Below, one piece after another: positions 1-64,000 of a stretch of DNA of 64,000 bases. Origin of the DNA: Candidatus Bathyarchaeota archaeon (lineage in GTDB: Archaea; Thermoproteota; Bathyarchaeia; 40CM-2-53-6); assembly GCA_963726255.1 (NCBI GenBank), contig CAVSBL010000002.1, forward strand, positions 1,568,001 to 1,632,000, written 5' to 3'. Positions within the stretch are counted from its first letter, which is position 1. Every line of letters starts with the position of its first letter. A program made the translations under genes and the position numbers. The notes beneath the pieces are model-generated. The model saw only the letters and a list, made by a program, of their open reading frames with translations, had not been told where the DNA came from and ran no database searches.

Positions 1-1339
1 GAGCGCACTTGAAGGCCTGGGCAAGTCTCTTAGCGACGCAATGAAGAAGCTACTGCGAATGGCTGTCGTTGATGAAAAGGCAGTCAAGGAACTTGTCCGC
101 GACCTTCAACGAGCCCTGCTTCAATCCGACGTTAACGTTAACCTGGTTATGCAGATTTCCCAAGCAGTTGAAAAACGATCACTCGAAGAAAAGCTGCCCC
201 CTGGAATTTCGCGCCGCGAACACGTCGTAAAGGTTCTCTACGAGGAACTGACCCGATTCCTCGGAGAGGAACCAAGCAAACTCATCATCGAACCGGGCAA
301 AACCCAGGTGATCATGCTCGTTGGAATTCAGGGCACTGGGAAAACAACGGCTGCAGTGAAACTCGCACGCTTCTACCAGAAGCGCGGCCTGCGTCCCGCT
401 ATAATTTGCGCCGACACCTACCGGCCAGGAGCCTTCGACCAACTGAAGCAACTAGCTGACAAAGTCAACGTCCCTGTCTACGGTGAACCGAATTCCAAGA
501 ATACCCTGAAAATAGTCAAGAAGGGAATGGAACAATTCTCCAGCCAAAAGTACGACCTAATCATAGCGGACACTGCGGGGCGTCACAAAGACGAAGCAGA
601 ACTGATGTCCGAGATGCGGGATCTAGCCAAACAGATTCAACCCAACGAAATAATTCTCGCAATCGATGCCTCAATCGGCCAAGCAGCAATGTCTCAGGCA
701 GCCGCCTTCAATGAGAGCACAAAGATCGGTTCGATTCTTATAACAAAACTTGACGGAACGGCTAAGGGAGGAGGCGCACTCTCAGCCGTTGCTGCAACGC
801 ACGCGAAAATCAAGTTTGTTGGGACAGGGGAGAAGATCGAGGATATTGAACAGTTTATCCCATCCAGTTTTGTCGGCCGCCTCCTCGGAATGGGCGACAT
901 CAAAGCCCTGGTTGAGAGGGTTCGTGAAGCAGAAGTCGTTGTCCCACAGAAGAAAGCGAAGGCCTTCCTCGAAGGCAAGTTCACCCTGAAGGACATGTAC
1001 GACCAAATGGTCGCGGTTCGAAAAATGGGCCCCCTCAAGAAACTGGTTGGGATGATGCCTGGGGGCATGAACATACCAGACGACGCTATGGAATCCGCTG
1101 AGAAGAAGCTAGACGCGTGGCGTGTCATCATTCAATCTATGACGAAACATGAGATTGAGGATCCGAAACTCGTTGACTCCTCACGGGCGAGGAGAATCGC
1201 ACGTGGCTCTGGCACGTCAGAGAAGGAAGTCAAAGAAATGGTAAATCAGTACTTTATGATGAAGAAGATGATGAAGAGCATGAAACGCCGTGGCGCTGCC
1301 TTCGGCAGAGGAAAGATGCCTTTCCCAACACGTCCCTGA
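1..1339 (+). CDS. ffh: Signal recognition particle protein SRP54 (start codon cut by the window edge)
   Basis: GIQGTGKTT, DTYRPGA, DTAGRH and TKLDGTAKGGG SRP-GTPase motifs plus Met-rich M domain. Frame is open from base 2 (SALEGLGKSLSDAMKK), so the true start lies at or just before base 1. Confidence 0.97.
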   Translation, partial: SALEGLGKSLSDAMKKLLRMAVVDEKAVKELVRDLQRALLQSDVNVNLVMQISQAVEKRSLEEKLPPGISRREHVVKVLYEELTRFLGEEPSKLIIEPGKTQVIMLVGIQGTGKTTAAVKLARFYQKRGLRPAIICADTYRPGAFDQLKQLADKVNVPVYGEPNSKNTLKIVKKGMEQFSSQKYDLIIADTAGRHKDEAELMSEMRDLAKQIQPNEIILAIDASIGQAAMSQAAAFNESTKIGSILITKLDGTAKGGGALSAVAATHAKIKFVGTGEKIEDIEQFIPSSFVGRLLGMGDIKALVERVREAEVVVPQKKAKAFLEGKFTLKDMYDQMVAVRKMGPLKKLVGMMPGGMNIPDDAMESAEKKLDAWRVIIQSMTKHEIEDPKLVDSSRARRIARGSGTSEKEVKEMVNQYFMMKKMMKSMKRRGAAFGRGKMPFPTRP

Positions 1340-1412
1340 AAGACGCGAAAAATCTCCTAAGAAAGTTAATTAGCGTGCCCTTCATGTGCTAGCAAATTTC
1401 AGGTCATGACTC

Positions 1413-1706
1413 ATGGTAAGGCGCTCGAAGGGCTACCGCTCGAGGACGCGGGCTCTCTTCCGGAAGAGACCTCGCGAGCGAGGAAAAATAGGCCTCAGCA
1501 GAATTCTCCGAACCTACAAACCCGGCGAGAAAGTAACGATCATAATTGAGCCCTCAGTGCACAAGGGCATGCCGCACAGGCGCTACCATGGAAGGGTTGG
1601 AGTAATTCAAGCGAAACGTGGCAAGTCATACGTGGTTCACGTCACGATGGGCAATCAGACGAAACAGATTATCTCGCGACCTGAACACCTTACCCCTGTA
1701 CGTTGA
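1413..1706 (+). CDS. rpl21e: 50S ribosomal protein L21e
   Basis: SKGYRSRTR and KGMPHRRYHGRVG motifs; conserved neighbour of rpoF. Confidence 0.97.
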   Translation: MVRRSKGYRSRTRALFRKRPRERGKIGLSRILRTYKPGEKVTIIIEPSVHKGMPHRRYHGRVGVIQAKRGKSYVVHVTMGNQTKQIISRPEHLTPVR

Positions 1707-2051
1707 GTGAACCGATTGCCCAGGAAGATTGTCGATTCTAAGCCCACCACGACCACTGAAGCCAAGAGAACCCTCGAACGCGCAAAGGAAGAGGAACTGG
1801 GCGAATTTCAGAGGCGGACACTTGACTACGCCTCCAAGTTCGCCAAAGTATCCCCCGCTAAAGCTGAGAAGCTAGTACGGGAATTATCAGAGAAACATCA
1901 ACTCGAACGAAAGGATGCAATTCAAGTCGTCAACACAATGCCCCGTTACATCGAAGAGCTACGTGCAATCCTCACAGTCAAAGGAAGAATAATCAGCGGT
2001 ACTCAACTGGAAGACATTCTGAAACTTCTCAATAGCTATCGAGAAGATTAA
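1707..2051 (+). CDS. rpoF: RNA polymerase subunit Rpo4 (F)
   Basis: EFQRRTLDYASKF and AIQVVNTMP..IEELRAIL; canonical L21e-rpoF-DUF655 order. Confidence 0.92.
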   Translation: MNRLPRKIVDSKPTTTTEAKRTLERAKEEELGEFQRRTLDYASKFAKVSPAKAEKLVRELSEKHQLERKDAIQVVNTMPRYIEELRAILTVKGRIISGTQLEDILKLLNSYRED

Positions 2052-2239
2052 CCCCCCGAGCGATTCCTAAACATAATACGGGGAAACCTTTTTCCCTTGC
2101 AAACCCTCAATTCTAAGCGGATATGCTCAACGTTGCCAGGCACTGGCCATTCTGCCACAATCACTAAGAAGACACAGAGGCTAAACCCCTACTTCCTTTA
2201 GCGCGTAATGTTGCGCAAACGATTTCTGGAGAGATTAGA

Positions 2240-2896
2240 ATGAGCGAGAGTACAAGAAATTCAGATGAAATGCGGAGTGCGAGTTCGGGTCCCTCAGGGT
2301 TCAGGCCAACGGCCAGAAGTGGTGTGGAGGGCGGCATCCCACCGCGACTTTACGAAGAATACGCGTACGTGCTAGATTATTTGCAATACGGCCGACCGGG
2401 AACGGACAAGCCTAGACACCTTGCGCTGCCAACTGTTCAGGTGATCGGTGAAACATACTTCACACTCCTTGAGGCCGAAATACGTACTGGAACTCAGGTG
2501 AACCTTCACGAGCGCGTCTACATTGGGAAAGACCGACGGGAGAAAATCAACCGTATCATCGGAAGAATCGGTTACAACGACCTAACTGCAAACGCGAAAG
2601 CCGAACTCCTCTCGGTCCTGGAAGACCTAATCGCACAGCAAGAGCAGCGATTTGTTGCCTTTTTCAACAATTCCCAAGCTATCACACCACGCATGCACGC
2701 ACTAGAGCTGCTCCCGGGAATCGGGAAAAAATCAATGTGGCAGATAATCAACGCGAGAGAAAAAAAGCCATTCACGTCATTCAAGGAAATTCGCGAACGA
2801 ACAAGCATCGGAGACCCGATCAAAGTAGTAGCCAAAAGGATCATGGACGAATTGACCGGGGGAGAAAAATACCGGGTCTTCTCCAGAGCACTATAG
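2240..2896 (+). CDS. DUF655 family putative RNA-binding protein
   Basis: EEYAYVLDYL, GETYFTLLE, RMHALELLPGIGKK (HhH); conserved gene order. Confidence 0.92.
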   Translation: MSESTRNSDEMRSASSGPSGFRPTARSGVEGGIPPRLYEEYAYVLDYLQYGRPGTDKPRHLALPTVQVIGETYFTLLEAEIRTGTQVNLHERVYIGKDRREKINRIIGRIGYNDLTANAKAELLSVLEDLIAQQEQRFVAFFNNSQAITPRMHALELLPGIGKKSMWQIINAREKKPFTSFKEIRERTSIGDPIKVVAKRIMDELTGGEKYRVFSRAL

Positions 2897-2927
2897 ACAA
2901 AAGCACCAATGCGTTGAGAGAGCTGGT

Positions 2928-4028
2928 TTGCGCAATAGGGTAATCCTGCATGTAGACCTCGACTACTTCTACGCCCAGTGCGAAGAGAACAGAAAACCAG
3001 ACATCCGCGGAAAACCCGTAGTAGTTTGCGTATATTCCGGCCGAACTGAGGAAAGCGGAGTAGTCAGCACCTCCAATTACCTAGCAAGGAAATATGGCGT
3101 AAAAGCAGGCATACCCATCGCTCGAGCAAAGAAACTCCTCGAATCCGCAAACCCCGTGTTCCTTCCAATGGACCGCTCCTATTACGAACAGGTCTCCGAA
3201 AGGATAATGGAAATCTTGAGAGGGCAAGGCGATGCATTTGAAAAGGTGGGAATAGACGAAGCCTACATAGAAATTTCAACAAGAGCAAACAACAAGTTCG
3301 AACAAACTGAAAACATCGCGGCCGACGTTAAACGAAAAATACTCACCGAGGAGCAGATCACCTGCTCAATTGGAATCGCACCCAACAAGCTCGTTGCCAA
3401 GATTGCCTCCGACGAGAGAAAGCCGGATGGGCTTACGGTGGTGAGGCCGGAAGAGGTCGAGGATTTCCTGGCACAATTGCCAGCATCACGGATACCTGGA
3501 GTAGGAAAGAAGGTGGAAGACAAACTGGATCAAATGCATGTTAAGACAGTCGCTGAACTTTCGACGCTCAGCCCGGCGAGGCTCGTTGAAAACTTCGGGA
3601 AGAGCCTAGGAGGTTATCTTTTTCGGGCCGCCCGGGGGGAGGATGATGAAGCAGTAAAGGAAAGGGAACAACCGACACAGCTAAGCCGAATTGCCACCTT
3701 GAAACGGAATACACATGACCTGCCAGAAATACTTCCCCTGCTAAGCGAATTAGCAAATACCGTAACAGCCAACCTGAACGAGAAAGGCATGACGTGCAGG
3801 TCGGTAGCAATCATAGCCATACTGAACGACTTGTCGATTCACACCAAATCGAAAACATTGGAACAACCAACCGCAGATGACAAAATCATCGTGAAAGCTA
3901 CGCACGACTTGATGAAGGAATTCTTAGACTCGATGTCCGCTGCTATGGTTCGACGAACAGGAGTCAAACTCTCCACATTATCTAAACCAACAGGACAGAC
4001 AGACATCGCCAACTTCCTGAAGGTGTAA
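2928..4028 (+). CDS. dinB: Y-family DNA polymerase IV (Dbh/DinB)
   Basis: HVDLDYFYAQ, SNYLARKYGVKAG, GIDEAY and KPDG motifs; C-terminal PIP-box-like QTDIANFL. Confidence 0.95.
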   Translation: MRNRVILHVDLDYFYAQCEENRKPDIRGKPVVVCVYSGRTEESGVVSTSNYLARKYGVKAGIPIARAKKLLESANPVFLPMDRSYYEQVSERIMEILRGQGDAFEKVGIDEAYIEISTRANNKFEQTENIAADVKRKILTEEQITCSIGIAPNKLVAKIASDERKPDGLTVVRPEEVEDFLAQLPASRIPGVGKKVEDKLDQMHVKTVAELSTLSPARLVENFGKSLGGYLFRAARGEDDEAVKEREQPTQLSRIATLKRNTHDLPEILPLLSELANTVTANLNEKGMTCRSVAIIAILNDLSIHTKSKTLEQPTADDKIIVKATHDLMKEFLDSMSAAMVRRTGVKLSTLSKPTGQTDIANFLKV

Positions 4029-4074
4029 CCTCGAGCAGAGTCCGCCAGCCATCAAATCGGTTGAGGAATCTACT

Positions 4075-4899
4075 ATGGCCTGGGTTCGAAGAGAGCTTGA
4101 CTCGATAGGCGTACCTCCGCTCAAACGATTCGGACAAAACTTTCTAATTGACAAAGGCGTTCGCGAACGTCTAATTGAGCTGGCTGAGCTAACAGTTGAT
4201 GATACGGTCCTTGAGGTAGGGCCCGGCCTCGGATTCTTGACCGAGGCTTTGATAAACAGAGCAGGGCACGTAATGGCGATCGAGAAGGATCGGACGCTTG
4301 CTGCATACCTGAAAGCGAAATTCTCCCACCAAAGGAACTTGACAGTTGTTGAAGGGGACGCACTAACCGCACACATCCCTGATGGTTCAAAAGTTGTTTC
4401 CAGTCCCCCCTACAACATTTCGTCAAAGCTCATACTGCTAATTATGAACAGTCGATTTCGATTGGCGGCATTGTTGATGCAGGAAGAGTTTGTCCGAAGA
4501 TTAACAGCTTCTAGCGGATCCCGAGAGTATGGACGAATCAGCGTGATGCTGCAATCTAAGGCTGTCGCAGAATTTGTTATGAAAGTCCCTCGGGAGGCAT
4601 TCTATCCGAAACCGAGAGTTGATTCCGCTTTCGTCACAATCAGGCCAACCAGCGACAACCTTCAGATCAAAAACCAGGAATTGTTTGTTGATATGGTACG
4701 TTCGCTGTTTACCCAACGCCGACGAATGCTGAGGGGAGTCTTGGTGAGATACCTGAAGGCGCGATACCCCACACGATGCAACACGATAATTCAACACGTA
4801 ACCCTTCTTGACAAGCGAATCTACGAACTCAATCCAAGAGAATTGATGACGTTGTCAAACCAGATCGTTGACGCAACTACAGAATCCGAGCGTGATTGA
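4075..4899 (+). CDS. rsmA: 16S rRNA m6,6A dimethyltransferase RsmA/KsgA
   Basis: GQNFL, VLEVGPGLG, SPPYNIS, FYPKPRVDS. Confidence 0.95.
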   Translation: MAWVRRELDSIGVPPLKRFGQNFLIDKGVRERLIELAELTVDDTVLEVGPGLGFLTEALINRAGHVMAIEKDRTLAAYLKAKFSHQRNLTVVEGDALTAHIPDGSKVVSSPPYNISSKLILLIMNSRFRLAALLMQEEFVRRLTASSGSREYGRISVMLQSKAVAEFVMKVPREAFYPKPRVDSAFVTIRPTSDNLQIKNQELFVDMVRSLFTQRRRMLRGVLVRYLKARYPTRCNTIIQHVTLLDKRIYELNPRELMTLSNQIVDATTESERD

Positions 4900-5596
4900 A
4901 TCGCCGATTAGAGTAATCCTCCTGGGACCAGAGACAGGAGGAAACATTGGCTCTGTAGCCCGATCGATGAAAAATTTCCAGCTAAACGACCTCTGGATCG
5001 TGAAACCGAAAACGCCCATCAATAACGAGGCGAAGGCTTTCGCAATGAGAGGCCTGGATATCCTCGAGTGTGCAAAAGTCGTCGGGGCACTCAAGAAAGC
5101 GTTGAAAGGCGTGGACTTGGTTGTAGGAACGAGTTCTGTGGTTGCAACAAGCACATCCAACCTCTCCAGAGTATCAATCACACCAACCGAACTCGCTGAA
5201 AGAGTACGTGCCGCCAAAGGAACCGTCGGGATTATCTTCGGGAGAGAGAGCTCCGGATTAAGTAACCGAGAAGTGGAAACCTGCGACCTGATGGTCACAA
5301 TACCCGCAAGCCGCGACTACAATGTGTTGAACATAGCAACGGCCGCCTCAATCATCTTCTACGAAATCTTCCACCAAAGAATAAGAGGGCGAAGCTTCGA
5401 GTTGGCTTCTAGACCTGCCATGGAAAGGCTCCTTCAACAATTCAACAGACTGCTGATACGAAGCAACATCCAGGCGCATAGGCGTAGACTCGCCCAACGC
5501 GCTTTCCGCAACGTGGTCTCACGGTCTTTTGTCACAAAACGCGAGGCGTCGCTTCTTCTAGGGCTATTTAGGAAGGTACACGCAGAACTAACGTAA
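4892..5596 (+). CDS. trmJ: SPOUT tRNA 2'-O-methyltransferase TrmJ family
   Basis: GNIGSVARSMKNF, IIFGRESSGL.N.E, LNIATA; GTG start chosen because it overlaps the rsmA end. Confidence 0.88.
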   Translation: MIESPIRVILLGPETGGNIGSVARSMKNFQLNDLWIVKPKTPINNEAKAFAMRGLDILECAKVVGALKKALKGVDLVVGTSSVVATSTSNLSRVSITPTELAERVRAAKGTVGIIFGRESSGLSNREVETCDLMVTIPASRDYNVLNIATAASIIFYEIFHQRIRGRSFELASRPAMERLLQQFNRLLIRSNIQAHRRRLAQRAFRNVVSRSFVTKREASLLLGLFRKVHAELT

Positions 5597-5634
5597 CCCA
5601 TTCTAACGGATGAAAGATTCTACAGCGATATCCT

Positions 5635-6243
5635 ATGAAAACGCCGACAGTCATCCTCATTGCAGTCTTGGTAATTGTGATGCCACCAGCTGCGGCCGCG
5701 TCTGGAACCGGAACGGTCACAATTCAGATTCAAGGGTATGGAACCGTTCACGGCCAGTTGCAGAACACACTCATTCAAGCAGACAATAGCGTAGCGATGT
5801 CAATGTTGGTGGACGATCAACTCCAGACGTCTCAGGGCTCTTTCCCTTTGCAGGCGACGGGCGAGTGGACCGGGATTCTCAGCAATTCGACATTGTCGGG
5901 CACGATCCATGATGTTCAAGGAAAGATTCACGTCTGCGTAATTTTATCCTGTAATGATGTTGACTTCACCGGCCACGGGAATTGGACTGGGCAACTTCAA
6001 ACCGGCTCACTTGGAAGCGGAAACCTCACCGGAACGATAACTATCACGAACTCTCCGTATCCTCAGATTCCGCAAGGCCAAGGAATTCCTATTTACGGCG
6101 CATGGGCGGCGGATTTCACATCTTCCGTTCCTGAGTTCAATTCCAACCTCAGCCTCCTACTACTTGCAACCGTAACGGCTGCAATTATTCTAACGCGCCG
6201 AAAAACGGAGAACGCAAAAGGCACCGACCAAGTTTCGACTTGA
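5635..6243 (+). CDS. Secreted beta-rich protein with PEF-CTERM-type sorting signal
   Basis: N-terminal signal peptide, Gly/Thr/Asn-rich body, C-terminal VPEF + hydrophobic helix + RRK. Confidence 0.75.
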   Translation: MKTPTVILIAVLVIVMPPAAAASGTGTVTIQIQGYGTVHGQLQNTLIQADNSVAMSMLVDDQLQTSQGSFPLQATGEWTGILSNSTLSGTIHDVQGKIHVCVILSCNDVDFTGHGNWTGQLQTGSLGSGNLTGTITITNSPYPQIPQGQGIPIYGAWAADFTSSVPEFNSNLSLLLLATVTAAIILTRRKTENAKGTDQVST

Positions 6244-6303
6244 TAGCATGTAAACTTAAGTAACACTCAACGCAATCACGCTAAACTCCCCGGTGAATTA
6301 GAT

Positions 6304-6828
6304 ATGAAGGGCAGGAACTACAGGCAAATCAAAGGCCAACCATATACTAGGGGAAAGTACATTCACGGCACTCCTCCGCCGAAAATCTCAAAGTTCATGA
6401 TGGGCGACACGAAATCGCATTTCGAATACAAAATATCCCTGGTTGCACAGAGCCCTGAACAGATTCGCCATAATGCACTCGAAGCTGCTCGCGTTTCCGC
6501 AAACAAGGTGTTGTTCGACGTATTGGGCGAAACGGGCTACAAGATTCACCTCCGTGTCTACCCTCACGTCATTCTACGAGAGAACCGGATGATCGCAACG
6601 GCAGGCGCCGACAGGTTGCAAGAGGGAATGCGAAGAGCCTTCGGTAAACCAACCGGCAGAGCCGCGAGGGTCAAGACAGGGCAGTCAATCCTAGACATTT
6701 ACGTTAACAGCAACGCGGTCGACACTGCCAAGAAAGCAATGCACGTCGCGTCCACAAAACTTGCAGTTGCCTGTATCGTAACGCAAGAAGCCCTGGCACC
6801 GTTACCTACCCCGGTCGTAGTGAAATGA
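6304..6828 (+). CDS. rpl10e: 50S ribosomal protein L10e (uL16)
   Basis: QIRHNALEAAR and RENRMIATAGADRLQEGMRRAFGKP. Confidence 0.97.
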   Translation: MKGRNYRQIKGQPYTRGKYIHGTPPPKISKFMMGDTKSHFEYKISLVAQSPEQIRHNALEAARVSANKVLFDVLGETGYKIHLRVYPHVILRENRMIATAGADRLQEGMRRAFGKPTGRAARVKTGQSILDIYVNSNAVDTAKKAMHVASTKLAVACIVTQEALAPLPTPVVVK

Positions 6829-7002
6829 GCTCCCGGCGTAGCGAACTCTCCAGAAAATTCCGCGGAAAAATCCTCGAGGCCGACCTACGTGAGTTTGCAC
6901 GTCATGCGCGGGGAGTTGCGTCGACAATTGCTAGATCAGAATACTATTCAATGGTTCTGTTCGCAGCGGGCCTCATAATTCCGAAGATGCTGAGCGCCCC
7001 CC

Positions 7003-7725
7003 TTATTTCTGACCACAAACTAACGCGACCACACCTAACGTCATCTTCTCGGAAAATGTACGCTTGAATCCTGCGCCGAGGAGCGCGTCCGAGGTTTCAT
7101 CCGCTGAGGCGGATTCCAGTATCGTATTTGCAAGATAGGTCAAAGTTCGTTTCCAATAGCTGGAAACTAGTCCACCAAGAGGGGGAAGGACGTGAAATAT
7201 GTGGAAATTGTAGAGCCGCCACACGATAGCCCCTTCTGGCCTTACGAAGTCGACTGAAAGAAACCAACCTGATCGAAGCAGAACTCTCAGCGTGTCCCGG
7301 AACGCAGCCAATTTGTCGCCAAAGTTACGCAACGCCAAACCAACCGTCACGTACCTGAAACTTTCAGAGCGAAATGGAAGAGCCTCGCCGGCAGCCCTTA
7401 CAAAATCCACCTTAAGCCCTCCGCGAATCTTGTGCTTTTTTCGGTTAGCTATACTCAGCATCGCAGGACTCAGATCCAAACCCACGACCCAACCGTCCTG
7501 CTTAAGCACACGGCTCAACTCGAAAGTAACTAACCCTGTCCCGCAAGCCAAGTCCAATATCATGACCTCTCGTGAGAAATCCATTTTAGCGAACATGCGC
7601 CTCCTCCAAACCCAGTCGAATGAAAGCGTCATCAAGTGGAGTAAGGCATCGTACTCTCTCTCCACATCGGTGAAGATTACTCTGACGAATCTCGCCTTAT
7701 CAACGAACATTGTTGGAATTTCCAT
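7003..7725 (-). CDS. UbiE/MenG-family quinone C-methyltransferase
   Basis: F..V...YD..., ILDLACGTG, GLDLSPAML, LPF, LRNF motifs. Confidence 0.82.
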   Translation of the reverse strand: MEIPTMFVDKARFVRVIFTDVEREYDALLHLMTLSFDWVWRRRMFAKMDFSREVMILDLACGTGLVTFELSRVLKQDGWVVGLDLSPAMLSIANRKKHKIRGGLKVDFVRAAGEALPFRSESFRYVTVGLALRNFGDKLAAFRDTLRVLLRSGWFLSVDFVRPEGAIVWRLYNFHIFHVLPPLGGLVSSYWKRTLTYLANTILESASADETSDALLGAGFKRTFSEKMTLGVVALVCGQK

Positions 7726-7798
7726 CTGAGTCCCTCGCTTCAGCGCCTCTCACGCAAAGGAACGGTTAAGTTGTGCAGTAAGCCTGCTACACCGATGT

Positions 7799-8815
7799 TT
7801 GGCAATGTTCCAACTGGAAGAAGATAGAATAATAGATGAGATAAGAAGGCGCGGTTCAAAACGTATCCTTCTCCAAATGCCTGAAGGCCTGAAACCAACC
7901 GGATTTCGACTGGCAAAGTTACTCGAGAAGGAGACAAAAGCCGAAGTATTCGTCTCAGGTGACCCTTGTTACGGCGCCTGCGACCTTGCGCTCTACCCGC
8001 AGAAACATGTTGACGCTGATTTACTGGTCCACCTCGGGCACGCGGAGATTCCTGGGGAATTCCCTGACGAGAACGTTCTGTACGTTGAAGTGCGAGCGGA
8101 TGTGTCAATAGTAGAACCGATGATCCAAGCCGTCAAATTGCTAGAGAAGGAGCACGTGATCGGGCTCGCTTCAAACATCCAGCATATTCACCAGATCGAT
8201 AAAGCTAGAGAAATTCTGGAAGAACACGGAAAGCAAGTGCTCATCGGTCGGCCCTCGGGCTGGCTGAAGTATCCCGGGCAAGTTCTGGGATGCGATTATG
8301 GCAGCGTCAGAGCGATCGCAGGAAAAATCGACGCCGTAGTAATCTTGAGCGGGGGGGATTTTCACGCGCTCGGTATTCCGCTAGCAATAGGCAAAAGGAC
8401 CATCGTCGTCGACCCATTTCAGCAAACAGCGAAGGACATGACCGAAGTCTGCCGAAAGCTTCTCCGGAAGAGGTGGATCAGCATTGAAAGATTCAAGCAA
8501 GCTGGGAGGATCGGAATCATCGTAGGTTTGAAGAGTAGTCAAATGAACATCTCCCTTGCGCGGCGGCTGAAGGAGCTCTTGGAGGAGAAGGGATATTCAA
8601 CTATCCTGATTTGTGCAACCGAGGTGATTCCGGAAACCTTGGGATCCTTCACGGACCTAGATGCCTACGTCGAAATCTCATGCCCACGAATAAGCACCGA
8701 CGACCAAGAACGATATCGAAAGCCTATTCTCAACCCAGAAGAAGTGATGATAGCGTTAGGCAAGAAGAGCTGGGAAGATTACACGAAAGGAATGACGTTA
8801 GAGGAGTGGCACTAG
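7799..8815 (+). CDS. dph2: Diphthamide biosynthesis radical-SAM enzyme Dph2
   Basis: QMPEGLK, GDPCYGACD, GQVLGC and CPRI carry the three Fe-S cysteines. Confidence 0.95.
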   Translation: MAMFQLEEDRIIDEIRRRGSKRILLQMPEGLKPTGFRLAKLLEKETKAEVFVSGDPCYGACDLALYPQKHVDADLLVHLGHAEIPGEFPDENVLYVEVRADVSIVEPMIQAVKLLEKEHVIGLASNIQHIHQIDKAREILEEHGKQVLIGRPSGWLKYPGQVLGCDYGSVRAIAGKIDAVVILSGGDFHALGIPLAIGKRTIVVDPFQQTAKDMTEVCRKLLRKRWISIERFKQAGRIGIIVGLKSSQMNISLARRLKELLEEKGYSTILICATEVIPETLGSFTDLDAYVEISCPRISTDDQERYRKPILNPEEVMIALGKKSWEDYTKGMTLEEWH

Positions 8816-8822
8816 CCACCGC

Positions 8823-9467
8823 TTGGGCTTGAAGGCCCTAATCTTGTCCCCCCGACAAGTCCTCATACGCAAGCGCGACCTAGCCATCAAACTCCAGCAA
8901 GTAAGTCCACACCCCGACCCTAAAGTCGCCCTTGAGCAGTACACTATCCCAGCCGGACTAGCTGCAAGCATCCTCTTCGAAGCATGCTACATATACGATG
9001 ACATCGAGAACAAATCGGTGGTAGACCTCGGAACGGGAACGGGCAGACTCGCGCTAGGCGCTTCAATCCTCGGCGCGGAATACGTGGTCGGGGTTGACCT
9101 AGACATGCCCAGCCTTGGTGTCGCATTAAGGCATGCCAAACTGCTGGGGTTACGCCCAGATTGGATACATGGTGACATCGAATGCTTACGAGGGAGGGTC
9201 AACACGGTTCTAATGAACCCACCATTTGGCACCAGACAACCCCATGCTGATATTCACTTTCTTCAGGTTGCGTTAGCCTTGGGGGCAACAGTCTATAGTA
9301 TCCACAAGTCTGCAACTCGACGGTATCTCATTCGCTGGCTGCACGGACGGGCGGACCTAACTGAAAGAATTCTGAGCGCAAGAATGGAAATTCCACATCA
9401 ATTCTCCTTTCACAGAAAGCAAAGGCACCAAGTGGAAGTTGACGTATTCAGAATTCACCCAAGCTAG
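8823..9467 (+). CDS. METTL5-family N6-adenine RNA methyltransferase
   Basis: LEQY.., DLGTGTG, NPPFG, YSIHK, FSFH. Confidence 0.9.
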   Translation: MGLKALILSPRQVLIRKRDLAIKLQQVSPHPDPKVALEQYTIPAGLAASILFEACYIYDDIENKSVVDLGTGTGRLALGASILGAEYVVGVDLDMPSLGVALRHAKLLGLRPDWIHGDIECLRGRVNTVLMNPPFGTRQPHADIHFLQVALALGATVYSIHKSATRRYLIRWLHGRADLTERILSARMEIPHQFSFHRKQRHQVEVDVFRIHPS

Positions 9468-9602
9468 TTTCTTTTTCCGCCTGCCCTTATATACAGGGCT
9501 GCACCTACCGCCCTCAAATCGCGCAACTGTTGGAGAAATATCTTCGAACCGCTGACTCGGCGAAGAAATTCAAATCAGGATTAATACTCTGGTGGTTAAA
9601 AT

Positions 9603-10175
9603 TTGAGTAAGACACCACGTGAGATGGCCCAACCCGTTCTCCCCGGCGACAAGTTAGGGGTCGTGGAACAGTTCCTGCCTGGTATTGGCACATACGAAGA
9701 GGAAGGCACTATCTATGCGAACTTCACAGGAACTGCAAGAATTGATCTGAAGAACAAACGCGTGACCGTCGTTCCAACCACAAGGATCCCGCAACTACCA
9801 AAGGAAGGAACAACCGTCCTTGCTTCCGTCATACACGCGCAGGAGAAAATGGCGACTGTGAATATTTGGAAGATCGACGGCAAGGCGCTGCAGAACCCGT
9901 TCACCGCAATCCTCCATATTTCGTCGTCGAGCCCACGGTATGAGAGAAACATGTCTGACGTATGTAAGTCAGGGGATATACTCCGGGCGCGGGTGATTGA
10001 TATGACGAACAGAATTCCCAAATTGACCACAGCGGGCCGCGGTCTAGGCGTGATTAAGGCGTTCTGCTCCAAGTGTGGAGCTGCCTTGGAGTTCACGAAC
10101 AGAAAGCTCCAGTGTCCATCTTGCGGAAACCTTGAGAGAAGGAGGCTCGCAGAGGATTACGGCCAAGCTACCTGA
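9603..10175 (+). CDS. csl4: Exosome RNA-binding subunit Csl4
   Basis: VLPGDKLG..E, S1 domain, GDILRARV, LGVI.A.C..C...CPSCG..E.R. Confidence 0.95.
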   Translation: MSKTPREMAQPVLPGDKLGVVEQFLPGIGTYEEEGTIYANFTGTARIDLKNKRVTVVPTTRIPQLPKEGTTVLASVIHAQEKMATVNIWKIDGKALQNPFTAILHISSSSPRYERNMSDVCKSGDILRARVIDMTNRIPKLTTAGRGLGVIKAFCSKCGAALEFTNRKLQCPSCGNLERRRLAEDYGQAT

Positions 10176-10186
10176 AGGTGCAACCA

Positions 10187-10471
10187 ATGGAAGTCAAAGT
10201 TCTGTCAAAGGGAAAGAACGAGCTGAGGCTCGAAATAGTTGGGGAGGACCATACCTTTTGCAACCTACTCCAGAACGTACTACTTGAGGATAAGAATGTG
10301 GAGATTGCGGGTTACGACCAGCCGCACCCCCTAATCAGATCAAGCATTGTTTATCTTAGAACAAAGCGAGAAGCTTCGCCGGAAAAAGCCCTTCTGAATG
10401 CTCTAGCTGGTATTCAGGAACTTAACAAGGAGTTCAATGAAAAATTCGCTAAGGCCGTCGGGCCCTCCTGA
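10187..10471 (+). CDS. rpoL: RNA polymerase subunit Rpo11 (L)
   Basis: GEDHTFCNLL and Y..PHPL. Confidence 0.95.
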   Translation: MEVKVLSKGKNELRLEIVGEDHTFCNLLQNVLLEDKNVEIAGYDQPHPLIRSSIVYLRTKREASPEKALLNALAGIQELNKEFNEKFAKAVGPS

Positions 10472-10839
10472 TGAGTAACGAAGAAACACGTCGCAAGGTC
10501 ATGGGCGATAAGGAACTAGCCAGCCTTGGAGACGCCTTCGTTAACTTCGTGTATTCACTAGCCTTGACTAACAACAGCGGAAAACCTCAAGGTGTCAAGG
10601 TCAGCGACAGAATTCTCGCAGAGGCTTTCAGGCGCTCGGATCTACGGAAATACCTTGGAACTCGGGTTTCAAGGAAGGACCTCGCAAATGCTTCAGAGTC
10701 TCTTTTGGTTGAGGCATACCAGAGAAAACTCATCACAATCGAGGAGAGCGTGAAGATCCTCAGCGAGAACCCGGAGGGATTGGAGGCCGGACTCTCGGAA
10801 CTGATGAAACTCGCTGCGGACCGCATAGCCCCCAGCTAG
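10471..10839 (+). CDS. Archaeal single-domain RNase III-like protein
   Basis: LASLGDAFVNFVYSLAL signature; conserved position after rpoL. Confidence 0.8.
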   Translation: MSNEETRRKVMGDKELASLGDAFVNFVYSLALTNNSGKPQGVKVSDRILAEAFRRSDLRKYLGTRVSRKDLANASESLLVEAYQRKLITIEESVKILSENPEGLEAGLSELMKLAADRIAPS

Positions 10840-10853
10840 ATGGTGAATCCCAT

Positions 10854-11384
10854 TTGCTGAAGAAGGAAGCCAGGATCTTAGGCGTAAGCACCACAGCCCA
10901 TAGAAATGGTACGGCCTTAGTCGTCGGCGCCGTTTTCAGAGGTCGTTCCTGGCTAGACGGCGTTCTGACATGTTGGATAGAGTCGGAGACTGCTCGCCCG
11001 CTTTCGAAAATCTCGAGAACGATAATGAGTTCGAGACAGTATTCGCAACTTCATGCTGTGATCCTTGCGAAGGAACAAATCGTCTCCGACCTCGAGATCA
11101 ACATCACAGAGCTGGCGCGCAGAGTCAAATTACCAGTCATATCAATTATCAAGAAACGCGCTGCGACGAAGGGAAGTAAGAAGCCGTTCAGAACAAATCA
11201 TTATGAACTCGAGGTCAACGGCAAACGTCTTCAGGTCCTGACTAAAGGAATAAGCCGCGAGAAGACCCAAGAATTATTCGCTCTCACTTCCACGCCAAAA
11301 TCCTCTATTCCCGAAGCCGCGAGGGTTGCAGATTTGATAGCAGAGCAAGTAACGCTTAAATGGAACTCTCTGGGATTGCCGTAG
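10854..11384 (+). CDS. DUF99 (endonuclease V-like) family protein, divergent
   Basis: VGAVFRG..WLDGV, LPVI, IPEAARVA.LIA; usual neighbour of tfs. Confidence 0.75.
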   Translation: MLKKEARILGVSTTAHRNGTALVVGAVFRGRSWLDGVLTCWIESETARPLSKISRTIMSSRQYSQLHAVILAKEQIVSDLEINITELARRVKLPVISIIKKRAATKGSKKPFRTNHYELEVNGKRLQVLTKGISREKTQELFALTSTPKSSIPEAARVADLIAEQVTLKWNSLGLP

Positions 11385-11400
11385 CCGGTCGTTATCAAAG

Positions 11401-11724
11401 GTGCAGTTCTGCCCAAAGTGCGGTTTAGCGCTCCTGCCTACAAAGAAACAGAAATCAATCGTCTTAAGCTGCCCAAAATGCGGCTATGAGACAAAGCGCT
11501 CAGACCGAACGGTGCAAAAACTGGAACAACAGAAAGAGAACGTTGTCGTCATCGGCAAAGAAGAGCAAAAGATACGCACACTGCCGAAAACCAAAGTCGA
11601 CTGCCCTAAGTGCGGACACAAGGAAGCGTTCTATTGGCTTGTACAAACACGGGGAGCAGATGAATCCTCAACGCAGTTCTTCCGTTGCACAAGTTGCGGG
11701 AGAACTTGGCGTGAAAATTCCTAG
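11401..11724 (+). CDS. tfs: Transcription factor S (TFS)
   Basis: Two Zn ribbons; QTRGADE..T.FF.C..CG..W with catalytic DE. Confidence 0.95.
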   Translation: MQFCPKCGLALLPTKKQKSIVLSCPKCGYETKRSDRTVQKLEQQKENVVVIGKEEQKIRTLPKTKVDCPKCGHKEAFYWLVQTRGADESSTQFFRCTSCGRTWRENS

Positions 11725-11807
11725 TAGGCATTGTCGCGAGTCACACCGCTCAATTAAAATGCGTAATGCTCCCTCTCTAAGGCACGCCCAATATTCGGTG
11801 ACAGCAA

Positions 11808-12560
11808 ATGTTCAAAGCAACTATCAGTGACGCAAGACTTTGGAAGAACCTTCTAGCCGCGATATCCACGCTCATTGAGGAAGCTGACTTCAACGCCGCC
11901 CCTGAGGGCATCAAGCTGAGGTCCATGGACCCATCTCACGTAGCCATGGTTGACTTCGAATGGAACAAATCCGCATTTGAGGAATACACCTGCCTTCAAC
12001 CGACCAAAATTCGGTTGAACGTGGCCGACATTGTCAAAAAGTTGCGCGGCGCAGGCCAAGAACCCCTTGAAATGTCATACGACGAAAACACACGAAAGCT
12101 GAACATGGTCATCAAGGGTAAATGGAAAACTACATTCACTCTGCCCACGCTTGACCCTGGAGACGAAGAAGTCCCAACACCTAAAATTGCATTTAACACG
12201 AAAATCAAGATGATCAGCTCAAGCTTCAAAGACATTATTGATCAGATCCAGACTGTGAGCGATAACGTAAGGTTCGAGACGACACAAGACAGGTTCACGG
12301 CAGAAGCCGTTACTGAGTTGAGTGGAGCCAAAATAGAGCTTGAGAAAGGAAGCGACGTTTTACTAGAGCTGGAAGTCAAAGAACCATGCAAAGCAACCTT
12401 CAACCTAAACTACTTGGCCGAAATCTCAAGGGCCGGCTCGATGGCCGCGGAACTCGTCACACTCGAATTCTCGTCCAACATGCCCGTCAAACTAGAGTAT
12501 GAAATGCCTCAACAAGGAAGGTTACTATACTTTCTAGCCCCAAGAATTGAGGCGGAGTAG
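11808..12560 (+). CDS. pcn: DNA sliding clamp PCNA
   Basis: SMDPSHVAMVD and YFLAPRIE. Confidence 0.97.
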   Translation: MFKATISDARLWKNLLAAISTLIEEADFNAAPEGIKLRSMDPSHVAMVDFEWNKSAFEEYTCLQPTKIRLNVADIVKKLRGAGQEPLEMSYDENTRKLNMVIKGKWKTTFTLPTLDPGDEEVPTPKIAFNTKIKMISSSFKDIIDQIQTVSDNVRFETTQDRFTAEAVTELSGAKIELEKGSDVLLELEVKEPCKATFNLNYLAEISRAGSMAAELVTLEFSSNMPVKLEYEMPQQGRLLYFLAPRIEAE

Positions 12561-12624
12561 AACTATTAACGCCAAAACGGCATAACCGTTATTGCTTCTT
12601 TCCAGCGAATTAGAGGCACTTAGT

Positions 12625-13701
12625 ATGCAGACGCTTCTAACCAAGTTGGACTTGGCGAAATTTCCTTTCACAGCCGAAGCGTCGAGCTACATAAAGTCAC
12701 GAGGCATAGATCCTCTTGACCTTGTGAGACCTGAACTAGTTCCAATACTCGAACGCGCTATGGAGCGGATTAGGCAAGGTGTTTTCAGCGGTAAATTATC
12801 CGCCGACCTGACGCAGGAGGATGTTGACATACTCGCCTACCCCACGGCGCTGATGTTGATAAGCGCCATGAGGGACGACAGGACCCGACGCCGGTATGCT
12901 CTTGCCGAAGCAAAGCGAGCCTATGAACTTCTGAGGGAGGAAACCCCAGAAAAACTGCTTCAGATTGCGACCGGCACGTTCGGTTGGGACGCGAAACTCG
13001 TAGAGCGGGACGTCGGAGACAGTCATTTTGAGTTTGCTCTCTACTTCACATTTTACGTGAGCAACTCATCCAGAATACACGACCTCAGGTGGAAATTGGT
13101 CAACAGAGTTCTCGAGGGAGGTTATGTTCTACTTCCCCGCGAAGATTTCGCAAGACTGCTGGAAGAAGAAGTTCAATCTAGAGTGCTAGAGAAAACTGCA
13201 GACCCAACCGTAGCGCTGCCCGCGGAACTGGATAAACGCGTTGAACCATTGCGATCCATGCTGAAGGCCCGGTCCCAGTACTTGGCAGCTGATGAAATGC
13301 CTCGAGCTGTGATGGCTTCCGCGATGCCACCGTGCATGAAGAGTTTGCTCAGCCTCCTGCAAACAAGCAAACACATATCCCACATGGGAAGGTTCGCAAT
13401 GGCTGCTTTCCTACTGAACATCGGCACGAACGAAGAGGACCTACTCAAAATGTTCAAGACTTTCACCGATTTCGATGAGAGAATCGCGCGCTATCAAGTG
13501 GAACACATTGCAGGGAAGCGCGGCTCAAGAAGAAAATACACAGCACCGAACTGTAGTACCATGCGAACGCACGGTCTATGTATAAACCCGGACGAATTAT
13601 GCGGTACAATAAAGCACCCATTATCGTACTACAGACGAAAAGCGAGAATCTTGTTCAGACAGGAAAAGGGAAGGCCCTCCCAAAGACAGGCACACAAATA
13701 G
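12625..13701 (+). CDS. priL: DNA primase large subunit PriL
   Basis: KFPF, PPCM, H.GRF, YQVEHIAG, Y..PNC......C....C....HPL.YY (Fe-S domain). Confidence 0.95.
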   Translation: MQTLLTKLDLAKFPFTAEASSYIKSRGIDPLDLVRPELVPILERAMERIRQGVFSGKLSADLTQEDVDILAYPTALMLISAMRDDRTRRRYALAEAKRAYELLREETPEKLLQIATGTFGWDAKLVERDVGDSHFEFALYFTFYVSNSSRIHDLRWKLVNRVLEGGYVLLPREDFARLLEEEVQSRVLEKTADPTVALPAELDKRVEPLRSMLKARSQYLAADEMPRAVMASAMPPCMKSLLSLLQTSKHISHMGRFAMAAFLLNIGTNEEDLLKMFKTFTDFDERIARYQVEHIAGKRGSRRKYTAPNCSTMRTHGLCINPDELCGTIKHPLSYYRRKARILFRQEKGRPSQRQAHK

Positions 13702-13715
13702 ATAGGGACTCACGC

Positions 13716-16088
13716 GTGAAGATTAGAAACAAGGTTCTCTGCACAGTCGCAATCATACTGATCGCGGCTACGTTTGTACCCCCTGCATCGCCTGCTCATG
13801 CCCTCATCGTAATTCGAGGACTGCAGAATCCAACCCGCCAAATCTCAATTTTCGTTGAAGGTGGTCGCGATTTCGACCCCGGTGACGTTCAATTGCTAGG
13901 CAATTATGGCGCAGTGACCACAGTAGCAGGACCCATTGCTGTCCTTCACACAATGCCAGCTGAGCTACCCGAAATTGCAAGCCTGCCCTTTGTCACACGT
14001 ATTGAGAATTCCCATTCCCTCAGCGTTGACCTGGAAAGTGGCGTACCAGACACTGGAGCGCCGCAGGTGTGGAACGAGGTGAAAGATCAGGAAGGCCGCA
14101 ACGTAACTGGTGCAGGCGTAATTGTCGGCTTTGTTGACACAGGCATTGACACTTCGCATCCAGATTTCACCTTCCCTAACGGAACCACGAAAATTATATT
14201 CGTCTGGGACCAGTCAACCTCTGGCCGCCCACCAACTGGCTTCAACTATGGCTACGAGTGCACATCGGCTGATATCCAAGCGGGCAGTTGCCCTGAAACC
14301 GATACATTTGGCCACGGAACACACGTAGCTGGAATAGCTGCAGGCTCCGGCATGGCGACCGGAAACTTTACCGGAGTAGCTCCCGCCGCGAGCATTATTT
14401 TCGTAAAGAGCGGGTATAGCGTTTGCAATGGCTCAAGTTGGAACTTCGGCACGGCGCAGATCCTAGACGGAATAAACTACATAGTGAGAAAGGCCAAGCA
14501 GCTTGGGATGCGTTCGGTCATAAGCCTGAGTTTGGGCGGCAACATTGGCGCTCATGATGGGACCGACCCGTTCGAGCTCGGCCTCGACACCTTCGTGAAA
14601 TCGGGAACGCCGGTTGTTGTTGCTGCAGGCAATTCAGCACGAGATAACGCCCACATACGGGGGCAATTGACCCAGGGAAACAACGTAACGTTCCAGTTAC
14701 AGGTTCAGGAAACGACAGTGGACCTTCAGATAGATGTGTGGTATTCGCCACAGGATCAAATAAACGCCACTCTAACAACCCCAGATGGACAAACATACCC
14801 CGTCCCGACAGCATTAGGAGGCGTATTGGGCAATTCGGGGAACGTAACAACCACTACTAGTTCCTCGATTACCGGTAAAGAACTGTACCTTGAAGTCAAC
14901 TCAACCAGCAACCTTCGAACTACGGGCTGGAGCGTCACGCTCAAGGCGAATCAAATCCACTCCCTAGGCCTTTGGGATGCATGGACTGACGCGGTAACTT
15001 GCTCATATCCGGGAGCGTTCTTTGTCCCAGGAGATGGATACGCTATCGACCCGCACGATACGGTGGACATACCCGGTACGGCGAAAAATGTCGTAACTGT
15101 CGGTGCCTACATTACAAACGCGTCATGGGTGGGAATGGATGGCCAGACCTATGGGCGCAAAGACATACTGCCCGGTGGAATGGCATCGTTCAGCTCGCTT
15201 GGGCCCACCAGGGACGGAAGAATTAAGCCGGACGTGGTAGCACCCGGCGCGCTCATCGCATCCGCGAGAGCAAGCGCGATACCTAGACAAAACAGTGACC
15301 CGGACCCGTTCCACAGAATCCTAGCCGGAACGAGCATGGCAACACCACACGTAGCCGGAACCATTGCCCTAATGCTACAGTTCGAACCAAACCTACAAGC
15401 CACGGATGTCCCACGAATATTGGAACATACGGCCCGACTTGACGCACACACCGGAGTGCTTGCGATCGGGTCCCCAACCTGGGGCTTCGGAAAGGTAGAT
15501 GCTCGCACTGCAACCGGCTTGTTTCGATTCACCCTGATAACTGGCGAGATTCCAAACTCTGTCGCAGTTCCGCTTCACGTAGATGGTACCCTAAACGTAG
15601 AAACCTCAGGCGGTTCTTGGGTTGATCTATATTTCCCGAAGGGAACCACACACCTGATCTCCTCCGATCCGCAAATTCAAGGTGGGCCTGGGACTCGGTA
15701 CGAACTAACGAATGCAGTTTTTCGGGTCTCAGCGAATTCCCTAGAGACGCTAAATTACTCGGTTCAGTACTTACTCATAGTGAATTCGCGTTATGGCCCT
15801 ACGTTAGGGGGAGGATGGTACAATGAAAACGCAACAGCGAAAATTGCTGCCCCAGAACTTGTACGCGCTGACGGGCTGTTGGGCTACTTAGGCATGGAAT
15901 ATGCCTTGGCCTACTGGGCAGAACCTGAGGGAGAAATTACCTCTAACTCCGTGGTCGTGACTGCGCCAACAACCGTGACGGCCGTTTACGTACCCATGTT
16001 TCCATTAGAAACGTTTGTAGCGATAATTGTGTTCCTGGCAGCGATTGCTGTCACTGCGGTTATTATCGCTAGGAAATGGATGAGTTAG
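13716..16088 (+). CDS. Membrane-anchored S8 subtilisin-like protease with inserted beta domain
   Basis: Signal peptide; DTG, HGTHVAG, AAGN and GTSMATPHVAG catalytic motifs; C-terminal TM + RK; GTG 13716 chosen because it follows the priL stop. Confidence 0.92.
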   Translation: MKIRNKVLCTVAIILIAATFVPPASPAHALIVIRGLQNPTRQISIFVEGGRDFDPGDVQLLGNYGAVTTVAGPIAVLHTMPAELPEIASLPFVTRIENSHSLSVDLESGVPDTGAPQVWNEVKDQEGRNVTGAGVIVGFVDTGIDTSHPDFTFPNGTTKIIFVWDQSTSGRPPTGFNYGYECTSADIQAGSCPETDTFGHGTHVAGIAAGSGMATGNFTGVAPAASIIFVKSGYSVCNGSSWNFGTAQILDGINYIVRKAKQLGMRSVISLSLGGNIGAHDGTDPFELGLDTFVKSGTPVVVAAGNSARDNAHIRGQLTQGNNVTFQLQVQETTVDLQIDVWYSPQDQINATLTTPDGQTYPVPTALGGVLGNSGNVTTTTSSSITGKELYLEVNSTSNLRTTGWSVTLKANQIHSLGLWDAWTDAVTCSYPGAFFVPGDGYAIDPHDTVDIPGTAKNVVTVGAYITNASWVGMDGQTYGRKDILPGGMASFSSLGPTRDGRIKPDVVAPGALIASARASAIPRQNSDPDPFHRILAGTSMATPHVAGTIALMLQFEPNLQATDVPRILEHTARLDAHTGVLAIGSPTWGFGKVDARTATGLFRFTLITGEIPNSVAVPLHVDGTLNVETSGGSWVDLYFPKGTTHLISSDPQIQGGPGTRYELTNAVFRVSANSLETLNYSVQYLLIVNSRYGPTLGGGWYNENATAKIAAPELVRADGLLGYLGMEYALAYWAEPEGEITSNSVVVTAPTTVTAVYVPMFPLETFVAIIVFLAAIAVTAVIIARKWMS

Positions 16089-16098
16089 CCTGCCGGCT

Positions 16099-16413
16099 TT
16101 ATTTTCTTCTGAGCAACACGTCAGTGCGCTCGACGCGAACATCAAATGGCACTTCGTCCTTCACAGGGGGAGGTCCGACGACCTTTCCTGTGGTGGCATC
16201 AAACTGGCCTCCATGCCATGGGCAGGTGACCGTACTCCCTTCAAGCTCCCCCTCATCAAGCGGTCCACCCCTATGCGTGCAGGCATTTGTCATTGCATAG
16301 AGCTTGCCGCCAACATTCGCCATAAGGACATCCTCACCTCCAAAAACAACCTTCTTCAACGAACCAGTTGGGAAATCGTCCACTCGGCCTACCTTCACGT
16401 ACCCTTCGCTCAT
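16099..16413 (-). CDS. Rieske-type [2Fe-2S] ferredoxin
   Basis: CTH...L..G......CPWH Rieske motif. Confidence 0.92.
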   Translation of the reverse strand: MSEGYVKVGRVDDFPTGSLKKVVFGGEDVLMANVGGKLYAMTNACTHRGGPLDEGELEGSTVTCPWHGGQFDATTGKVVGPPPVKDEVPFDVRVERTDVLLRRK

Positions 16414-16532
16414 TTCGTTTCAACTACACGACGCTATGTTCAACTAGCTTTATGAATTGAACGCGCGCAAACCTATATTCGCGCGTCCCATTCCCAAGTT
16501 AAAAGCGCCGAATATTCGATTTCGATATAGAA

Positions 16533-17815
16533 ATGGGGAAAAGCAGTCTGCCACCCGAAACCCAAACTCAACGTTTCGAATTCTTAAAACGGAAATTTCA
16601 GGAGTATTACAAATCCGCCAGATCTTCCCTCAAACCGCCACCGGAGATGGCTGAACGCGAATTCGGGTTCCTGCTTTTCCCGCAAAGAATAATGTTGCGA
16701 CACAAGGCCTTTCACGACTTTGGTACCTTCACTGATTCGCTCATATCACTGGCTCCTTCAGATGTTTACTATTCCACGGCGTACTACGCACACCCCGACC
16801 TCGAGATGGACCAAAAGGGTTGGAAGGGCTCGGATGTTGTCTTCGATGTTGACGCAGATCACATAGACACCCCATGCAAAGAAACACATGACATGTGGGT
16901 ATGCAGCAAGTGCAAGGAGACGCGGAGAGGAAAGAAGCCAACAAAATGTCCCAAGTGTGGCGCGGAGAAAATAGATGAAAAACCTTGGCTTTGCGTCCGA
17001 TGCCTGATCGCAGCAAAAGAGGAAGTCCTAAAACTAATCGAATTCCTCTCAGAAGACTTCGGAATAAAATCTAATCAGATGCACTTGTTCTTCTCCGGTC
17101 ACAGAGGATATCACCTTCACATCATCTCCGACAATTTGAAAATACTGGACGACATGCAAAGGAAGGAGATAGTTGACTACGTCCTAGCCTTGGGACTGGA
17201 TCCGGCCGAGCAAGGCCTGTATCAAGACCTCTTAGAGAATAGGCATCCAATTGTCATTGGGCCAGACCTGACTGACCCAGGGTGGCGCGGCAGGCTTGCC
17301 CGTGGAGTATATCAAATCCTAACGGAATGGGATAAACAACGGTTGGTTGAGCTCGGATTCACTGCGGTGCTGCCAATCAAATTCTGAACGACCGTGACGC
17401 AATTAAGAAAGAGTGGTCGAAAAAAATGCTTTGGAGCTCCTTTCAAGACAAGTGGCACATAAATGAGAAAGTCTGGAGGAACATCGTTGAGAAAGCGATG
17501 AGCCTCGTCGCCCTACCAGCCCAAATCGATACAGTTGTGACCACAGACATACACAGATTGATCCGTATGCCAGAAACCCTCAACGGCAAGACAGGGTTCA
17601 AGGCTTCCGAAGTTGAGATCGGGCGCCTCGAAGAATTCGATCCATTCTATGAACCTGTAGTCTTCGAAGGAGTCCAGAACGTTCAGGTCACAGAAGCACC
17701 TGAACTCAGATTACGCGACCAGAACTATGGGCCATTCGCCGACGAGAAAGTTGAGTTACCTCTCGCAGCAGCAATCTTACTCATAGCTAAGGGCGTTGCA
17801 TCCCCGGTGAACTAA
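16533..17815 (+). CDS. priS: DNA primase small subunit PriS (single-base frameshift near 17365, probably an assembly error)
   Basis: REFG, DVDAD and FSGHRGYH in ORF 16533-17387; IDTVVTTDIHRLIR.P.TLNGK in the -1 frame; one extra base near 17365 joins them. Confidence 0.9.
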
Positions 17816-17817
17816 TC

Positions 17818-18405
17818 GTGTACAACGACCTCTACAAGGCTTGGAAGGCAGAAAAGACATCCGAGAAACCACAGCCACTTCCCAGCGACTTCTATCGAAG
17901 GGCCGCTGGCTACCTAAAGGGACTGGAAGACGATTCAGCTGCAGGTGATACACGCACAATCCAAGGCCGCCTACTTGTTGACGAGAAAGAAATCGCGCGA
18001 CGCCTCCTTGAAGAAATCAAGCAAACGAGGCTGCAAAAAATTGTGAACTCAGCGCGAGAGGGCAGCGTAATCAACGCGGATGGCTTAACGGAAGAAGAGA
18101 GAGAGCTCGTGGGACGGTTCAATGAATCCATTTCAACTTACAAGGAACATGAAGCGGCAAAACCGGCAGTTGGTTCGCCTAGCGGCCCGATGGAGCTATC
18201 GGTCGTAAGGTTTCTAGATAACGTTCCCGAAATTGTCGGAGTTGATTTGAAAATATACGGCCCGTATAAGAAAGAAGACGTCGGTTCTCTTCCAAACCAA
18301 AACGCCCGGGCACTAATCAAGCAAGGCCTAGCGAAGGAAATTGATGTCAAACGCGTTCCTAATCTTCGCCCAGAAAAGTTGGCCGAACAACTCCATCAAC
18401 AATAA
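17818..18405 (+). CDS. GINS51/Gins15 replication factor
   Basis: QPLP.DFY A-domain, R..KI, LT.EE, C-terminal B-domain PEIVGVD.KIYGP...EDV..LP..NA..L; follows priS. Confidence 0.88.
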   Translation: MYNDLYKAWKAEKTSEKPQPLPSDFYRRAAGYLKGLEDDSAAGDTRTIQGRLLVDEKEIARRLLEEIKQTRLQKIVNSAREGSVINADGLTEEERELVGRFNESISTYKEHEAAKPAVGSPSGPMELSVVRFLDNVPEIVGVDLKIYGPYKKEDVGSLPNQNARALIKQGLAKEIDVKRVPNLRPEKLAEQLHQQ

Positions 18406-18447
18406 ATAGAGCACGCAAGGCTACGTAGCGAAGTCAGGCTGATCAGT

Positions 18448-18723
18448 ATGAAAGCCCCAAAACAGATTCGAACCTACTGTCCGAAATGCAAATCACATAC
18501 TGATCATCAGGTATCAATCTACAAGAAGAGTAAAGAACGTGCGATGTCTGACGGGGCACGGCGGCAAGCACGAAGGAAACATGGCTATGGCGGACAGAAG
18601 TTCCCGGAGCTGAAGCGCACCGCAAAGACAACCAAGAAGCAGCTTCTCAGGCTCAGTTGCAGAACCTGCAACTCCGAGGTTTACCGATTCGGAATTAGGC
18701 TTCGAAAACTCGAAATCACCTAA
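18448..18723 (+). CDS. rpl44e: 50S ribosomal protein L44e
   Basis: TYCPKC..HT.H, GYGGQKFP, KTTKK. Confidence 0.97.
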   Translation: MKAPKQIRTYCPKCKSHTDHQVSIYKKSKERAMSDGARRQARRKHGYGGQKFPELKRTAKTTKKQLLRLSCRTCNSEVYRFGIRLRKLEIT

Positions 18724-18842
18724 AGGACCAGCCGCCAGGTCAGTGCAAGACTAGGTTCTGGCGCCGAAGGCGAGGCCATAACACTTATGTTACCTGCTTT
18801 CTTTTCCCTCGTCCTTCACAAGAGCCTAGAGTGAGAGCGAGT

Positions 18843-19037
18843 ATGGTCAAGGGAGAACTAATTCCGAAGCCGGAAAGCAACTTCGTCAGAATCAAATGTG
18901 CCAAATGCGGAAACGAGCAAGTAATATTCGATAGGCCTTCAATCCCCCCGCGATGTTCAGTTTGCGAAGAGGTCTTGGCTGAACCAACTGGTGGAAAAGC
19001 GAAAATCAAATCGGAAGTTGTACAGATCCTCGGATAG
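18843..19037 (+). CDS. rps27e: 30S ribosomal protein S27e
   Basis: P.S.F..IKC..CGNEQ.IF and C..C...LAEPTGGKA. Confidence 0.97.
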   Translation: MVKGELIPKPESNFVRIKCAKCGNEQVIFDRPSIPPRCSVCEEVLAEPTGGKAKIKSEVVQILG

Positions 19038-19046
19038 GGCAATTAA

Positions 19047-19829
19047 ATGTCAGTTACGCCACGATACCCAGAGGTCGGCGACCTAGTAGTAGCAAGTGTA
19101 ACGAGGGTTGTGGATTACGGCGCGTACGTCAAGCTTGACGAGTATGACGGCGTAGAAGGCCTAATTCACATTTCGGAAATCGCAAGCACGTATGTGAAGA
19201 ATATTCGGGTTCATGTTAGGGAAGGACAGAAACTCGTCCTGAAGGTTCTGCGGGTTAGCCCACAACGTGCCCAAGTCGACCTCTCGCTTCGCAGGGTGAC
19301 CGGGCGAGAAAAGTCCGAGAAGATGCTCGAATGGAAGAAAGTCAAAAAGGCTGATTCAATAATCAAAGGCGCCGCCGAGAGGTTGCAGGTCGGCGAAGAA
19401 GACGTGTCCAAAGTCAGGTCGATCATCTACGAAAAATTCGACAACCCCTTCGATGCGTTCGAAGAGGCTACGGATGAAGGCGAGGAAATATTCACTAAAC
19501 TTGGTATAAGCGAAGATTGGGCTAAGGCACTCACAGAGGTGGCCCGGAGCAAGATTAGATTAGAGAAGGCAAAAGTCACTGGAACCGTAGAGCTGACTTG
19601 CGCCAAGACAGAAGGCGTGGAGGCAATTCGTCAAGCTCTGCGTGGGGCGAAGAAGGTTAAGAAATCCCGCGGAACCACCATCAATATCTACACCATCGGA
19701 TCGCCGCGTTACAGGCTTGAGGTTAGGAGCAAGGAGATTACAGACGCCCAGGCGACGCTAAACCTAGCGATTGAAGAGGCGTTGAACGCCATCAAAGGAC
19801 TCGGCGGCGAAGGGCGCAAACTGAGTTGA
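19047..19829 (+). CDS. eif2a: Translation initiation factor aIF2 alpha
   Basis: S1 domain GAYV.LDEY...EGLIHISE, DLSLRRV, G.EAIR.AL, GSPRY. Confidence 0.96.
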   Translation: MSVTPRYPEVGDLVVASVTRVVDYGAYVKLDEYDGVEGLIHISEIASTYVKNIRVHVREGQKLVLKVLRVSPQRAQVDLSLRRVTGREKSEKMLEWKKVKKADSIIKGAAERLQVGEEDVSKVRSIIYEKFDNPFDAFEEATDEGEEIFTKLGISEDWAKALTEVARSKIRLEKAKVTGTVELTCAKTEGVEAIRQALRGAKKVKKSRGTTINIYTIGSPRYRLEVRSKEITDAQATLNLAIEEALNAIKGLGGEGRKLS

Positions 19830-19978
19830 AGTGGCTGCTAAGAAAGTGTGCAAACTGCAAGACTTACACGTTGAAACAAACCTGCCCGAAATGTGGAACC
19901 TCAACCGTTACACCACATCCATCAAAGTTTTCCCCGCATGACAAATATGCCCGGCTACGTCAGCCGGAGAAAAACTGA
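19826..19978 (+). CDS. nop10: H/ACA RNP protein Nop10 (below the ORF-track size cutoff)
   Basis: Manual translation MKWLLRKCANCKTYTLKQTCPKCGTSTVTPHPSKFSPHDKYARLRQPEKN; TTG overlaps the aIF2a stop. Confidence 0.95.
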   Translation: MKWLLRKCANCKTYTLKQTCPKCGTSTVTPHPSKFSPHDKYARLRQPEKN

Positions 19979-20007
19979 ACGCTGAAGTGGCTGCAAGCAA
20001 ACTCTGG

Positions 20008-22781
20008 TTAAGGCTTATTCAAGGTGACGACCGCTCTGGCTGGGTTGTGATCATTGTCTCCCGGCCAAGTGGCGGTTAGCATGAAGCTCCCAGATACGCT
20101 AACTGTCCAAGTGAAGTTCATTGTTGTGGAGTTCATGATTAAACTCCCAATCGGTACGAAGGTCTTGTTGTCGAGGCTGTATGATACGGTAACGTTGGCT
20201 CCAGTGACGAACGGTGTCATTTGAACCGTCACCGTTACGTTCGACCCTACGGGCACTGAACTGGTTGATGTTGAGATACTTAGGGCGACGTTCGCCACCG
20301 TTACGGAAACTTGTTGGGGCGCCGTTGAGGTCTCTGAGTACGGCCCTTGCGCACCTAGGTAGTGGGCTCGGACTAGGACGTTTCCAACGTCAGGTGTCCA
20401 AGCGTAACTATACGTCCCGTTTGAAGATACAGGGACCGATCTTATTGGCAACCAAGATTGGCCGCTGTCATCGGAATATTCCAAATTCACTTGTGGGTTA
20501 CTGATTGTCAGTGGCTTTCCAGAGGTATCCGTGAGGTTTCCGGCAAAGATCACTTGATCTCCGTATGTTAGCTGGCTTTTGACTGGCTTAAGGGTTAGGA
20601 GAGCCGGTTTTCCAATTTTGACTTGGTACAAGAATACGAAGTTGTTCGAGGAAGAGAAAACACGCGTAAGGTATGGAGAAGGCTGCTCAGTGCCTGACGT
20701 TGTCGAGAAAGCCATCATGTAACCGAGCATGGTGTGGTCGTTAAGCCGGTTATTTGTGGCGATCGTGTCGTTACTCACAATCTTCCCCTTCGAGTCCATT
20801 AACACCTGAGTGTAACTTGCACTGGTACTACCAGTAGAAGTGCCGGTAAGGGTTTCCTGGTAGATGACCTTGTAGTTCTGCCACATTGTGTTGTTTCCGA
20901 TGCGTGCCATCCAGTACCATTTCCCATCCTCGCCGAATCCCTGGTAACCTCCCGAAGTGCCCCCTGACGGGGTGATGAAGAATGCCACGTATGACACGTT
21001 GTAGCGGCGAGGTTAGGGATTGCCAGGGTCATATTGTCGAGGAAGGTTTGAGCTATCATAGCTATCTGCGTGGAGTTCTGGGTACCGTTATCTGCAAGGG
21101 TCCGCCGTTCGCCCAATGCGGTTATCCAGTATCCGTAGTCCCACCAAGCGAAGATAACCGATCCCGGAGCTGTATTCTGCCGCATCCACGAGAGCGCCTC
21201 AAGCCAATCCGAATACTTCAACTCCTGCCCTGATGGTGGAGCCGTGGGAATACTCGAAGTGACGATTGTTGCGGGTTGGTATGATCCGCGCACCGCAGTC
21301 CAGAACGTTGGGATTATCGCTATGAGAAGGATTAGGAAGATGGCGACGCCGAACTCTCGGCCTACTCTACTTATCACCCGAGTTTTATGTTTCGGATATA
21401 TCACCGCCTCGCGCACAATGTCAACTGCGGGTTTGCCGAGTTCCACCGTGCCGATGGCCGCTAAGAGGCAGAAGGCTGGAGCAAGGAGCAACGTCAGACG
21501 GACGAAGGATGCTGCAAAATAGACAGCGGTTACTCCCCAGAGAAGGACGAAGATATCATCGTCTCTAGACCTTTGCAATATGAAAATGAACCCGAACAAA
21601 ATCAGAAAAATAAGGGCTCCAAACTCGTAGTAGAATGAGCCCCATGTTGCCGGCTGGTGTTCAGCAACACTCTGAATGATTGGAACGTCACCACGTATGA
21701 ACGGATTTATTACCGCATAGAATTTGCCGTAGGGTAGAGAGACGATGTGCAAATAGGAAAGGCCGCTCACCACGAGTATGGTTCCAAGTACCACGGTCGC
21801 CAACGTGTAAATCTGATGCTTCCTGTTCGTGATATATGTGGACGCCTCGCGAACGAGCAGAATGACCTCCCCAACAGGGATTACAAGCCAAGTAAAGTCA
21901 CTGAGGGAGGCCAAACCCAACTTGGGAACCAAGAAGGGTGTAAAGAGCAAGAATATTCCCATAGCAACTGAATAGCTTATGAAGAATTTTTTCGAAGAAC
22001 GCCCCAGAATCCCCAAGACCATCGCGTACAAAACCAACAAGTCGAGCGGGAAGTATGCCGCTGCCCATGAGGCAGCCAAGTAGAAGAGCAAAAAGCCAGT
22101 CAAGCCAGCATATATCAGCGTCCTGCGAGTCGAGGAGTTAGGCAGAGTCGACCTCCTGAAGAATAGGAAAATCAGAATCATCAGCAGAATGCCAAGCGGC
22201 TCATGACGAAGGAAGCCAAGTTGGGTTCGGCCAATACTACTTGGGTTCAAAGCCAAAAACAGGGCAGTGAATAACCCAGCGCCCTTTCCCCAGAAATCTT
22301 TCCCAAGAAAGTAAGCAGCCAGAACGGTAATGGTTCCTGCGACTACGGGGAAAATTACTGCCACTACAAACACGGATGCGTTTACGCCCACATCGTGCAA
22401 GAACATTGTAATAGCCGCTATCACGAAGGCTGTGCCGTACAGATTCCACGTCGGCATATCCGCACCGTATGGATACCAACTCATCGTATCATGCCAACTA
22501 AACCAAGCCAGGAACCCGTGATCGACTACATACTGCGCCATACGCCATTGCAAGTATGGATCAAATTCGTTGAGGAAGAAGCCCCAGCGAATCGGCATTA
22601 TGCGGACTGCTAGTGCCAAGAGGACAATCAAAGCAATTACAATTGCTTCGATGACTGTTCCCCTAGAAATGCCGGAGAGAACTTTGCGGGTTCCTTCGAC
22701 CCGGCCGGCAAGAGTCTCGCGGTTAATGTATTTCCCCAAGAAGCCACGGAGCTTCCTGAGCGCTTGCCGGGTTGCTGACAT
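20008..22781 (-). CDS. aglB: Oligosaccharyltransferase STT3/AglB with C-terminal Ig-like extension (single-base frameshift near 21005)
   Basis: EFDPY, SVAEHQP, WWDYG, DNGTQN, then EDGKWYWMARIG in the next frame; about 924 aa once repaired. Confidence 0.9.
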
Positions 22782-23015
22782 TCGACCGCCTGCAGATTTT
22801 TCAGACTACACTTTGTGTGTTATAAAAGGTTGGTGAGCTACAACATCAGCTAAACGACGCTGCCCCCAGTTCCTGCAACGGAATTCGATGTTAGACCGTC
22901 CTATCACAAGCCCTGCTTGTCAAATTGACCGCTCCGTACGGTTAAGAAACCAAAGTTCAACTAGCAAAGACCTTTCAGGATTCGGAGCGAATCCGTATCA
23001 GTCGTGGCTGATAAC

Positions 23016-23255
23016 ATGCCCAGCACATACCTTAGGTGCCCTTCCTGCGGGAAAACAAACACATCGGATGCCAGGTATTGCATTGGTTGCGGGTCAATAC
23101 TGAATCCAGTTTACTGTTCTTCTTGCGGGACCAGTAACCCCGATGGCTTGGAGCATTGCCTGGAATGTGGGAACACGCTCCCCACACTAACAGGCGTTAG
23201 TTGGAAGCCGATCGTTACTGTCCTCAGGCCCACTTCAGCAATGGTTAACCTCTGA
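23016..23255 (+). CDS. Double zinc-ribbon protein
   Basis: Four CxxC pairs (CPSC, CIGC, CSSC, CLEC). Confidence 0.75.
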   Translation: MPSTYLRCPSCGKTNTSDARYCIGCGSILNPVYCSSCGTSNPDGLEHCLECGNTLPTLTGVSWKPIVTVLRPTSAMVNL

Positions 23256-23348
23256 AATCGCCGTGGAACCACAGTCCCGCTGAAGAACCCTCCTCTGAGA
23301 CGTCCTATCGCAAACTATGAGAACCTTGAGAACACGGGCTGGCACTGC

Positions 23349-24473
23349 CTATCTCCTTCTTGAATAACCATACTTGCTTGGGTCATAGAAGGGCGTTTTG
23401 ACTATCGTTCCTTCCTCCCGCCGATCTCGCACCTCAACTCCGACAACCGCGCCTTCGCGGGCAATTTCGCGGCCAACGTATCCCATTGCGATACCCCTGT
23501 TCAGAACAGGTGATAGGGTTCCGCTTGTGACCGTTCCTACAGCTTTCTCCTGATGAATAATGTTGAAACCGTGCCTGGGAATGACACGCCTCTTTGTCAC
23601 TAGGCCGATGCGTGTTCTCGGCGTTCCCTTTTCTTTAAGTTCCTGCAACCTTTTCTTGCCGATGAATTCTTTGTGCAGTCTTACGACGAAGCCTAGCTTC
23701 GCCTCGAACGGGTTCGTGGTCTCGTCCATGTCTGTTCCATATAGGCAAAGGCCAGCTTCCAAGCGCAAAAGGTCTCTGGCCCCCAAACCGCATACCTCAA
23801 GGCCGTACGGTTTGCCAGCCTGTAAGATACTATCCCAAACCATTTGTGCCTTTTCAGCTCTACCTACCGGAGAATCCCAGACACATAATTCGAACCCGTC
23901 CTCCCCGGTGTAGCCAGTTCTGGAAACCAAGGCCCGAGCTCCAGCAATTTCAGCCCATGCACATCCGAACCGAGGAAGCTTCTCAAGTTGAATGCTGCTC
24001 AATTGCTGCACTACGGAGATCGCTTTGGGGCCTTGCACAGCGAACATCGCAACATCATCTGACACGTCTTGAATGTCGACGCTTAGGCCTCTGGAAGCGG
24101 CCAAAATCCAATCGTAGTCCTTGGACCGGTTCGCCGCATTGTAGACCATTAGGTGCTCAGCTTCCTGCAACCGGAAGACCAGCACATCATCCTTGATTCC
24201 CCCGTCATTGTTGCAGATGAGAGAATACTGCCCTTGACCGCTGCCGAGGGACGCAACATCATTCGTAGTTACAGCGTCAAGCAATCTCTGCGAATCTTCC
24301 CCCCGAATTATTGCACGACCCATGTGACTTACATCGAAAATTCCTGCAGCGTTCCTAACAGCCAAAGATTCAGGGATGATTCCTTTGAACCAGAGTGGCA
24401 GATTGTAACCTGCGAACTCAGCCAAATGTCCATTTTGCTCATGGAAACTCTGCAGCTGCACATCTTTGAGCAA
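23349..24473 (-). CDS. gcvT: Glycine cleavage system T protein
   Basis: FDVSHMG, SRTGYTGEDGFE, GLGARDLLRLEAG. Confidence 0.96.
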   Translation of the reverse strand: MLKDVQLQSFHEQNGHLAEFAGYNLPLWFKGIIPESLAVRNAAGIFDVSHMGRAIIRGEDSQRLLDAVTTNDVASLGSGQGQYSLICNNDGGIKDDVLVFRLQEAEHLMVYNAANRSKDYDWILAASRGLSVDIQDVSDDVAMFAVQGPKAISVVQQLSSIQLEKLPRFGCAWAEIAGARALVSRTGYTGEDGFELCVWDSPVGRAEKAQMVWDSILQAGKPYGLEVCGLGARDLLRLEAGLCLYGTDMDETTNPFEAKLGFVVRLHKEFIGKKRLQELKEKGTPRTRIGLVTKRRVIPRHGFNIIHQEKAVGTVTSGTLSPVLNRGIAMGYVGREIAREGAVVGVEVRDRREEGTIVKTPFYDPSKYGYSRRR

Positions 24474-24510
24474 GCTATTTCGCTCTTACAGCTGCGGAGT
24501 CTTTGTACGG

Positions 24511-24684
24511 CTAGGCCGTTTCTTCGTAAGGAACAATCTTGACTTTCTCAGTTGCGAAATCCAGTTTCTTCTTGCATTGGGGGCAAATACCATTATGCCT
24601 TTGAATGATCTCTGTTGGTGTTTCAAGTTCAAGCCCATGATAGAGAATTGAGCCACAGGCTTCGCAAATAATCTTCTGAGGCAT
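24511..24684 (-). CDS. Small Zn-finger protein
   Basis: MPQKIICEACG...CPQC, two CxxC; co-oriented with gcvT. Confidence 0.72.
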   Translation of the reverse strand: MPQKIICEACGSILYHGLELETPTEIIQRHNGICPQCKKKLDFATEKVKIVPYEETA

Positions 24685-24765
24685 AGTCGAACACACTACT
24701 CATGGGCACAAGCAAGGCAACATATTTTAGCCTCGTGGTCATTTCACATGCGTGTGTCGTAGAAT

Positions 24766-25224
24766 ATGTTGGAAAACCTTCGAATCAAACTACGCAGACT
24801 GCCATGGCGGCTGCAACGAACCTTCACAAATCTCAGTTATTCACTAAGAATCTTCAGGTCGCCTACTGCACGAAGGATGAAGCCTTCGACAACAGTTATG
24901 GCCATAGCAGTTCTTGTGTTCGTCGGCTTCATTTTGGCTGGAGGCATCTACGACATAATGGAACGCCCAATCTCGCTGCTCCCATCTCCTACGGGATACT
25001 CAGTGGTAATCAAAGGAACCTTGGGGCAGCAGACCTTGAACGAGAGCTTGATCGCAGCGTTCCTCTACATGCTTGGCCTCGGAGGGCTGTACATGCTGCT
25101 GCGGAGTACGCGATTTGCCTACAGGCCACGCAATGCCTACCTTCTGCTCATTCTAGGCACTCTTACTGTACTCTTGGTAGTGTTCTATTCGACCGCACTG
25201 ATTAATACCAAAATCGGCGGCTGA
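24766..25224 (+). CDS. OSTC/DC2-like (OST3/OST6 family) 3-TM membrane protein
   Basis: ILAGGIYDIMERP, GQQTLNESLIAAFLYMLG and final K.GG resemble eukaryotic DC2 motifs (recalled, not aligned computationally). Confidence 0.72.
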   Translation: MLENLRIKLRRLPWRLQRTFTNLSYSLRIFRSPTARRMKPSTTVMAIAVLVFVGFILAGGIYDIMERPISLLPSPTGYSVVIKGTLGQQTLNESLIAAFLYMLGLGGLYMLLRSTRFAYRPRNAYLLLILGTLTVLLVVFYSTALINTKIGG

Positions 25225-25234
25225 CCGCATTAGG

Positions 25235-25747
25235 TCACCAGTAGGCCGATTTGAGGCGCAGGCGGTAAGCGACAACATTCGTGAGAAAGTGAACGGGCGG
25301 AGTTACAAAGAGCAGTATTGCAATAGCACCCCAACTGATTCTGTAGAACGGAGAAACGAGCAATAGTGCTCCAACAACAAAGTCCAGTTGGTCTACCCCA
25401 GGCAATGCGCCACCTGGCTTAATTCCAAGCCTCCTCTTCAGAAACGCCCCAGCCAAGTCACCGAAAAGCGCACCTGCTGACGCCAAGAATGCGATTGTAA
25501 ACAGATTCTTTGAAAACAAGATGTACCCAAAGACACCTACTATGGCACCTATGATTAGGCCACTCAGGAATCCGCGGACAGTCTTGTTGTCCCCGAGAAT
25601 CCTCTTCCCATCAGGAAGGGATTTGCCGAAATCGATTGGTAGGCCTCCGCCGAAAATCACTGGCGCGCCGTTCGTGCAGTAGGTTGGCACAATTATAGAG
25701 AGTCCGGAAATCCAATCCTGCGTCGAAGGCCACAAGCTGTCCACCAT
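25235..25747 (-). CDS. carS: CDP-archaeol synthase
   Basis: P....N, PIDFG...DGKRILGDNKT.RG, GDL.G.F.KRR.G, DQLDF, H...N. Confidence 0.95.
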   Translation of the reverse strand: MVDSLWPSTQDWISGLSIIVPTYCTNGAPVIFGGGLPIDFGKSLPDGKRILGDNKTVRGFLSGLIIGAIVGVFGYILFSKNLFTIAFLASAGALFGDLAGAFLKRRLGIKPGGALPGVDQLDFVVGALLLVSPFYRISWGAIAILLFVTPPVHFLTNVVAYRLRLKSAYW

Positions 25748-25781
25748 CAGAAGACGCTAACATTCGATTTGAAAATAAGAG

Positions 25782-26501
25782 TTAGTCCGGAACATCCGAC
25801 AGCCCACTCTGGCTGAGTGCGACCAGGCAGCTAGCCTTCGCAACATCTGAGCCTCCGATTCTCTCTAGAACAAACTCCCTGATACCAGGTTTGGGAGTGC
25901 TTCTAAGCCTGAGAATCGTCTGCGGAAAATGGAACAATGCCCTTCGCGCCACGGGCTCTATTTCTCCTCCAGGCGTTGTGAGGCGAGCGTGAACTTGACT
26001 TGTCAGTATGCAGGCAATCTTACGCGATGAAGATAGTTCACCCAGGTATGCAACCTGTCTTCCAAGGTCCCTGTTCAGACTGAAAATGCTCTCCGAGCTG
26101 GGGAATGCCGAGCGATAGAGCGAACTCATGGAATCAACAACCACCAACCCAAGAGATGGTGTGACATAATTCTCGAGCGATTCAACAACCGTTCTCTGCT
26201 CTGAAAATGTTTCGGGCAAGAATATCAGGATCAATTGGCTGATTTCTTGAGACTCCGCTGCGGCAATCTGATGAAACCGCTGTTGTGTGAAAGAGTGGTC
26301 ACAGTCCAAGTATAGTATTTTGAGGCCACGTTTGGCTGCGGCTGCAGCTGCTTGGATGACAGTAGTTGTCTTGCCCGTTGCGGCTTCACCATAAATCAAC
26401 GCAACCTCTCCTTTTGCGAAGCCCCCCTCAAGCAGCTTATCCAAGCCTTTGCAACCAGTTGGAATTCTTTCTTGAACTGTTGGCGATGAAAGCACCTTCA
26501 T
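25782..26501 (-). CDS. radB: RadB-like RecA-family ATPase
   Basis: IPTG..GLD.LL.GG, GEAATGKTT, VVDS...LYR, SQV; lacks the RadA N-terminal domain. Confidence 0.75.
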   Translation of the reverse strand: MKVLSSPTVQERIPTGCKGLDKLLEGGFAKGEVALIYGEAATGKTTTVIQAAAAAAKRGLKILYLDCDHSFTQQRFHQIAAAESQEISQLILIFLPETFSEQRTVVESLENYVTPSLGLVVVDSMSSLYRSAFPSSESIFSLNRDLGRQVAYLGELSSSRKIACILTSQVHARLTTPGGEIEPVARRALFHFPQTILRLRSTPKPGIREFVLERIGGSDVAKASCLVALSQSGLSDVPD

Positions 26502-26614
26502 AAAGTGAGAGAGGCCGCCTATTTGCTGTCCACTTCCGTGAAATCGGTGTCCCCGATGTACACGAGTGCTGTGGCGATTAGCCTAATGTTGACTCGAGAT
26601 TAATCCCTTTGTTA

Positions 26615-26636
26615 TTGAGCGTCGATACACGCTCAA
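26615..26636 (-). terminator. 8-bp perfect inverted repeat directly after the stop of the orphan ORF
   Basis: TTGAGCGT-CGATAC-ACGCTCAA abuts the stop codon at 26637. Confidence 0.4.
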
Positions 26637-27005
26637 CTAATTACCGGAACTGGTCAGCAATTCCTTTACGATTGCGCGAGGCCTAGCCGCGTCAAGCAGG
26701 CGTGTGAACTGTTTGATCCAGAGCGGGTATAGGCGGAGTTTACCGTAGAAGAATTCTTCGAAGACCAAGTTATCTAGCAGGCTTATGGCTCTACGAACTC
26801 TTGAGTAACCGTAGACCGTTGAGAGCCGGTCGACGTTATCGAGGGAGGGTAGGCTCATGAATTCTGAAGCGATGGTCTCGTATACTTCCTTGTGCTCTTG
26901 CCCCTCTTGTAGCCTCCGTGCCTGCAGTTTTCGTAAAGCCGGCCGTCTAAACACTCGAGACTGTTGCAGCCGCTCTTCGAGCGTAGAGTTGTTCGGTGAA
27001 TTCAT
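26637..27005 (-). CDS. Hypothetical protein (orphan, about 122 aa)
   Basis: Fills the radB-gcvH gap; TATA box upstream and hairpin downstream; no recognisable motif. Confidence 0.6.
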   Translation of the reverse strand: MNSPNNSTLEERLQQSRVFRRPALRKLQARRLQEGQEHKEVYETIASEFMSLPSLDNVDRLSTVYGYSRVRRAISLLDNLVFEEFFYGKLRLYPLWIKQFTRLLDAARPRAIVKELLTSSGN

Positions 27006-27034
27006 CCGAGAATCATTCCCAATATTCGTGCGCA

Positions 27035-27056
27035 ATGCATTTTTAAATTAATGCAT
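27035..27056 (-). promoter_or_regulatory. TATA box flanked by a 7-bp inverted repeat (putative operator)
   Basis: ATGCATT-TTTAAATT-AATGCAT, 30-50 bp upstream of ATG 27005. Confidence 0.5.
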
Positions 27057-27094
27057 GAACGATGGAAGAACGGTCCTCCCTTCCTGTGGAGTCT

Positions 27095-27511
27095 TTATCT
27101 CTTCTTGGTAACTTCCTCGAGAAATTTCATGTAGCCTTCTGCATTCAGCAGGGCTTTCAGGTCGTCTGGCAGGCGCGAAGACTTAACTATAACGATCCAA
27201 CCGGCGCCGTACGGCTCTTGGTTCACTAGTTCTGGTGATTCCACCAATTTTTCATTGCGCTCGACAACTTCGCCGGAAACTGGCGAATACAGTTCGGAGA
27301 CAGCTTTTACCGATTCGACCGTTCCGAATGTGACGCCCTGAGTCAAGGTTTTCCCCACATTCGGCAGATCAACGTACACAGCCTCGTGAAGCGATTTCTG
27401 CGCATAGTCCGTTATTCCGATACGGCATTTATCATTCTCAAGTTTCATCCATTCATGCTCTCGAGTGTAGTACAATCCTTCACGTATTTCGGAATCGGCA
27501 ACTTTCAACAC
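27095..27511 (-). CDS. gcvH: Glycine cleavage system H protein
   Basis: Y.REHEW, GITDYAQ, VESVKAVSE lipoyl-Lys, PELVN..PYG.GW; GTG 27511 has a GGAGG SD. Confidence 0.95.
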   Translation of the reverse strand: MLKVADSEIREGLYYTREHEWMKLENDKCRIGITDYAQKSLHEAVYVDLPNVGKTLTQGVTFGTVESVKAVSELYSPVSGEVVERNEKLVESPELVNQEPYGAGWIVIVKSSRLPDDLKALLNAEGYMKFLEEVTKKR

Positions 27512-27627
27512 CGAACCCTCCCGGCGCACATGGGATGAAGCGATAGCGTATTTAGCAATATGCTCTGAATTCATGTCTGCAGAATTGAAGGCGAACGAAC
27601 CGACCTTTGCAGGATGATACTTGTTTC

Positions 27628-28725
27628 ATGCGACACATGCTCGCAGCCAATAACACGTTACTTGTCCGAGGACCGGCTTCCCTCCGCCTTTTGAGTGGGG
27701 ATGCTGAAGTTCTAGGCGCGTCGTTAGACCGAAATCGCAAATTGGCAGTTAGGAAAGACAAACAGCTTCCCGTAGAAGCGAGAACCCAAGCCGACTTGGA
27801 AATTTTACTTGGCAAGTCCGGAGAGATTTTCGAGATCGGTGGCAGTACCATACCTGCTTCATGGAAGATAGCTGCCGAGGCTTTGGCGGAAATGGAGCAA
27901 GGAAAGGTTATGGTGATTGGTATGACAGATGTTGGCAAGAGCACGCTTTGCGCATACCTGATCAACCGGTTGTTACAGCAAGGGTTGAGCCCTGTTGTCG
28001 TCGATGGAGACATCGGGCAATCAGATATTGGACCTCCAACCACTGTGGGAACTTCAGCACCCACAACTTCTGTCTCTTCGCTCGTTGACCTCAGGCCAGA
28101 GGCGATAATCTTCATCGGCCACACAAGCCCAAGCCATGTCGAAACCAAAATCATCGACGGACTGAAACGGCTTTCTGACCGCATGGAAGATTCACTCACA
28201 ATCATCAACACCGACGGTTGGATCCTTGATCCCGAGGCAATCTCATACAAGGCCAGAATGATCACCGAAACTAAACCGGATCTCGTAATCGGGCTGGCTA
28301 ACGGGACAGAGCTTCAACCCATATTATCTGGGTCAAGGGCCAAATCGTTGAGCATCGATACCGCCAAGGAAGTGTTGGCACGTTCTCGAATCGACAGACG
28401 CGAGATTCGTACAGCGAGCTACCGAAGGTTCCTAGAAGGAGCAAGAACAAGAGCGGTGTCTTTGCAAGGGGTTAGCATTTCAACACCCAAGGGTTTTCCT
28501 CAAGTTGAGGGACCCAAGGCCCGGGAACTGAGTAACCTCGTCGTCGGCCTCCTAAACAGTGATGGTTACATGCTCCAGATTGGCATTCTAATAGGCCTTG
28601 GAAAGGGTACAGCCAGAGTCTACTGCAGACCTGTCGAAGCTGTTCGCAAAATAGAAGTGGGCTACGTCAAACTTTCGACAACCGGAACCGAACTCGGATA
28701 TTTCGAACCAAGACAACCCTACTGA
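27628..28725 (+). CDS. Clp1/Nol9-family polynucleotide 5'-kinase
   Basis: G.TDVGKST, DGDIGQ.DIGPP, INTDGW, R...R lid. Confidence 0.9.
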   Translation: MRHMLAANNTLLVRGPASLRLLSGDAEVLGASLDRNRKLAVRKDKQLPVEARTQADLEILLGKSGEIFEIGGSTIPASWKIAAEALAEMEQGKVMVIGMTDVGKSTLCAYLINRLLQQGLSPVVVDGDIGQSDIGPPTTVGTSAPTTSVSSLVDLRPEAIIFIGHTSPSHVETKIIDGLKRLSDRMEDSLTIINTDGWILDPEAISYKARMITETKPDLVIGLANGTELQPILSGSRAKSLSIDTAKEVLARSRIDRREIRTASYRRFLEGARTRAVSLQGVSISTPKGFPQVEGPKARELSNLVVGLLNSDGYMLQIGILIGLGKGTARVYCRPVEAVRKIEVGYVKLSTTGTELGYFEPRQPY

Positions 28726-28789
28726 AATGATTATCCTTTAATGAACCAAGTACCAACACTCAGCGAAATTCTGTTCGAGTGCATGTGCA

Positions 28790-30193
28790 TTGAGCACCCT
28801 TGAAGAATATAGGAAGCAAATTCGAGAAACAGACAAGCAACTTCTCTCCTTAGTCAGGGAACGATTGGTTCTCGGCAACAAGGTCGCTTTGATTAAGGAA
28901 AGCAAAGGCCTACCCACGATAGACCCAGATGCAGAACAGGCTACCATGGACAGCCTGATGCATTTGGCTAAAGACCTTGAAATCGACTCTACGTTCGCTA
29001 AAAGGTTAGGAGAGCTACTCATCGAGGAAACCATCAGCGTACAAGATCGCGCACGGCCCACCCAGTCGAAAGACCAGCTCATGAAGGAAATCTTTGAACT
29101 GACTCAGAAACTGATGGCCCAAGGCGAAAGGGTAACGCGTTTCGAGGTGGGAGAACCAAACTTCCCGGCACCCCAGCAAGCTGTTCGGGCCCTAAGCGAA
29201 ACTTTCCGGAAGAGTAAGGTGATTGGCTACGGCCCAGCCGCCGGCTTGCCCGAATTGAGGAAGGCCCTAGCAGAGGAATTGAGTGCCCAGCACAACGCCA
29301 GCGTTGATCCTGACCAAGTACTAATTACGCCAGGTGGGAGATTCGCAATTTTCGCCACCATAACCAGTTATGTCTCCCCGTTCGAACGCGTCATCATACC
29401 CCAACCCGCCTGGCCAGCATACGAGGAATGCGTACACTTCGCCAGAGGCCGAGTTATCCCACTGAATACGACTCTTGAGAACGGATGGGACATAGACCTC
29501 GGGCAACTTGAGTCCGAACTACGCAAAGGGGCTCGAATGCTAGTAGTCAACAGTCCCAACAACCCGACGGGCAAAGCGATGGGCAAGAAGAAGTTTGACG
29601 AAATAGTTGAAATGGCCCGCAAGTACGACGTAATGATTCTGTCTGACGAAGTATACGACAGGTACGTCCGGTCTCCAACGCCGAGCATACTTGAAACCGA
29701 CTATAGCAACGCAGTCTACATCAACAGCTTCTCCAAGCAGTTTAGTCTAACAGGATGGCGAATCGCCTACCTAGTAACGACGAAAGATAAAGCACTGCAG
29801 ATTCGACGCGTCATCCAGACCGCAGTAACCTGTGTGCCAGAATTTACGCAACGAGCAGTTCTCGTTGCGATTAAGAAGGGACGTCGTGAAGCTCAACGTA
29901 GCATTAGCGCGATAATGAAGAAAGTGGACCTGACATGCCGCGAACTCAACAAGATTGATGTATCTTACTACAAGCCCGATGGGGCCTTCTATGTTTTCCC
30001 CAAAGCGAATAAGCCGAATTTTGATTCAGTGCAATTCGCTAAGCAACTCCTAGAGCAACACCGGGTAAGCATTAGCCCAGGCAAATCCTTTGGAGAATAT
30101 CCCGCGTTCTTCAGACTGGCCGTTTCCCTGCCGGAATCACAAATTCCAGGCGCAATAAAAGCGATCGGAAGTGCAATAGAAGCATGGTCGTAG
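28790..30193 (+). CDS. Chorismate mutase (AroQ) - class I PLP aminotransferase fusion
   Basis: N-terminal ~85 aa L...R..I...D..L..L..ER..........K; then GEP, NSPNNPTG, SDEVY, SFSK....TGWR. Confidence 0.88.
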   Translation: MSTLEEYRKQIRETDKQLLSLVRERLVLGNKVALIKESKGLPTIDPDAEQATMDSLMHLAKDLEIDSTFAKRLGELLIEETISVQDRARPTQSKDQLMKEIFELTQKLMAQGERVTRFEVGEPNFPAPQQAVRALSETFRKSKVIGYGPAAGLPELRKALAEELSAQHNASVDPDQVLITPGGRFAIFATITSYVSPFERVIIPQPAWPAYEECVHFARGRVIPLNTTLENGWDIDLGQLESELRKGARMLVVNSPNNPTGKAMGKKKFDEIVEMARKYDVMILSDEVYDRYVRSPTPSILETDYSNAVYINSFSKQFSLTGWRIAYLVTTKDKALQIRRVIQTAVTCVPEFTQRAVLVAIKKGRREAQRSISAIMKKVDLTCRELNKIDVSYYKPDGAFYVFPKANKPNFDSVQFAKQLLEQHRVSISPGKSFGEYPAFFRLAVSLPESQIPGAIKAIGSAIEAWS

Positions 30194-31071
30194 CAACCAT
30201 CATCGGCGGAGCAGGCCGAATGGGCAGTTGGTTCGCTAGTTTTCTAAAGAAAAACGGTTACCGAATAATTATCTCCGACAACAACACACAATTAGCAAGA
30301 AAACTCGCCAGAAAGAAACAATTCAAGTTCCTCGAGGACCCCAAGCTGGCTGTTCAAGAAGCACAGTTAGTAATCCTGGCGACCCCAACTGAGGTTACTA
30401 AGAGCATTTTGAAGAGAATTGAGCCACATCTCTCTCGCAGTTGCCTTCTCGTGGAAATTTCGTCGATTAAGGAACCAGTCAGACCGACACTTCAAGGGAT
30501 GAAAAGGCGTGGCATTGCTGTACTCAGCATTCACCCGATGTTTGGCCCTGGAATCAAGAGCCTCGCTGGAAAGACAATCATAACAACTCTGCTACCACGC
30601 CATACAGATACTAGGAAATTTCTTTCTCTATTCCGAAGGGAGGGCGCGAGGATCATTCCAAGCGACTTTGACCAGCACGACAAGTACACTTCAATCACGT
30701 TGGCCCTGCCACATTTTATGAACATAGAATTGGTCAACGCCCTGAGAACTTGTCGGTTCAGACCGAACCAGTTGAAGGCCGTAGCCGGTACAACGTTTAG
30801 ACTTCAGTTACTTATAGCAGAAGCGCTGTATCAAGAAAACTTTGGTAACGAAGCTTCAATCTTAATGGATAATAAGAAAGCATTGCAGATGCTGAAGGCT
30901 TTTGTGAAACATAACAATAGGACACTTTCGACGCTTGGCAGAGGGAGGAAGGGAAAGCAAAGCTTGCTTCAGGACCTGAAGAAAGGTCGGGATTACCTGG
31001 TTAAGGATCCGATGTTTCACGGTGCGTACGGCTGGTTCAATGCGGCTGTTGAAGCTTCGAGCCTTCACTGA
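30184..31071 (+). CDS. tyrA: Prephenate/arogenate dehydrogenase
   Basis: GGAGRMG, EISSIK, HPMFGP, HD...S....LPH. Confidence 0.9.
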   Translation: MVVATIIGGAGRMGSWFASFLKKNGYRIIISDNNTQLARKLARKKQFKFLEDPKLAVQEAQLVILATPTEVTKSILKRIEPHLSRSCLLVEISSIKEPVRPTLQGMKRRGIAVLSIHPMFGPGIKSLAGKTIITTLLPRHTDTRKFLSLFRREGARIIPSDFDQHDKYTSITLALPHFMNIELVNALRTCRFRPNQLKAVAGTTFRLQLLIAEALYQENFGNEASILMDNKKALQMLKAFVKHNNRTLSTLGRGRKGKQSLLQDLKKGRDYLVKDPMFHGAYGWFNAAVEASSLH

Positions 31072-32185
31072 TTTTATCAACGGGTTTCTTGCCTAGAACA
31101 CGGGGAATCTTACCGGCCCGCAGACAATGGTCGATTAGAACGATTGCGACCGCCGCCTCGACAACCGGAACCGCTTTCGGCACTATGCACGGATCATGCC
31201 GACCGGTCACCTGCACCGTAGTATCCTGCATTTCCTTCAGGTTTACCGTTTTTTGTTCCTTCGGTATTGACGAGGGAGGCTTGAAGGCAACTCGGACCAC
31301 AATCGGCATGCCGTTTGATAGGCCACCCAGTATTCCGCCAGCATTATTCGTCAGTGTCTCAATTCTGCCTTTCCGTATTGTGTACGAATCGTTATTTTCT
31401 GAGCCCTTGACGGCGGACGCCTGAAATCCTAACCCTACCTCAAAACCTTTGACTGCAGGAATGCTGAAAGCGACTTTAGCGAGGTCTGCGTCAAGGCTGT
31501 CGAAGAACGGTTCGCCTATCCCCGGGGGCACGCCTTCCGCGATACACTCTACCACTCCTCCGAAGCTGTCCCCTTCACTTCGTATTTTCATGATAGCTTC
31601 TTTCATTTCCTCAGCGGTTTCTGGATCGGCGCATCGTACTGAGTTCGAGTAAGCGTTTCGCTTTATGGTTTCACTTGGCAATTGGCGCTCTACCTTGATT
31701 GTATGAATCTGGATCGTGTGCGCAAAGACTTCGACACCAAGCGTGCGCAGTAATTTCTTCGCGATCGCCCCTGCCATAGTGATTGGGACGGTCATTCTGC
31801 CGCTGGCACGGCCGCCGCCTCGAAGATCGTTGAAATCTCCGAATTTGATTCTGGTTGGATAGTCGGCGTGCCCTGGCCTTGCTACGAACTTCAACTTGTC
31901 ATAATCCTGTGACCTGACATCTTTGTTCCAAGCGAGCAAGGCGACAGGGGCTCCGGTTGTGTAGCCTTCGAAGACCCCTGAGAGAATCTGCACCTCGTCC
32001 TTCTCGCGCCGAGCTGATGTCAGATTGGGGTCAGGCGGCATCCTTCGCTCAAGTTCAAATTGAATGTCCTCCGTCGCTAGCTGAAGACCAGCAGGGCATC
32101 CATCCACGACAGCTGCTACAGCGGGACCATGGCTCTCGCCGAAGACCATCACGCGGAAGTCTTTTCCGAATGAGCTATCTGCCAA
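31037..32185 (-). CDS. aroC: Chorismate synthase
   Basis: FGESHG, RPGHAD, GGGRASGR.T, NNAGGILGG, GRHDPC. Confidence 0.97.
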   Translation of the reverse strand: MADSSFGKDFRVMVFGESHGPAVAAVVDGCPAGLQLATEDIQFELERRMPPDPNLTSARREKDEVQILSGVFEGYTTGAPVALLAWNKDVRSQDYDKLKFVARPGHADYPTRIKFGDFNDLRGGGRASGRMTVPITMAGAIAKKLLRTLGVEVFAHTIQIHTIKVERQLPSETIKRNAYSNSVRCADPETAEEMKEAIMKIRSEGDSFGGVVECIAEGVPPGIGEPFFDSLDADLAKVAFSIPAVKGFEVGLGFQASAVKGSENNDSYTIRKGRIETLTNNAGGILGGLSNGMPIVVRVAFKPPSSIPKEQKTVNLKEMQDTTVQVTGRHDPCIVPKAVPVVEAAVAIVLIDHCLRAGKIPRVLGKKPVDKISEGSKLQQPH

Positions 32186-33446
32186 ATACTTCAACTCCGA
32201 GTAACCGCAGATCATTGAAGAAGGTTGGATATGATTTGCTGACGCATTCAGCACCTTCTATGACAACTTGGCCTTTTGCCATTAGGGCCGCTGCGCTAAG
32301 CGCCATTGCAACCCTATGATCGCCATGCGAGCGGACGTTACCGCCCCGTAGTGAGCGTGGTCCATGGACAAGTAGACTGTCGTTGACCTCTTCGATTTCC
32401 CCGCCAAGCACCCTTAGCTCTGATGCGACTGCGTTTAGTCTATCTGATTCTTTGTAGCGCAACCTGCCTGCTCCGGTAATTCGAGTTTCTCCATCCGCGT
32501 AGCATCCAAGAACCGCCAGTATGGGGCCGAGGTCCGGGCAATCACGGATGTCGATGATGATGCCATTTAGCTGGCCACCTTCCACAAGCAGCCCTTCTGG
32601 AATGAATCGTGTCGCGACTCCCATTCTGGACAGGATGCTGACCACAACTGAATCAGGCTCAGAATTCTCTTGCAAGAGGCCGCGAATTAGTAGCTTGGAA
32701 TCAGTTATGGCAGCGGCAGACATAACGAACGAAGCAGATGAGAAGTCGCCCGGAACCCGGTCGGCGGCTGGGGCGTACGTTTGCTTTGGCTGTATTTCGA
32801 AGAGAGACATTTCATAGTTCGACTTGACCTGGATTCCATGATGTTTCATGATTTCCATAGTCAGCCGTACGTACCCTCGTGATTCCAGCGGCGAGGTCAT
32901 CTCCAAGCGCAGCCCTTCCTGCATCATCGGGGCAGCGAGAAGTAGTCCTGAGACAAATTGGGAACTTACGTCGCCGCGAATCTGAATTCTTCCGCCTAGA
33001 GGCGGACCACCCGCGACTCGAATGCCACGCTTTGAGGAGGCTACCTCCACACCAAGTTGATCCATGGCTTCAGCCAACGGTTCAATCGGCCGACGAATCA
33101 AGCCTTCGCTGCCCGTGAACATGATCTCTTCTCCTGTAAGCGATGCGATTGGAATTGTGAAACGCAAAGTAACCCCGGATTCGCCGCAGTGAATTTCCTT
33201 TTTGACCGTCGTCGGATGCCCATTGCTTCGGATGGTCCAAACATTTGTCCTACGCTCGAGACTTGCGCCCAGGGCTGAAATGGCGGCCGCCGTTGTTTCA
33301 GTGTCGTCGCATAAGAGCGGGTTCTCAATTTCGGTAATCCCATGGGATAGAAGTCCAGCGAATAGCGCCCGATGTGTGTGGGCTTTGGAAGGTGGCGCGG
33401 TTACGTCGCCTGAAAGAACCCGTCTCGGAGTTATGGTAACTTTCAA
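32175..33446 (-). CDS. aroA: EPSP synthase
   Basis: PPSK..THR, ESG.TLRF, SSQFVSGLL, KESDR, DHR.AM, KSYP.F. Confidence 0.97.
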   Translation of the reverse strand: MKVTITPRRVLSGDVTAPPSKAHTHRALFAGLLSHGITEIENPLLCDDTETTAAAISALGASLERRTNVWTIRSNGHPTTVKKEIHCGESGVTLRFTIPIASLTGEEIMFTGSEGLIRRPIEPLAEAMDQLGVEVASSKRGIRVAGGPPLGGRIQIRGDVSSQFVSGLLLAAPMMQEGLRLEMTSPLESRGYVRLTMEIMKHHGIQVKSNYEMSLFEIQPKQTYAPAADRVPGDFSSASFVMSAAAITDSKLLIRGLLQENSEPDSVVVSILSRMGVATRFIPEGLLVEGGQLNGIIIDIRDCPDLGPILAVLGCYADGETRITGAGRLRYKESDRLNAVASELRVLGGEIEEVNDSLLVHGPRSLRGGNVRSHGDHRVAMALSAAALMAKGQVVIEGAECVSKSYPTFFNDLRLLGVEVFGR

Positions 33447-34324
33447 CTTGCCGCCCCCAAGGGTCGAGCTTTCTCAAAGTTGAACGATGTTTCGATTATT
33501 CTGCCAGAGAGTGAACTCCAAGCGGAAAGAACGTTTTCTACTTTGGCCTTCGGGACGACGGCAGCTACTGCAGGACCTTTTCCAGTCAGCCCGGCAGCGA
33601 TGGCCCCTTCGTGAAGGGCTAGCCTGGCCGGCTTTGTATTGTAGGCGAAGGCTTTGCAATAGATTAGGCCGTTCAATGTCATGGAATTCCAATAGTTTCC
33701 ATTCGCGGCCTCTTTGTGGGCGACTTGAACGAAAAGCCTGAACTTTCTTAGAGAATCCCGGTTAACCTCGCTGGTATACTTCTTGTGGTTTGGCAGATGG
33801 ATGAGAACGTGAAAACGGCCTTTCGGCTTGAACCGTTTGAGAATTCGCCTGTGCGTGTTGTCTGTTACCACAAGACCACCGAAGTAGCACGCGCAGGCGT
33901 CGTCATAGGCACCTGTTAACGTTACTCCCGCACCGAGGCTGGACTCAACACCCAGCTTTACGGTCTGGATATCACTTATCCTTCGTCCCAGAACTCTCAG
34001 GCTTGCTAGTACGACGGCGTTGCTGGCCGCGCTGCTGCTTTTCAGGCCGACTGCCACTGGAATATTGGAAGATGTTTCAACGAGCGCGCCCAAGGTTTCG
34101 TCTGCTTTGAATTTGTGGAAGGTATGGCGAGCTGCTGTTTCAATTAGTCTGGTGTCTTCACGTGGGTCGGTCAGGTTACGTCCCCTGAATTCGCCCGGTT
34201 GAGTTGTCAGCGTTACCTTCGCTCGCGTCCAAAGCCGAACGCCCAAGGCTGCGCCTTTACCCGTGGCCATGGCGTTCACTACGGTAACCGCTCCATGGCT
34301 TATCGCCTCAGCTACTTTCCGCAT
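33443..34324 (-). CDS. aroK: Archaeal (GHMP-type) shikimate kinase
   Basis: GAVTVVNA.ATGKG, GLKSSSAA, TGAYDDA, G.TG.GP. Confidence 0.95.
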   Translation of the reverse strand: MRKVAEAISHGAVTVVNAMATGKGAALGVRLWTRAKVTLTTQPGEFRGRNLTDPREDTRLIETAARHTFHKFKADETLGALVETSSNIPVAVGLKSSSAASNAVVLASLRVLGRRISDIQTVKLGVESSLGAGVTLTGAYDDACACYFGGLVVTDNTHRRILKRFKPKGRFHVLIHLPNHKKYTSEVNRDSLRKFRLFVQVAHKEAANGNYWNSMTLNGLIYCKAFAYNTKPARLALHEGAIAAGLTGKGPAVAAVVPKAKVENVLSAWSSLSGRIIETSFNFEKARPLGAAS

Positions 34325-35195
34325 GCTTCATCGCCAAAAGGCCCTGGGCTATCGCGTGGCGCATCTCGAGTATCGGAGCTTTTCTTCCCGTCCACAACTC
34401 GAAGGTGCAGGCGCCTTGATTTACTAACATGTCCAACCCGCCGATGGTCCTTGCGCCAGCCGAGTCTGCAAGCTGAAGTAGTCTAGTTTGAGGTGGCCTG
34501 TACACTATGTCGAAGACCAATTGGTTTGAACGCAACCAGTCCGCTTCGATAGGCGGGTTGGCCACCCCGTCAGTTCCCATCGACGACGCGTTGATGACGA
34601 TATCCGCCTCCGTGATAAAATCCTTCAGCAGCTTACTCGAGAGGGGGACATGCGTAACCTCGATGTGGAATCTCCTGCGTATTCGATTTGCCAACTCCCT
34701 TGACTTCGAGATTGTTCTATTAACGAGCCTAATTGAGTTAGTTTGTTGGGCAAGAACGTAGGCAATAGCACGGCTTGCGCCGCCAGCGCCGAAGATTAGA
34801 ACCGATTTTCCCTTGGGTGTTGCGTCCGCCTCTTCTAGTGCCTTAACGGCTCCGATCCCATCTGTGTTGAAACCCCAAAGTTTCCCGTTTTCGTTGACGA
34901 CGGTGTTCACGGATTCGATTGCAGCCGCTGAGGTTTCTACCTTGTCAAGATAGCGCAGAACATTGACCTTGTGAGGAGCTGTCACGTTGAACCCTTTCAC
35001 CTTCAAAGTTCGCAGACCTTTGACGCCATCTCTCAAATCCTCACGCCGAACGTGAAAGGGCACGTATACGGCGTCAATTCCGGTTGAGCGAAACGCCGTG
35101 TTTTGGATCGCTGGGCTCATGGAATGGTCGATGGGGTCTCCTATCAAACCGTAGACCGTCGTCTTTCCAGAAATCCTTCGGCTACTGAACTCCAA
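34308..35195 (-). CDS. aroE: Shikimate dehydrogenase
   Basis: HSMSP, NVT.PHK, VNT, NTDG, GAGGA, DIVY.P, G..ML..Q. Confidence 0.96.
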   Translation of the reverse strand: MEFSSRRISGKTTVYGLIGDPIDHSMSPAIQNTAFRSTGIDAVYVPFHVRREDLRDGVKGLRTLKVKGFNVTAPHKVNVLRYLDKVETSAAAIESVNTVVNENGKLWGFNTDGIGAVKALEEADATPKGKSVLIFGAGGASRAIAYVLAQQTNSIRLVNRTISKSRELANRIRRRFHIEVTHVPLSSKLLKDFITEADIVINASSMGTDGVANPPIEADWLRSNQLVFDIVYRPPQTRLLQLADSAGARTIGGLDMLVNQGACTFELWTGRKAPILEMRHAIAQGLLAMKHAESS

Positions 35196-35844
35196 GTAGT
35201 TGCCACACACTTCGAAGGTTGTCGATCGTTAGTTGACCGTCCGCAGTCCTGGACGCTTCGTTGAGTGAAGCGAACGTAAATTCAGCGCCGAACAGCGGCG
35301 AAAGGATTCTGGATGGAATGCCTTGCTGGCCCATGGCGAACGACACTAGCCTCGTTTTTGATGATTCTTCTTCGAGAAAGTGTAGAATGTTCAGATTATC
35401 GTGCGGATGAACCGCGGTCGTAACTACCTTACAGATATCGCTCCCGGTCTTAATTTGTGAATACAAGGTTTCTTTCAGTTCATTTGGCGATGGCGTTTTC
35501 GAGAAGTTATGGAACGATAGTATCACTTCGGCACCGCGCGACCTTAGCTCAGGAATGGTCGCCCTGGTTAGAGGGGAAGCAGTGTCTAAGTCTACGAATT
35601 CAAACCCCGCCGAGGCAGCTTCTAACAGAAGCTTCTTGGTCGTGGCAACGTCTCGACGTGACTTATCGGTAGCTATCGCTGGGCAAGTCTTCTTCTTTGC
35701 AATCTGCTCAAGCGTTCCAGAGTTGTTTAGGTTATCGAGCCTGAACTCTACCAAGTCTGGTTTCTTCTGTGATATTGCATTCAGTAGATTGTCGAGGGTC
35801 TCACTGCCATCTACCATGACGGAGAGGCAGATCCTGCAGGTCAG
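35182..35844 (-). CDS. aroD: Type I 3-dehydroquinate dehydratase (probable CTG start at 35844)
   Basis: VEFRLD, SFHNF..TP, ICK, FAMG..G..SR, TA.GQ; conserved N-terminal RICLSV lies upstream of the first ATG (35817). Confidence 0.92.
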   Translation of the reverse strand: MTCRICLSVMVDGSETLDNLLNAISQKKPDLVEFRLDNLNNSGTLEQIAKKKTCPAIATDKSRRDVATTKKLLLEAASAGFEFVDLDTASPLTRATIPELRSRGAEVILSFHNFSKTPSPNELKETLYSQIKTGSDICKVVTTAVHPHDNLNILHFLEEESSKTRLVSFAMGQQGIPSRILSPLFGAEFTFASLNEASRTADGQLTIDNLRSVWQLLGVQ

Positions 35845-36899
35845 CGTTCTATCACCATTTCATCGGCTACCAGAGTTCCAAAGTGGCGTCCGCCATCTTC
35901 GACCCTCACCAAGACTTCGTCCCCCGCTTTGAGCTCCGAGACTGACTTCGAACCTCCATTTGAGACAAGACGCACCGTTTCAGCGTTTTGCACGATCAGT
36001 GAGAACGAGCGCCCGTCAACTTCCGCTTCGACAAGAATCATAGGTCTTCGTTCGATTTTCACACGCCCCACGTGCCCCAGTCTTGCACGTCCCGACCGGT
36101 TCACGATCAGGACTTCATCGCCCGCCTTTAGTTCCGACAGGTAGCGAGTCTTGTAGCCAGGCGTGAGGATGTAGGAGGAAACAGGTCCGGCGTTAACGCG
36201 AAATGGACGTGGTTCAACATGAGGGTTCTTGTGGACTTCCGCTTCCGCCAATAACAATCCAGAGGACTGAGACCCTACGAGCATGCCTTCGCCGGGATTC
36301 ATTAGTTCACAGGTGTCGACGCAGACTCTGGCACCTAGGCCAAGCGGCCTGACCAAGGTAACTTTGCCTCTCAACAGCTCTACGGTCTCATACAACTGTT
36401 TCAGAAAACAATCCATTTCTTCAATCTCGTTCGGTGAGCTAGGGGTGATTACTACTCCATCAACCCCAATTTCCAGTGTGTGTAAAGCAACCTTGGCTTC
36501 GCTCAGGCTTTGCACATCTGCGAGGAGGGTGATCTTGTTCCTGGTGCGAGCGATGAGGTTTTCGAGTGGGATAATTTTCCAGTTGGGGCAGCTGACTAGA
36601 ATGTACCGAATGCCAAGCTCGGCCAGCTGAACCACTTTCTGCTCATCTGAGCTGTCCTTGACCACAACCTCAAGAGCTGAGTTGTCTAAGACATCTTTGT
36701 CCAGTTCATGGCTGTCTGAAAGAAGTCTGATCTCAGAACGCTCGTCAATTGAAGCCGTCTTGAGTTTCAAGCCACTTGCAAGTGGAAGATCGGCTGAGGG
36801 AAGTAACGCAACGTCGCAACGACCCTCAGCCGTTTTCAGCAGCTCCACTTTATGAGTTGGGGATGAATCAGGATTGATTCTAACCCAGAGTTGCTTCAC
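35841..36899 (-). CDS. aroB': 3-dehydroquinate synthase II (archaeal AroB')
   Basis: WKIIPLENLIA, RVCVDT, GEGMLVG, RPFRVNAG, QNAET, GRHFG. Confidence 0.95.
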   Translation of the reverse strand: MKQLWVRINPDSSPTHKVELLKTAEGRCDVALLPSADLPLASGLKLKTASIDERSEIRLLSDSHELDKDVLDNSALEVVVKDSSDEQKVVQLAELGIRYILVSCPNWKIIPLENLIARTRNKITLLADVQSLSEAKVALHTLEIGVDGVVITPSSPNEIEEMDCFLKQLYETVELLRGKVTLVRPLGLGARVCVDTCELMNPGEGMLVGSQSSGLLLAEAEVHKNPHVEPRPFRVNAGPVSSYILTPGYKTRYLSELKAGDEVLIVNRSGRARLGHVGRVKIERRPMILVEAEVDGRSFSLIVQNAETVRLVSNGGSKSVSELKAGDEVLVRVEDGGRHFGTLVADEMVIER

Positions 36900-37693
36900 T
36901 AGGACCCCTCCAACAACTTCATGGAACTTTGCGCACTGGCGCCTTCGTGAACAATCGCGGAAAGGGCCTTGCACATAGCCTCTGGTTTCTCGTGCTGAAA
37001 CACATTCCGGCCAAACGAAAGGCCAGCAGCACCAGATTTGATGGAGCTCTCCGCGAGTTCAAGAACATCGAGGTCGGTTTTCATTCTTGGCCCACCAGCA
37101 ACAACTACAGGAACCGGACAGCCGCGAACGACCCTTCGGAAGCTCTCTTCATCTCCAGTGTAGACTGTCTTTACAATGTCTGCCCCCAGCTCGGCTCCAA
37201 TTCTAGCAGCGTGGGAAACAACTTCGAATTCATTCTCGTTCTTTATGTTTGGACCCCGCGGGTACATCATTGCAAGCAAGGGTATCCCAAAGGAATCGCA
37301 TTGTTCAGATAGACTCCCGAGAAACTCAAGCATCCTATCCTCTTCTTCGGAACCGATGTTTATGTGAGCCGAAACCGCATCCGCCCCAAGCCTGACCGCT
37401 TCCTCGAGCGTGCAAACGCCCACTTTCAGGTTCGGTTTGCTGCCAAGTTTGGTTGAGGCGGACACATGGATGATTAGCCCGGTGTTATGAGTGTCTACAT
37501 GTTTCGCTATTCCCTTGTGCACTAAGACCGCATCGGCTCCACCCTTTACGACGTTTTTCACGGCCTCCTGCATATTCTCTAGCCCTCGAACTGGACCCAG
37601 CGTCACGCCATGATCCATGGCGATTATGAAGGTCCTCGAATCATTCCGAACGATTCGTCGAATTCTCCTCGTCTTGCCTGATTCCATTTCCAT
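36899..37693 (-). CDS. aroA': 2-amino-3,7-dideoxy-D-threo-hept-6-ulosonate (ADH) synthase, DhnA-type aldolase
   Basis: AMDHG, AMMYPRG, ELGADIVKT, AGG, GRNVFQ; lies directly before aroB'. Confidence 0.9.
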   Translation of the reverse strand: MEMESGKTRRIRRIVRNDSRTFIIAMDHGVTLGPVRGLENMQEAVKNVVKGGADAVLVHKGIAKHVDTHNTGLIIHVSASTKLGSKPNLKVGVCTLEEAVRLGADAVSAHINIGSEEEDRMLEFLGSLSEQCDSFGIPLLAMMYPRGPNIKNENEFEVVSHAARIGAELGADIVKTVYTGDEESFRRVVRGCPVPVVVAGGPRMKTDLDVLELAESSIKSGAAGLSFGRNVFQHEKPEAMCKALSAIVHEGASAQSSMKLLEGS

Positions 37694-37700
37694 ATCACCA

Positions 37701-38732
37701 TCAGATGTAACCCTGGGATTTCATTGACTCAGCGATGAGAACAGCGCAACCCGCGGCGCCCCGAACAGTGTTATGCCCAAGCACAACATATTTCACGCCA
37801 TTAAACACAGGATCCTTTCGCACCCTACCCACAACTATTGACATCCCTCCGCCCTCGTTTCTGTCGAAACGTGGTTGCGGCCGATCCTGTTCTAACCGCA
37901 CGATGATTGGTCGTTCTGGCGCTGATGGTAGCTTGAGTGCTTGTGGTTCGGCAGCGAACTCGGCCATGCAGTCTGCGACTTGCTCCGGTTTCGCTGGCCT
38001 TACGGTTTGCACGAAAACTGCTTCGGTGTGACCGTCAATTACAGGCACTCGGTGGCAGCTAGTCGATACGTTGAACTCCGCTGGCTGCCCCAGATTCCCC
38101 AGGATTTTCTTTGTTTCCCGTTGAACTTTCTCCTCTTCCTCTTCTATGAATGGGATCACGTTGTCGATGATATCAAGCGACGGAACGCCCGGGTATCCAG
38201 CGCCCGATGTTGCTTGCATCGAAGACATCACAACGCTCTTCACGCCGTATCTGTCGTAGATTGGTTTCAGTGAAAGGCTGAGTACGGCCGTGGTGCAGTT
38301 AGGGTTGGTGACTAAAGCCCCATCCCAGTTCCTCGTGTGCCTCTGCTCGTCGATGAGTTTGAAGTGGCTGAAGTTCACTTCAGGGTTGATTAGCGGGACA
38401 TCGGGCTCCATCCTGTGCGCTGAAGCGTTGCTAACCACGACATACCCAGCCTTCGCGAAAGTCTGCTCGGTTTCAGTCGCTTGGTCGGCGGGGAGAGCTG
38501 AGAAAACGACGTCTGCATCAACTTCCTTGGGATCAGAAGGCTGAACGGTCTGTTCAGCGATTCCTTCCGTTAGCCTGGTTTGCATCCTCCAGGTGGCCGC
38601 CTCACCATACCTCATCCCGACTGTCCTTTCCGACCCAGTGAGCGTGGTAATCTCGAACCATGGATGATCGTTCAATAGTTGTACGAACCGTTGGCCAACG
38701 AGGCCAGTTGCTCCCAATATTGCTGCTTTCAT
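37701..38732 (-). CDS. asd: Aspartate-semialdehyde dehydrogenase
   Basis: GATGLVG, NPNCT, QATSGAG, RVPV..GH, HNTVRGAAG. Confidence 0.97.
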   Translation of the reverse strand: MKAAILGATGLVGQRFVQLLNDHPWFEITTLTGSERTVGMRYGEAATWRMQTRLTEGIAEQTVQPSDPKEVDADVVFSALPADQATETEQTFAKAGYVVVSNASAHRMEPDVPLINPEVNFSHFKLIDEQRHTRNWDGALVTNPNCTTAVLSLSLKPIYDRYGVKSVVMSSMQATSGAGYPGVPSLDIIDNVIPFIEEEEEKVQRETKKILGNLGQPAEFNVSTSCHRVPVIDGHTEAVFVQTVRPAKPEQVADCMAEFAAEPQALKLPSAPERPIIVRLEQDRPQPRFDRNEGGGMSIVVGRVRKDPVFNGVKYVVLGHNTVRGAAGCAVLIAESMKSQGYI

Positions 38733-38733
38733 T

Positions 38734-39996
38734 CTACAATTCGCCCCTCACAACTTGCCTCATGAGATTCAACGCGGACTCTCTCTCATCCCAAGAAACG
38801 AACACAAGGATACTCGAAGCTAGGGTCAGGATTCCGACGATGTTGATTCGATTCTCTTGAAGGCGGTCCGACATTCTGCCTATTATTCCAGGCGTATCCT
38901 CCAGCCCAACGCCTTTGACTTTCAGGAAAGCCAAGTTCGTCTTGACTGACATTGCAAGTGTTTCACCACATTTGGTGACCACGTCATGGACACTCGTGAG
39001 GAGAGAATCGGACGTGTTTTGTGGCACATAGAAGATCACGGAGTCAAAGTTCGCGGAGAGCCCATCAAGCGTCGAATGTCTCCGTATCTCACGTACTACG
39101 CTTGCAAGCATTTCGGGGTTTTCGGAGATTGCTTTACCAGTTATTGTAAGCGCCATCGCGGGCGCGTCGCTGGCGAAGGTAACCTCGGTTTCGCCTGAGA
39201 TTCCGCCAGTGATGACTGTTCCGTCAGCTTCCAAGTCACCTTTGTTCTGGTTAATCACTTTGACTGGGATTTCAGGGTCTTTGTACTTCAGCGCCTTCCT
39301 ATGGATGAACTTGGTTCCTGAATCGGCTAATCCAACGAGTGTTCCGACGTCGATCCTTGCAAGTTTACGTGCGTTTGGAATGATTTTCGGATCGGCGGTG
39401 AGGATTCCGTCGGCGTCTGTTACGAGGACTACTTCGTCAGCTCCGATGGCTTTCGCTATGATGAATGCCGTTGTATCGCTTCCGCCCCGCCCGATCGTGC
39501 TTATCTTTCCGCCTGTTGAGCGGCCCACGAAACCGGCGATTACGGGGATCGTGCCCCAGTCGAGCAGTGGGACGATGTGCTCGCGGGCTTTCTGCAAACA
39601 CAACTCGAGTATAGGGTTCGCGTTAGAGAAGTCATCATCAGTTATGATAGGCCAATCGGCGTCGGTCGGATCAAAGTACCTCGTTTCGAGGCCTTCGGCC
39701 TTAAGCGCGGTGGCGAAGATTCGTACGCTGGTTCTTTCGCCCATCGCTAGGACGTCATCTAAATCAGTCTTGTCCGGTACTCTTACGGAGTCGTGGTTAA
39801 CTAGTCCAATTAACTGGTCGGTCATACTTCCTATGGCGGATACTACGACGACAAGTCGTGTGCCCTTCGCCGTCTCTTTGGAAACAAGCCGGGCTGCTTG
39901 AGCAATATGCTCTTTATCTGCTAAGCTTGAACCGCCGAATTTGACTACGATTCTACGCGTCCTTTGTTTAGGTGAAGCTTCAGTGCGTGCAGTCAT
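38734..39996 (-). CDS. Aspartate kinase with C-terminal ACT domains
   Basis: VVKFGGSS, VVSA, GRGGSD.TA, ADP; ATG 39996 preferred over GTG 40086. Confidence 0.93.
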   Translation of the reverse strand: MTARTEASPKQRTRRIVVKFGGSSLADKEHIAQAARLVSKETAKGTRLVVVVSAIGSMTDQLIGLVNHDSVRVPDKTDLDDVLAMGERTSVRIFATALKAEGLETRYFDPTDADWPIITDDDFSNANPILELCLQKAREHIVPLLDWGTIPVIAGFVGRSTGGKISTIGRGGSDTTAFIIAKAIGADEVVLVTDADGILTADPKIIPNARKLARIDVGTLVGLADSGTKFIHRKALKYKDPEIPVKVINQNKGDLEADGTVITGGISGETEVTFASDAPAMALTITGKAISENPEMLASVVREIRRHSTLDGLSANFDSVIFYVPQNTSDSLLTSVHDVVTKCGETLAMSVKTNLAFLKVKGVGLEDTPGIIGRMSDRLQENRINIVGILTLASSILVFVSWDERESALNLMRQVVRGEL

Positions 39997-40057
39997 CACT
40001 GTTCGAAGTGTTGTCGGCGAAGAAATCTTACTTGATAGAGAATGGGGTGCGTTCGAG

Positions 40058-40114
40058 TCAGTAGCCATCACCGTAAACGTGGTCACCGTGCATTTTACCA
40101 GCCGTTTGTCTCAT
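40058..40114 (-). other. Putative leader peptide uORF (MRQTAGKMHGDHVYGDGY) upstream of the ask-aro operon
   Basis: ATG..TGA 18-codon ORF with GAGGGGTG SD, between the TATA box (40155-40162) and the ask start. Confidence 0.45.
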
Positions 40115-40154
40115 GCTACACCCCTCGGTAGCTCAGCGCATCCAACGAGAGTGA

Positions 40155-40162
40155 CTTAAAAG
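40155..40162 (-). promoter_or_regulatory. TATA box for the ask-asd-aro operon
   Basis: Minus strand GAGGAAAT-CTTTTAAG: purine-rich BRE-like sequence followed by a TATA-like box. Confidence 0.45.
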
Positions 40163-40204
40163 ATTTCCTCAGCCAATCAGCATAAACATGCATCGGAAAA
40201 CGAT

Positions 40205-40897
40205 TCACATTCCTGTGTACAGGCGCTCAGCCAAGAATACCGGCAGCCCAGCCCGAACAATTTTGTCTGCGACTGCGTCAACGTCATACTCCACACGTTT
40301 GACATCAAAGGATAATCTTCCTTCCGAGACAGTTAAGGTTGCGAAGCTCGCGCGAGGATCGCCATCACGCGGCTGACCGACGCTGCCTGGGTTACCTAGC
40401 ATCTCCTTATCGAATGAATACAGCATTGGAATATGCGTATGACCGAGCAACAATATTTCGGCGCCGCTACTCTCAATCAATTTCCGTGCGGCCGCACTAG
40501 GCATGCCCGGGAAAACATACTCTGTCAGTGGGTCACGTGGACTGCCGTGAAAGAGGCCTAGGAGCATACCGCCCTTCTCCAAGCTGGCTGAAGGCTTCAA
40601 CGCGGCCAGGTAATCACGGTGCTGAGCTGCGATTTTCTTCCTCGTCCATTCGACAGCTTCAGCTGCGTGGGCAGCAAAACCTTCCGTATCACCTGTTACA
40701 ACCCCACAGTCATGGTTGCCCATTAGCACGGCGGTGGGCTTAAGCTGGCGAAGTCTCTCAACAACTTCGTTTGGTTGAGGGCCATACCCTACCAGGTCGC
40801 CTAAGCAAAAGAGTTCATCGTAATCAGGCAGGTTGGCGATGACTGCTTCGAAAGCATCGAGATTCGAATGAATATCAGAAAAGACCACGATTTTCAA
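40205..40897 (-). CDS. Calcineurin-like metallophosphoesterase (YfcE-like)
   Basis: SDIHSN, GDLVG, GNHD, HGSP, GHTH, NPGSVGQPRD. Confidence 0.93.
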   Translation of the reverse strand: MKIVVFSDIHSNLDAFEAVIANLPDYDELFCLGDLVGYGPQPNEVVERLRQLKPTAVLMGNHDCGVVTGDTEGFAAHAAEAVEWTRKKIAAQHRDYLAALKPSASLEKGGMLLGLFHGSPRDPLTEYVFPGMPSAAARKLIESSGAEILLLGHTHIPMLYSFDKEMLGNPGSVGQPRDGDPRASFATLTVSEGRLSFDVKRVEYDVDAVADKIVRAGLPVFLAERLYTGM

Positions 40898-40957
40898 TGC
40901 GAAAAGCCGTATACTGAAGCAGTACGACTGTGAAATGGTTGATGGTTTGACTTGGAG

Positions 40958-41545
40958 TCAGAGTTCCAAGTCGATCTGCTCGACGTATGAAAGATCTTCC
41001 CCACAGTATGGGCAAAGCTTGAATTTTCTGTCGATCCTCTTTCCGCATTCGGGGCATTCGACTTTGAGCGGGTACCTGCAGAATGGGCATAATGCAAAGT
41101 CGGCTGCAACCTTGCGCCCGCATTTCTTGCACACCTGTTCGCCGCTGCTGTCTACACTGTGGCTTGCGTGCTCCGGGCTTTGGATGATGACGGGTAACGG
41201 TTGTCCGGAACCGGAGGTCGGGTCGTGAACGATGTTTTCGCGAAGAATGCGGTGAAGTTGGAATGCATCAGCTTTCGCTAGGTTACCAATCTTAATGTTT
41301 TGAACGCCAGACCGCATTAGGATTTCGACGCTGGCCCTGCGTACGCCGCGGTCGAGTTTGATGTTGACCATGTTGGAGTATGGATAGTCAACGAAGCTCT
41401 TCTTTAGCCCAAGCCCACCTGACTTGCGGATGATAATACGCTGGTCGCTCACGACCACCGTCTCACTGCCACGCAGAACCCAGATGACCTTCTCATCATA
41501 GTTGATGAGGTGTTTCATGTCGTCCGGGATGGGTAGCATCGCCAA
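40958..41545 (-). CDS. Bacterial PH-like domain + double zinc-ribbon protein
   Basis: VVVSDQRIII....GL....DYPY..M..I PH-like pattern; four C-terminal CxxC. Confidence 0.75.
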   Translation of the reverse strand: MAMLPIPDDMKHLINYDEKVIWVLRGSETVVVSDQRIIIRKSGGLGLKKSFVDYPYSNMVNIKLDRGVRRASVEILMRSGVQNIKIGNLAKADAFQLHRILRENIVHDPTSGSGQPLPVIIQSPEHASHSVDSSGEQVCKKCGRKVAADFALCPFCRYPLKVECPECGKRIDRKFKLCPYCGEDLSYVEQIDLEL

Positions 41546-41594
41546 GCCGTGGAGCCTCTGTTGCAGTGACCGCTAAGCATCTTTGATGATAAGA

Positions 41595-41613
41595 TGTATT
41601 GCATTACAATACA
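41595..41613. promoter_or_regulatory. Palindromic putative TF site in a divergent promoter region
   Basis: TGTATTG-catta-CAATACA perfect 7-bp dyad. Confidence 0.45.
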
Positions 41614-41707
41614 AAAAAACTCGACAAGTTGACAGGGAAAAACGACCCAGACAATGCAATTTCATGGGCTTACACCAAGTTGAGTTAAGTAAGCTCAACC
41701 TACCTAC

Positions 41708-42106
41708 ATGGCACGGATTCCCATGGAAATGAATGAAGAAGTCTTGGAGGTAAACTCCAGGACTTTTAGAGTGAACTACGCGCAGTTTGAGAACGCTGTG
41801 GTAGCCTTCTTCTTTGAAGATAGGGTGCGAATTGGAACCCTTGCAATTGCGATGCCTGGGACGGGGGAAGTTGCGGTAGGCCGCTCTTCTGTGCTAGTCG
41901 GTGGCAAGTACCTTATGACGAGTCGAGCATTGGCAGAGCGGCTGGCAGGAAAAAGTGGAAGGATCGCACTTGTTTCATTATTCACGGAACTTGATGAGGC
42001 AGAAGCTTTTCGGGTGTACGCAAAGCTTCTTGAGAAGGTCCAATTAGGAACTCAGAGTGGGCAGAAATCATTGCGGCCGGACACATCAATACGACAGAAC
42101 ATTTGA
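41708..42106 (+). CDS. Proteasome assembly chaperone 4 (PAC4)-like protein
   Basis: GTLAIAMP...SSVLVG....SRALAERLA.KSG...LVS resembles the PAC4 core. Confidence 0.6.
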   Translation: MARIPMEMNEEVLEVNSRTFRVNYAQFENAVVAFFFEDRVRIGTLAIAMPGTGEVAVGRSSVLVGGKYLMTSRALAERLAGKSGRIALVSLFTELDEAEAFRVYAKLLEKVQLGTQSGQKSLRPDTSIRQNI

Positions 42107-43375
42107 AAGTGGAGATTCACCTAGAACACGCGCCGCGGCCTCAGCCACTTGCTCTCTGTACCGTTCCCTGGTGTACACGCGAATTATGTTCATGAAAACG
42201 CTCAGCTCGTCCACTACCTTAGACAATTCGGTGATTTTCTGAGGGACCTTCTCACCTGAACGGTTCTTCGAAAAGATCGGTATGTCGATTGGCCCGATAT
42301 CCATCGCGTAATGGTATGGTACGGATGGAAGCGATGGGACGTCAATGCTGACATCGGACAGTGGGACCTTCGCTCTGACCGCGATATCCTCTTCAAGTTT
42401 AAGGCGCACGTTCTCGTTCGTGAACACGCTTGAGACAAGTTCATCTTTAGCGAAGAAAGTTCTCTCGTAAGCGCATTTCAGAAGCTTCCTTTCCGATAGT
42501 TCTCTTATGATTGGACGGGATTGAGGGTTCGCTAGCAGTTTCGCCCAGACTGTGTAGTCGTCCCACTCCAAGTATTCGTCGGGCGTTTTCACCTTGAGGA
42601 TTTGAAGATCCTCCTTGGCCGCGTCCAAGGCTTTTAGAATCATCATTTGGACGCCTCTACAGGCGCGGTGGAAGTATATTGCCCTGAATGACTCGAGCCG
42701 GGCAAGGATGAGGCTCTCGAGTGCGGGTAGCGCGGTTATGTCAACCGCCAAGTTATCACCCAATATGTCCATGGTGTATATGAGCCGAAAAACATCGACT
42801 GATCCATAGCCTGCGCCCGTATGGTAGGAATCTCGGACGACAAAATCCATCTTGTCAACGTCGAAGGAGCTGCTGATTATTTGACCGAGGAATCGCTTGC
42901 CGGGTTTCGAGAATTTGCCGACGGCGAGCTCGCTCAGCTCCTTCGCATCAAACCCTTGCGCCTCAATTACGCTAGTCAGACTGGAGTTGGCGATGATCCA
43001 GGTTGACATGTCTTCGTGATTCCGCCCTAGATATTTGAGCAGAAAAGGTTCGAATAAGTGGGAGAAGGGAGCGTGGCCGACGTCGTGCAGCAAACCCGCT
43101 AAACGCACTTTCTGTTTTTCCTCGGTTGAAAGTGAAGCCGGAAGGTTCTCGACGACCACGCCAGCAAGGTACATCGTTCCCAAGACATGCTCGAATCGCG
43201 TATGGTTCGCGGCGGGGTAGACGAACTCGGCTCCGGCGAGTTGCCTGATTCTGCGTAGCCTTTGCACAGCTAGAGTGTCAATGACATTCCGCTCAACCTC
43301 GGTTAGGCGAATGTATCCGTAGATGGGGTCTTTGATGAACCCCCAGTAACCAGAGGGGTTCCGATTTGGGTTCAT
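42086..43375 (-). CDS. HD-domain phosphohydrolase (SAMHD1/dGTPase-like dNTPase)
   Basis: DPIYG, QRLRRIRQL, HTRFEH, LLHDVGH.PFSH, DVDKMDF..RD, YFH. Confidence 0.92.
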   Translation of the reverse strand: MNPNRNPSGYWGFIKDPIYGYIRLTEVERNVIDTLAVQRLRRIRQLAGAEFVYPAANHTRFEHVLGTMYLAGVVVENLPASLSTEEKQKVRLAGLLHDVGHAPFSHLFEPFLLKYLGRNHEDMSTWIIANSSLTSVIEAQGFDAKELSELAVGKFSKPGKRFLGQIISSSFDVDKMDFVVRDSYHTGAGYGSVDVFRLIYTMDILGDNLAVDITALPALESLILARLESFRAIYFHRACRGVQMMILKALDAAKEDLQILKVKTPDEYLEWDDYTVWAKLLANPQSRPIIRELSERKLLKCAYERTFFAKDELVSSVFTNENVRLKLEEDIAVRAKVPLSDVSIDVPSLPSVPYHYAMDIGPIDIPIFSKNRSGEKVPQKITELSKVVDELSVFMNIIRVYTRERYREQVAEAAARVLGESPLSNVLSY

Positions 43376-43709
43376 TTGCTCCCTACCCGCTCCATATGAT
43401 TTCGAAGCCAAGATTCAAACAATATTGAGTTCATGAGCCTAGGAGGATAACCCTTGCCGTTAGACGCCTTAGATGGTAAGAAACACTCGGAGTATGATAG
43501 CCTTTGCACGTAGACGCCGCCCGACAGGCAAGTTTTGGGGACATAGAAGGACGCCCAATTCTACCATGATTGGGCACCCAGTGGCACGAGTTGCGGGTGG
43601 ATATTTACGAACGGCCATTTCGATCAACACGAATTATTGGACATGCTAGCTGACATTTGCGAAAACCGATAATAATACCGATTGAGAGGCGTGTGCCGTG
43701 GGCGTTCGT

Positions 43710-44651
43710 ATGAAGTTTGGACTTCAGCATCCTAACTTTACCTATGACGGCCAGGGCCCTCAGCTTGTTGATGGGTTGAAGAAGCTCGTGGCTCAGGCCG
43801 AGAATCTCGGCTTTGATTCGTTTTGGGTAATGGACCATTTCCATCAGATACAATACGTTGGACAACCAGGAGAACCCATGCTTGAGGGTTGGACAACCCA
43901 AGGGGTTGTTGCCGGGTTCACTTCAAGAATCAAAATCGGTACGCTCGTTACTGGAATCGTGTACCGGCACCCCGCCGTCCTAGCAAAGATAGGCGCGACG
44001 TTGGACGTGTTGAGCAAGGGTCGATTGTTCATGGGTATTGGTGCTGCTTGGAACGAAGAAGAAGCTGCTGCCTACGGAATCCCGTTCCCCGCAACAGAAG
44101 AACGCATGCAGCGCCTCGAAGAAGCTGTGCAGATCATCCACAAAATGTGGACGGAAGACCGAGCCACCTTCGAAGGAAAATTCTACAGGATCAAAGACGC
44201 ATACTGCAACCCAAAACCAATCCAGAAACCACGCCCGCCAATAATGATTGGAGGCGGGGGCGAACGCATGACATTGAAAATCGCTGCGAAATACGCAGAC
44301 GCATGTAACGTGTTTGGCTCAGCTGACACCGTTAGACGAAAATTGAAAATCTTGAGACGGCACTGCCAAACCGTGGGACGCGATTATGACTCTATTCTTA
44401 AGACAAAACTAGGGCACGTGATCATCGACAAAGACAAGGACAGACTGAAAGCAAAACTTACCGACGCCCTAAGAGGCATTCCTGAGGAACGTCTAAAGGA
44501 ATTCGCCACCTATGGAACACCTGAGGAGCTTCGCCACCAAGTAGAAGAACTGAGAGAAGCTGGAGTCGAGTACCTCATAGTGAACATGGACCCGAAAGAA
44601 GAATCTGAAGCATTGGAGCTATTCGGGAGAGAGATCGTCAGGAAGTTCTGA
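43710..44651 (+). CDS. LLM-class F420-dependent oxidoreductase
   Basis: WVMDHFHQI, LEGWT, YRHPA.LAK, GIGAAW, PKPIQ.PRPPIMIGGGGE. Confidence 0.9.
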   Translation: MKFGLQHPNFTYDGQGPQLVDGLKKLVAQAENLGFDSFWVMDHFHQIQYVGQPGEPMLEGWTTQGVVAGFTSRIKIGTLVTGIVYRHPAVLAKIGATLDVLSKGRLFMGIGAAWNEEEAAAYGIPFPATEERMQRLEEAVQIIHKMWTEDRATFEGKFYRIKDAYCNPKPIQKPRPPIMIGGGGERMTLKIAAKYADACNVFGSADTVRRKLKILRRHCQTVGRDYDSILKTKLGHVIIDKDKDRLKAKLTDALRGIPEERLKEFATYGTPEELRHQVEELREAGVEYLIVNMDPKEESEALELFGREIVRKF

Positions 44652-44673
44652 GCGTCCACCGCGACAAAGTATA

Positions 44674-45150
44674 TCAGAGGTCTTTCTGCATGTTAAAGCT
44701 AGCTGTGTAGAAGCCCTGCGTTTTGTATAAGTTGACAGCGACTTGATTATGGCCAAAAACATGGAGGCCAAGTTGCGTTACGCCCATCTGCCTAAGTTTT
44801 GCTTCTAGCAGCTCCAGAGTTTTCCTACCATACCCCTTACCTCGATAGGCTTCGTGAATCAGGATATCGTACAGGAACGCGCTCTTCTTCCTTCTGTCCA
44901 CTTTGAACCAGATGAGTCCGACTGTTTCACCCTTTTCCCTATCGAGGACATTATAGAGAAAGTGGCCTCGGGTGGACAGACCGTTTTTCAGAATTTGTTT
45001 GACTTGCCTCCTTGCTTCGATCCGTACTTCGCCGATAGGCCTCTTGAAATTCCTCGCGATGTCCTGAGAATAACTTTCAAGGCTAAGTTTTCTGTAACGG
45101 GAAAAGTCGGCTAGACTCATTTTCCGGAAATCAATTGTTTCAGGTGCCAT
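44674..45150 (-). CDS. GNAT-family acetyltransferase
   Basis: YRGKGYG acetyl-CoA motif; LHVFGHN..A..LY...GF. Confidence 0.9.
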   Translation of the reverse strand: MAPETIDFRKMSLADFSRYRKLSLESYSQDIARNFKRPIGEVRIEARRQVKQILKNGLSTRGHFLYNVLDREKGETVGLIWFKVDRRKKSAFLYDILIHEAYRGKGYGRKTLELLEAKLRQMGVTQLGLHVFGHNQVAVNLYKTQGFYTASFNMQKDL

Positions 45151-45194
45151 GTTCTTTCACACCTTGCTCTAGTGAAGTTCGAATAAGGTTACCG

Positions 45195-45770
45195 TTAATC
45201 TTCTCGTGAGACTAGGAGAAGAGCGAGCGAAACTGAAACAACGACAATGTAGAGAGATACGTCAGTAATCAACGGCGACGCTAACGGCGCGAATGTACTT
45301 ACGTAAAGAATTGCGAGGGATAGGACGTAACAGCTTGCAAAAAGCAGGCCCGCGCGGGAAATTGTCCTCAACGCGGCTTGAGCGGAGCTGTACAGGCGAT
45401 CCTCCATCCCGGGTAAATTGTCGCCTACACTCATTAGCCTTGAAAGCTGTAGGCGAAACTCGGAGCAGACTGAGGACACCTCGAGAGCGAAGAAAATCAT
45501 AACGCTTTGCAATAATGTGATGGGAAGGTATTGCCCAATCGTATTCGTTAATGCCTGTGAAACAAGGAGAGCAAAGAAGACGAGCCACATTTCAAGTATG
45601 GAAAACTTTGTCCACACCCAACGCCCCCTCAAGATGCTAGTAATTGCGATGGATATACCGGTCAGGGACAGAATTATCCCTACTGAGAGTAACGGTTCCG
45701 GAAGAAACAGAGTGATGAAGGCGAAGGTAATGGCCTGCCAGCCCACTGAGAAGACTTGAAGAATCCTCAA
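45195..45770 (-). CDS. Hypothetical multi-pass membrane protein (end of the MoxR cluster)
   Basis: About 6 hydrophobic helices; co-oriented with the DUF58 gene. Confidence 0.7.
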   Translation of the reverse strand: MRILQVFSVGWQAITFAFITLFLPEPLLSVGIILSLTGISIAITSILRGRWVWTKFSILEMWLVFFALLVSQALTNTIGQYLPITLLQSVMIFFALEVSSVCSEFRLQLSRLMSVGDNLPGMEDRLYSSAQAALRTISRAGLLFASCYVLSLAILYVSTFAPLASPLITDVSLYIVVVSVSLALLLVSRED

Positions 45771-45787
45771 AGAATGAAGTGGGGAGC

Positions 45788-47062
45788 CTATGCGAATTTC
45801 CGTGCAAACCTCCTCCTTGATAAGACCCTTATCGAGGTATGCGGTGAGACCTCAACACATTTCGCAATTGAGGCGATTTGCCTCAAGTTGATTCTTCGTT
45901 CGGTTTCAAGGATCTTCCTAGCGAGAACATTGGATCGAGGCTCATCGCGTGTTGACGCTTCTATTGATGGCGTCACGCAAATTACACTATATCCGGCAGC
46001 AGCCACACTTCTAACAACCTCAACAATCGCGTCGCCCATCAACGGCGAAATGAACGCAATGACAGACCTTGCAGGTAGAACTGCGTTGACGATTGTTTCG
46101 ACCGCGAAGTCGATTGGGATTATCGCACGGCCCGCTTTGGTTATTGTGAGGCCGCTCAGAATTCTCAGCAACTGGTGTTTTCCGAAGGCGGGTGATACCC
46201 ATGTTCTTTCCGCTCCGTAAACCAACAGGCCGACACGGTTGCCTTGAAGAAGCAGCTGAGAACACAGCGAGGCAGCTAAGTTAACCTCGAGTTCTTCAGC
46301 GTCGAATGAGAACACACTTGATAGAACCGATTCAGAGCAATCTAGAGCGACTAACACATCAGTTACACGTTCCGTCTCGAACTCGTTTGTTACTAACCGC
46401 GCCTGTCTGGCGGAAGCTTTCCAGTTGATTCGGCGCAATTCGTCGCCTGGCGAGTAGAGCCTTAGTTCGAAAAATTCCGTGCCTGGTCCTACGCTCCTTG
46501 AGGGAACTGTTCCCGGCCACGGCCCAACTCTCCTCGCGGTTACATCGACCTTGCCCAGGTCCTCAACCTGAGGAAGAATCATGACTGTATCCTGTCCAGG
46601 GATTTTTAGTGAGAATTGACGAAAGCGCATCGGGTCCATGCTTGTAGCTTTCAATGGGCCCAAAGCATACTGGCCCCTTCTGGGGGCAGATATCTCGTAG
46701 AAGTGTTCGGTTCGTTCATGCGGTTTCAGTGATAGACTGAAGGTGTTGCTTCCGCTTTGAAGATGTAACGAGTTGGGAATCTGATCTTCGAGGTGGAGCT
46801 CGTTGAGTTCGACGTTGAGGTTGTTTAGAATCTCAAGGGTTACCTTGATGGTTTCTCCGCCGAAGGAGCGTAAGGGGTTAAGCTTCCTCGTTATTGTGAG
46901 GTTTGGGATTTGAATGTGTGAAAGAAGTGATGAGTAGAAGAAGGTTAGCGCGATTGGAATTACGAAGATTGTAAGCGCCGGTTGCCTGAAGACCAGTGCG
47001 AAGCCTATGAAGAGATATGCCAATCCTAAGTAAAGTACGGCTTTCTTGGTGAGCACCATCAC
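45788..47062 (-). CDS. DUF58 (VWA-like) protein
   Basis: EF..LR.Y.PGD.LRRINWKASAR, V.EFE.E, DCSES. Confidence 0.92.
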   Translation of the reverse strand: MMVLTKKAVLYLGLAYLFIGFALVFRQPALTIFVIPIALTFFYSSLLSHIQIPNLTITRKLNPLRSFGGETIKVTLEILNNLNVELNELHLEDQIPNSLHLQSGSNTFSLSLKPHERTEHFYEISAPRRGQYALGPLKATSMDPMRFRQFSLKIPGQDTVMILPQVEDLGKVDVTARRVGPWPGTVPSRSVGPGTEFFELRLYSPGDELRRINWKASARQARLVTNEFETERVTDVLVALDCSESVLSSVFSFDAEELEVNLAASLCSQLLLQGNRVGLLVYGAERTWVSPAFGKHQLLRILSGLTITKAGRAIIPIDFAVETIVNAVLPARSVIAFISPLMGDAIVEVVRSVAAAGYSVICVTPSIEASTRDEPRSNVLARKILETERRINLRQIASIAKCVEVSPHTSIRVLSRRRFARKFA

Positions 47063-48009
47063 TCTACCCTTGGGACCGGAACCTTACGCAACACTTCGGC
47101 AACAATCGCGGCCGAATCGAAACCGCGAACCCATGATTCGGCTTTCGGAATTATCCTGTGGCTAAGCGCCTCGACAGCGATATTCTTGGCGTCGTCGGGA
47201 ATTACATAGTCTCTACCATCAAACGCGGCATTCGCTCTTGAAAGCTTGAGAAGGGCCAGGGTGCCCCGGGGGCTAACACCAACCTCAACTTGTGGATGGA
47301 GCCTTGTTTCGCGAGCAATGTCGACCATGTATGATAGGACATCTTCGTCAACATGCACATCTTCCACCGCAGTTTGCATCTCGATGATAGTCTCTGGGCT
47401 TGCTACGGGTTCAATCACAAATTCATCTTGTTTACGCATCATTCTTTCTTTCAGTATCTGTAATTCCTCGCCCCTTTCCGGGTAACCGACCCCAACTCTC
47501 ATGATGAAACGATCTAGCTGCGCCTCAGGCAACTGGTAAACCCCTTCAAACTCGATTGGGTTCTCAGTTGCTACAACCATGAATGGGCTCGCCATTCTTT
47601 CGGACTTGCCGTCCAAGGTAACCTGGCGCTCTTGCATGGCCTCCAATAGCGCCGCTTGTGTCTTGGGTGGGCTTCGGTTGATCTCGTCGGCTAGGAGAAT
47701 GTTGGTGAAGATGGGCCCCTTCCTAAGTTCGAAGTCTCCAGTTTTCTGATTGTAGACATACGTTCCGGTTATGTCAGCAGGCAGAAGGTCGGGGGTGAAT
47801 TGCACCCGGGTAAAACTGCACCGTGTGGTGCCAGCGAGACTTTTCGCTATCAAGGTCTTCGCGAGGCCCGGGAAGTCCTCGATAAGGATGTGCGAATTGG
47901 TAAGCATTCCCAATAGGATTTTTCGGAGAACTAGGTCTTTGCCTACGATAACCTTTCCGAGTTCGCGGTGAATTTGCTTGCAGGTTTCCGACACTGAGGT
48001 GACGTTCAA
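47059..48009 (-). CDS. MoxR-family AAA+ ATPase
   Basis: PGLAKT, QFTPDLLPAD, LADEINR.PPKTQ.ALLEAMQE, LPEAQLDRF, SPRG. Confidence 0.96.
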   Translation of the reverse strand: MNVTSVSETCKQIHRELGKVIVGKDLVLRKILLGMLTNSHILIEDFPGLAKTLIAKSLAGTTRCSFTRVQFTPDLLPADITGTYVYNQKTGDFELRKGPIFTNILLADEINRSPPKTQAALLEAMQERQVTLDGKSERMASPFMVVATENPIEFEGVYQLPEAQLDRFIMRVGVGYPERGEELQILKERMMRKQDEFVIEPVASPETIIEMQTAVEDVHVDEDVLSYMVDIARETRLHPQVEVGVSPRGTLALLKLSRANAAFDGRDYVIPDDAKNIAVEALSHRIIPKAESWVRGFDSAAIVAEVLRKVPVPRVE

Positions 48010-48515
48010 CGCGGCCAGCTCTCAATTTTGGAGAGTATTTTCTCAAATTCGTGTTCGCTTAAAGGTTCGTCTCCCGGCTGATGACCAGTCAGGAGCTTGA
48101 TCATCTGCTCGTCTTTCACAACATCTTCAAGGGTTTGCTTGTCATTCTCAGCGAGTTCCAGTATCTCTTTCTTCGACTGCATCGCTCCTGCCGCAACGGC
48201 TCCCAACGCGAGTGATTTGAGGTACTCCGACAGAATTCGCAACGACTTTCTATCGTGCCCGTACACCGCAGCATTAACAGTATCCGCAAGTTGCTGAAAC
48301 TCGTCCTCCTTCTGTTGGAGTGTTATCGCCTTTCCCTTCTGCGTGGGAACTGTACGGGCAACCGAACCAAGTATTATTGCGGACGCCAAGAAGAAGATCA
48401 GGCCCAGCGCAAACCAGTCGAGCTCTTGTATTTGAGAGAGAAACACATCGAGAACAATAACCGCGCCTGCGAAGAACAGTCCTAGCTCCAGGATTTGGTT
48501 GGCTTGTCTGTTCAT
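48006..48515 (-). CDS. Hypothetical membrane protein (MoxR cluster)
   Basis: Two N-terminal TM helices; start and stop overlap the neighbouring genes. Confidence 0.7.
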   Translation of the reverse strand: MNRQANQILELGLFFAGAVIVLDVFLSQIQELDWFALGLIFFLASAIILGSVARTVPTQKGKAITLQQKEDEFQQLADTVNAAVYGHDRKSLRILSEYLKSLALGAVAAGAMQSKKEILELAENDKQTLEDVVKDEQMIKLLTGHQPGDEPLSEHEFEKILSKIESWPR

Positions 48516-49399
48516 TTGTTGCCGCCAACTTTCGTTGAAAGAGCTTGCTGCAGAAATTGCAGATGACTTAGTGCCGTGATTCGCTTCTCTTCTGAAATTT
48601 CGTGGTTACTGTATCTTGCCTCTTCAAAGAGGAACGTTAAGCCGGTGACGGCTTCCTTTCCAATTTGCAACTTCGAAGAAATGTTCTCAGCGAATTCCCT
48701 GGCCGTTTCTTCCGAGGCTGCTTCTAAGCCTGCGTTGGAGAGAACCTCGCACATTTTCTTGTAGCATTGAAGGATGATTTCATGGTATTTCATCGTTGAT
48801 TTCAAACTAGTAATGGTTTCTTGGATGAGTTCGGCGGCTTGCTCCTTGACTTCAACCTGTGAATCAATGAAACGTATTCCTCTCGCTCGATAGGCCAAGC
48901 GTATTCCGCCAAAGATTAAGGTGAAAGACACCACTACTATCGCGCCTGTAATGAGTATCCCGTAGTAGAGGATTGGAGTCGTCGGAAGGAGCCCGGCGAT
49001 GGGACCTAACTGGGGGCGAGGCCCTGAAGTGTTTCCTGATCCGGAAATGCCTATCACGGCCATTCCTTGCAATCTGGTCAAGATTTGCTGCGGAAGGCCG
49101 GTCCATATTGCAATGATTCCCAGACCGAATAGGGCCGCGTAGACAGCAACAGTTAGCCAGAAGTTCGTTTCACGAGGCTTCGGTTCGTGCTGTAGCTTGA
49201 ACATTGCAGCCAGGGCGGCGATGATTTGATCCCTGTCCACAATTAGCACGATTAGGTACCACGTCATGATGGTTAGGATAAGAACTGGGGCCAGCCCACC
49301 GAGCACGGGTGACTTTGGTACCGCACCAACAACGGACACGGTCGGGATCAATATCGTAGTCAATAGGACCGAAAGAACAAATGCGTTTTTTCCCGACAT
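48512..49399 (-). CDS. DUF4129-domain membrane protein
   Basis: TM helices then I..CY..M......G......ETAREF...LT.LFEEARYS.H. Confidence 0.85.
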   Translation of the reverse strand: MSGKNAFVLSVLLTTILIPTVSVVGAVPKSPVLGGLAPVLILTIMTWYLIVLIVDRDQIIAALAAMFKLQHEPKPRETNFWLTVAVYAALFGLGIIAIWTGLPQQILTRLQGMAVIGISGSGNTSGPRPQLGPIAGLLPTTPILYYGILITGAIVVVSFTLIFGGIRLAYRARGIRFIDSQVEVKEQAAELIQETITSLKSTMKYHEIILQCYKKMCEVLSNAGLEAASEETAREFAENISSKLQIGKEAVTGLTFLFEEARYSNHEISEEKRITALSHLQFLQQALSTKVGGNK

Positions 49400-49428
49400 C
49401 GCCTGTTACCTCACGCAGAAACATTGGC

Positions 49429-50043
49429 CTACCGTGGTACTGATTTGATTCTCATCAAGCGAGTAACCAGTTTCCAGACTTCCAAATGCACAGTTCTAGG
49501 GTCATTCTCACCGTCTATAATTTTCCAGCCATACCTTCTTGCGAGGCGCGAGTATGTGTTTCCAACCTCTCTAAGATACTGACGGTCGCCCTCATGAATA
49601 TCCCTCTTCTCACGTTTCCTTCTAAATGATGTTCGCGGCGCGATACGAAGAACGAGCACCAAATCTGGCTTCGGTAAGCCATTCTCTAATGATTTAAGCC
49701 AAGCTAGTGGCAAACCGTGTGCTACGCCGTAAGCTAAGTTCGAGGGGCTGTAACGGTTCACAATCACGTTGTGCCCGTGACCAATTAAACGATTGAGTTC
49801 TTGCGCCCTTTCCCATTTGTTTGCCGCGTAGAGAAGATGTACGGCGTGATAGTCCAGTAGGTTTCTTCCAGCTAGGTAGACCCTCAATTGCCTACCTACC
49901 GGCGTTCGATAGTCAGGGAAATCCCAGACAGATACAGCGCAGCCATTCCTCACTAGCCGTCTGGCTAAGAGAATCGCTTGGGTTCTCTTTCCCGACTGAT
50001 CTATGCCTTCGAATGCGATGAGGCGTCCTCGAGTCACTTGCAA
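49429..50043 (-). CDS. tmk: Thymidylate kinase
   Basis: FEGID.SGK.TQ, FP.Y, RY..S..AY, LPKPD. Confidence 0.92.
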   Translation of the reverse strand: MQVTRGRLIAFEGIDQSGKRTQAILLARRLVRNGCAVSVWDFPDYRTPVGRQLRVYLAGRNLLDYHAVHLLYAANKWERAQELNRLIGHGHNVIVNRYSPSNLAYGVAHGLPLAWLKSLENGLPKPDLVLVLRIAPRTSFRRKREKRDIHEGDRQYLREVGNTYSRLARRYGWKIIDGENDPRTVHLEVWKLVTRLMRIKSVPR

Positions 50044-50047
50044 TAGC

Positions 50048-50458
50048 CTACTTGCGTTTCTTCTCTATTTTGCGTATTCTGTAGATGTCTAGCCAGATGT
50101 TTTCGAAGCCTTGTACGAAGGCTACGTCCCAGACTCCATATTTCATAGGGCCGATTTTCGTTGGATACCCGGCATCATTCAGCTTCTTGAGCAACCCCTC
50201 AAAATCGTCGACTTCAAAGCCAAGATGATCCAACTCCTCTCCTTCTCGAAATGGGCCCGCAACCGGACTGTCGTCAGTGTACCAGTTCAGTTCCAACCAA
50301 TGTCTTTTACCCTTACTGACTAAGTTGGCGAATTCGCCCTTTGTCCAATTGGCCTTAACGCGCGACCGTAACGTCATTCCAAGATATTTCGTGAAAAATG
50401 CAATTGCTCCGTCGAGATTACGGACACGGATGCCTGTGTATCCGAACCTGGGTTTCAT
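50048..50458 (-). CDS. VOC (glyoxalase-like) family protein
   Basis: GIRVRNL..AI.FF...LG, LELN, DHLGFEV.D. Confidence 0.88.
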   Translation of the reverse strand: MKPRFGYTGIRVRNLDGAIAFFTKYLGMTLRSRVKANWTKGEFANLVSKGKRHWLELNWYTDDSPVAGPFREGEELDHLGFEVDDFEGLLKKLNDAGYPTKIGPMKYGVWDVAFVQGFENIWLDIYRIRKIEKKRK

Positions 50459-50468
50459 TTGCAGGCCT

Positions 50469-51458
50469 TCAGAAGGATCTGGAAACAAGGAACTCTGCGA
50501 TTGAGGCCAAGTTGTTCCTGGCCTCGGACATTGAAAGCGTATTGAGAGCAGTTAAGGCGTTTGCCAAGTACATTTCAGCCTGCGATTTAGCGTACTTGAT
50601 TGAATCGTACTTCTCGTAGAGACCAATCACTCTTCGTATTTCGCTCTTAGTGATGTTCTTCTTCCCAAGAAGGCGAGTGAAAGTCTTTTTGTCCTTGGGG
50701 CTCGCTGCGATTAGTAGATGGGCGGCCATGACCGTCTTTTTGCCCTCACGAATATCACCGCCAATCTCCTTTCCGTACTCTTTAGCGTCACCTGCCACGT
50801 TCAGTATGTCGTCCACAATCTGGAATGCAATTCCTACCGTTTCACCAAACTTACCGAGCGTCTCAAGTTGTTCCGGTGAGCTTCCTCCGGCAATTGCACC
50901 GGCTTCGGTGGATAACGCCGTGAGGGCGCCTGTTTTGAATCTGAGAAGCTTGATTATCTCTTCTTCTGTGAATTGCTTGCGGCGCCACATGCTGAATTCA
51001 AACGCTTGCCCCCAAGTTATTCCGTAAGCGCGCTCCGCAATTTTCGCGACAAGCCGCTGGCAACGCTCTGCCGGAATTCTGCTCGCGTCAGCGATTTCGA
51101 ACACCTTGATGAGCATTGCGTCCCCCGCGTTAATGGCGGTTGGGACACCGTATATCCTGTGTATGCAGGGTTTTCCGCGTCGAAGTTCGCTTTGGTCTTC
51201 AATGTCGTCGTGGACTAGGGTCATGTTGTGAAGAAGCTCGACCGCTGCGGCAGCCCCAATTGCTTCCTCCATCTTTCCCCCAACGCATTCACAGCCTAAG
51301 AAAGTCAACGCTGGTCGGATACGTTTCCCGCCTCTGTCAAGCAGATCCCAAACCGAAGCGTAGAATTCCTGCGGCTCTCCGTTTCGCGGCAGGTACCGCT
51401 CCAATTCAGTTTCGACGTCCGCTTTGTACTGCCCGAGAATTTCGAGGACCGGTTTCAT
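50469..51458 (-). CDS. idsA: Short-chain isoprenyl diphosphate (GGPP) synthase
   Basis: GGKRIRP, HDDIED.S.LRRG (FARM), KTG, FQIVDD (SARM). Confidence 0.92.
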   Translation of the reverse strand: MKPVLEILGQYKADVETELERYLPRNGEPQEFYASVWDLLDRGGKRIRPALTFLGCECVGGKMEEAIGAAAAVELLHNMTLVHDDIEDQSELRRGKPCIHRIYGVPTAINAGDAMLIKVFEIADASRIPAERCQRLVAKIAERAYGITWGQAFEFSMWRRKQFTEEEIIKLLRFKTGALTALSTEAGAIAGGSSPEQLETLGKFGETVGIAFQIVDDILNVAGDAKEYGKEIGGDIREGKKTVMAAHLLIAASPKDKKTFTRLLGKKNITKSEIRRVIGLYEKYDSIKYAKSQAEMYLANALTALNTLSMSEARNNLASIAEFLVSRSF

Positions 51459-51498
51459 GTTGAAGCAGAATGTGCAACGTTGTTCTTCAAGTCATCTA

Positions 51499-52360
51499 TT
51501 AGACTCCAGCAAGCGTGACCAAAAGGTCTGTGATGAAACCGGCGAATATGCCAAAGAAGAAACCCGTCATCAAAATATCGTTCGCTGCTTGCCTTCTACC
51601 AGCGTTGTACATCAGCATCGTTACGTAGACTAGTGCACCTCCAGCAACACTAAGGAAGAAGATGTATGCGACGGCTGAGGACCAGAGGCTACCGAGCGCG
51701 GTTCCGATGAATGTTGGCCCTCCCCCAACCAAACCAGCGAGAACGAGAAAACGAAGACTCGGCCTCTTTGTTAGGTCCGTTAGGGGAGCTGCAATGCCGA
51801 ACCCCTCCGTTGCATTATGCGCGGCGAACCCTACTACCAGAACAAGTGCAAGTCCTATTGCTCCCTGCGTGTATGATTCGCCGATTGCTAGTCCTTCGCT
51901 GAAATTGTGGGCTCCGATACCTATGGCAATCATCATGGATAGTCGGTAACTGTCAACCTGTTGGACCAGTTGTAATTCCTGCTTTTCTAGGGCATGGTCT
52001 CCGTTTCGTGATGTTGCACCGTTCAACGGGGATTGGACAAAGCTTTGCTTCATGTAACGGGTTCCGTAGAACGTGAGTCCTAGGAGCCCGACTGCCAATC
52101 CGCCGAACATAGCGAGAAGAGATAGCGCAGCATTCGCAGCGGGACCCGAGCCGGTGAAGGCGCTCGTGGTTACTTCTTCCGGACTGCCAAGCGTGACTTA
52201 AGACATCCACTGTGAGAAATATCAGAATACCAGTCGCGACAGCGTTCAGGAACCCCTTCTTCTTCTGGCTCATGCCCCCGATCGCGGCGAGTGGCAATCC
52301 CAGAAAAATCGTCAGGCCAGCGAACGCACCAAGTAGGAGAACTTCAGGATAGCTGACCAA
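51499..52360 (-). CDS. ZIP-family divalent metal transporter (frameshift near 52180)
   Basis: N-terminal TMs in ORF 51953-52360 continue in another frame into HNFSEG and HNATEG metal motifs. Confidence 0.85.
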
Positions 52361-52445
52361 TGTAGGGTGTCACGCAACGCAACATGACATACGGCATACT
52401 TAAGCTTCTTCACACTAGTCTAATCGGCGAAGTTAGCAAATCGTT

Positions 52446-54704
52446 CTAGGCTCCAGATCGTGGTTTGTACTTTGAAGTGAGCACTCGCCTAATCTCCTCT
52501 GAGATCTTCTCCCCAATTCCCGTCACTGACATTAGCTCCTCTCGCGAAGCTTGGAATACGCGCTCGACGCTCTGAAACGAGTTGAGCAGTTTCTCCGCCC
52601 GGCTACGGTCGATATTTGGCAAGCTAGCTACGATGAATTCCTGTTGCTCTTCGATAGTTGACGGCTTAGCCGCCGTCATTATCCGTGGGGTACGTTTATC
52701 CTGAATCTGCTCGCGCCTAGCTATCGCGAACATTAGTTGAGCCGCCTCAGAAGGCTTCTGAGCCCAAACAATGGGAATTCCATAGTCTATCAGGAGGCTG
52801 GCGTATGCGCCCATCATTGCTTCAGGCCGTACACGGCCTGACCCCGCTAGCGTCGCGCCTTCCACAACGATGATTGGTTTCGCGTAGGATTCCTTGAGTT
52901 TTGCTGCCTGCTGGAACAGCCTCCCGTCAATTATTGATGACGCGAAGTCGTCCACATCTTTCCGTTCCACCACAACGCGGTCCGAGAGAACAAAGTCGCC
53001 TACATCTAACGTCTGGGATTTTATGAGCGCACCTAGTTTTGCTAATTCTCTTGTCACTAGAGCGCCGAGCTCCCTAGAGTCGGCCACGATTGTTATTTCT
53101 TCCAATTTCCTTTCCTTCTCATTTGTTGAGATGTATTTCTCCATTCTTACTTGGTCCGGGGCGTACTCCTTTTGGGTACTGATGAACTGCCTTATCGCAG
53201 AGGCCATCTGGCGTTCTCTCCGCTGCGATATCCAATAATAGGCTTCATCGCGAGTGCCTTTCGCTATCAGAATTATTGCTTCACCAGGACCTTTTCGTCC
53301 GGTTCTTCCCCGGCGCTGGATGTAGCGTATTGCGCTTGGGACAGTGTCATAGAAGACGACCTCATCGCACTCCACTATGTCGAGGCCCTCCTCACCAATT
53401 TGGGTTGCAACAAGAACATTGAATGCGCCAGACCTGAAATCGTCGAGTATCGCACCTTGTTTCTTCTGAGTTAGGCCGCGATCCCTTGTGCGCGACGCTT
53501 GCCCGACAAGGCGTACCGCGGATACGCCTTCAACTTTGTTTAGAAGTTCAACAAGCCTTGAAGCTGTCGTTCGGTAATTAGTGAACACCATGATGCGGCG
53601 TGCTCCCCTACCGAGGGCCGCACGTATTGCTTTGATTAGCTCGGTCACTTTTGGGTGGTCGGCTTCTTTCGCCACCACATCGTTAACGATTGTAGCTACT
53701 CGCTTTATCCTGGAGTCGTCAAGAATCATCTTCAGCGCTGGAGAGGACCGTTTCCTGGATTTCTCCTGAAGCCCATCCAAATGTTCCTTTACTGCTGGAA
53801 AACCTTGCGTCTCAAGAAATTCAATTGCTCGAATTGCATTTACCGCCGCATAGACATAACCGAGGTAGGCTTTGGCGTCCCTATTACCCCTCGCAACATC
53901 TCCCAGTATCCTCTCCCTCGCAGCAAGGACGTCTCGTAAGCGAATCCTGTCCATAGCCGCCGTTTCAAGATAACCGTGGTCCCGAATTGACCGCAATTTG
54001 TCCCGCAAAAAGGCCTCCAGTTCTCGCTTAACTTCGTAGAATATTCGCGGAAGATCAACGGTAACCCACTTCACCTCTATTCCGCCAACGTACGACCTAA
54101 CGTCTTCACTTTCGATGGTCCGTGCTTCGACCCATTCCATGTGAAGGTTCTTGCAAATTTCGCGAACATCAGCTTCGCTAGAGCCTGGCGATGCAGTTAG
54201 TCCAAGTATGAGGCTGTCGTTGGTTCCCGCGTATCGATCCGCGATGAATCCGTATGGGTAATCGCCGACTCCTCTGTGCGCCTCGTCGAAGATTATCAAT
54301 GAGAGATTGTCGAGTGGAATTTTCCCTGTGAGAAGGTCGTTCATGAAGACCTGTGGAGTACAGAATATCACACGTTTTTTCCAATCATTCACTCTTTCGC
54401 CTGGCGCAACTTCACCTGTGAGCCAGACCGTCGATTGCGCGTCGATGTTGAGGAGCTTCTGAAAGGTCCGGTAATGTTGTAATACGAGAGGCTTTGTTGG
54501 AGCCAACATTACAACCCCTTTGTTTGGAAAACGCTTGAGTCTTTCAGCTGCCACGTAAGCTGCGACAACCGACTTCCCGAGCCCCGTTGGCAAGCAAACT
54601 AGAGTGTTCATGTGAAGGGCAGTGCGTGCTATAGCTTCCTGGTAGCTACGCCGGTCAATCGAGTCGAGTCTCAGTAAAGAATTGGAACTGAAGTCTAGAG
54701 GCAT
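52446..54704 (-). CDS. hef: Hef (FANCM-like SF2 helicase + XPF nuclease)
   Basis: LPTGLGKS, DEAH, TASP, QRRGRTGR, then GDF...VERK..DD nuclease and HhH2. Confidence 0.95.
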   Translation of the reverse strand: MPLDFSSNSLLRLDSIDRRSYQEAIARTALHMNTLVCLPTGLGKSVVAAYVAAERLKRFPNKGVVMLAPTKPLVLQHYRTFQKLLNIDAQSTVWLTGEVAPGERVNDWKKRVIFCTPQVFMNDLLTGKIPLDNLSLIIFDEAHRGVGDYPYGFIADRYAGTNDSLILGLTASPGSSEADVREICKNLHMEWVEARTIESEDVRSYVGGIEVKWVTVDLPRIFYEVKRELEAFLRDKLRSIRDHGYLETAAMDRIRLRDVLAARERILGDVARGNRDAKAYLGYVYAAVNAIRAIEFLETQGFPAVKEHLDGLQEKSRKRSSPALKMILDDSRIKRVATIVNDVVAKEADHPKVTELIKAIRAALGRGARRIMVFTNYRTTASRLVELLNKVEGVSAVRLVGQASRTRDRGLTQKKQGAILDDFRSGAFNVLVATQIGEEGLDIVECDEVVFYDTVPSAIRYIQRRGRTGRKGPGEAIILIAKGTRDEAYYWISQRRERQMASAIRQFISTQKEYAPDQVRMEKYISTNEKERKLEEITIVADSRELGALVTRELAKLGALIKSQTLDVGDFVLSDRVVVERKDVDDFASSIIDGRLFQQAAKLKESYAKPIIVVEGATLAGSGRVRPEAMMGAYASLLIDYGIPIVWAQKPSEAAQLMFAIARREQIQDKRTPRIMTAAKPSTIEEQQEFIVASLPNIDRSRAEKLLNSFQSVERVFQASREELMSVTGIGEKISEEIRRVLTSKYKPRSGA

Positions 54705-54833
54705 GTACTGTGCGCCCTACCCGCTGGGCTTAGTATGAAACCTATTGAGGGGCGTATAAGTCACGGGGTGGAACCCGTGTTCGACTAACGCAACCGAGCC
54801 CTTAGGGCGGAGCCGTTGCCAAGCAAATGTGGC

Positions 54834-55721
54834 CTAAGTTTGTTTCGCGCCGCATGCGCCACAGAACTTCGCGGACGCCGGAAGCTCGGCCCCACAACTC
54901 ATGCAGAACCTTTTGACCTCCGCGGGAGGCGGCGGTGTGGGAACTGGTGCAGCGGCACCACAGGTTGGGCAGAATTTATGTTGTGGTTGAAGTGGAGTTC
55001 CGCACGAAGCGCAAACTAAACCACTAACGGCGCTTGGTTGAACTCGCAGCTCTTGCGGAGCCCCGTCATTATAGAGCAACCCAAGCGACCTGAAGATGAA
55101 GACACTTAGGATGGGTGAGATTACGGCGGAAATTACCCAGCCTACGTAAGGTATCAACCCAGCTACCCCACCCAACACTATGGTGATAATGACCAGTACC
55201 ACTATCCATCCGATGTACTTTCTCCAACCGATACTACGAATAATGCCGAGTATTTCGCCGAAAGCGAAGGCTTTCCCGAATTTCCCGGTCTTCAACATGT
55301 GAGCCATACCGACAGCGAGCAAAATCAATAGAATGATTCCTGACAGAACACCGACTAACAATAAGATCGCGCCAGCTCCACCAAGCATCACACTCGGGAC
55401 GACTACACTACCCTGCATCGAGAGCAAACCAGCAAATAGCGAAGCTCCACCCGTCGCGATAAGGATTATTGGAATCAACATGTAGATCAGCGATGCGAAG
55501 AAGACCTTCGCACCGTCGACGAACATTTCGCCGTACCTTTCGAGTTTCGGCGGCACTTCAGTGCCTGGGGATTCCCTTAGCACTCTAGCGGCATACCCAA
55601 CCACGATCCAGTTGACAATGGGTATAATGTCGAGTACTATGAGGATTATGAGCCTGCCGCCATCGCTCAGCAGTCTCTTCGCGAATTCGAAGCTGTTTCT
55701 CAGATTTTCGGTAAGGTTCAA
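54834..55721 (-). CDS. DUF4013 membrane protein with C-terminal double zinc ribbon
   Basis: IIPIVNWIV.GY, P.L..YG.MF.DG, AFAF; Pro-rich linker and four CxxC. Confidence 0.82.
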   Translation of the reverse strand: MNLTENLRNSFEFAKRLLSDGGRLIILIVLDIIPIVNWIVVGYAARVLRESPGTEVPPKLERYGEMFVDGAKVFFASLIYMLIPIILIATGGASLFAGLLSMQGSVVVPSVMLGGAGAILLLVGVLSGIILLILLAVGMAHMLKTGKFGKAFAFGEILGIIRSIGWRKYIGWIVVLVIITIVLGGVAGLIPYVGWVISAVISPILSVFIFRSLGLLYNDGAPQELRVQPSAVSGLVCASCGTPLQPQHKFCPTCGAAAPVPTPPPPAEVKRFCMSCGAELPASAKFCGACGAKQT

Positions 55722-55753
55722 TCTAATGCACCTTCATGAAGAATCGTTTGCTG

Positions 55754-56446
55754 TTACCTACCCTTACCAGAGTAGAGTATTCCAAGCGACCTAAAGAAGA
55801 AAACTGCAACGGCGGGTGAGATGATTGCTCCGATTAGCCACCCCACCAAGGGGATTACCGTAGTTAGGGCGCTGACTAGGGCCGCTATGATGGCCACAAG
55901 AATAACCCAGGCTAGGTATTTACCCCACCCAATTCCGCGAACCACGCCCAAGATCTCTCCGAACGCGAATGCTTTGCCAAATTTCCCCTTCTTGATCATG
56001 TGAGCAATAGCCGCGCCCAGTACAATTAGTGCCAAGAAAGCGAGGATCACTCCCACTACTAGCAGGGCGATCCCTGTGCCACCGAGAACGAACATTCCAC
56101 CCGCTTCCGCGGGGCCCGCCGTCCCAGAGAACATGCTACCCCCCATAAACATCCCTGAGAGAAAAGAAGCGATGCCCACTCCAATCAGGAGCAGAGGAAC
56201 GATCATGTAGATGAGCGAAACGAAGAAGATCTTGGCGCCTTCAATGAAGAGGTCTCCGTAGTCTTCAAGCTTGGGGGGGATCTTACCTCCAGGAGCCTCC
56301 TTTAACACTCTAGAGGCGTAGCCGACGACAATCCAATTGACTATTGGGATTATGTCTAATATGATCAGGATTAGCAGTCTACCTCCGTCGCTGAACAATT
56401 TCTTGGCGTAATCGAAACTGTTACTGAAATTATCACCGATGTCCAT
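55754..56446 (-). CDS. DUF4013 membrane protein (tandem paralog)
   Basis: Near-identical N-terminal motifs to the downstream gene; no Zn ribbon. Confidence 0.82.
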   Translation of the reverse strand: MDIGDNFSNSFDYAKKLFSDGGRLLILIILDIIPIVNWIVVGYASRVLKEAPGGKIPPKLEDYGDLFIEGAKIFFVSLIYMIVPLLLIGVGIASFLSGMFMGGSMFSGTAGPAEAGGMFVLGGTGIALLVVGVILAFLALIVLGAAIAHMIKKGKFGKAFAFGEILGVVRGIGWGKYLAWVILVAIIAALVSALTTVIPLVGWLIGAIISPAVAVFFFRSLGILYSGKGR

Positions 56447-56541
56447 TAGAGTGCACTTGTGAGAGAAGCGCCGTCAGAACATATAAAATGGTACGAAAGT
56501 CAACCTCCAACGGCATGGTGTTCTTCTTTGGACGATCGAGA

Positions 56542-56895
56542 TTACTCAGAGCTCTGATTCCTGAGCCGCCTCAACTTCTCTATTGCGCCCAGCCAAATAG
56601 CCAGGGCGTTACCGTAGGCAACTAACTTCTCTAGGTCCGTCTCATTTTTCATCGCCATATTGACCTCACGAATTTTGGATAACAAGGTCTGTTCGGAGTC
56701 TTCGAGAACATTGTCGGCCATTAATCGTGTCTCTTGTTCAGCCGACTCGATGATTACCACTAGTTTGTTGCATTTCGGGCAGAAGGTTTCCTTGCCCTTC
56801 CGAAATAGTGGAGTTCCGCACTCGGGGCAAGTCTCGGATAGCATTGTCGCCCCTGACTTGAGGAGTTCAGCCATCTTCTTGACTTCGATGCTCAC
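56542..56895 (-). CDS. UPF0148 / Sjogren-scleroderma autoantigen p27 (SSSCA1) Zn-ribbon protein
   Basis: KMAELL.SGATML...CP.CG.PLF.......CP.C; divergent from UPF0147 as is typical. Confidence 0.88.
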   Translation of the reverse strand: MSIEVKKMAELLKSGATMLSETCPECGTPLFRKGKETFCPKCNKLVVIIESAEQETRLMADNVLEDSEQTLLSKIREVNMAMKNETDLEKLVAYGNALAIWLGAIEKLRRLRNQSSE

Positions 56896-57053
56896 GGCCG
56901 TAGACCATGGAAGAGTATGGTAAACCACTATTACACCTTGTTGGCGACTAAGAGAGATCGGTACAAGGGCGAACTGCTCGTTGAGAAAGACTTTAGATAT
57001 TGCCTTCGAATGAGTCTGATTGAAAGGTCGCCTGTCATGCGGGGTGGTCCGCT

Positions 57054-57335
57054 ATGTCAACTAAGGTCAAACGCAAAGAAGAATACGAGGGCCGAATTAA
57101 GCAGGCGCTGGGTGTTCTAAACGAGGTTTCTAACGATAATACGACCCCTCGCAATATCCGCCGTGCGGCAAAGAGTGCGATGGATATGCTTCAGCTTGGG
57201 GACCTGAGTATAGGCGTTCGCGCAGCGAACGCAATTTCCATTTTGGATGATATAAGCCAGGACCCGAACATGCCGCCTTATACACGCGTGAAAATCTGGA
57301 ATTCCGTAAGCCTGCTTGAAGCCATTAAAGACTAG
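57054..57335 (+). CDS. UPF0147 family protein
   Basis: D..TPRNIRRAA, RAA.AIS.LD.IS.DPNMP..TR..IW. Confidence 0.93.
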   Translation: MSTKVKRKEEYEGRIKQALGVLNEVSNDNTTPRNIRRAAKSAMDMLQLGDLSIGVRAANAISILDDISQDPNMPPYTRVKIWNSVSLLEAIKD

Positions 57336-57416
57336 GAAATCTTTGGTGATTGCTGGCGCTTATTCGCGCCTCGTTTATTTAAGCCGCCGTGAACAAATTC
57401 CCAGGTTGATTTTGTC

Positions 57417-58411
57417 TTGGACGCCGCTGTCCAAACCCTCGACATTACGAAGCGTTTCGGAGACCTTACGGCAGTCGATAGAATCAACTTGACTATTGAT
57501 TCGAAGGAAATATTCGGTCTACTGGGTCCGAACGGAGCTGGTAAAACAACGCTCATCCGTATGCTCACAACTGTGCTTCAACCTACGGAGGGCACGGCCA
57601 AGATTGCAGGGTTTGACATTCGCAAGAATCCGGACGAAGTTCGGAAGAGCATAGGTGTAGTCTCTCAAGCGATGACATTGGATGTTGAATTGACGGCCTG
57701 GGAAAATATGGAACTCTATGCAAAATATTACGGGGTTCCAAGCCAAACCAGGAAGAAGCGAATCAAAGAGCTTCTTGGCGTCGTGGGCTTAGCTGACCGT
57801 TCCGATTTCACCGCGGAAGCTACTCTGGAGGTATGAAGAGGCGCCTGGAGCTGGTGAGGTCGCTTGTTCACAGACCTAAGGTTCTATTCTTGGACGAACC
57901 AACCACAGGCCTCGACCCGCAAGCACGAAGTGCAGTTTGGGAGTACCTGGCGAAAATCCACAAGGAACAGAATATCACGATAGTGCTTACGACGCATTAC
58001 CTCGACGAAGCCGAGGCGCTGTGCGATAGGGTCGCAATTGTCGATTATGGAAAAATGATGGCGCTGGGAACGCCTGCGGAATTGAAGCGGAAGGTAATGG
58101 GAGGCGATGTCGTGGAGGCTGAGTTCGCAGATTTGCCGAATTCGGCCTTCGAAGCACTGACTAATGCGAAGTTCGCTTTACAGGTAAAGAAACACGAGCA
58201 AACCCTGACAATCCTCGTAAAGAGTGGGGCAGAAGCCGTCCCGAGGATCGTTGAGCTTGTTAACGAGAACGGCGGCAAAATTCGTACCGTCACGTTACGT
58301 GAGCCCACGCTGGATGATGTGTTTCTCCACTTCACTGGGCGAAGCATTCGAGAAGACACGGCCATCACCAAGAAGAGATTCGTTAGTGCTTGGGAGGGTA
58401 TGAGACGATGA
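57417..58411 (+). CDS. ABC-2 (DrrA-like) exporter ATP-binding protein (frameshift near 57815)
   Basis: GPNGAGKTT; YSGGMKRR signature restored by one added G; FLDEPT.GLD, TTHY. Confidence 0.9.
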
Positions 58412-59543
58412 GGGGTGCGCTATGGGTATGTGAGCGCGATATTCGAAAATTCTTGAGACAACCTACCGTCATGCTCGCGGCAATAATCGGACCGTTCCTA
58501 ACCCTCATACTGCTCGGTTATGCTTTCGGGGGCGCCATAACACACGTTCCCGTCGGAGTAGTTCGAGAGAGCGTCGGGCCGGTCTCCTCCGATTTCATCG
58601 ACAACGTGCGGGGAGAACAAAACTGTGCTTTTGGAGGCGTGAACTGCGGCACTGCCTTTGTTCTAACGGACGTTTCGGATCTGGATAACGCGCAAGCCAT
58701 GCTGAGAAGAGGACTGATAAAAGCGATAATTTACATTCCAATGGATTTTGACAATTCAATCCGCAATTCGAATTCGCCCACCGTTACCGTCTATCTGGAT
58801 AACACAGACCCACTTAGCGCGGCAGCGATCTCTGGGCTTTTGGCCCAAGCAGGGCGCCAAGTTTCAGCTCAGATACAGGTTAACTCGCCCGCCGACCCAA
58901 CAGTTTACGTCGACCTGGCGAACATGTATCGGAACACTTTGTATATCGAATTCATGGCTCCCGGGTCGCTTATCCAATCCATCATGTTCGCGTCGATTAT
59001 CGGCGGCGGAATCTCAATTCTCTTCGATAAGCAGAGAGGGGTCATAGAAGGCTACCTCGTCACACCTTTGAAACAATATGAGATAGTCGTTGGCGTCCTC
59101 CTCGCAGGCGTTATCAAGGCGATGTTCTCGGCTATCACAATGTTCGTGTTGGCGGTTTTGTTTGCAGGGGTTCGGCCCGTGACCAACCTTTTTGGTTACG
59201 TGTTAATTTTCTTTACACTCTTTCTAACTGCGCTAGGCATAATCTCGATGATGACCGCCTATGCAGTCCGAGCCCCGCGCCGGAAGTGTATCAATTCACT
59301 GCCTTTCCGATTAACCTAATTCTGTACTTCACCAGTGGCGCTGTATACCCGATTCAAGGCTTTCCCAGCTGGATGAGAAGCATCGCATTACTGAATCCTG
59401 AAGCTTACGCAATTGACGCTCTTCGATCCGTTATGTACAAAGGAGCTGGCCTACCTGCGGTTATCGGTGATTTTGCATTCCTCGCGGTTTTCACTGGACT
59501 GATGGTACTCCTAGCGACTGCAGCTTTCAAGCGGACCCTTTGA
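58408..59543 (+). CDS. ABC-2 exporter permease (frameshift near 59275)
   Basis: TM1, extracellular loop, F..PG, D...G..E..LVTP; continues as SGAVYP...FP.W....NP..Y..DALR. Confidence 0.88.
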
Positions 59544-59596
59544 AGCGCAACCTTAAATCCCGTGTACTCGAAACTTCCCAAAGGATTCGAAAGTGT

Positions 59597-60865
59597 ATGC
59601 CAGCCTTGAAGGTTCGGAATGCAGCAATAGTAGCCGTCGCAATTCTGCTCGCCATCAGTGTTTCCGCACGGTATGTTGTTCCTCCTGTCAATGCAATTGG
59701 ACTAGCTAATGTTGTTGTAACAAGTGTTTACTGGGGCACCAACCCAATGGATCCGACTACTGCTCATCCCGGGGACGTCAACACTCAACTTTCCATCATA
59801 ATAACCAATGTGGGTGATGATGTAGCACGTGGAGTCAATGCCACTCTCTTAATCGGGCCACCATTGACGTATACCTACTATGTGGGTGACGCTCAGTATA
59901 ACCCGAGTTCAACATCGAAAGCAGCTGGCGACATGGCAGCTGGAGCAAGTTTCACGGTTGCCTATACGGTCAGCGTGGATCCGAATGCGAAACAAGGAAT
60001 CTACCGATACGACCTCCAAGTCTCATACAAATCTGCTCGCGAACTTCAGCAAATCAACCAAGGCCTAGCGGTGGATGTCCCGCTGTGGAATGGGGAACTC
60101 CACATTCAGAACGTTGTTACAGTTCCAACGAAGGTCTACCCTGATAGCAAACAAGTCGCCCTCAAAGTCTTCATTGTGAATTCGGGTAGGGGCGAAGCCA
60201 AAGACCTGCAACTCCGATTAGGCCTATCGCCTCCGTTCACAGCATCCTCAAGCGGCTCTGACAGCATATACGTGGGCAACATACCGTCTGGACAGACAGC
60301 GGAAGCTGACTTCGTTGTTGACGTGGCGACTAATGCGCAGTTTGGCCAGTATGAAGTAGTGTTGGGGAAACAGGTTGGTAATGACCTGATCCCGATCGGA
60401 CAGGTGCCGGTGTATTTGGCTGAGAAAGTGAATTTCGACATTGTAAGCGTCACACCGGCTGCAGTACACGCGGGAGACTCGGGCGATGTGATTAGGGTTG
60501 AGATAAAGAATGCAGGGTCCGTGAAGGCGGACTCTGTTAGAGTAGAAATGCGAGTTGGCAACTTCTTCACAGGGACACTAACTGATTTCCTAGGTACGAT
60601 GCTTGCGGGAGAGACCAAAGTCGCATTCTTCACAGTAGACATTGACAGCAAGGCTCAGCCGGGGCAGTATGCTTTGGACCTGAGGTTTGATTGGACACAG
60701 GATAACAACTCCCTCGACAATACTCAAAGCATCACCTTGACAGTTACGTCACCCGGAGTACCCACCGCCCTGATCATCGTGGCCGTGATTGTAATCGCTG
60801 GCGCCGGGGGTTACTTCTTCCTCCGAAAGCGCAGAATGAAAGCAGCAGGGTCTACGAAGAAATGA
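59597..60865 (+). CDS. COG1361-like S-layer/CARDB-type repeat surface protein with C-terminal anchor
   Basis: Signal peptide; three repeats of I.N.G...A...G.I..G......F.V......G.Y; TM + RKRR. Confidence 0.8.
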   Translation: MPALKVRNAAIVAVAILLAISVSARYVVPPVNAIGLANVVVTSVYWGTNPMDPTTAHPGDVNTQLSIIITNVGDDVARGVNATLLIGPPLTYTYYVGDAQYNPSSTSKAAGDMAAGASFTVAYTVSVDPNAKQGIYRYDLQVSYKSARELQQINQGLAVDVPLWNGELHIQNVVTVPTKVYPDSKQVALKVFIVNSGRGEAKDLQLRLGLSPPFTASSSGSDSIYVGNIPSGQTAEADFVVDVATNAQFGQYEVVLGKQVGNDLIPIGQVPVYLAEKVNFDIVSVTPAAVHAGDSGDVIRVEIKNAGSVKADSVRVEMRVGNFFTGTLTDFLGTMLAGETKVAFFTVDIDSKAQPGQYALDLRFDWTQDNNSLDNTQSITLTVTSPGVPTALIIVAVIVIAGAGGYFFLRKRRMKAAGSTKK

Positions 60866-60866
60866 A

Positions 60867-63800
60867 ATGAGTTGTGGGAGGAGCACCCAGTTCGGAGCAG
60901 AGAGAGGTTTGGCTCGACGATGGGTCACCGTAGTGCTCATTTTAGCATTGGCAGCGAGCCTCCTTGCTCCGGTTTATGCCCACACCACTCTCGGTGACCT
61001 GAGTAGTTCGAATCCGTACTTCAGGTTCAATGACCATGAACTGAACCCGACAAACACATTCGGGACAGCACACGTGCCCGGTCCGCTCGGCTACGTGTGG
61101 CCGGGAAGCGGTCTGAACATGTACAGTGGGAATCCATCTAACCCACCAGGGTATCAATCTCCCTACACAGACTTTGAACAACCATTGCAGGAAGCCGCTG
61201 ACGCATACGCCCCAGAGGGTGCAATTCTCACCTCGACCCCCGACCACGATAGCGTCGGCGACCTAATCTTTGCCATCAACTTCTCCCAACCGCACGCATA
61301 CCTGCCCCCAGGCGACTACAAGTACTCGACACTAGCTTTGTACATCCCAGCTCCCGTATTCGATAAGACCGGCACTATCGTCCAGGATGGTTTTGAGCCC
61401 GCCGCTGGCGTAAACTGGGATAACGGAGAGAACACTAACATAGTAACCACGATCACGGACAGTTACGCAGACATCTTTGTGACGAGAGCGGACAGAAACG
61501 ATCCCTTCGAACCCGGCTCATGGATCGTATTCATCACAGCACCAAACAACATAACCTTCACCGCCGCGAGAGGTTGGTCAGAGTGGTATTACCTTCGCAT
61601 TAACCAAATGAGAGCGCCCGAAGTTGCGGGAAGGTATTTCTTCAAAATGTTTCTTGACAATCATTTTCCCGTTCACAGACAAGGTGCCTTTCCGAAGCTG
61701 ATAAACAGCACAATGCCCATGGAGAACTGGCCTGTGCTCCTCGTCAAGGGAGAGGTTGACCCGGCTTTCATATCGGGAACAGTTAGGTTCGGCGACCAAT
61801 CGAACCCAAGCTTATACGGGCTTCCGCTGAACCTCCCCGGTAGAGTTAGGGCAGTCGGGGTTGCAACTAATCCCGTAACGGGCATATCGACAGGGCGGGC
61901 GGTGCAGGCTTGGGGTTACTTTAACGCGACCTCGCATGGTCACTTTGAGATTGAAGGTGTCGCTCCCGGAATCTACGACATTTACGCTTCCGCCGCAGGC
62001 TTTCCTGAGCAACAGATCGCGGCGAACATTCGGGTTAACCGAGGTCAATCCTTAAGGTTTGACGGCTATTTGCAGGCTGGGCCCCAAGTTGGAGGGCGAA
62101 TCTATTCGAAGGGGTTATTCGGGTCTCTTCCGTGGTCTGGTCAATTGCCGATTACAGTGGTGATTTACAATAGTAACACGTACGACACCGATAGCATCGT
62201 CACATATTCCCCGGCAAACCTGACCCACGCACCATTCATATCATATTTGACAGGGAATGCGAAGTTCACCGGCAATCGATTGGCCGGACAAAACCGCCCT
62301 AGGTCAGCAGCTTTCCCATGGGAAGGGCCACTCGGTTACTACACCCTCACCGTAGGCCCGAATTTCAAAGACCCGTTCGGCATTTTCAACGGCGTTGGGC
62401 CTGCGCAACCGTGGTGGGTGGACCCGTTAGGCAACGCGAATCCAGTGACTTCCCTCGGTTCTACCAGTAGCGATTTTGTCTTCCAATTTGGCGCGAAGGG
62501 GGCGTACGGTGCACCAGCCAAATTCTCTGGGATGGTACCGCAGGTCTTCGCAACCTGGACCGATAGTCTCACGCCGGGAATGTATTATGTTCGTGCATTT
62601 GTGAACGGATATGTTCAGACGTCAGTCGATGGAACACAGCTCATCGATTACACTTTCCAAGTCCCTGCAAACAGTTACTCCACAAACGTGTTCCTTCCCA
62701 TCGACCTACAGAAATCAGCAAGCATCAGTATCACAATCCACTTCCACGACCAAGCTGGAACGCTTGTAGACGCACCAATCGGAGGCCCAGACCCGGCAAG
62801 ATTCTTAATTGCGGAGGCATACGCGAGCGACGGAAAATTCGCCGCCCTCAACTTCACACAAGTCACGTCCACTAAGAGCGAAGCCATCATAACATTGAAC
62901 GGGCTGGGAATGGCCGGCCCAATTTCTGGCCTGATTTCTCCAGCTGACCCGCGAGCATCCATAAGGTACTCACTCGCCAGGTATCGAGACCTATTCGATT
63001 ATGGCCTGCCAACTGACACGTACACCATTCGAGTTTACATGCGTGGGTATATCCAGGCATTGCCTCCAGCCACCACCTTCGATTACTTGGACCAGCCGCT
63101 GACAACAACCGTCTCAATAGGAATAGGGGCACCGAGCGTAAGCACCCATATGTATCGGGGAGGCGAAATCAACACAACCCTCTTCTCCGTCGACTGGGAA
63201 CAACCCGCCACCGCGAAAAACTGGGTGTGGAACAGCACCTCTGTTAGCACGCTGGTATACGATGTTTCATCTAAGAATTTCATCGACGTGATTTACTTCT
63301 GGAATTCTAAGATCAAACAATGGGTTCTGCCCACCCAGAATTCCAAATTCACGAACCTGCCCTGGCCGGGTTGGCAGACAGACTTTGGTCCAGGAGCCAG
63401 CCTGCTCGTAACCAACGGTTCCACGCTAGTCGACAGATTTGGACCTGACTTACCGAGTCTGACATCACTTGACCCAGCTCAGGATGAGGCGACAACCGTG
63501 TTTCTCGAAGAGAATTTCCGTACAGGCTTTCTGTACAGCTCCAGTTCTTACCGGCAGAATTCATTTCGTTCTTCTTTGGCCATCTACCCCGGAGTCTACG
63601 CCTTGAATACCTGGACCTACGGCTACGTACAAGACAATGTGGCCAGCCTCGGCGATTTGGGCAATGTGATCGTCTCCGTTTCATGGCTGGGGTCGCAAGC
63701 TGATACAAACATTCAATTGATTGTTGGGGTCAATTTGACGATAAGCATGGTCTTCAAGACAGAGAACACCTTCTCTGGAATTCCGTTCAATTCCTCAGTA

Positions 63801-64000
63801 CGGATTCGGGTTTTTGACGACGGAGACACACTGATCGCAGCCGCAACCGTATTTTCCGACGCGGGCACGCTAGCCCCTAGCTCCAACGCCGGATTCTTCG
63901 CTGACGGAATGAAGCTACTTCAGCGACCGGTCCCCGCGGGGACGAAGACACTGCAAAACACGAACCTAGCAGGACTCTTCAGCTACGTTGAGCCTAGCAC
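60867..64000 (+). CDS. Large secreted surface protein with prealbumin/carboxypeptidase-regulatory-like repeats (partial, >1044 aa)
   Basis: Manual translation is stop-free from ATG 60867 to the window end; signal peptide ...LILALAASLLAPVYA; repeats GIYDIYASAAGF, GMYYVRAFVNGY, DTYTIRVYMRGY, GVYALNTWTYGY. Confidence 0.88.
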   Translation, partial: MSCGRSTQFGAERGLARRWVTVVLILALAASLLAPVYAHTTLGDLSSSNPYFRFNDHELNPTNTFGTAHVPGPLGYVWPGSGLNMYSGNPSNPPGYQSPYTDFEQPLQEAADAYAPEGAILTSTPDHDSVGDLIFAINFSQPHAYLPPGDYKYSTLALYIPAPVFDKTGTIVQDGFEPAAGVNWDNGENTNIVTTITDSYADIFVTRADRNDPFEPGSWIVFITAPNNITFTAARGWSEWYYLRINQMRAPEVAGRYFFKMFLDNHFPVHRQGAFPKLINSTMPMENWPVLLVKGEVDPAFISGTVRFGDQSNPSLYGLPLNLPGRVRAVGVATNPVTGISTGRAVQAWGYFNATSHGHFEIEGVAPGIYDIYASAAGFPEQQIAANIRVNRGQSLRFDGYLQAGPQVGGRIYSKGLFGSLPWSGQLPITVVIYNSNTYDTDSIVTYSPANLTHAPFISYLTGNAKFTGNRLAGQNRPRSAAFPWEGPLGYYTLTVGPNFKDPFGIFNGVGPAQPWWVDPLGNANPVTSLGSTSSDFVFQFGAKGAYGAPAKFSGMVPQVFATWTDSLTPGMYYVRAFVNGYVQTSVDGTQLIDYTFQVPANSYSTNVFLPIDLQKSASISITIHFHDQAGTLVDAPIGGPDPARFLIAEAYASDGKFAALNFTQVTSTKSEAIITLNGLGMAGPISGLISPADPRASIRYSLARYRDLFDYGLPTDTYTIRVYMRGYIQALPPATTFDYLDQPLTTTVSIGIGAPSVSTHMYRGGEINTTLFSVDWEQPATAKNWVWNSTSVSTLVYDVSSKNFIDVIYFWNSKIKQWVLPTQNSKFTNLPWPGWQTDFGPGASLLVTNGSTLVDRFGPDLPSLTSLDPAQDEATTVFLEENFRTGFLYSSSSYRQNSFRSSLAIYPGVYALNTWTYGYVQDNVASLGDLGNVIVSVSWLGSQADTNIQLIVGVNLTISMVFKTENTFSGIPFNSSVRIRVFDDGDTLIAAATVFSDAGTLAPSSNAGFFADGMKLLQRPVPAGTKTLQNTNLAGLFSYVEPS

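Follow-up and report, generated by a model that had tools for sequence, protein, structure and literature searches.

Many-subunit oligosaccharyltransferases (OSTs) are regarded as a eukaryotic and, lately, an Asgard trait, and archaeal AglB as a single-subunit enzyme. In the available text of PMC7226087, the archaeal OST is described as a single subunit and the characterised AglBs work alone. Does a soil Bathyarchaeon (TACK/Thermoproteota) also encode an accessory subunit for its STT3/AglB? The question is raised by a window of 64,000 nucleotides (the whole stretch of DNA that was analysed, numbered from its first letter), in which a gene resembling human OSTC/DC2 lies near STT3. The features concerned are the following.

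20008-22781, minus strand: STT3/AglB, as two overlapping ORFs (20799-22781 and 20008-20997); motifs, Pfam, orthologue and read contigs.
23004-23255, plus strand: 83-aa protein with a double zinc ribbon (DZR), flanked by STT3 and gcvT; Pfam.
23349-24473, minus strand: gcvT (aminomethyltransferase); Pfam.
24511-24696, minus strand: zinc ribbon of 61 aa with a CxxC...CPxC pattern, in no assigned family, divergent from the DC2/OSTC-like gene.
24685-24765, no strand: divergent intergenic region of 81 bases between the zinc-ribbon and DC2/OSTC-like genes, read directly from the sequence.
24766-25224, plus strand: DC2/OSTC-like (Ost3/6 membrane-domain-like) gene, 152 aa; listed ORF, Pfam, PDB search, AlphaFold2 and profiles.
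25235-25747, minus strand: CDP-archaeol synthase CarS, convergent, 10 bases downstream of the DC2/OSTC-like gene; context only.

The original prediction had described ORF 24766-25224 as an OSTC/DC2-like protein of 152 aa with three transmembrane (TM) helices, close to an STT3 with eukaryote-style motifs and separated from it by gcvT and two zinc-finger genes. All of this was borne out. The DZR gene, gcvT and the 61-aa zinc-ribbon gene occupy the 1,984 bases that part the STT3 start (22781) from the DC2-like start (24766), and the motifs EFDPY, SVAEHQP, WWDYG, DNGTQN and EDGKWYWMARIG were all found across the two minus-strand STT3 ORFs. These ORFs overlap because one base is missing after plus-strand position 21006. 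STT3 is intact in nature: the extra base was present, and the frameshift absent, in contigs from all four public runs (three studies), an unknown base placed after 21006 gave a read-through product of 924 aa with no internal stop, and an intact 924-aa orthologue was found in one relative (locus L013). The genome holds a single STT3 copy, whose C-terminal ~300 aa bear Ig-like (Big_3_5/PKD) domains. It belongs to the same catalytic family as the single-subunit AglB-L of the euryarchaeon Archaeoglobus fulgidus (3WAJ/5GMY), with which it has WWDYG and the cell membrane in common. However, its best PDB match was human STT3A (E 3.8e-73), whereas A. fulgidus AglB matched STT3 of the same clade only marginally (E 7e-6 to 1e-5), which supports a eukaryote-like character for the Bathyarchaeon enzyme.

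OSTC was the top match for the neighbouring ORF in all three sequence searches. Specifically, the single sequence compared with PDB chains by phmmer retrieved human and canine OSTC only, the best match being 6s7o_H (E 2.1e-6, query residues 32-151 against 21-144 of 149). A profile built from 20 relatives matched OSTC at E 4.4e-8 and no further PDB chain at E<=10, and another from 68 diverse relatives reached OSTC at E 1.8e-17, with polar motifs agreeing in loops and helix ends, compared with E 4e-8 for the MAGT1 membrane domain (residues 216-326) and E 1 for yeast Ost3. Similarly, the four best Foldseek matches of the AlphaFold2 model were OSTC chains (prob 1.00), with yeast Ost3, 6s7t_H (the small chain of human OST-B) and Ost6 ranked below them among unrelated chains; the OSTC matches had E-values of 1.6e-3 to 1.6e-2, none at E<=0.001, and TM-scores of 0.46-0.65, from a mediocre monomer model (mean pLDDT 66.5, pTM 0.40). 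The Pfam family OST3_OST6 (PF04756) scored E 2e-5 and 24.6 bits, under its 27-bit gathering cut-off; the match spans profile positions 176-288 of 294, which make up the membrane half only. This half was also matched (E<=0.01) by 55 of the 72 relatives scanned, and 23 of the 72 reached 27 bits. Short hydrophobic proteins such as this one can look alike by chance or composition, in which case the ORF would be an unrelated membrane protein, and the Pfam score below cut-off and the weak Foldseek E-values would fit that explanation. Nevertheless, the profile match to OSTC with its polar motifs, the agreement of the relatives on the same PF04756 half and the fact that OST chains alone rank first in sequence as well as in fold searches bring this explanation close to refutation. 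The ORF product and human OSTC/DC2 are true homologues, with a similarity far beyond chance.

The product combines basic N-terminal cytosolic helices with three TM helices and an external hairpin, and has no thioredoxin domain. In the AlphaFold2 model, two N-terminal helices precede TM 42-66, the hairpin 70-82, TM 91-119 and TM 121-150. Arg and Lys, read directly from the sequence, are concentrated at the N-terminus and in the TM2-TM3 loop, a charge pattern that agrees with the DC2 topology given in the accessible portion of PMC5674889. Alignment of the relatives revealed the conserved motifs GG(I/V)YD, QTLNES and RSTRFAYRPRNAY, and W14, R18 and N22 are invariant in the conserved N-terminal cytosolic segment. 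Compared with OSTC/DC2, the STT3A-specific subunit of OST-A (6S7O chain H, 8B6L chain J, 8PN9 chain H), its best match in sequence and fold, the archaeal protein is of similar length (152 versus 149 aa), likewise has three TM helices, a cytosolic N-terminus, an external C-terminus and no thioredoxin domain, and has motifs in common with it where TM1 ends, ahead of TM2 and within TM2, at ~28-30% identity over the aligned part. In contrast to OSTC/DC2, which resides in the ER, it belongs to the cell membrane, and its family has an invariant cytosolic loop of its own (RSTRFAYRPRNAY). The last three TM helices of Ost3/Ost6 and TUSC3/MAGT1 (PF04756; subcomplex II of yeast OST, human OST-B) are also homologous to it, but it lacks their luminal thioredoxin domain and first TM helix, and hence the four-TM layout of PF04756, and yeast Ost3 was barely detectable; by ranked E-values, the archaeal protein is nearer to OSTC than to Ost3/6. 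Fused thioredoxin and TM forms were absent among proteins of 294-2000 aa searched with the 68-sequence profile, which counts as weak evidence. Two other loci in the genome matched PF04756, through its thioredoxin part only and unfused to the DC2-like protein; we took them as ordinary thioredoxins because of this restriction and because the search also fires in 12 of 14 control genomes.

Of 151 Bathyarchaeia genomes sampled, 140 have the DC2-like gene, mostly as a single copy (91 of the 94 genomes of high quality). In a sample of 301 genomes from the phylum, 170 carried it and 278 carried STT3; in many of the phylum's genomes STT3 occurs with no DC2-like gene. Both genes were present in 132 Bathyarchaeia genomes, on one common contig in 47. 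Forty-three of these 47 pairs lay within 10 kb, every one of the 43 in divergent orientation and from 17 families in all, and the spacing was at most 700 bp in seven genomes. The divergent arrangement of the DC2-like gene against the zinc-ribbon/STT3 arm was kept in several families outside the class. In compact relatives, a zinc-ribbon gene of 55-65 aa immediately precedes STT3 in the same orientation and lies between it and the DC2-like gene. gcvT is missing from these compact clusters and from the same position in the loci of two relatives (L019 and L021); it is a lineage-specific insertion that parts the zinc-ribbon gene from STT3 and stands outside the system. In this genome the gcvT insertion splits a conserved divergent cluster, of which STT3 forms one arm and the DC2-like gene the other. 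The original prediction was right that these two genes do not form one operon, but it understated their linkage. Among closer relatives, linkage says little on its own since a whole 12-kb block is syntenic, and in seven relatives at ~50% identity no STT3 was seen in the upstream DNA examined.

The 83-aa DZR gene is kept in closer relatives only and lies outside the wider cluster. The 61-aa zinc ribbon, which probably starts at a conserved ATG at 24684, gave generic zinc-ribbon noise only in searches of Pfam, NCBIfam, PDB sequences and the ESM Atlas and with Foldseek on its AlphaFold2 model (pLDDT 74). Between it and the DC2-like gene, the 81 bases contain one A+T-rich, TATA-like stretch near 24722-24731 and might hold a promoter common to both genes. 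Co-tracking of the zinc ribbon with the DC2-like gene across the phylum was considered and rejected, as the distributions did not match: of 301 genomes, 228 have the zinc ribbon, some of them from families that lack a DC2-like gene (f32, 41/43; f41, 20/20), and it is missing from families that have one (f36, 0/17; f40, 0/11; f43, 0/6). The accessible part of Makarova et al. 2015 (PMC5898192) contains nothing relevant on AglB-linked membrane or zinc proteins.

A true homologue could still act apart from STT3, as a membrane protein tied to lipid synthesis through its CarS neighbour or related to cation transport. The Pfam family name includes 'transporter family', and CarS and the DC2-like gene are convergent neighbours in 21 of 22 loci, while other families keep this adjacency in 5 of 7 loci, although a convergent pair has no common promoter. 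Separation from STT3 is also frequent: the two genes are on different contigs in 85 of the 132 genomes and 115 and 413 kb apart in two others, and the zinc-ribbon neighbour, as described above, extends to families without a DC2-like gene. Against this reading stand the divergent link to the zinc-ribbon/STT3 arm retained outside the class, and two further lines of evidence, the company of an OST1-like gene and the modelled complex.

The same contig carries an ORF of 583 aa (G000:C2:1160 kb) that matches Ribophorin_I/OST1 (E 7.9e-16; 58.6 bits, where the cut-off is 25). In its product, a hydrophobic, signal-like segment at the N-terminus is accompanied by a single TM helix and a helical tail. 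This tail matched 8whn_A, a solved structure of the cytoplasmic domain from an Asgard OST1, at E 2.2e-6. Ribophorin_I matches were found in 62 of the 301 phylum genomes, and all 62 also carry the DC2-like gene. Six-frame Pfam searches of the genome, which are weak for small divergent proteins, gave no match at E<=1 for OST48_N, DAD and KCP2 and noise-level matches for Ost5 and Ost4 (best E 0.104 and 0.718, respectively); in these searches, subcomplex III (Ost2/DAD1 and Wbp1/OST48, with Swp1 left out) and the mini-subunits Ost4 and Ost5 were not found. The Asgard OST set (STT3, OST1/ribophorin I and 'OST3/6', in MK-D1 and others) comprises the same three components, with the MK-D1 OST1 cytoplasmic domain (8WHN) homologous to the Bathyarchaeon tail. 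For the Asgard OST, AlphaFold2 models published in PMC11417166 can be superimposed on the human translocon. Unlike that set, the present one belongs to a TACK/Thermoproteota host, in whose genome Ost2, Wbp1, Ost4 and Ost5 had no significant match.

In the model of the complex, the DC2-like protein lies on STT3 residues 360-492 through its own residues 42-150. The ipSAE was 0.75, compared with 0.00 for the best of three controls, a value that may be driven by likeness to the solved human and yeast OST structures; 116 of 157 solved complexes reach the ipSAE mark, as against 2 of 215 mismatched pairs, a calibration that is rough here because custom alignments were used. The runs agreed in at least 85% of contacts, with a partner pLDDT of at least 72. 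From our reading of the hydrophobic stretches, residues 360-492 would correspond to the end of EL5 plus TM10-13. OSTC/DC2 likewise sits on the last STT3 helices, and three helices of yeast Ost3 contact Stt3 TMH10, 11 and 13 according to the available text of PMC7226087. The modelling therefore gives in silico support to the STT3-DC2 complex that had been proposed, and in it the DC2-like protein would bind STT3 at its last TM helices. With this confident model set against controls at 0.00, and with the 62 out of 62 co-occurrence of the Ribophorin_I-like gene, a function apart from STT3 appears improbable.

We therefore favour, as probable, a DC2-like protein that is an STT3-packing accessory subunit with a structural role in a small heteromeric OST, alongside the OST1-like protein. 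The product of ORF 24766-25224 would correspond, in archaea, to the OSTC/DC2 - Ost3/6 membrane module of eukaryotes: a three-TM subunit whose N-terminus faces the cytoplasm and whose C-terminus lies outside. Most likely, it would pack on the final four TM helices of the only STT3/AglB in the genome, and STT3, the DC2-like and the OST1-like proteins would together form the oligosaccharyltransferase at the cell membrane. By analogy with eukaryotic Ost3/DC2, its likely role would be to hold the flank of STT3 next to external loop 5 and to the side of the lipid-linked oligosaccharide.

The translocon coupling suggested in the original prediction leads to a more specific proposal, in which the DC2-like protein would act as a translocon adaptor, docking STT3 on SecYEG for co-translational glycosylation while the OST1-like tail holds the ribosome. 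Profiles rank OSTC well above Ost3/6-type chains, the architecture is that of DC2, with three TM helices and no thioredoxin domain, and the best PDB match of STT3 is STT3A. The N-terminal cytosolic segment is conserved, and deletions in this segment of DC2 lower its function (accessible portion of PMC5674889). Moreover, the OST1-like tail has a homologue in the cytoplasmic domain of Asgard OST1, which pulled down human ribosomes according to PMC11417166. On the other side, the KCP2 partner had no match at E<=1 in the genome, and the closer OSTC match may only reflect retention of the short ancestral form by OSTC. According to PMC5674889, DC2 accompanies the STT3A-type enzyme in animals, plants and Dictyostelium and is absent from fungi, so the translocon role could be a later eukaryotic specialisation. 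We consider the adaptor role unlikely, and retain the structural accessory subunit as our reading.

The DC2-type gene is near-universal in sampled Bathyarchaeia and coupled to STT3 in several families, with an OST1-like gene alongside, which suggests that accessory OST subunits are old and widespread in archaea. More tentatively, and as less likely than not, a heteromeric OST might be ancestral to much of Thermoproteota and the Asgards, made up of STT3, a subunit of DC2 type and an OST1 whose tail is of the ribosome-binding type. Its genes would descend from a compact cluster in which the DC2-like gene diverges from the zinc ribbon and then STT3. The cytosolic zinc-ribbon protein of 55-65 aa would be an archaea-specific partner or regulator that had gone unrecognised, and the short DC2 form would be the ancestral one. 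If this short form, and not the thioredoxin-bearing Ost3/6, came first, an OST-A-like, translocon-proximal architecture would be far older than eukaryotes.

Homologues of OST1 and OST3/6 in TACK and Asgard archaea had already been published (PMC11417166; PMC10307638). The novelty of the first reading was overrated, and that published picture is unchanged by the Bathyarchaeon result. The fresh part is the conserved three-gene cluster with its small zinc-ribbon gene, which we have not found in print. These observations offer concrete biochemical targets in non-Asgard archaea, and the unstudied zinc-ribbon gene as a possible further partner. The supplement of PMC11417166 gives neither length nor accession for the MK-D1 'OST3/6'. 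A cluster of 150-aa proteins from Promethearchaeota/Hermodarchaeota belongs to the same DC2-like family, and for one Bathyarchaeota member of this family the NCBI record already carries the name 'OST3/OST6 family protein'.

The original prediction had placed a small ORF resembling human OSTC/DC2 near an STT3 gene and had read the pair as part of a candidate eukaryote-like oligosaccharyltransferase (OST) that may be coupled to the translocon. The presence of both genes was confirmed: the 152-aa ORF at 24766-25224 (+) appeared in the ORF table with exactly the predicted coordinates, and all of the claimed STT3 motifs were found in the overlapping ORFs 20799-22781 and 20008-20997. The locus is organized as follows.

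20008-20997, minus strand: STT3, second part, 329 aa, with Ig-like Big_3_5 domains (Pfam)
20799-22781, minus strand: STT3, first part, 660 aa, with Pfam STT3 (E 2.4e-37) and the STT3/PglB core
23004-23255, plus strand: double zinc ribbon (DZR, Pfam), 83 aa, between STT3 and gcvT
23349-24473, minus strand: gcvT (Pfam)
24511-24696, minus strand: zinc ribbon, 61 aa, between STT3 and the DC2-like gene
24766-25224, plus strand: DC2-like gene, 152 aa
25235-25747, minus strand: CarS (CDP-archaeol synthase), convergent, 10 bases past the DC2-like gene

The genome (2.42 Mb in 5 contigs; completeness 98.5%, contamination 9.3%) carries the window on contig 2 and, according to a search of its contigs, a single STT3 copy. 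The two STT3 frames of the window join near 21000-21012, and a relative that is 93% identical (L013) encodes a single intact STT3 of 924 aa. The frameshift was checked with Logan contigs from four public runs of three studies, aligned on 20600-21400, and one additional base after + strand position 21006 was present in all four. The contig of the best-matching run, which possibly represents the assembly's own source sample, was otherwise identical to the window save one substitution, while the remaining three runs are independent of the assembly. When an unknown base was inserted at 21006/21007, STT3 read through 924 codons with zero internal stops. Since the four runs carry the extra base and the frame is thereby restored, we attribute the break to an assembly error or a private variant, probably a consensus error. 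With the L013 STT3 as query (90% identical to the window STT3 over the first 591 residues), the PDB chain search matched human STT3A (E 3.8e-73), yeast Stt3 (E 2.3e-62), human STT3B (E 5.5e-59) and A. fulgidus AglB (E 7e-6). The L013 STT3 also presented the double sequon DNGTQNST, reportedly characteristic of the enzymes of TACK archaea, Asgards and eukaryotes (PMC8993221). STT3 proteins in the window's order measure ~910-930 aa, with ~300 additional C-terminal residues that contain Ig-like Big_3_5/PKD domains (20008-20997 in the window), and the open frame spans ~660-780 aa in most other Bathyarchaeial families.

When the DC2-like protein was compared with all PDB chains using phmmer, only OSTC was matched (6s7o_H, E 2.1e-6; 6ftg_3, E 3.6e-5). 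Similarly, a profile (A1) built from 20 Bathyarchaeial sequences matched OSTC at E 4.4e-8 and no non-OSTC PDB chain at E<=10. When 1.84 billion representatives were searched exhaustively with a profile, 228 proteins matched at E<=0.001. Among the 150 of these 228 matches listed, nearly all were 50-200 aa long, and 55 of the 72 relatives scanned from them matched Pfam OST3_OST6 in its membrane half (E<=0.01), 23 reaching the 27-bit cut-off. A profile of 68 diverse sequences (A3) matched OSTC at E 1.8e-17 and human MAGT1 residues 216-326 at E 4e-8, and yeast Ost3 at E 1 only. Shrimal et al. (2017; PMC5674889) expressed doubt over the kinship of DC2 with the MagT1/TUSC3 oxidoreductases; the A3 matches argue for relatedness of their membrane parts. 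The AF2 model of the DC2-like protein, of moderate quality (pLDDT 66.5, pTM 0.40), begins with a pair of N-terminal helices, followed by TM1, a hairpin, and then TM2 and TM3. Foldseek searches with this model returned nothing at E<=0.001 and ranked four OSTC chains on top (prob 1.00, E 1.6e-3 to 1.6e-2), with yeast Ost3, the human OST-B small chain 6s7t_H and Ost6 at lower ranks, interspersed with unrelated chains. OSTC was on top in every sequence search, in agreement with the likeness originally predicted. As in OSTC/DC2, there are three TM helices, the thioredoxin domain is absent and the architecture is DC2-type. Arg/Lys-rich segments are found at the N-terminus and in the TM2-TM3 loop of the family (A1 alignment), which agrees with the topology reported for DC2, with a cytosolic N-terminus and an external C-terminus (PMC5674889). 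Strict membership of Pfam OST3_OST6 was rejected both by score (24.6 bits, under the family cut-off of 27) and by domain make-up. Judging from these comparisons, the protein is related to, and predicted to work like, the DC2/Ost3 membrane module.

Regarding its linkage to STT3, the latter was located <=8 kb upstream of the DC2-like gene, in the window's order, in 13 out of 22 fetched loci of relatives. Up to the ends of their contigs, seven other loci (~50% identity) kept gcvT, the zinc ribbon, the DC2-like gene, CarS and RadB, and STT3 was not found within the upstream DNA that they cover; L033 had neither arrangement, and the contig of L012 lacks upstream DNA. CarS/DC2-like adjacency was conserved in 21/22 related loci and in 5/7 loci of other families, and the DZR gene (23004-23255, +) was kept among closer relatives only. 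Synteny among near relatives says little on linkage; because the whole block is syntenic in them, the positions of DC2-like and STT3 matches were compared in the class sample (151 Bathyarchaeia genomes), taking distances between the matched parts. Both genes were present in 132 genomes and shared a contig in 47. The matched parts were <=10 kb apart in 43 of these 47 genomes, from 17 families, and divergent in all 43, with distances <=700 bp in seven genomes (families f18 and f21); in the other four of the 47, the genes were separated by 21-22 kb (two genomes) and by 115 and 413 kb. The other 85 out of 132 genomes carried the genes on different contigs, which is uninformative where MAGs are fragmented, and in some families, e.g. 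f20, the separation is probably real.

Seven loci from other families presented a compact form, in which a zinc-ribbon gene of 55-65 aa lies divergent from the DC2-like gene, with STT3 downstream of the zinc ribbon, on its strand and 15-140 bases from it (compact-cluster zinc ribbons: L037:1066-1233, L038:3919-4113, L039:1099-1296, L041:1058-1225 and L042:3391-3555). Such clusters occur in several families inside and outside Bathyarchaeia. The window ORF 24511-24696 is homologous to this zinc ribbon, with CxxC...CPxC, LY, E and G invariant in the alignment (A4), and in the window gcvT has been inserted between the zinc ribbon and STT3. Within the class sample, the zinc ribbon was <=1 kb from the DC2-like gene in 68/98 cases on a shared contig, invariably on the opposite strand, and <=1 kb from an STT3 match in 30/63 such cases, where both invariably had the same strand. 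Outside the class, hand-picked same-contig cases among the matches listed comprised 22/48 DC2-like/zinc-ribbon pairs that were divergent and <=220 bp apart (8 families), and 13/20 three-gene cases that were compact canonical clusters (f44, f45 and f50). Pfam, NCBIfam, PDB and Atlas yielded no family assignment for the zinc ribbon. That it tracks the DC2-like gene was ruled out, since, in the phylum sample, it occurs in DC2-less families and is absent from some DC2-bearing ones. Any tie to OST is more likely to be with STT3, or the zinc ribbon may be a general factor.

The complex was modelled with STT3 residues 1-590 (alignment A2, 11 rows) and the DC2-like protein (A1) as partner. The ipSAE was 0.75 (0.74-0.76 in three runs), and the highest-scoring of three controls gave 0.00; an ipSAE of 0.75 was reached by 116/157 solved complexes and 2/215 mismatched pairs, a calibration that is only rough here because analyst-built alignments served as input. 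At least 85% of the contacts were common to the runs, and the partner pLDDT was at least 72. The modelled interface involved STT3 360-492 and DC2-like residues 42-150; by our own reading of hydrophobic stretches, the former would correspond to the end of external loop 5 (right after SVAEHQP) and TM10-TM13. According to a review, three Ost3 helices touch Stt3 TMH10, 11 and 13 (PMC7226087). The score against the controls speaks for the predicted contact; since human and yeast OST structures are already solved, it may reflect likeness to these rather than binding.

A ribophorin-I/OST1-like gene was located on the same contig as the window.

G000:C2:1160040-1160543 (L008:733-2484), at ~1.16 Mb: OST1-like ORF, 583 aa, Ribophorin_I E 7.9e-16

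An identical copy on contig 3 (G000:C3:5167-5670) suggests a duplicated or redundant contig, consistent with the 9.3% contamination estimate. The ORF encodes a hydrophobic signal-like N-terminal segment, a single TM helix and an extended helical tail. Residues 443-578 matched PDB 8WHN (E 2.2e-6), the cytoplasmic domain of OST1 from Asgard MK-D1, which reportedly pulled down human ribosomes (PMC11417166); this solved domain is homologous to the helical tail. Pfam searches of this genome gave zero matches at E<=1 for OST48_N, DAD1 and KCP2, and noise-level matches only for Ost5 and Ost4.

Distribution of OST-related genes in the class and phylum (Thermoproteota) samples; DC2-like counts were obtained with the A1 profile for the class (151 genomes) and the A3 profile for the phylum (301 genomes)
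DC2-like gene: class 140/151 genomes, 91/94 high-quality, 76/80 genera, single match in all but one; phylum 170/301
STT3: class 141/151; phylum 278/301
Ribophorin_I: phylum 62/301
Zinc ribbon: class 144/151; phylum 228/301

Specifically, the phylum sample included families bearing the DC2-like gene (e.g. f38, 23/25; f45, 17/18) and families without it (f32, 1/43; f41, 0/20). Comparison of the two tables showed that all 62 Ribophorin_I-positive genomes also carried the DC2-like gene, a nested pattern rather than a statistic, as kin are non-independent and divergent OST1s will surely escape a Pfam model built from eukaryotes. The DC2-like family also includes one Promethearchaeota/Hermodarchaeota cluster (150 aa).

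According to Eme et al. (2023; PMC10307638), Ost1 and Ost3 homologues had previously been reported in Asgards, and other subunits were added there. Carilo et al. (2024; PMC11417166) described OST1 and OST3/6 in eukaryotes, TACK and Asgard archaea, and superimposed AF2-modelled Asgard OST onto the human translocon. Among NCBI records of the DC2-like family, one from Bathyarchaeota already bears the name 'OST3/OST6 family protein'. Our full-text literature search, with subscription journals and bioRxiv supplements outside its reach, found no description of the DC2-like/zinc-ribbon/STT3 cluster or of the class-wide linkage. Altogether, comparative and model evidence supports well a putative multi-subunit OST in this Bathyarchaeon. 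What is added here is a DC2-like gene that is near-universal in Bathyarchaeia, its conserved divergent linkage to STT3, the co-occurrence of an OST1-like gene, and a neighbouring zinc-ribbon gene that is as yet unstudied.

DC2-like relatives from the collection of species-representative genomes were nearly all Bathyarchaeia/Bathyarchaeota MAGs by title, with a few under bacterial names. L015, L017, L025, P0096 and P0322, filed under bacterial MAG names (Acidiferrales, Methylomirabilota, Acidoferrum and Zixibacteria), presented a clearly archaeal DC2-like locus, and these contigs are probably mis-binned. Elsewhere in the window, the primase small subunit consists of two consecutive ORFs, 16533-17387 and 17426-17815 (+). 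Because relatives share both pieces, with ~64 bases between them, this may be a natural split and not an error.
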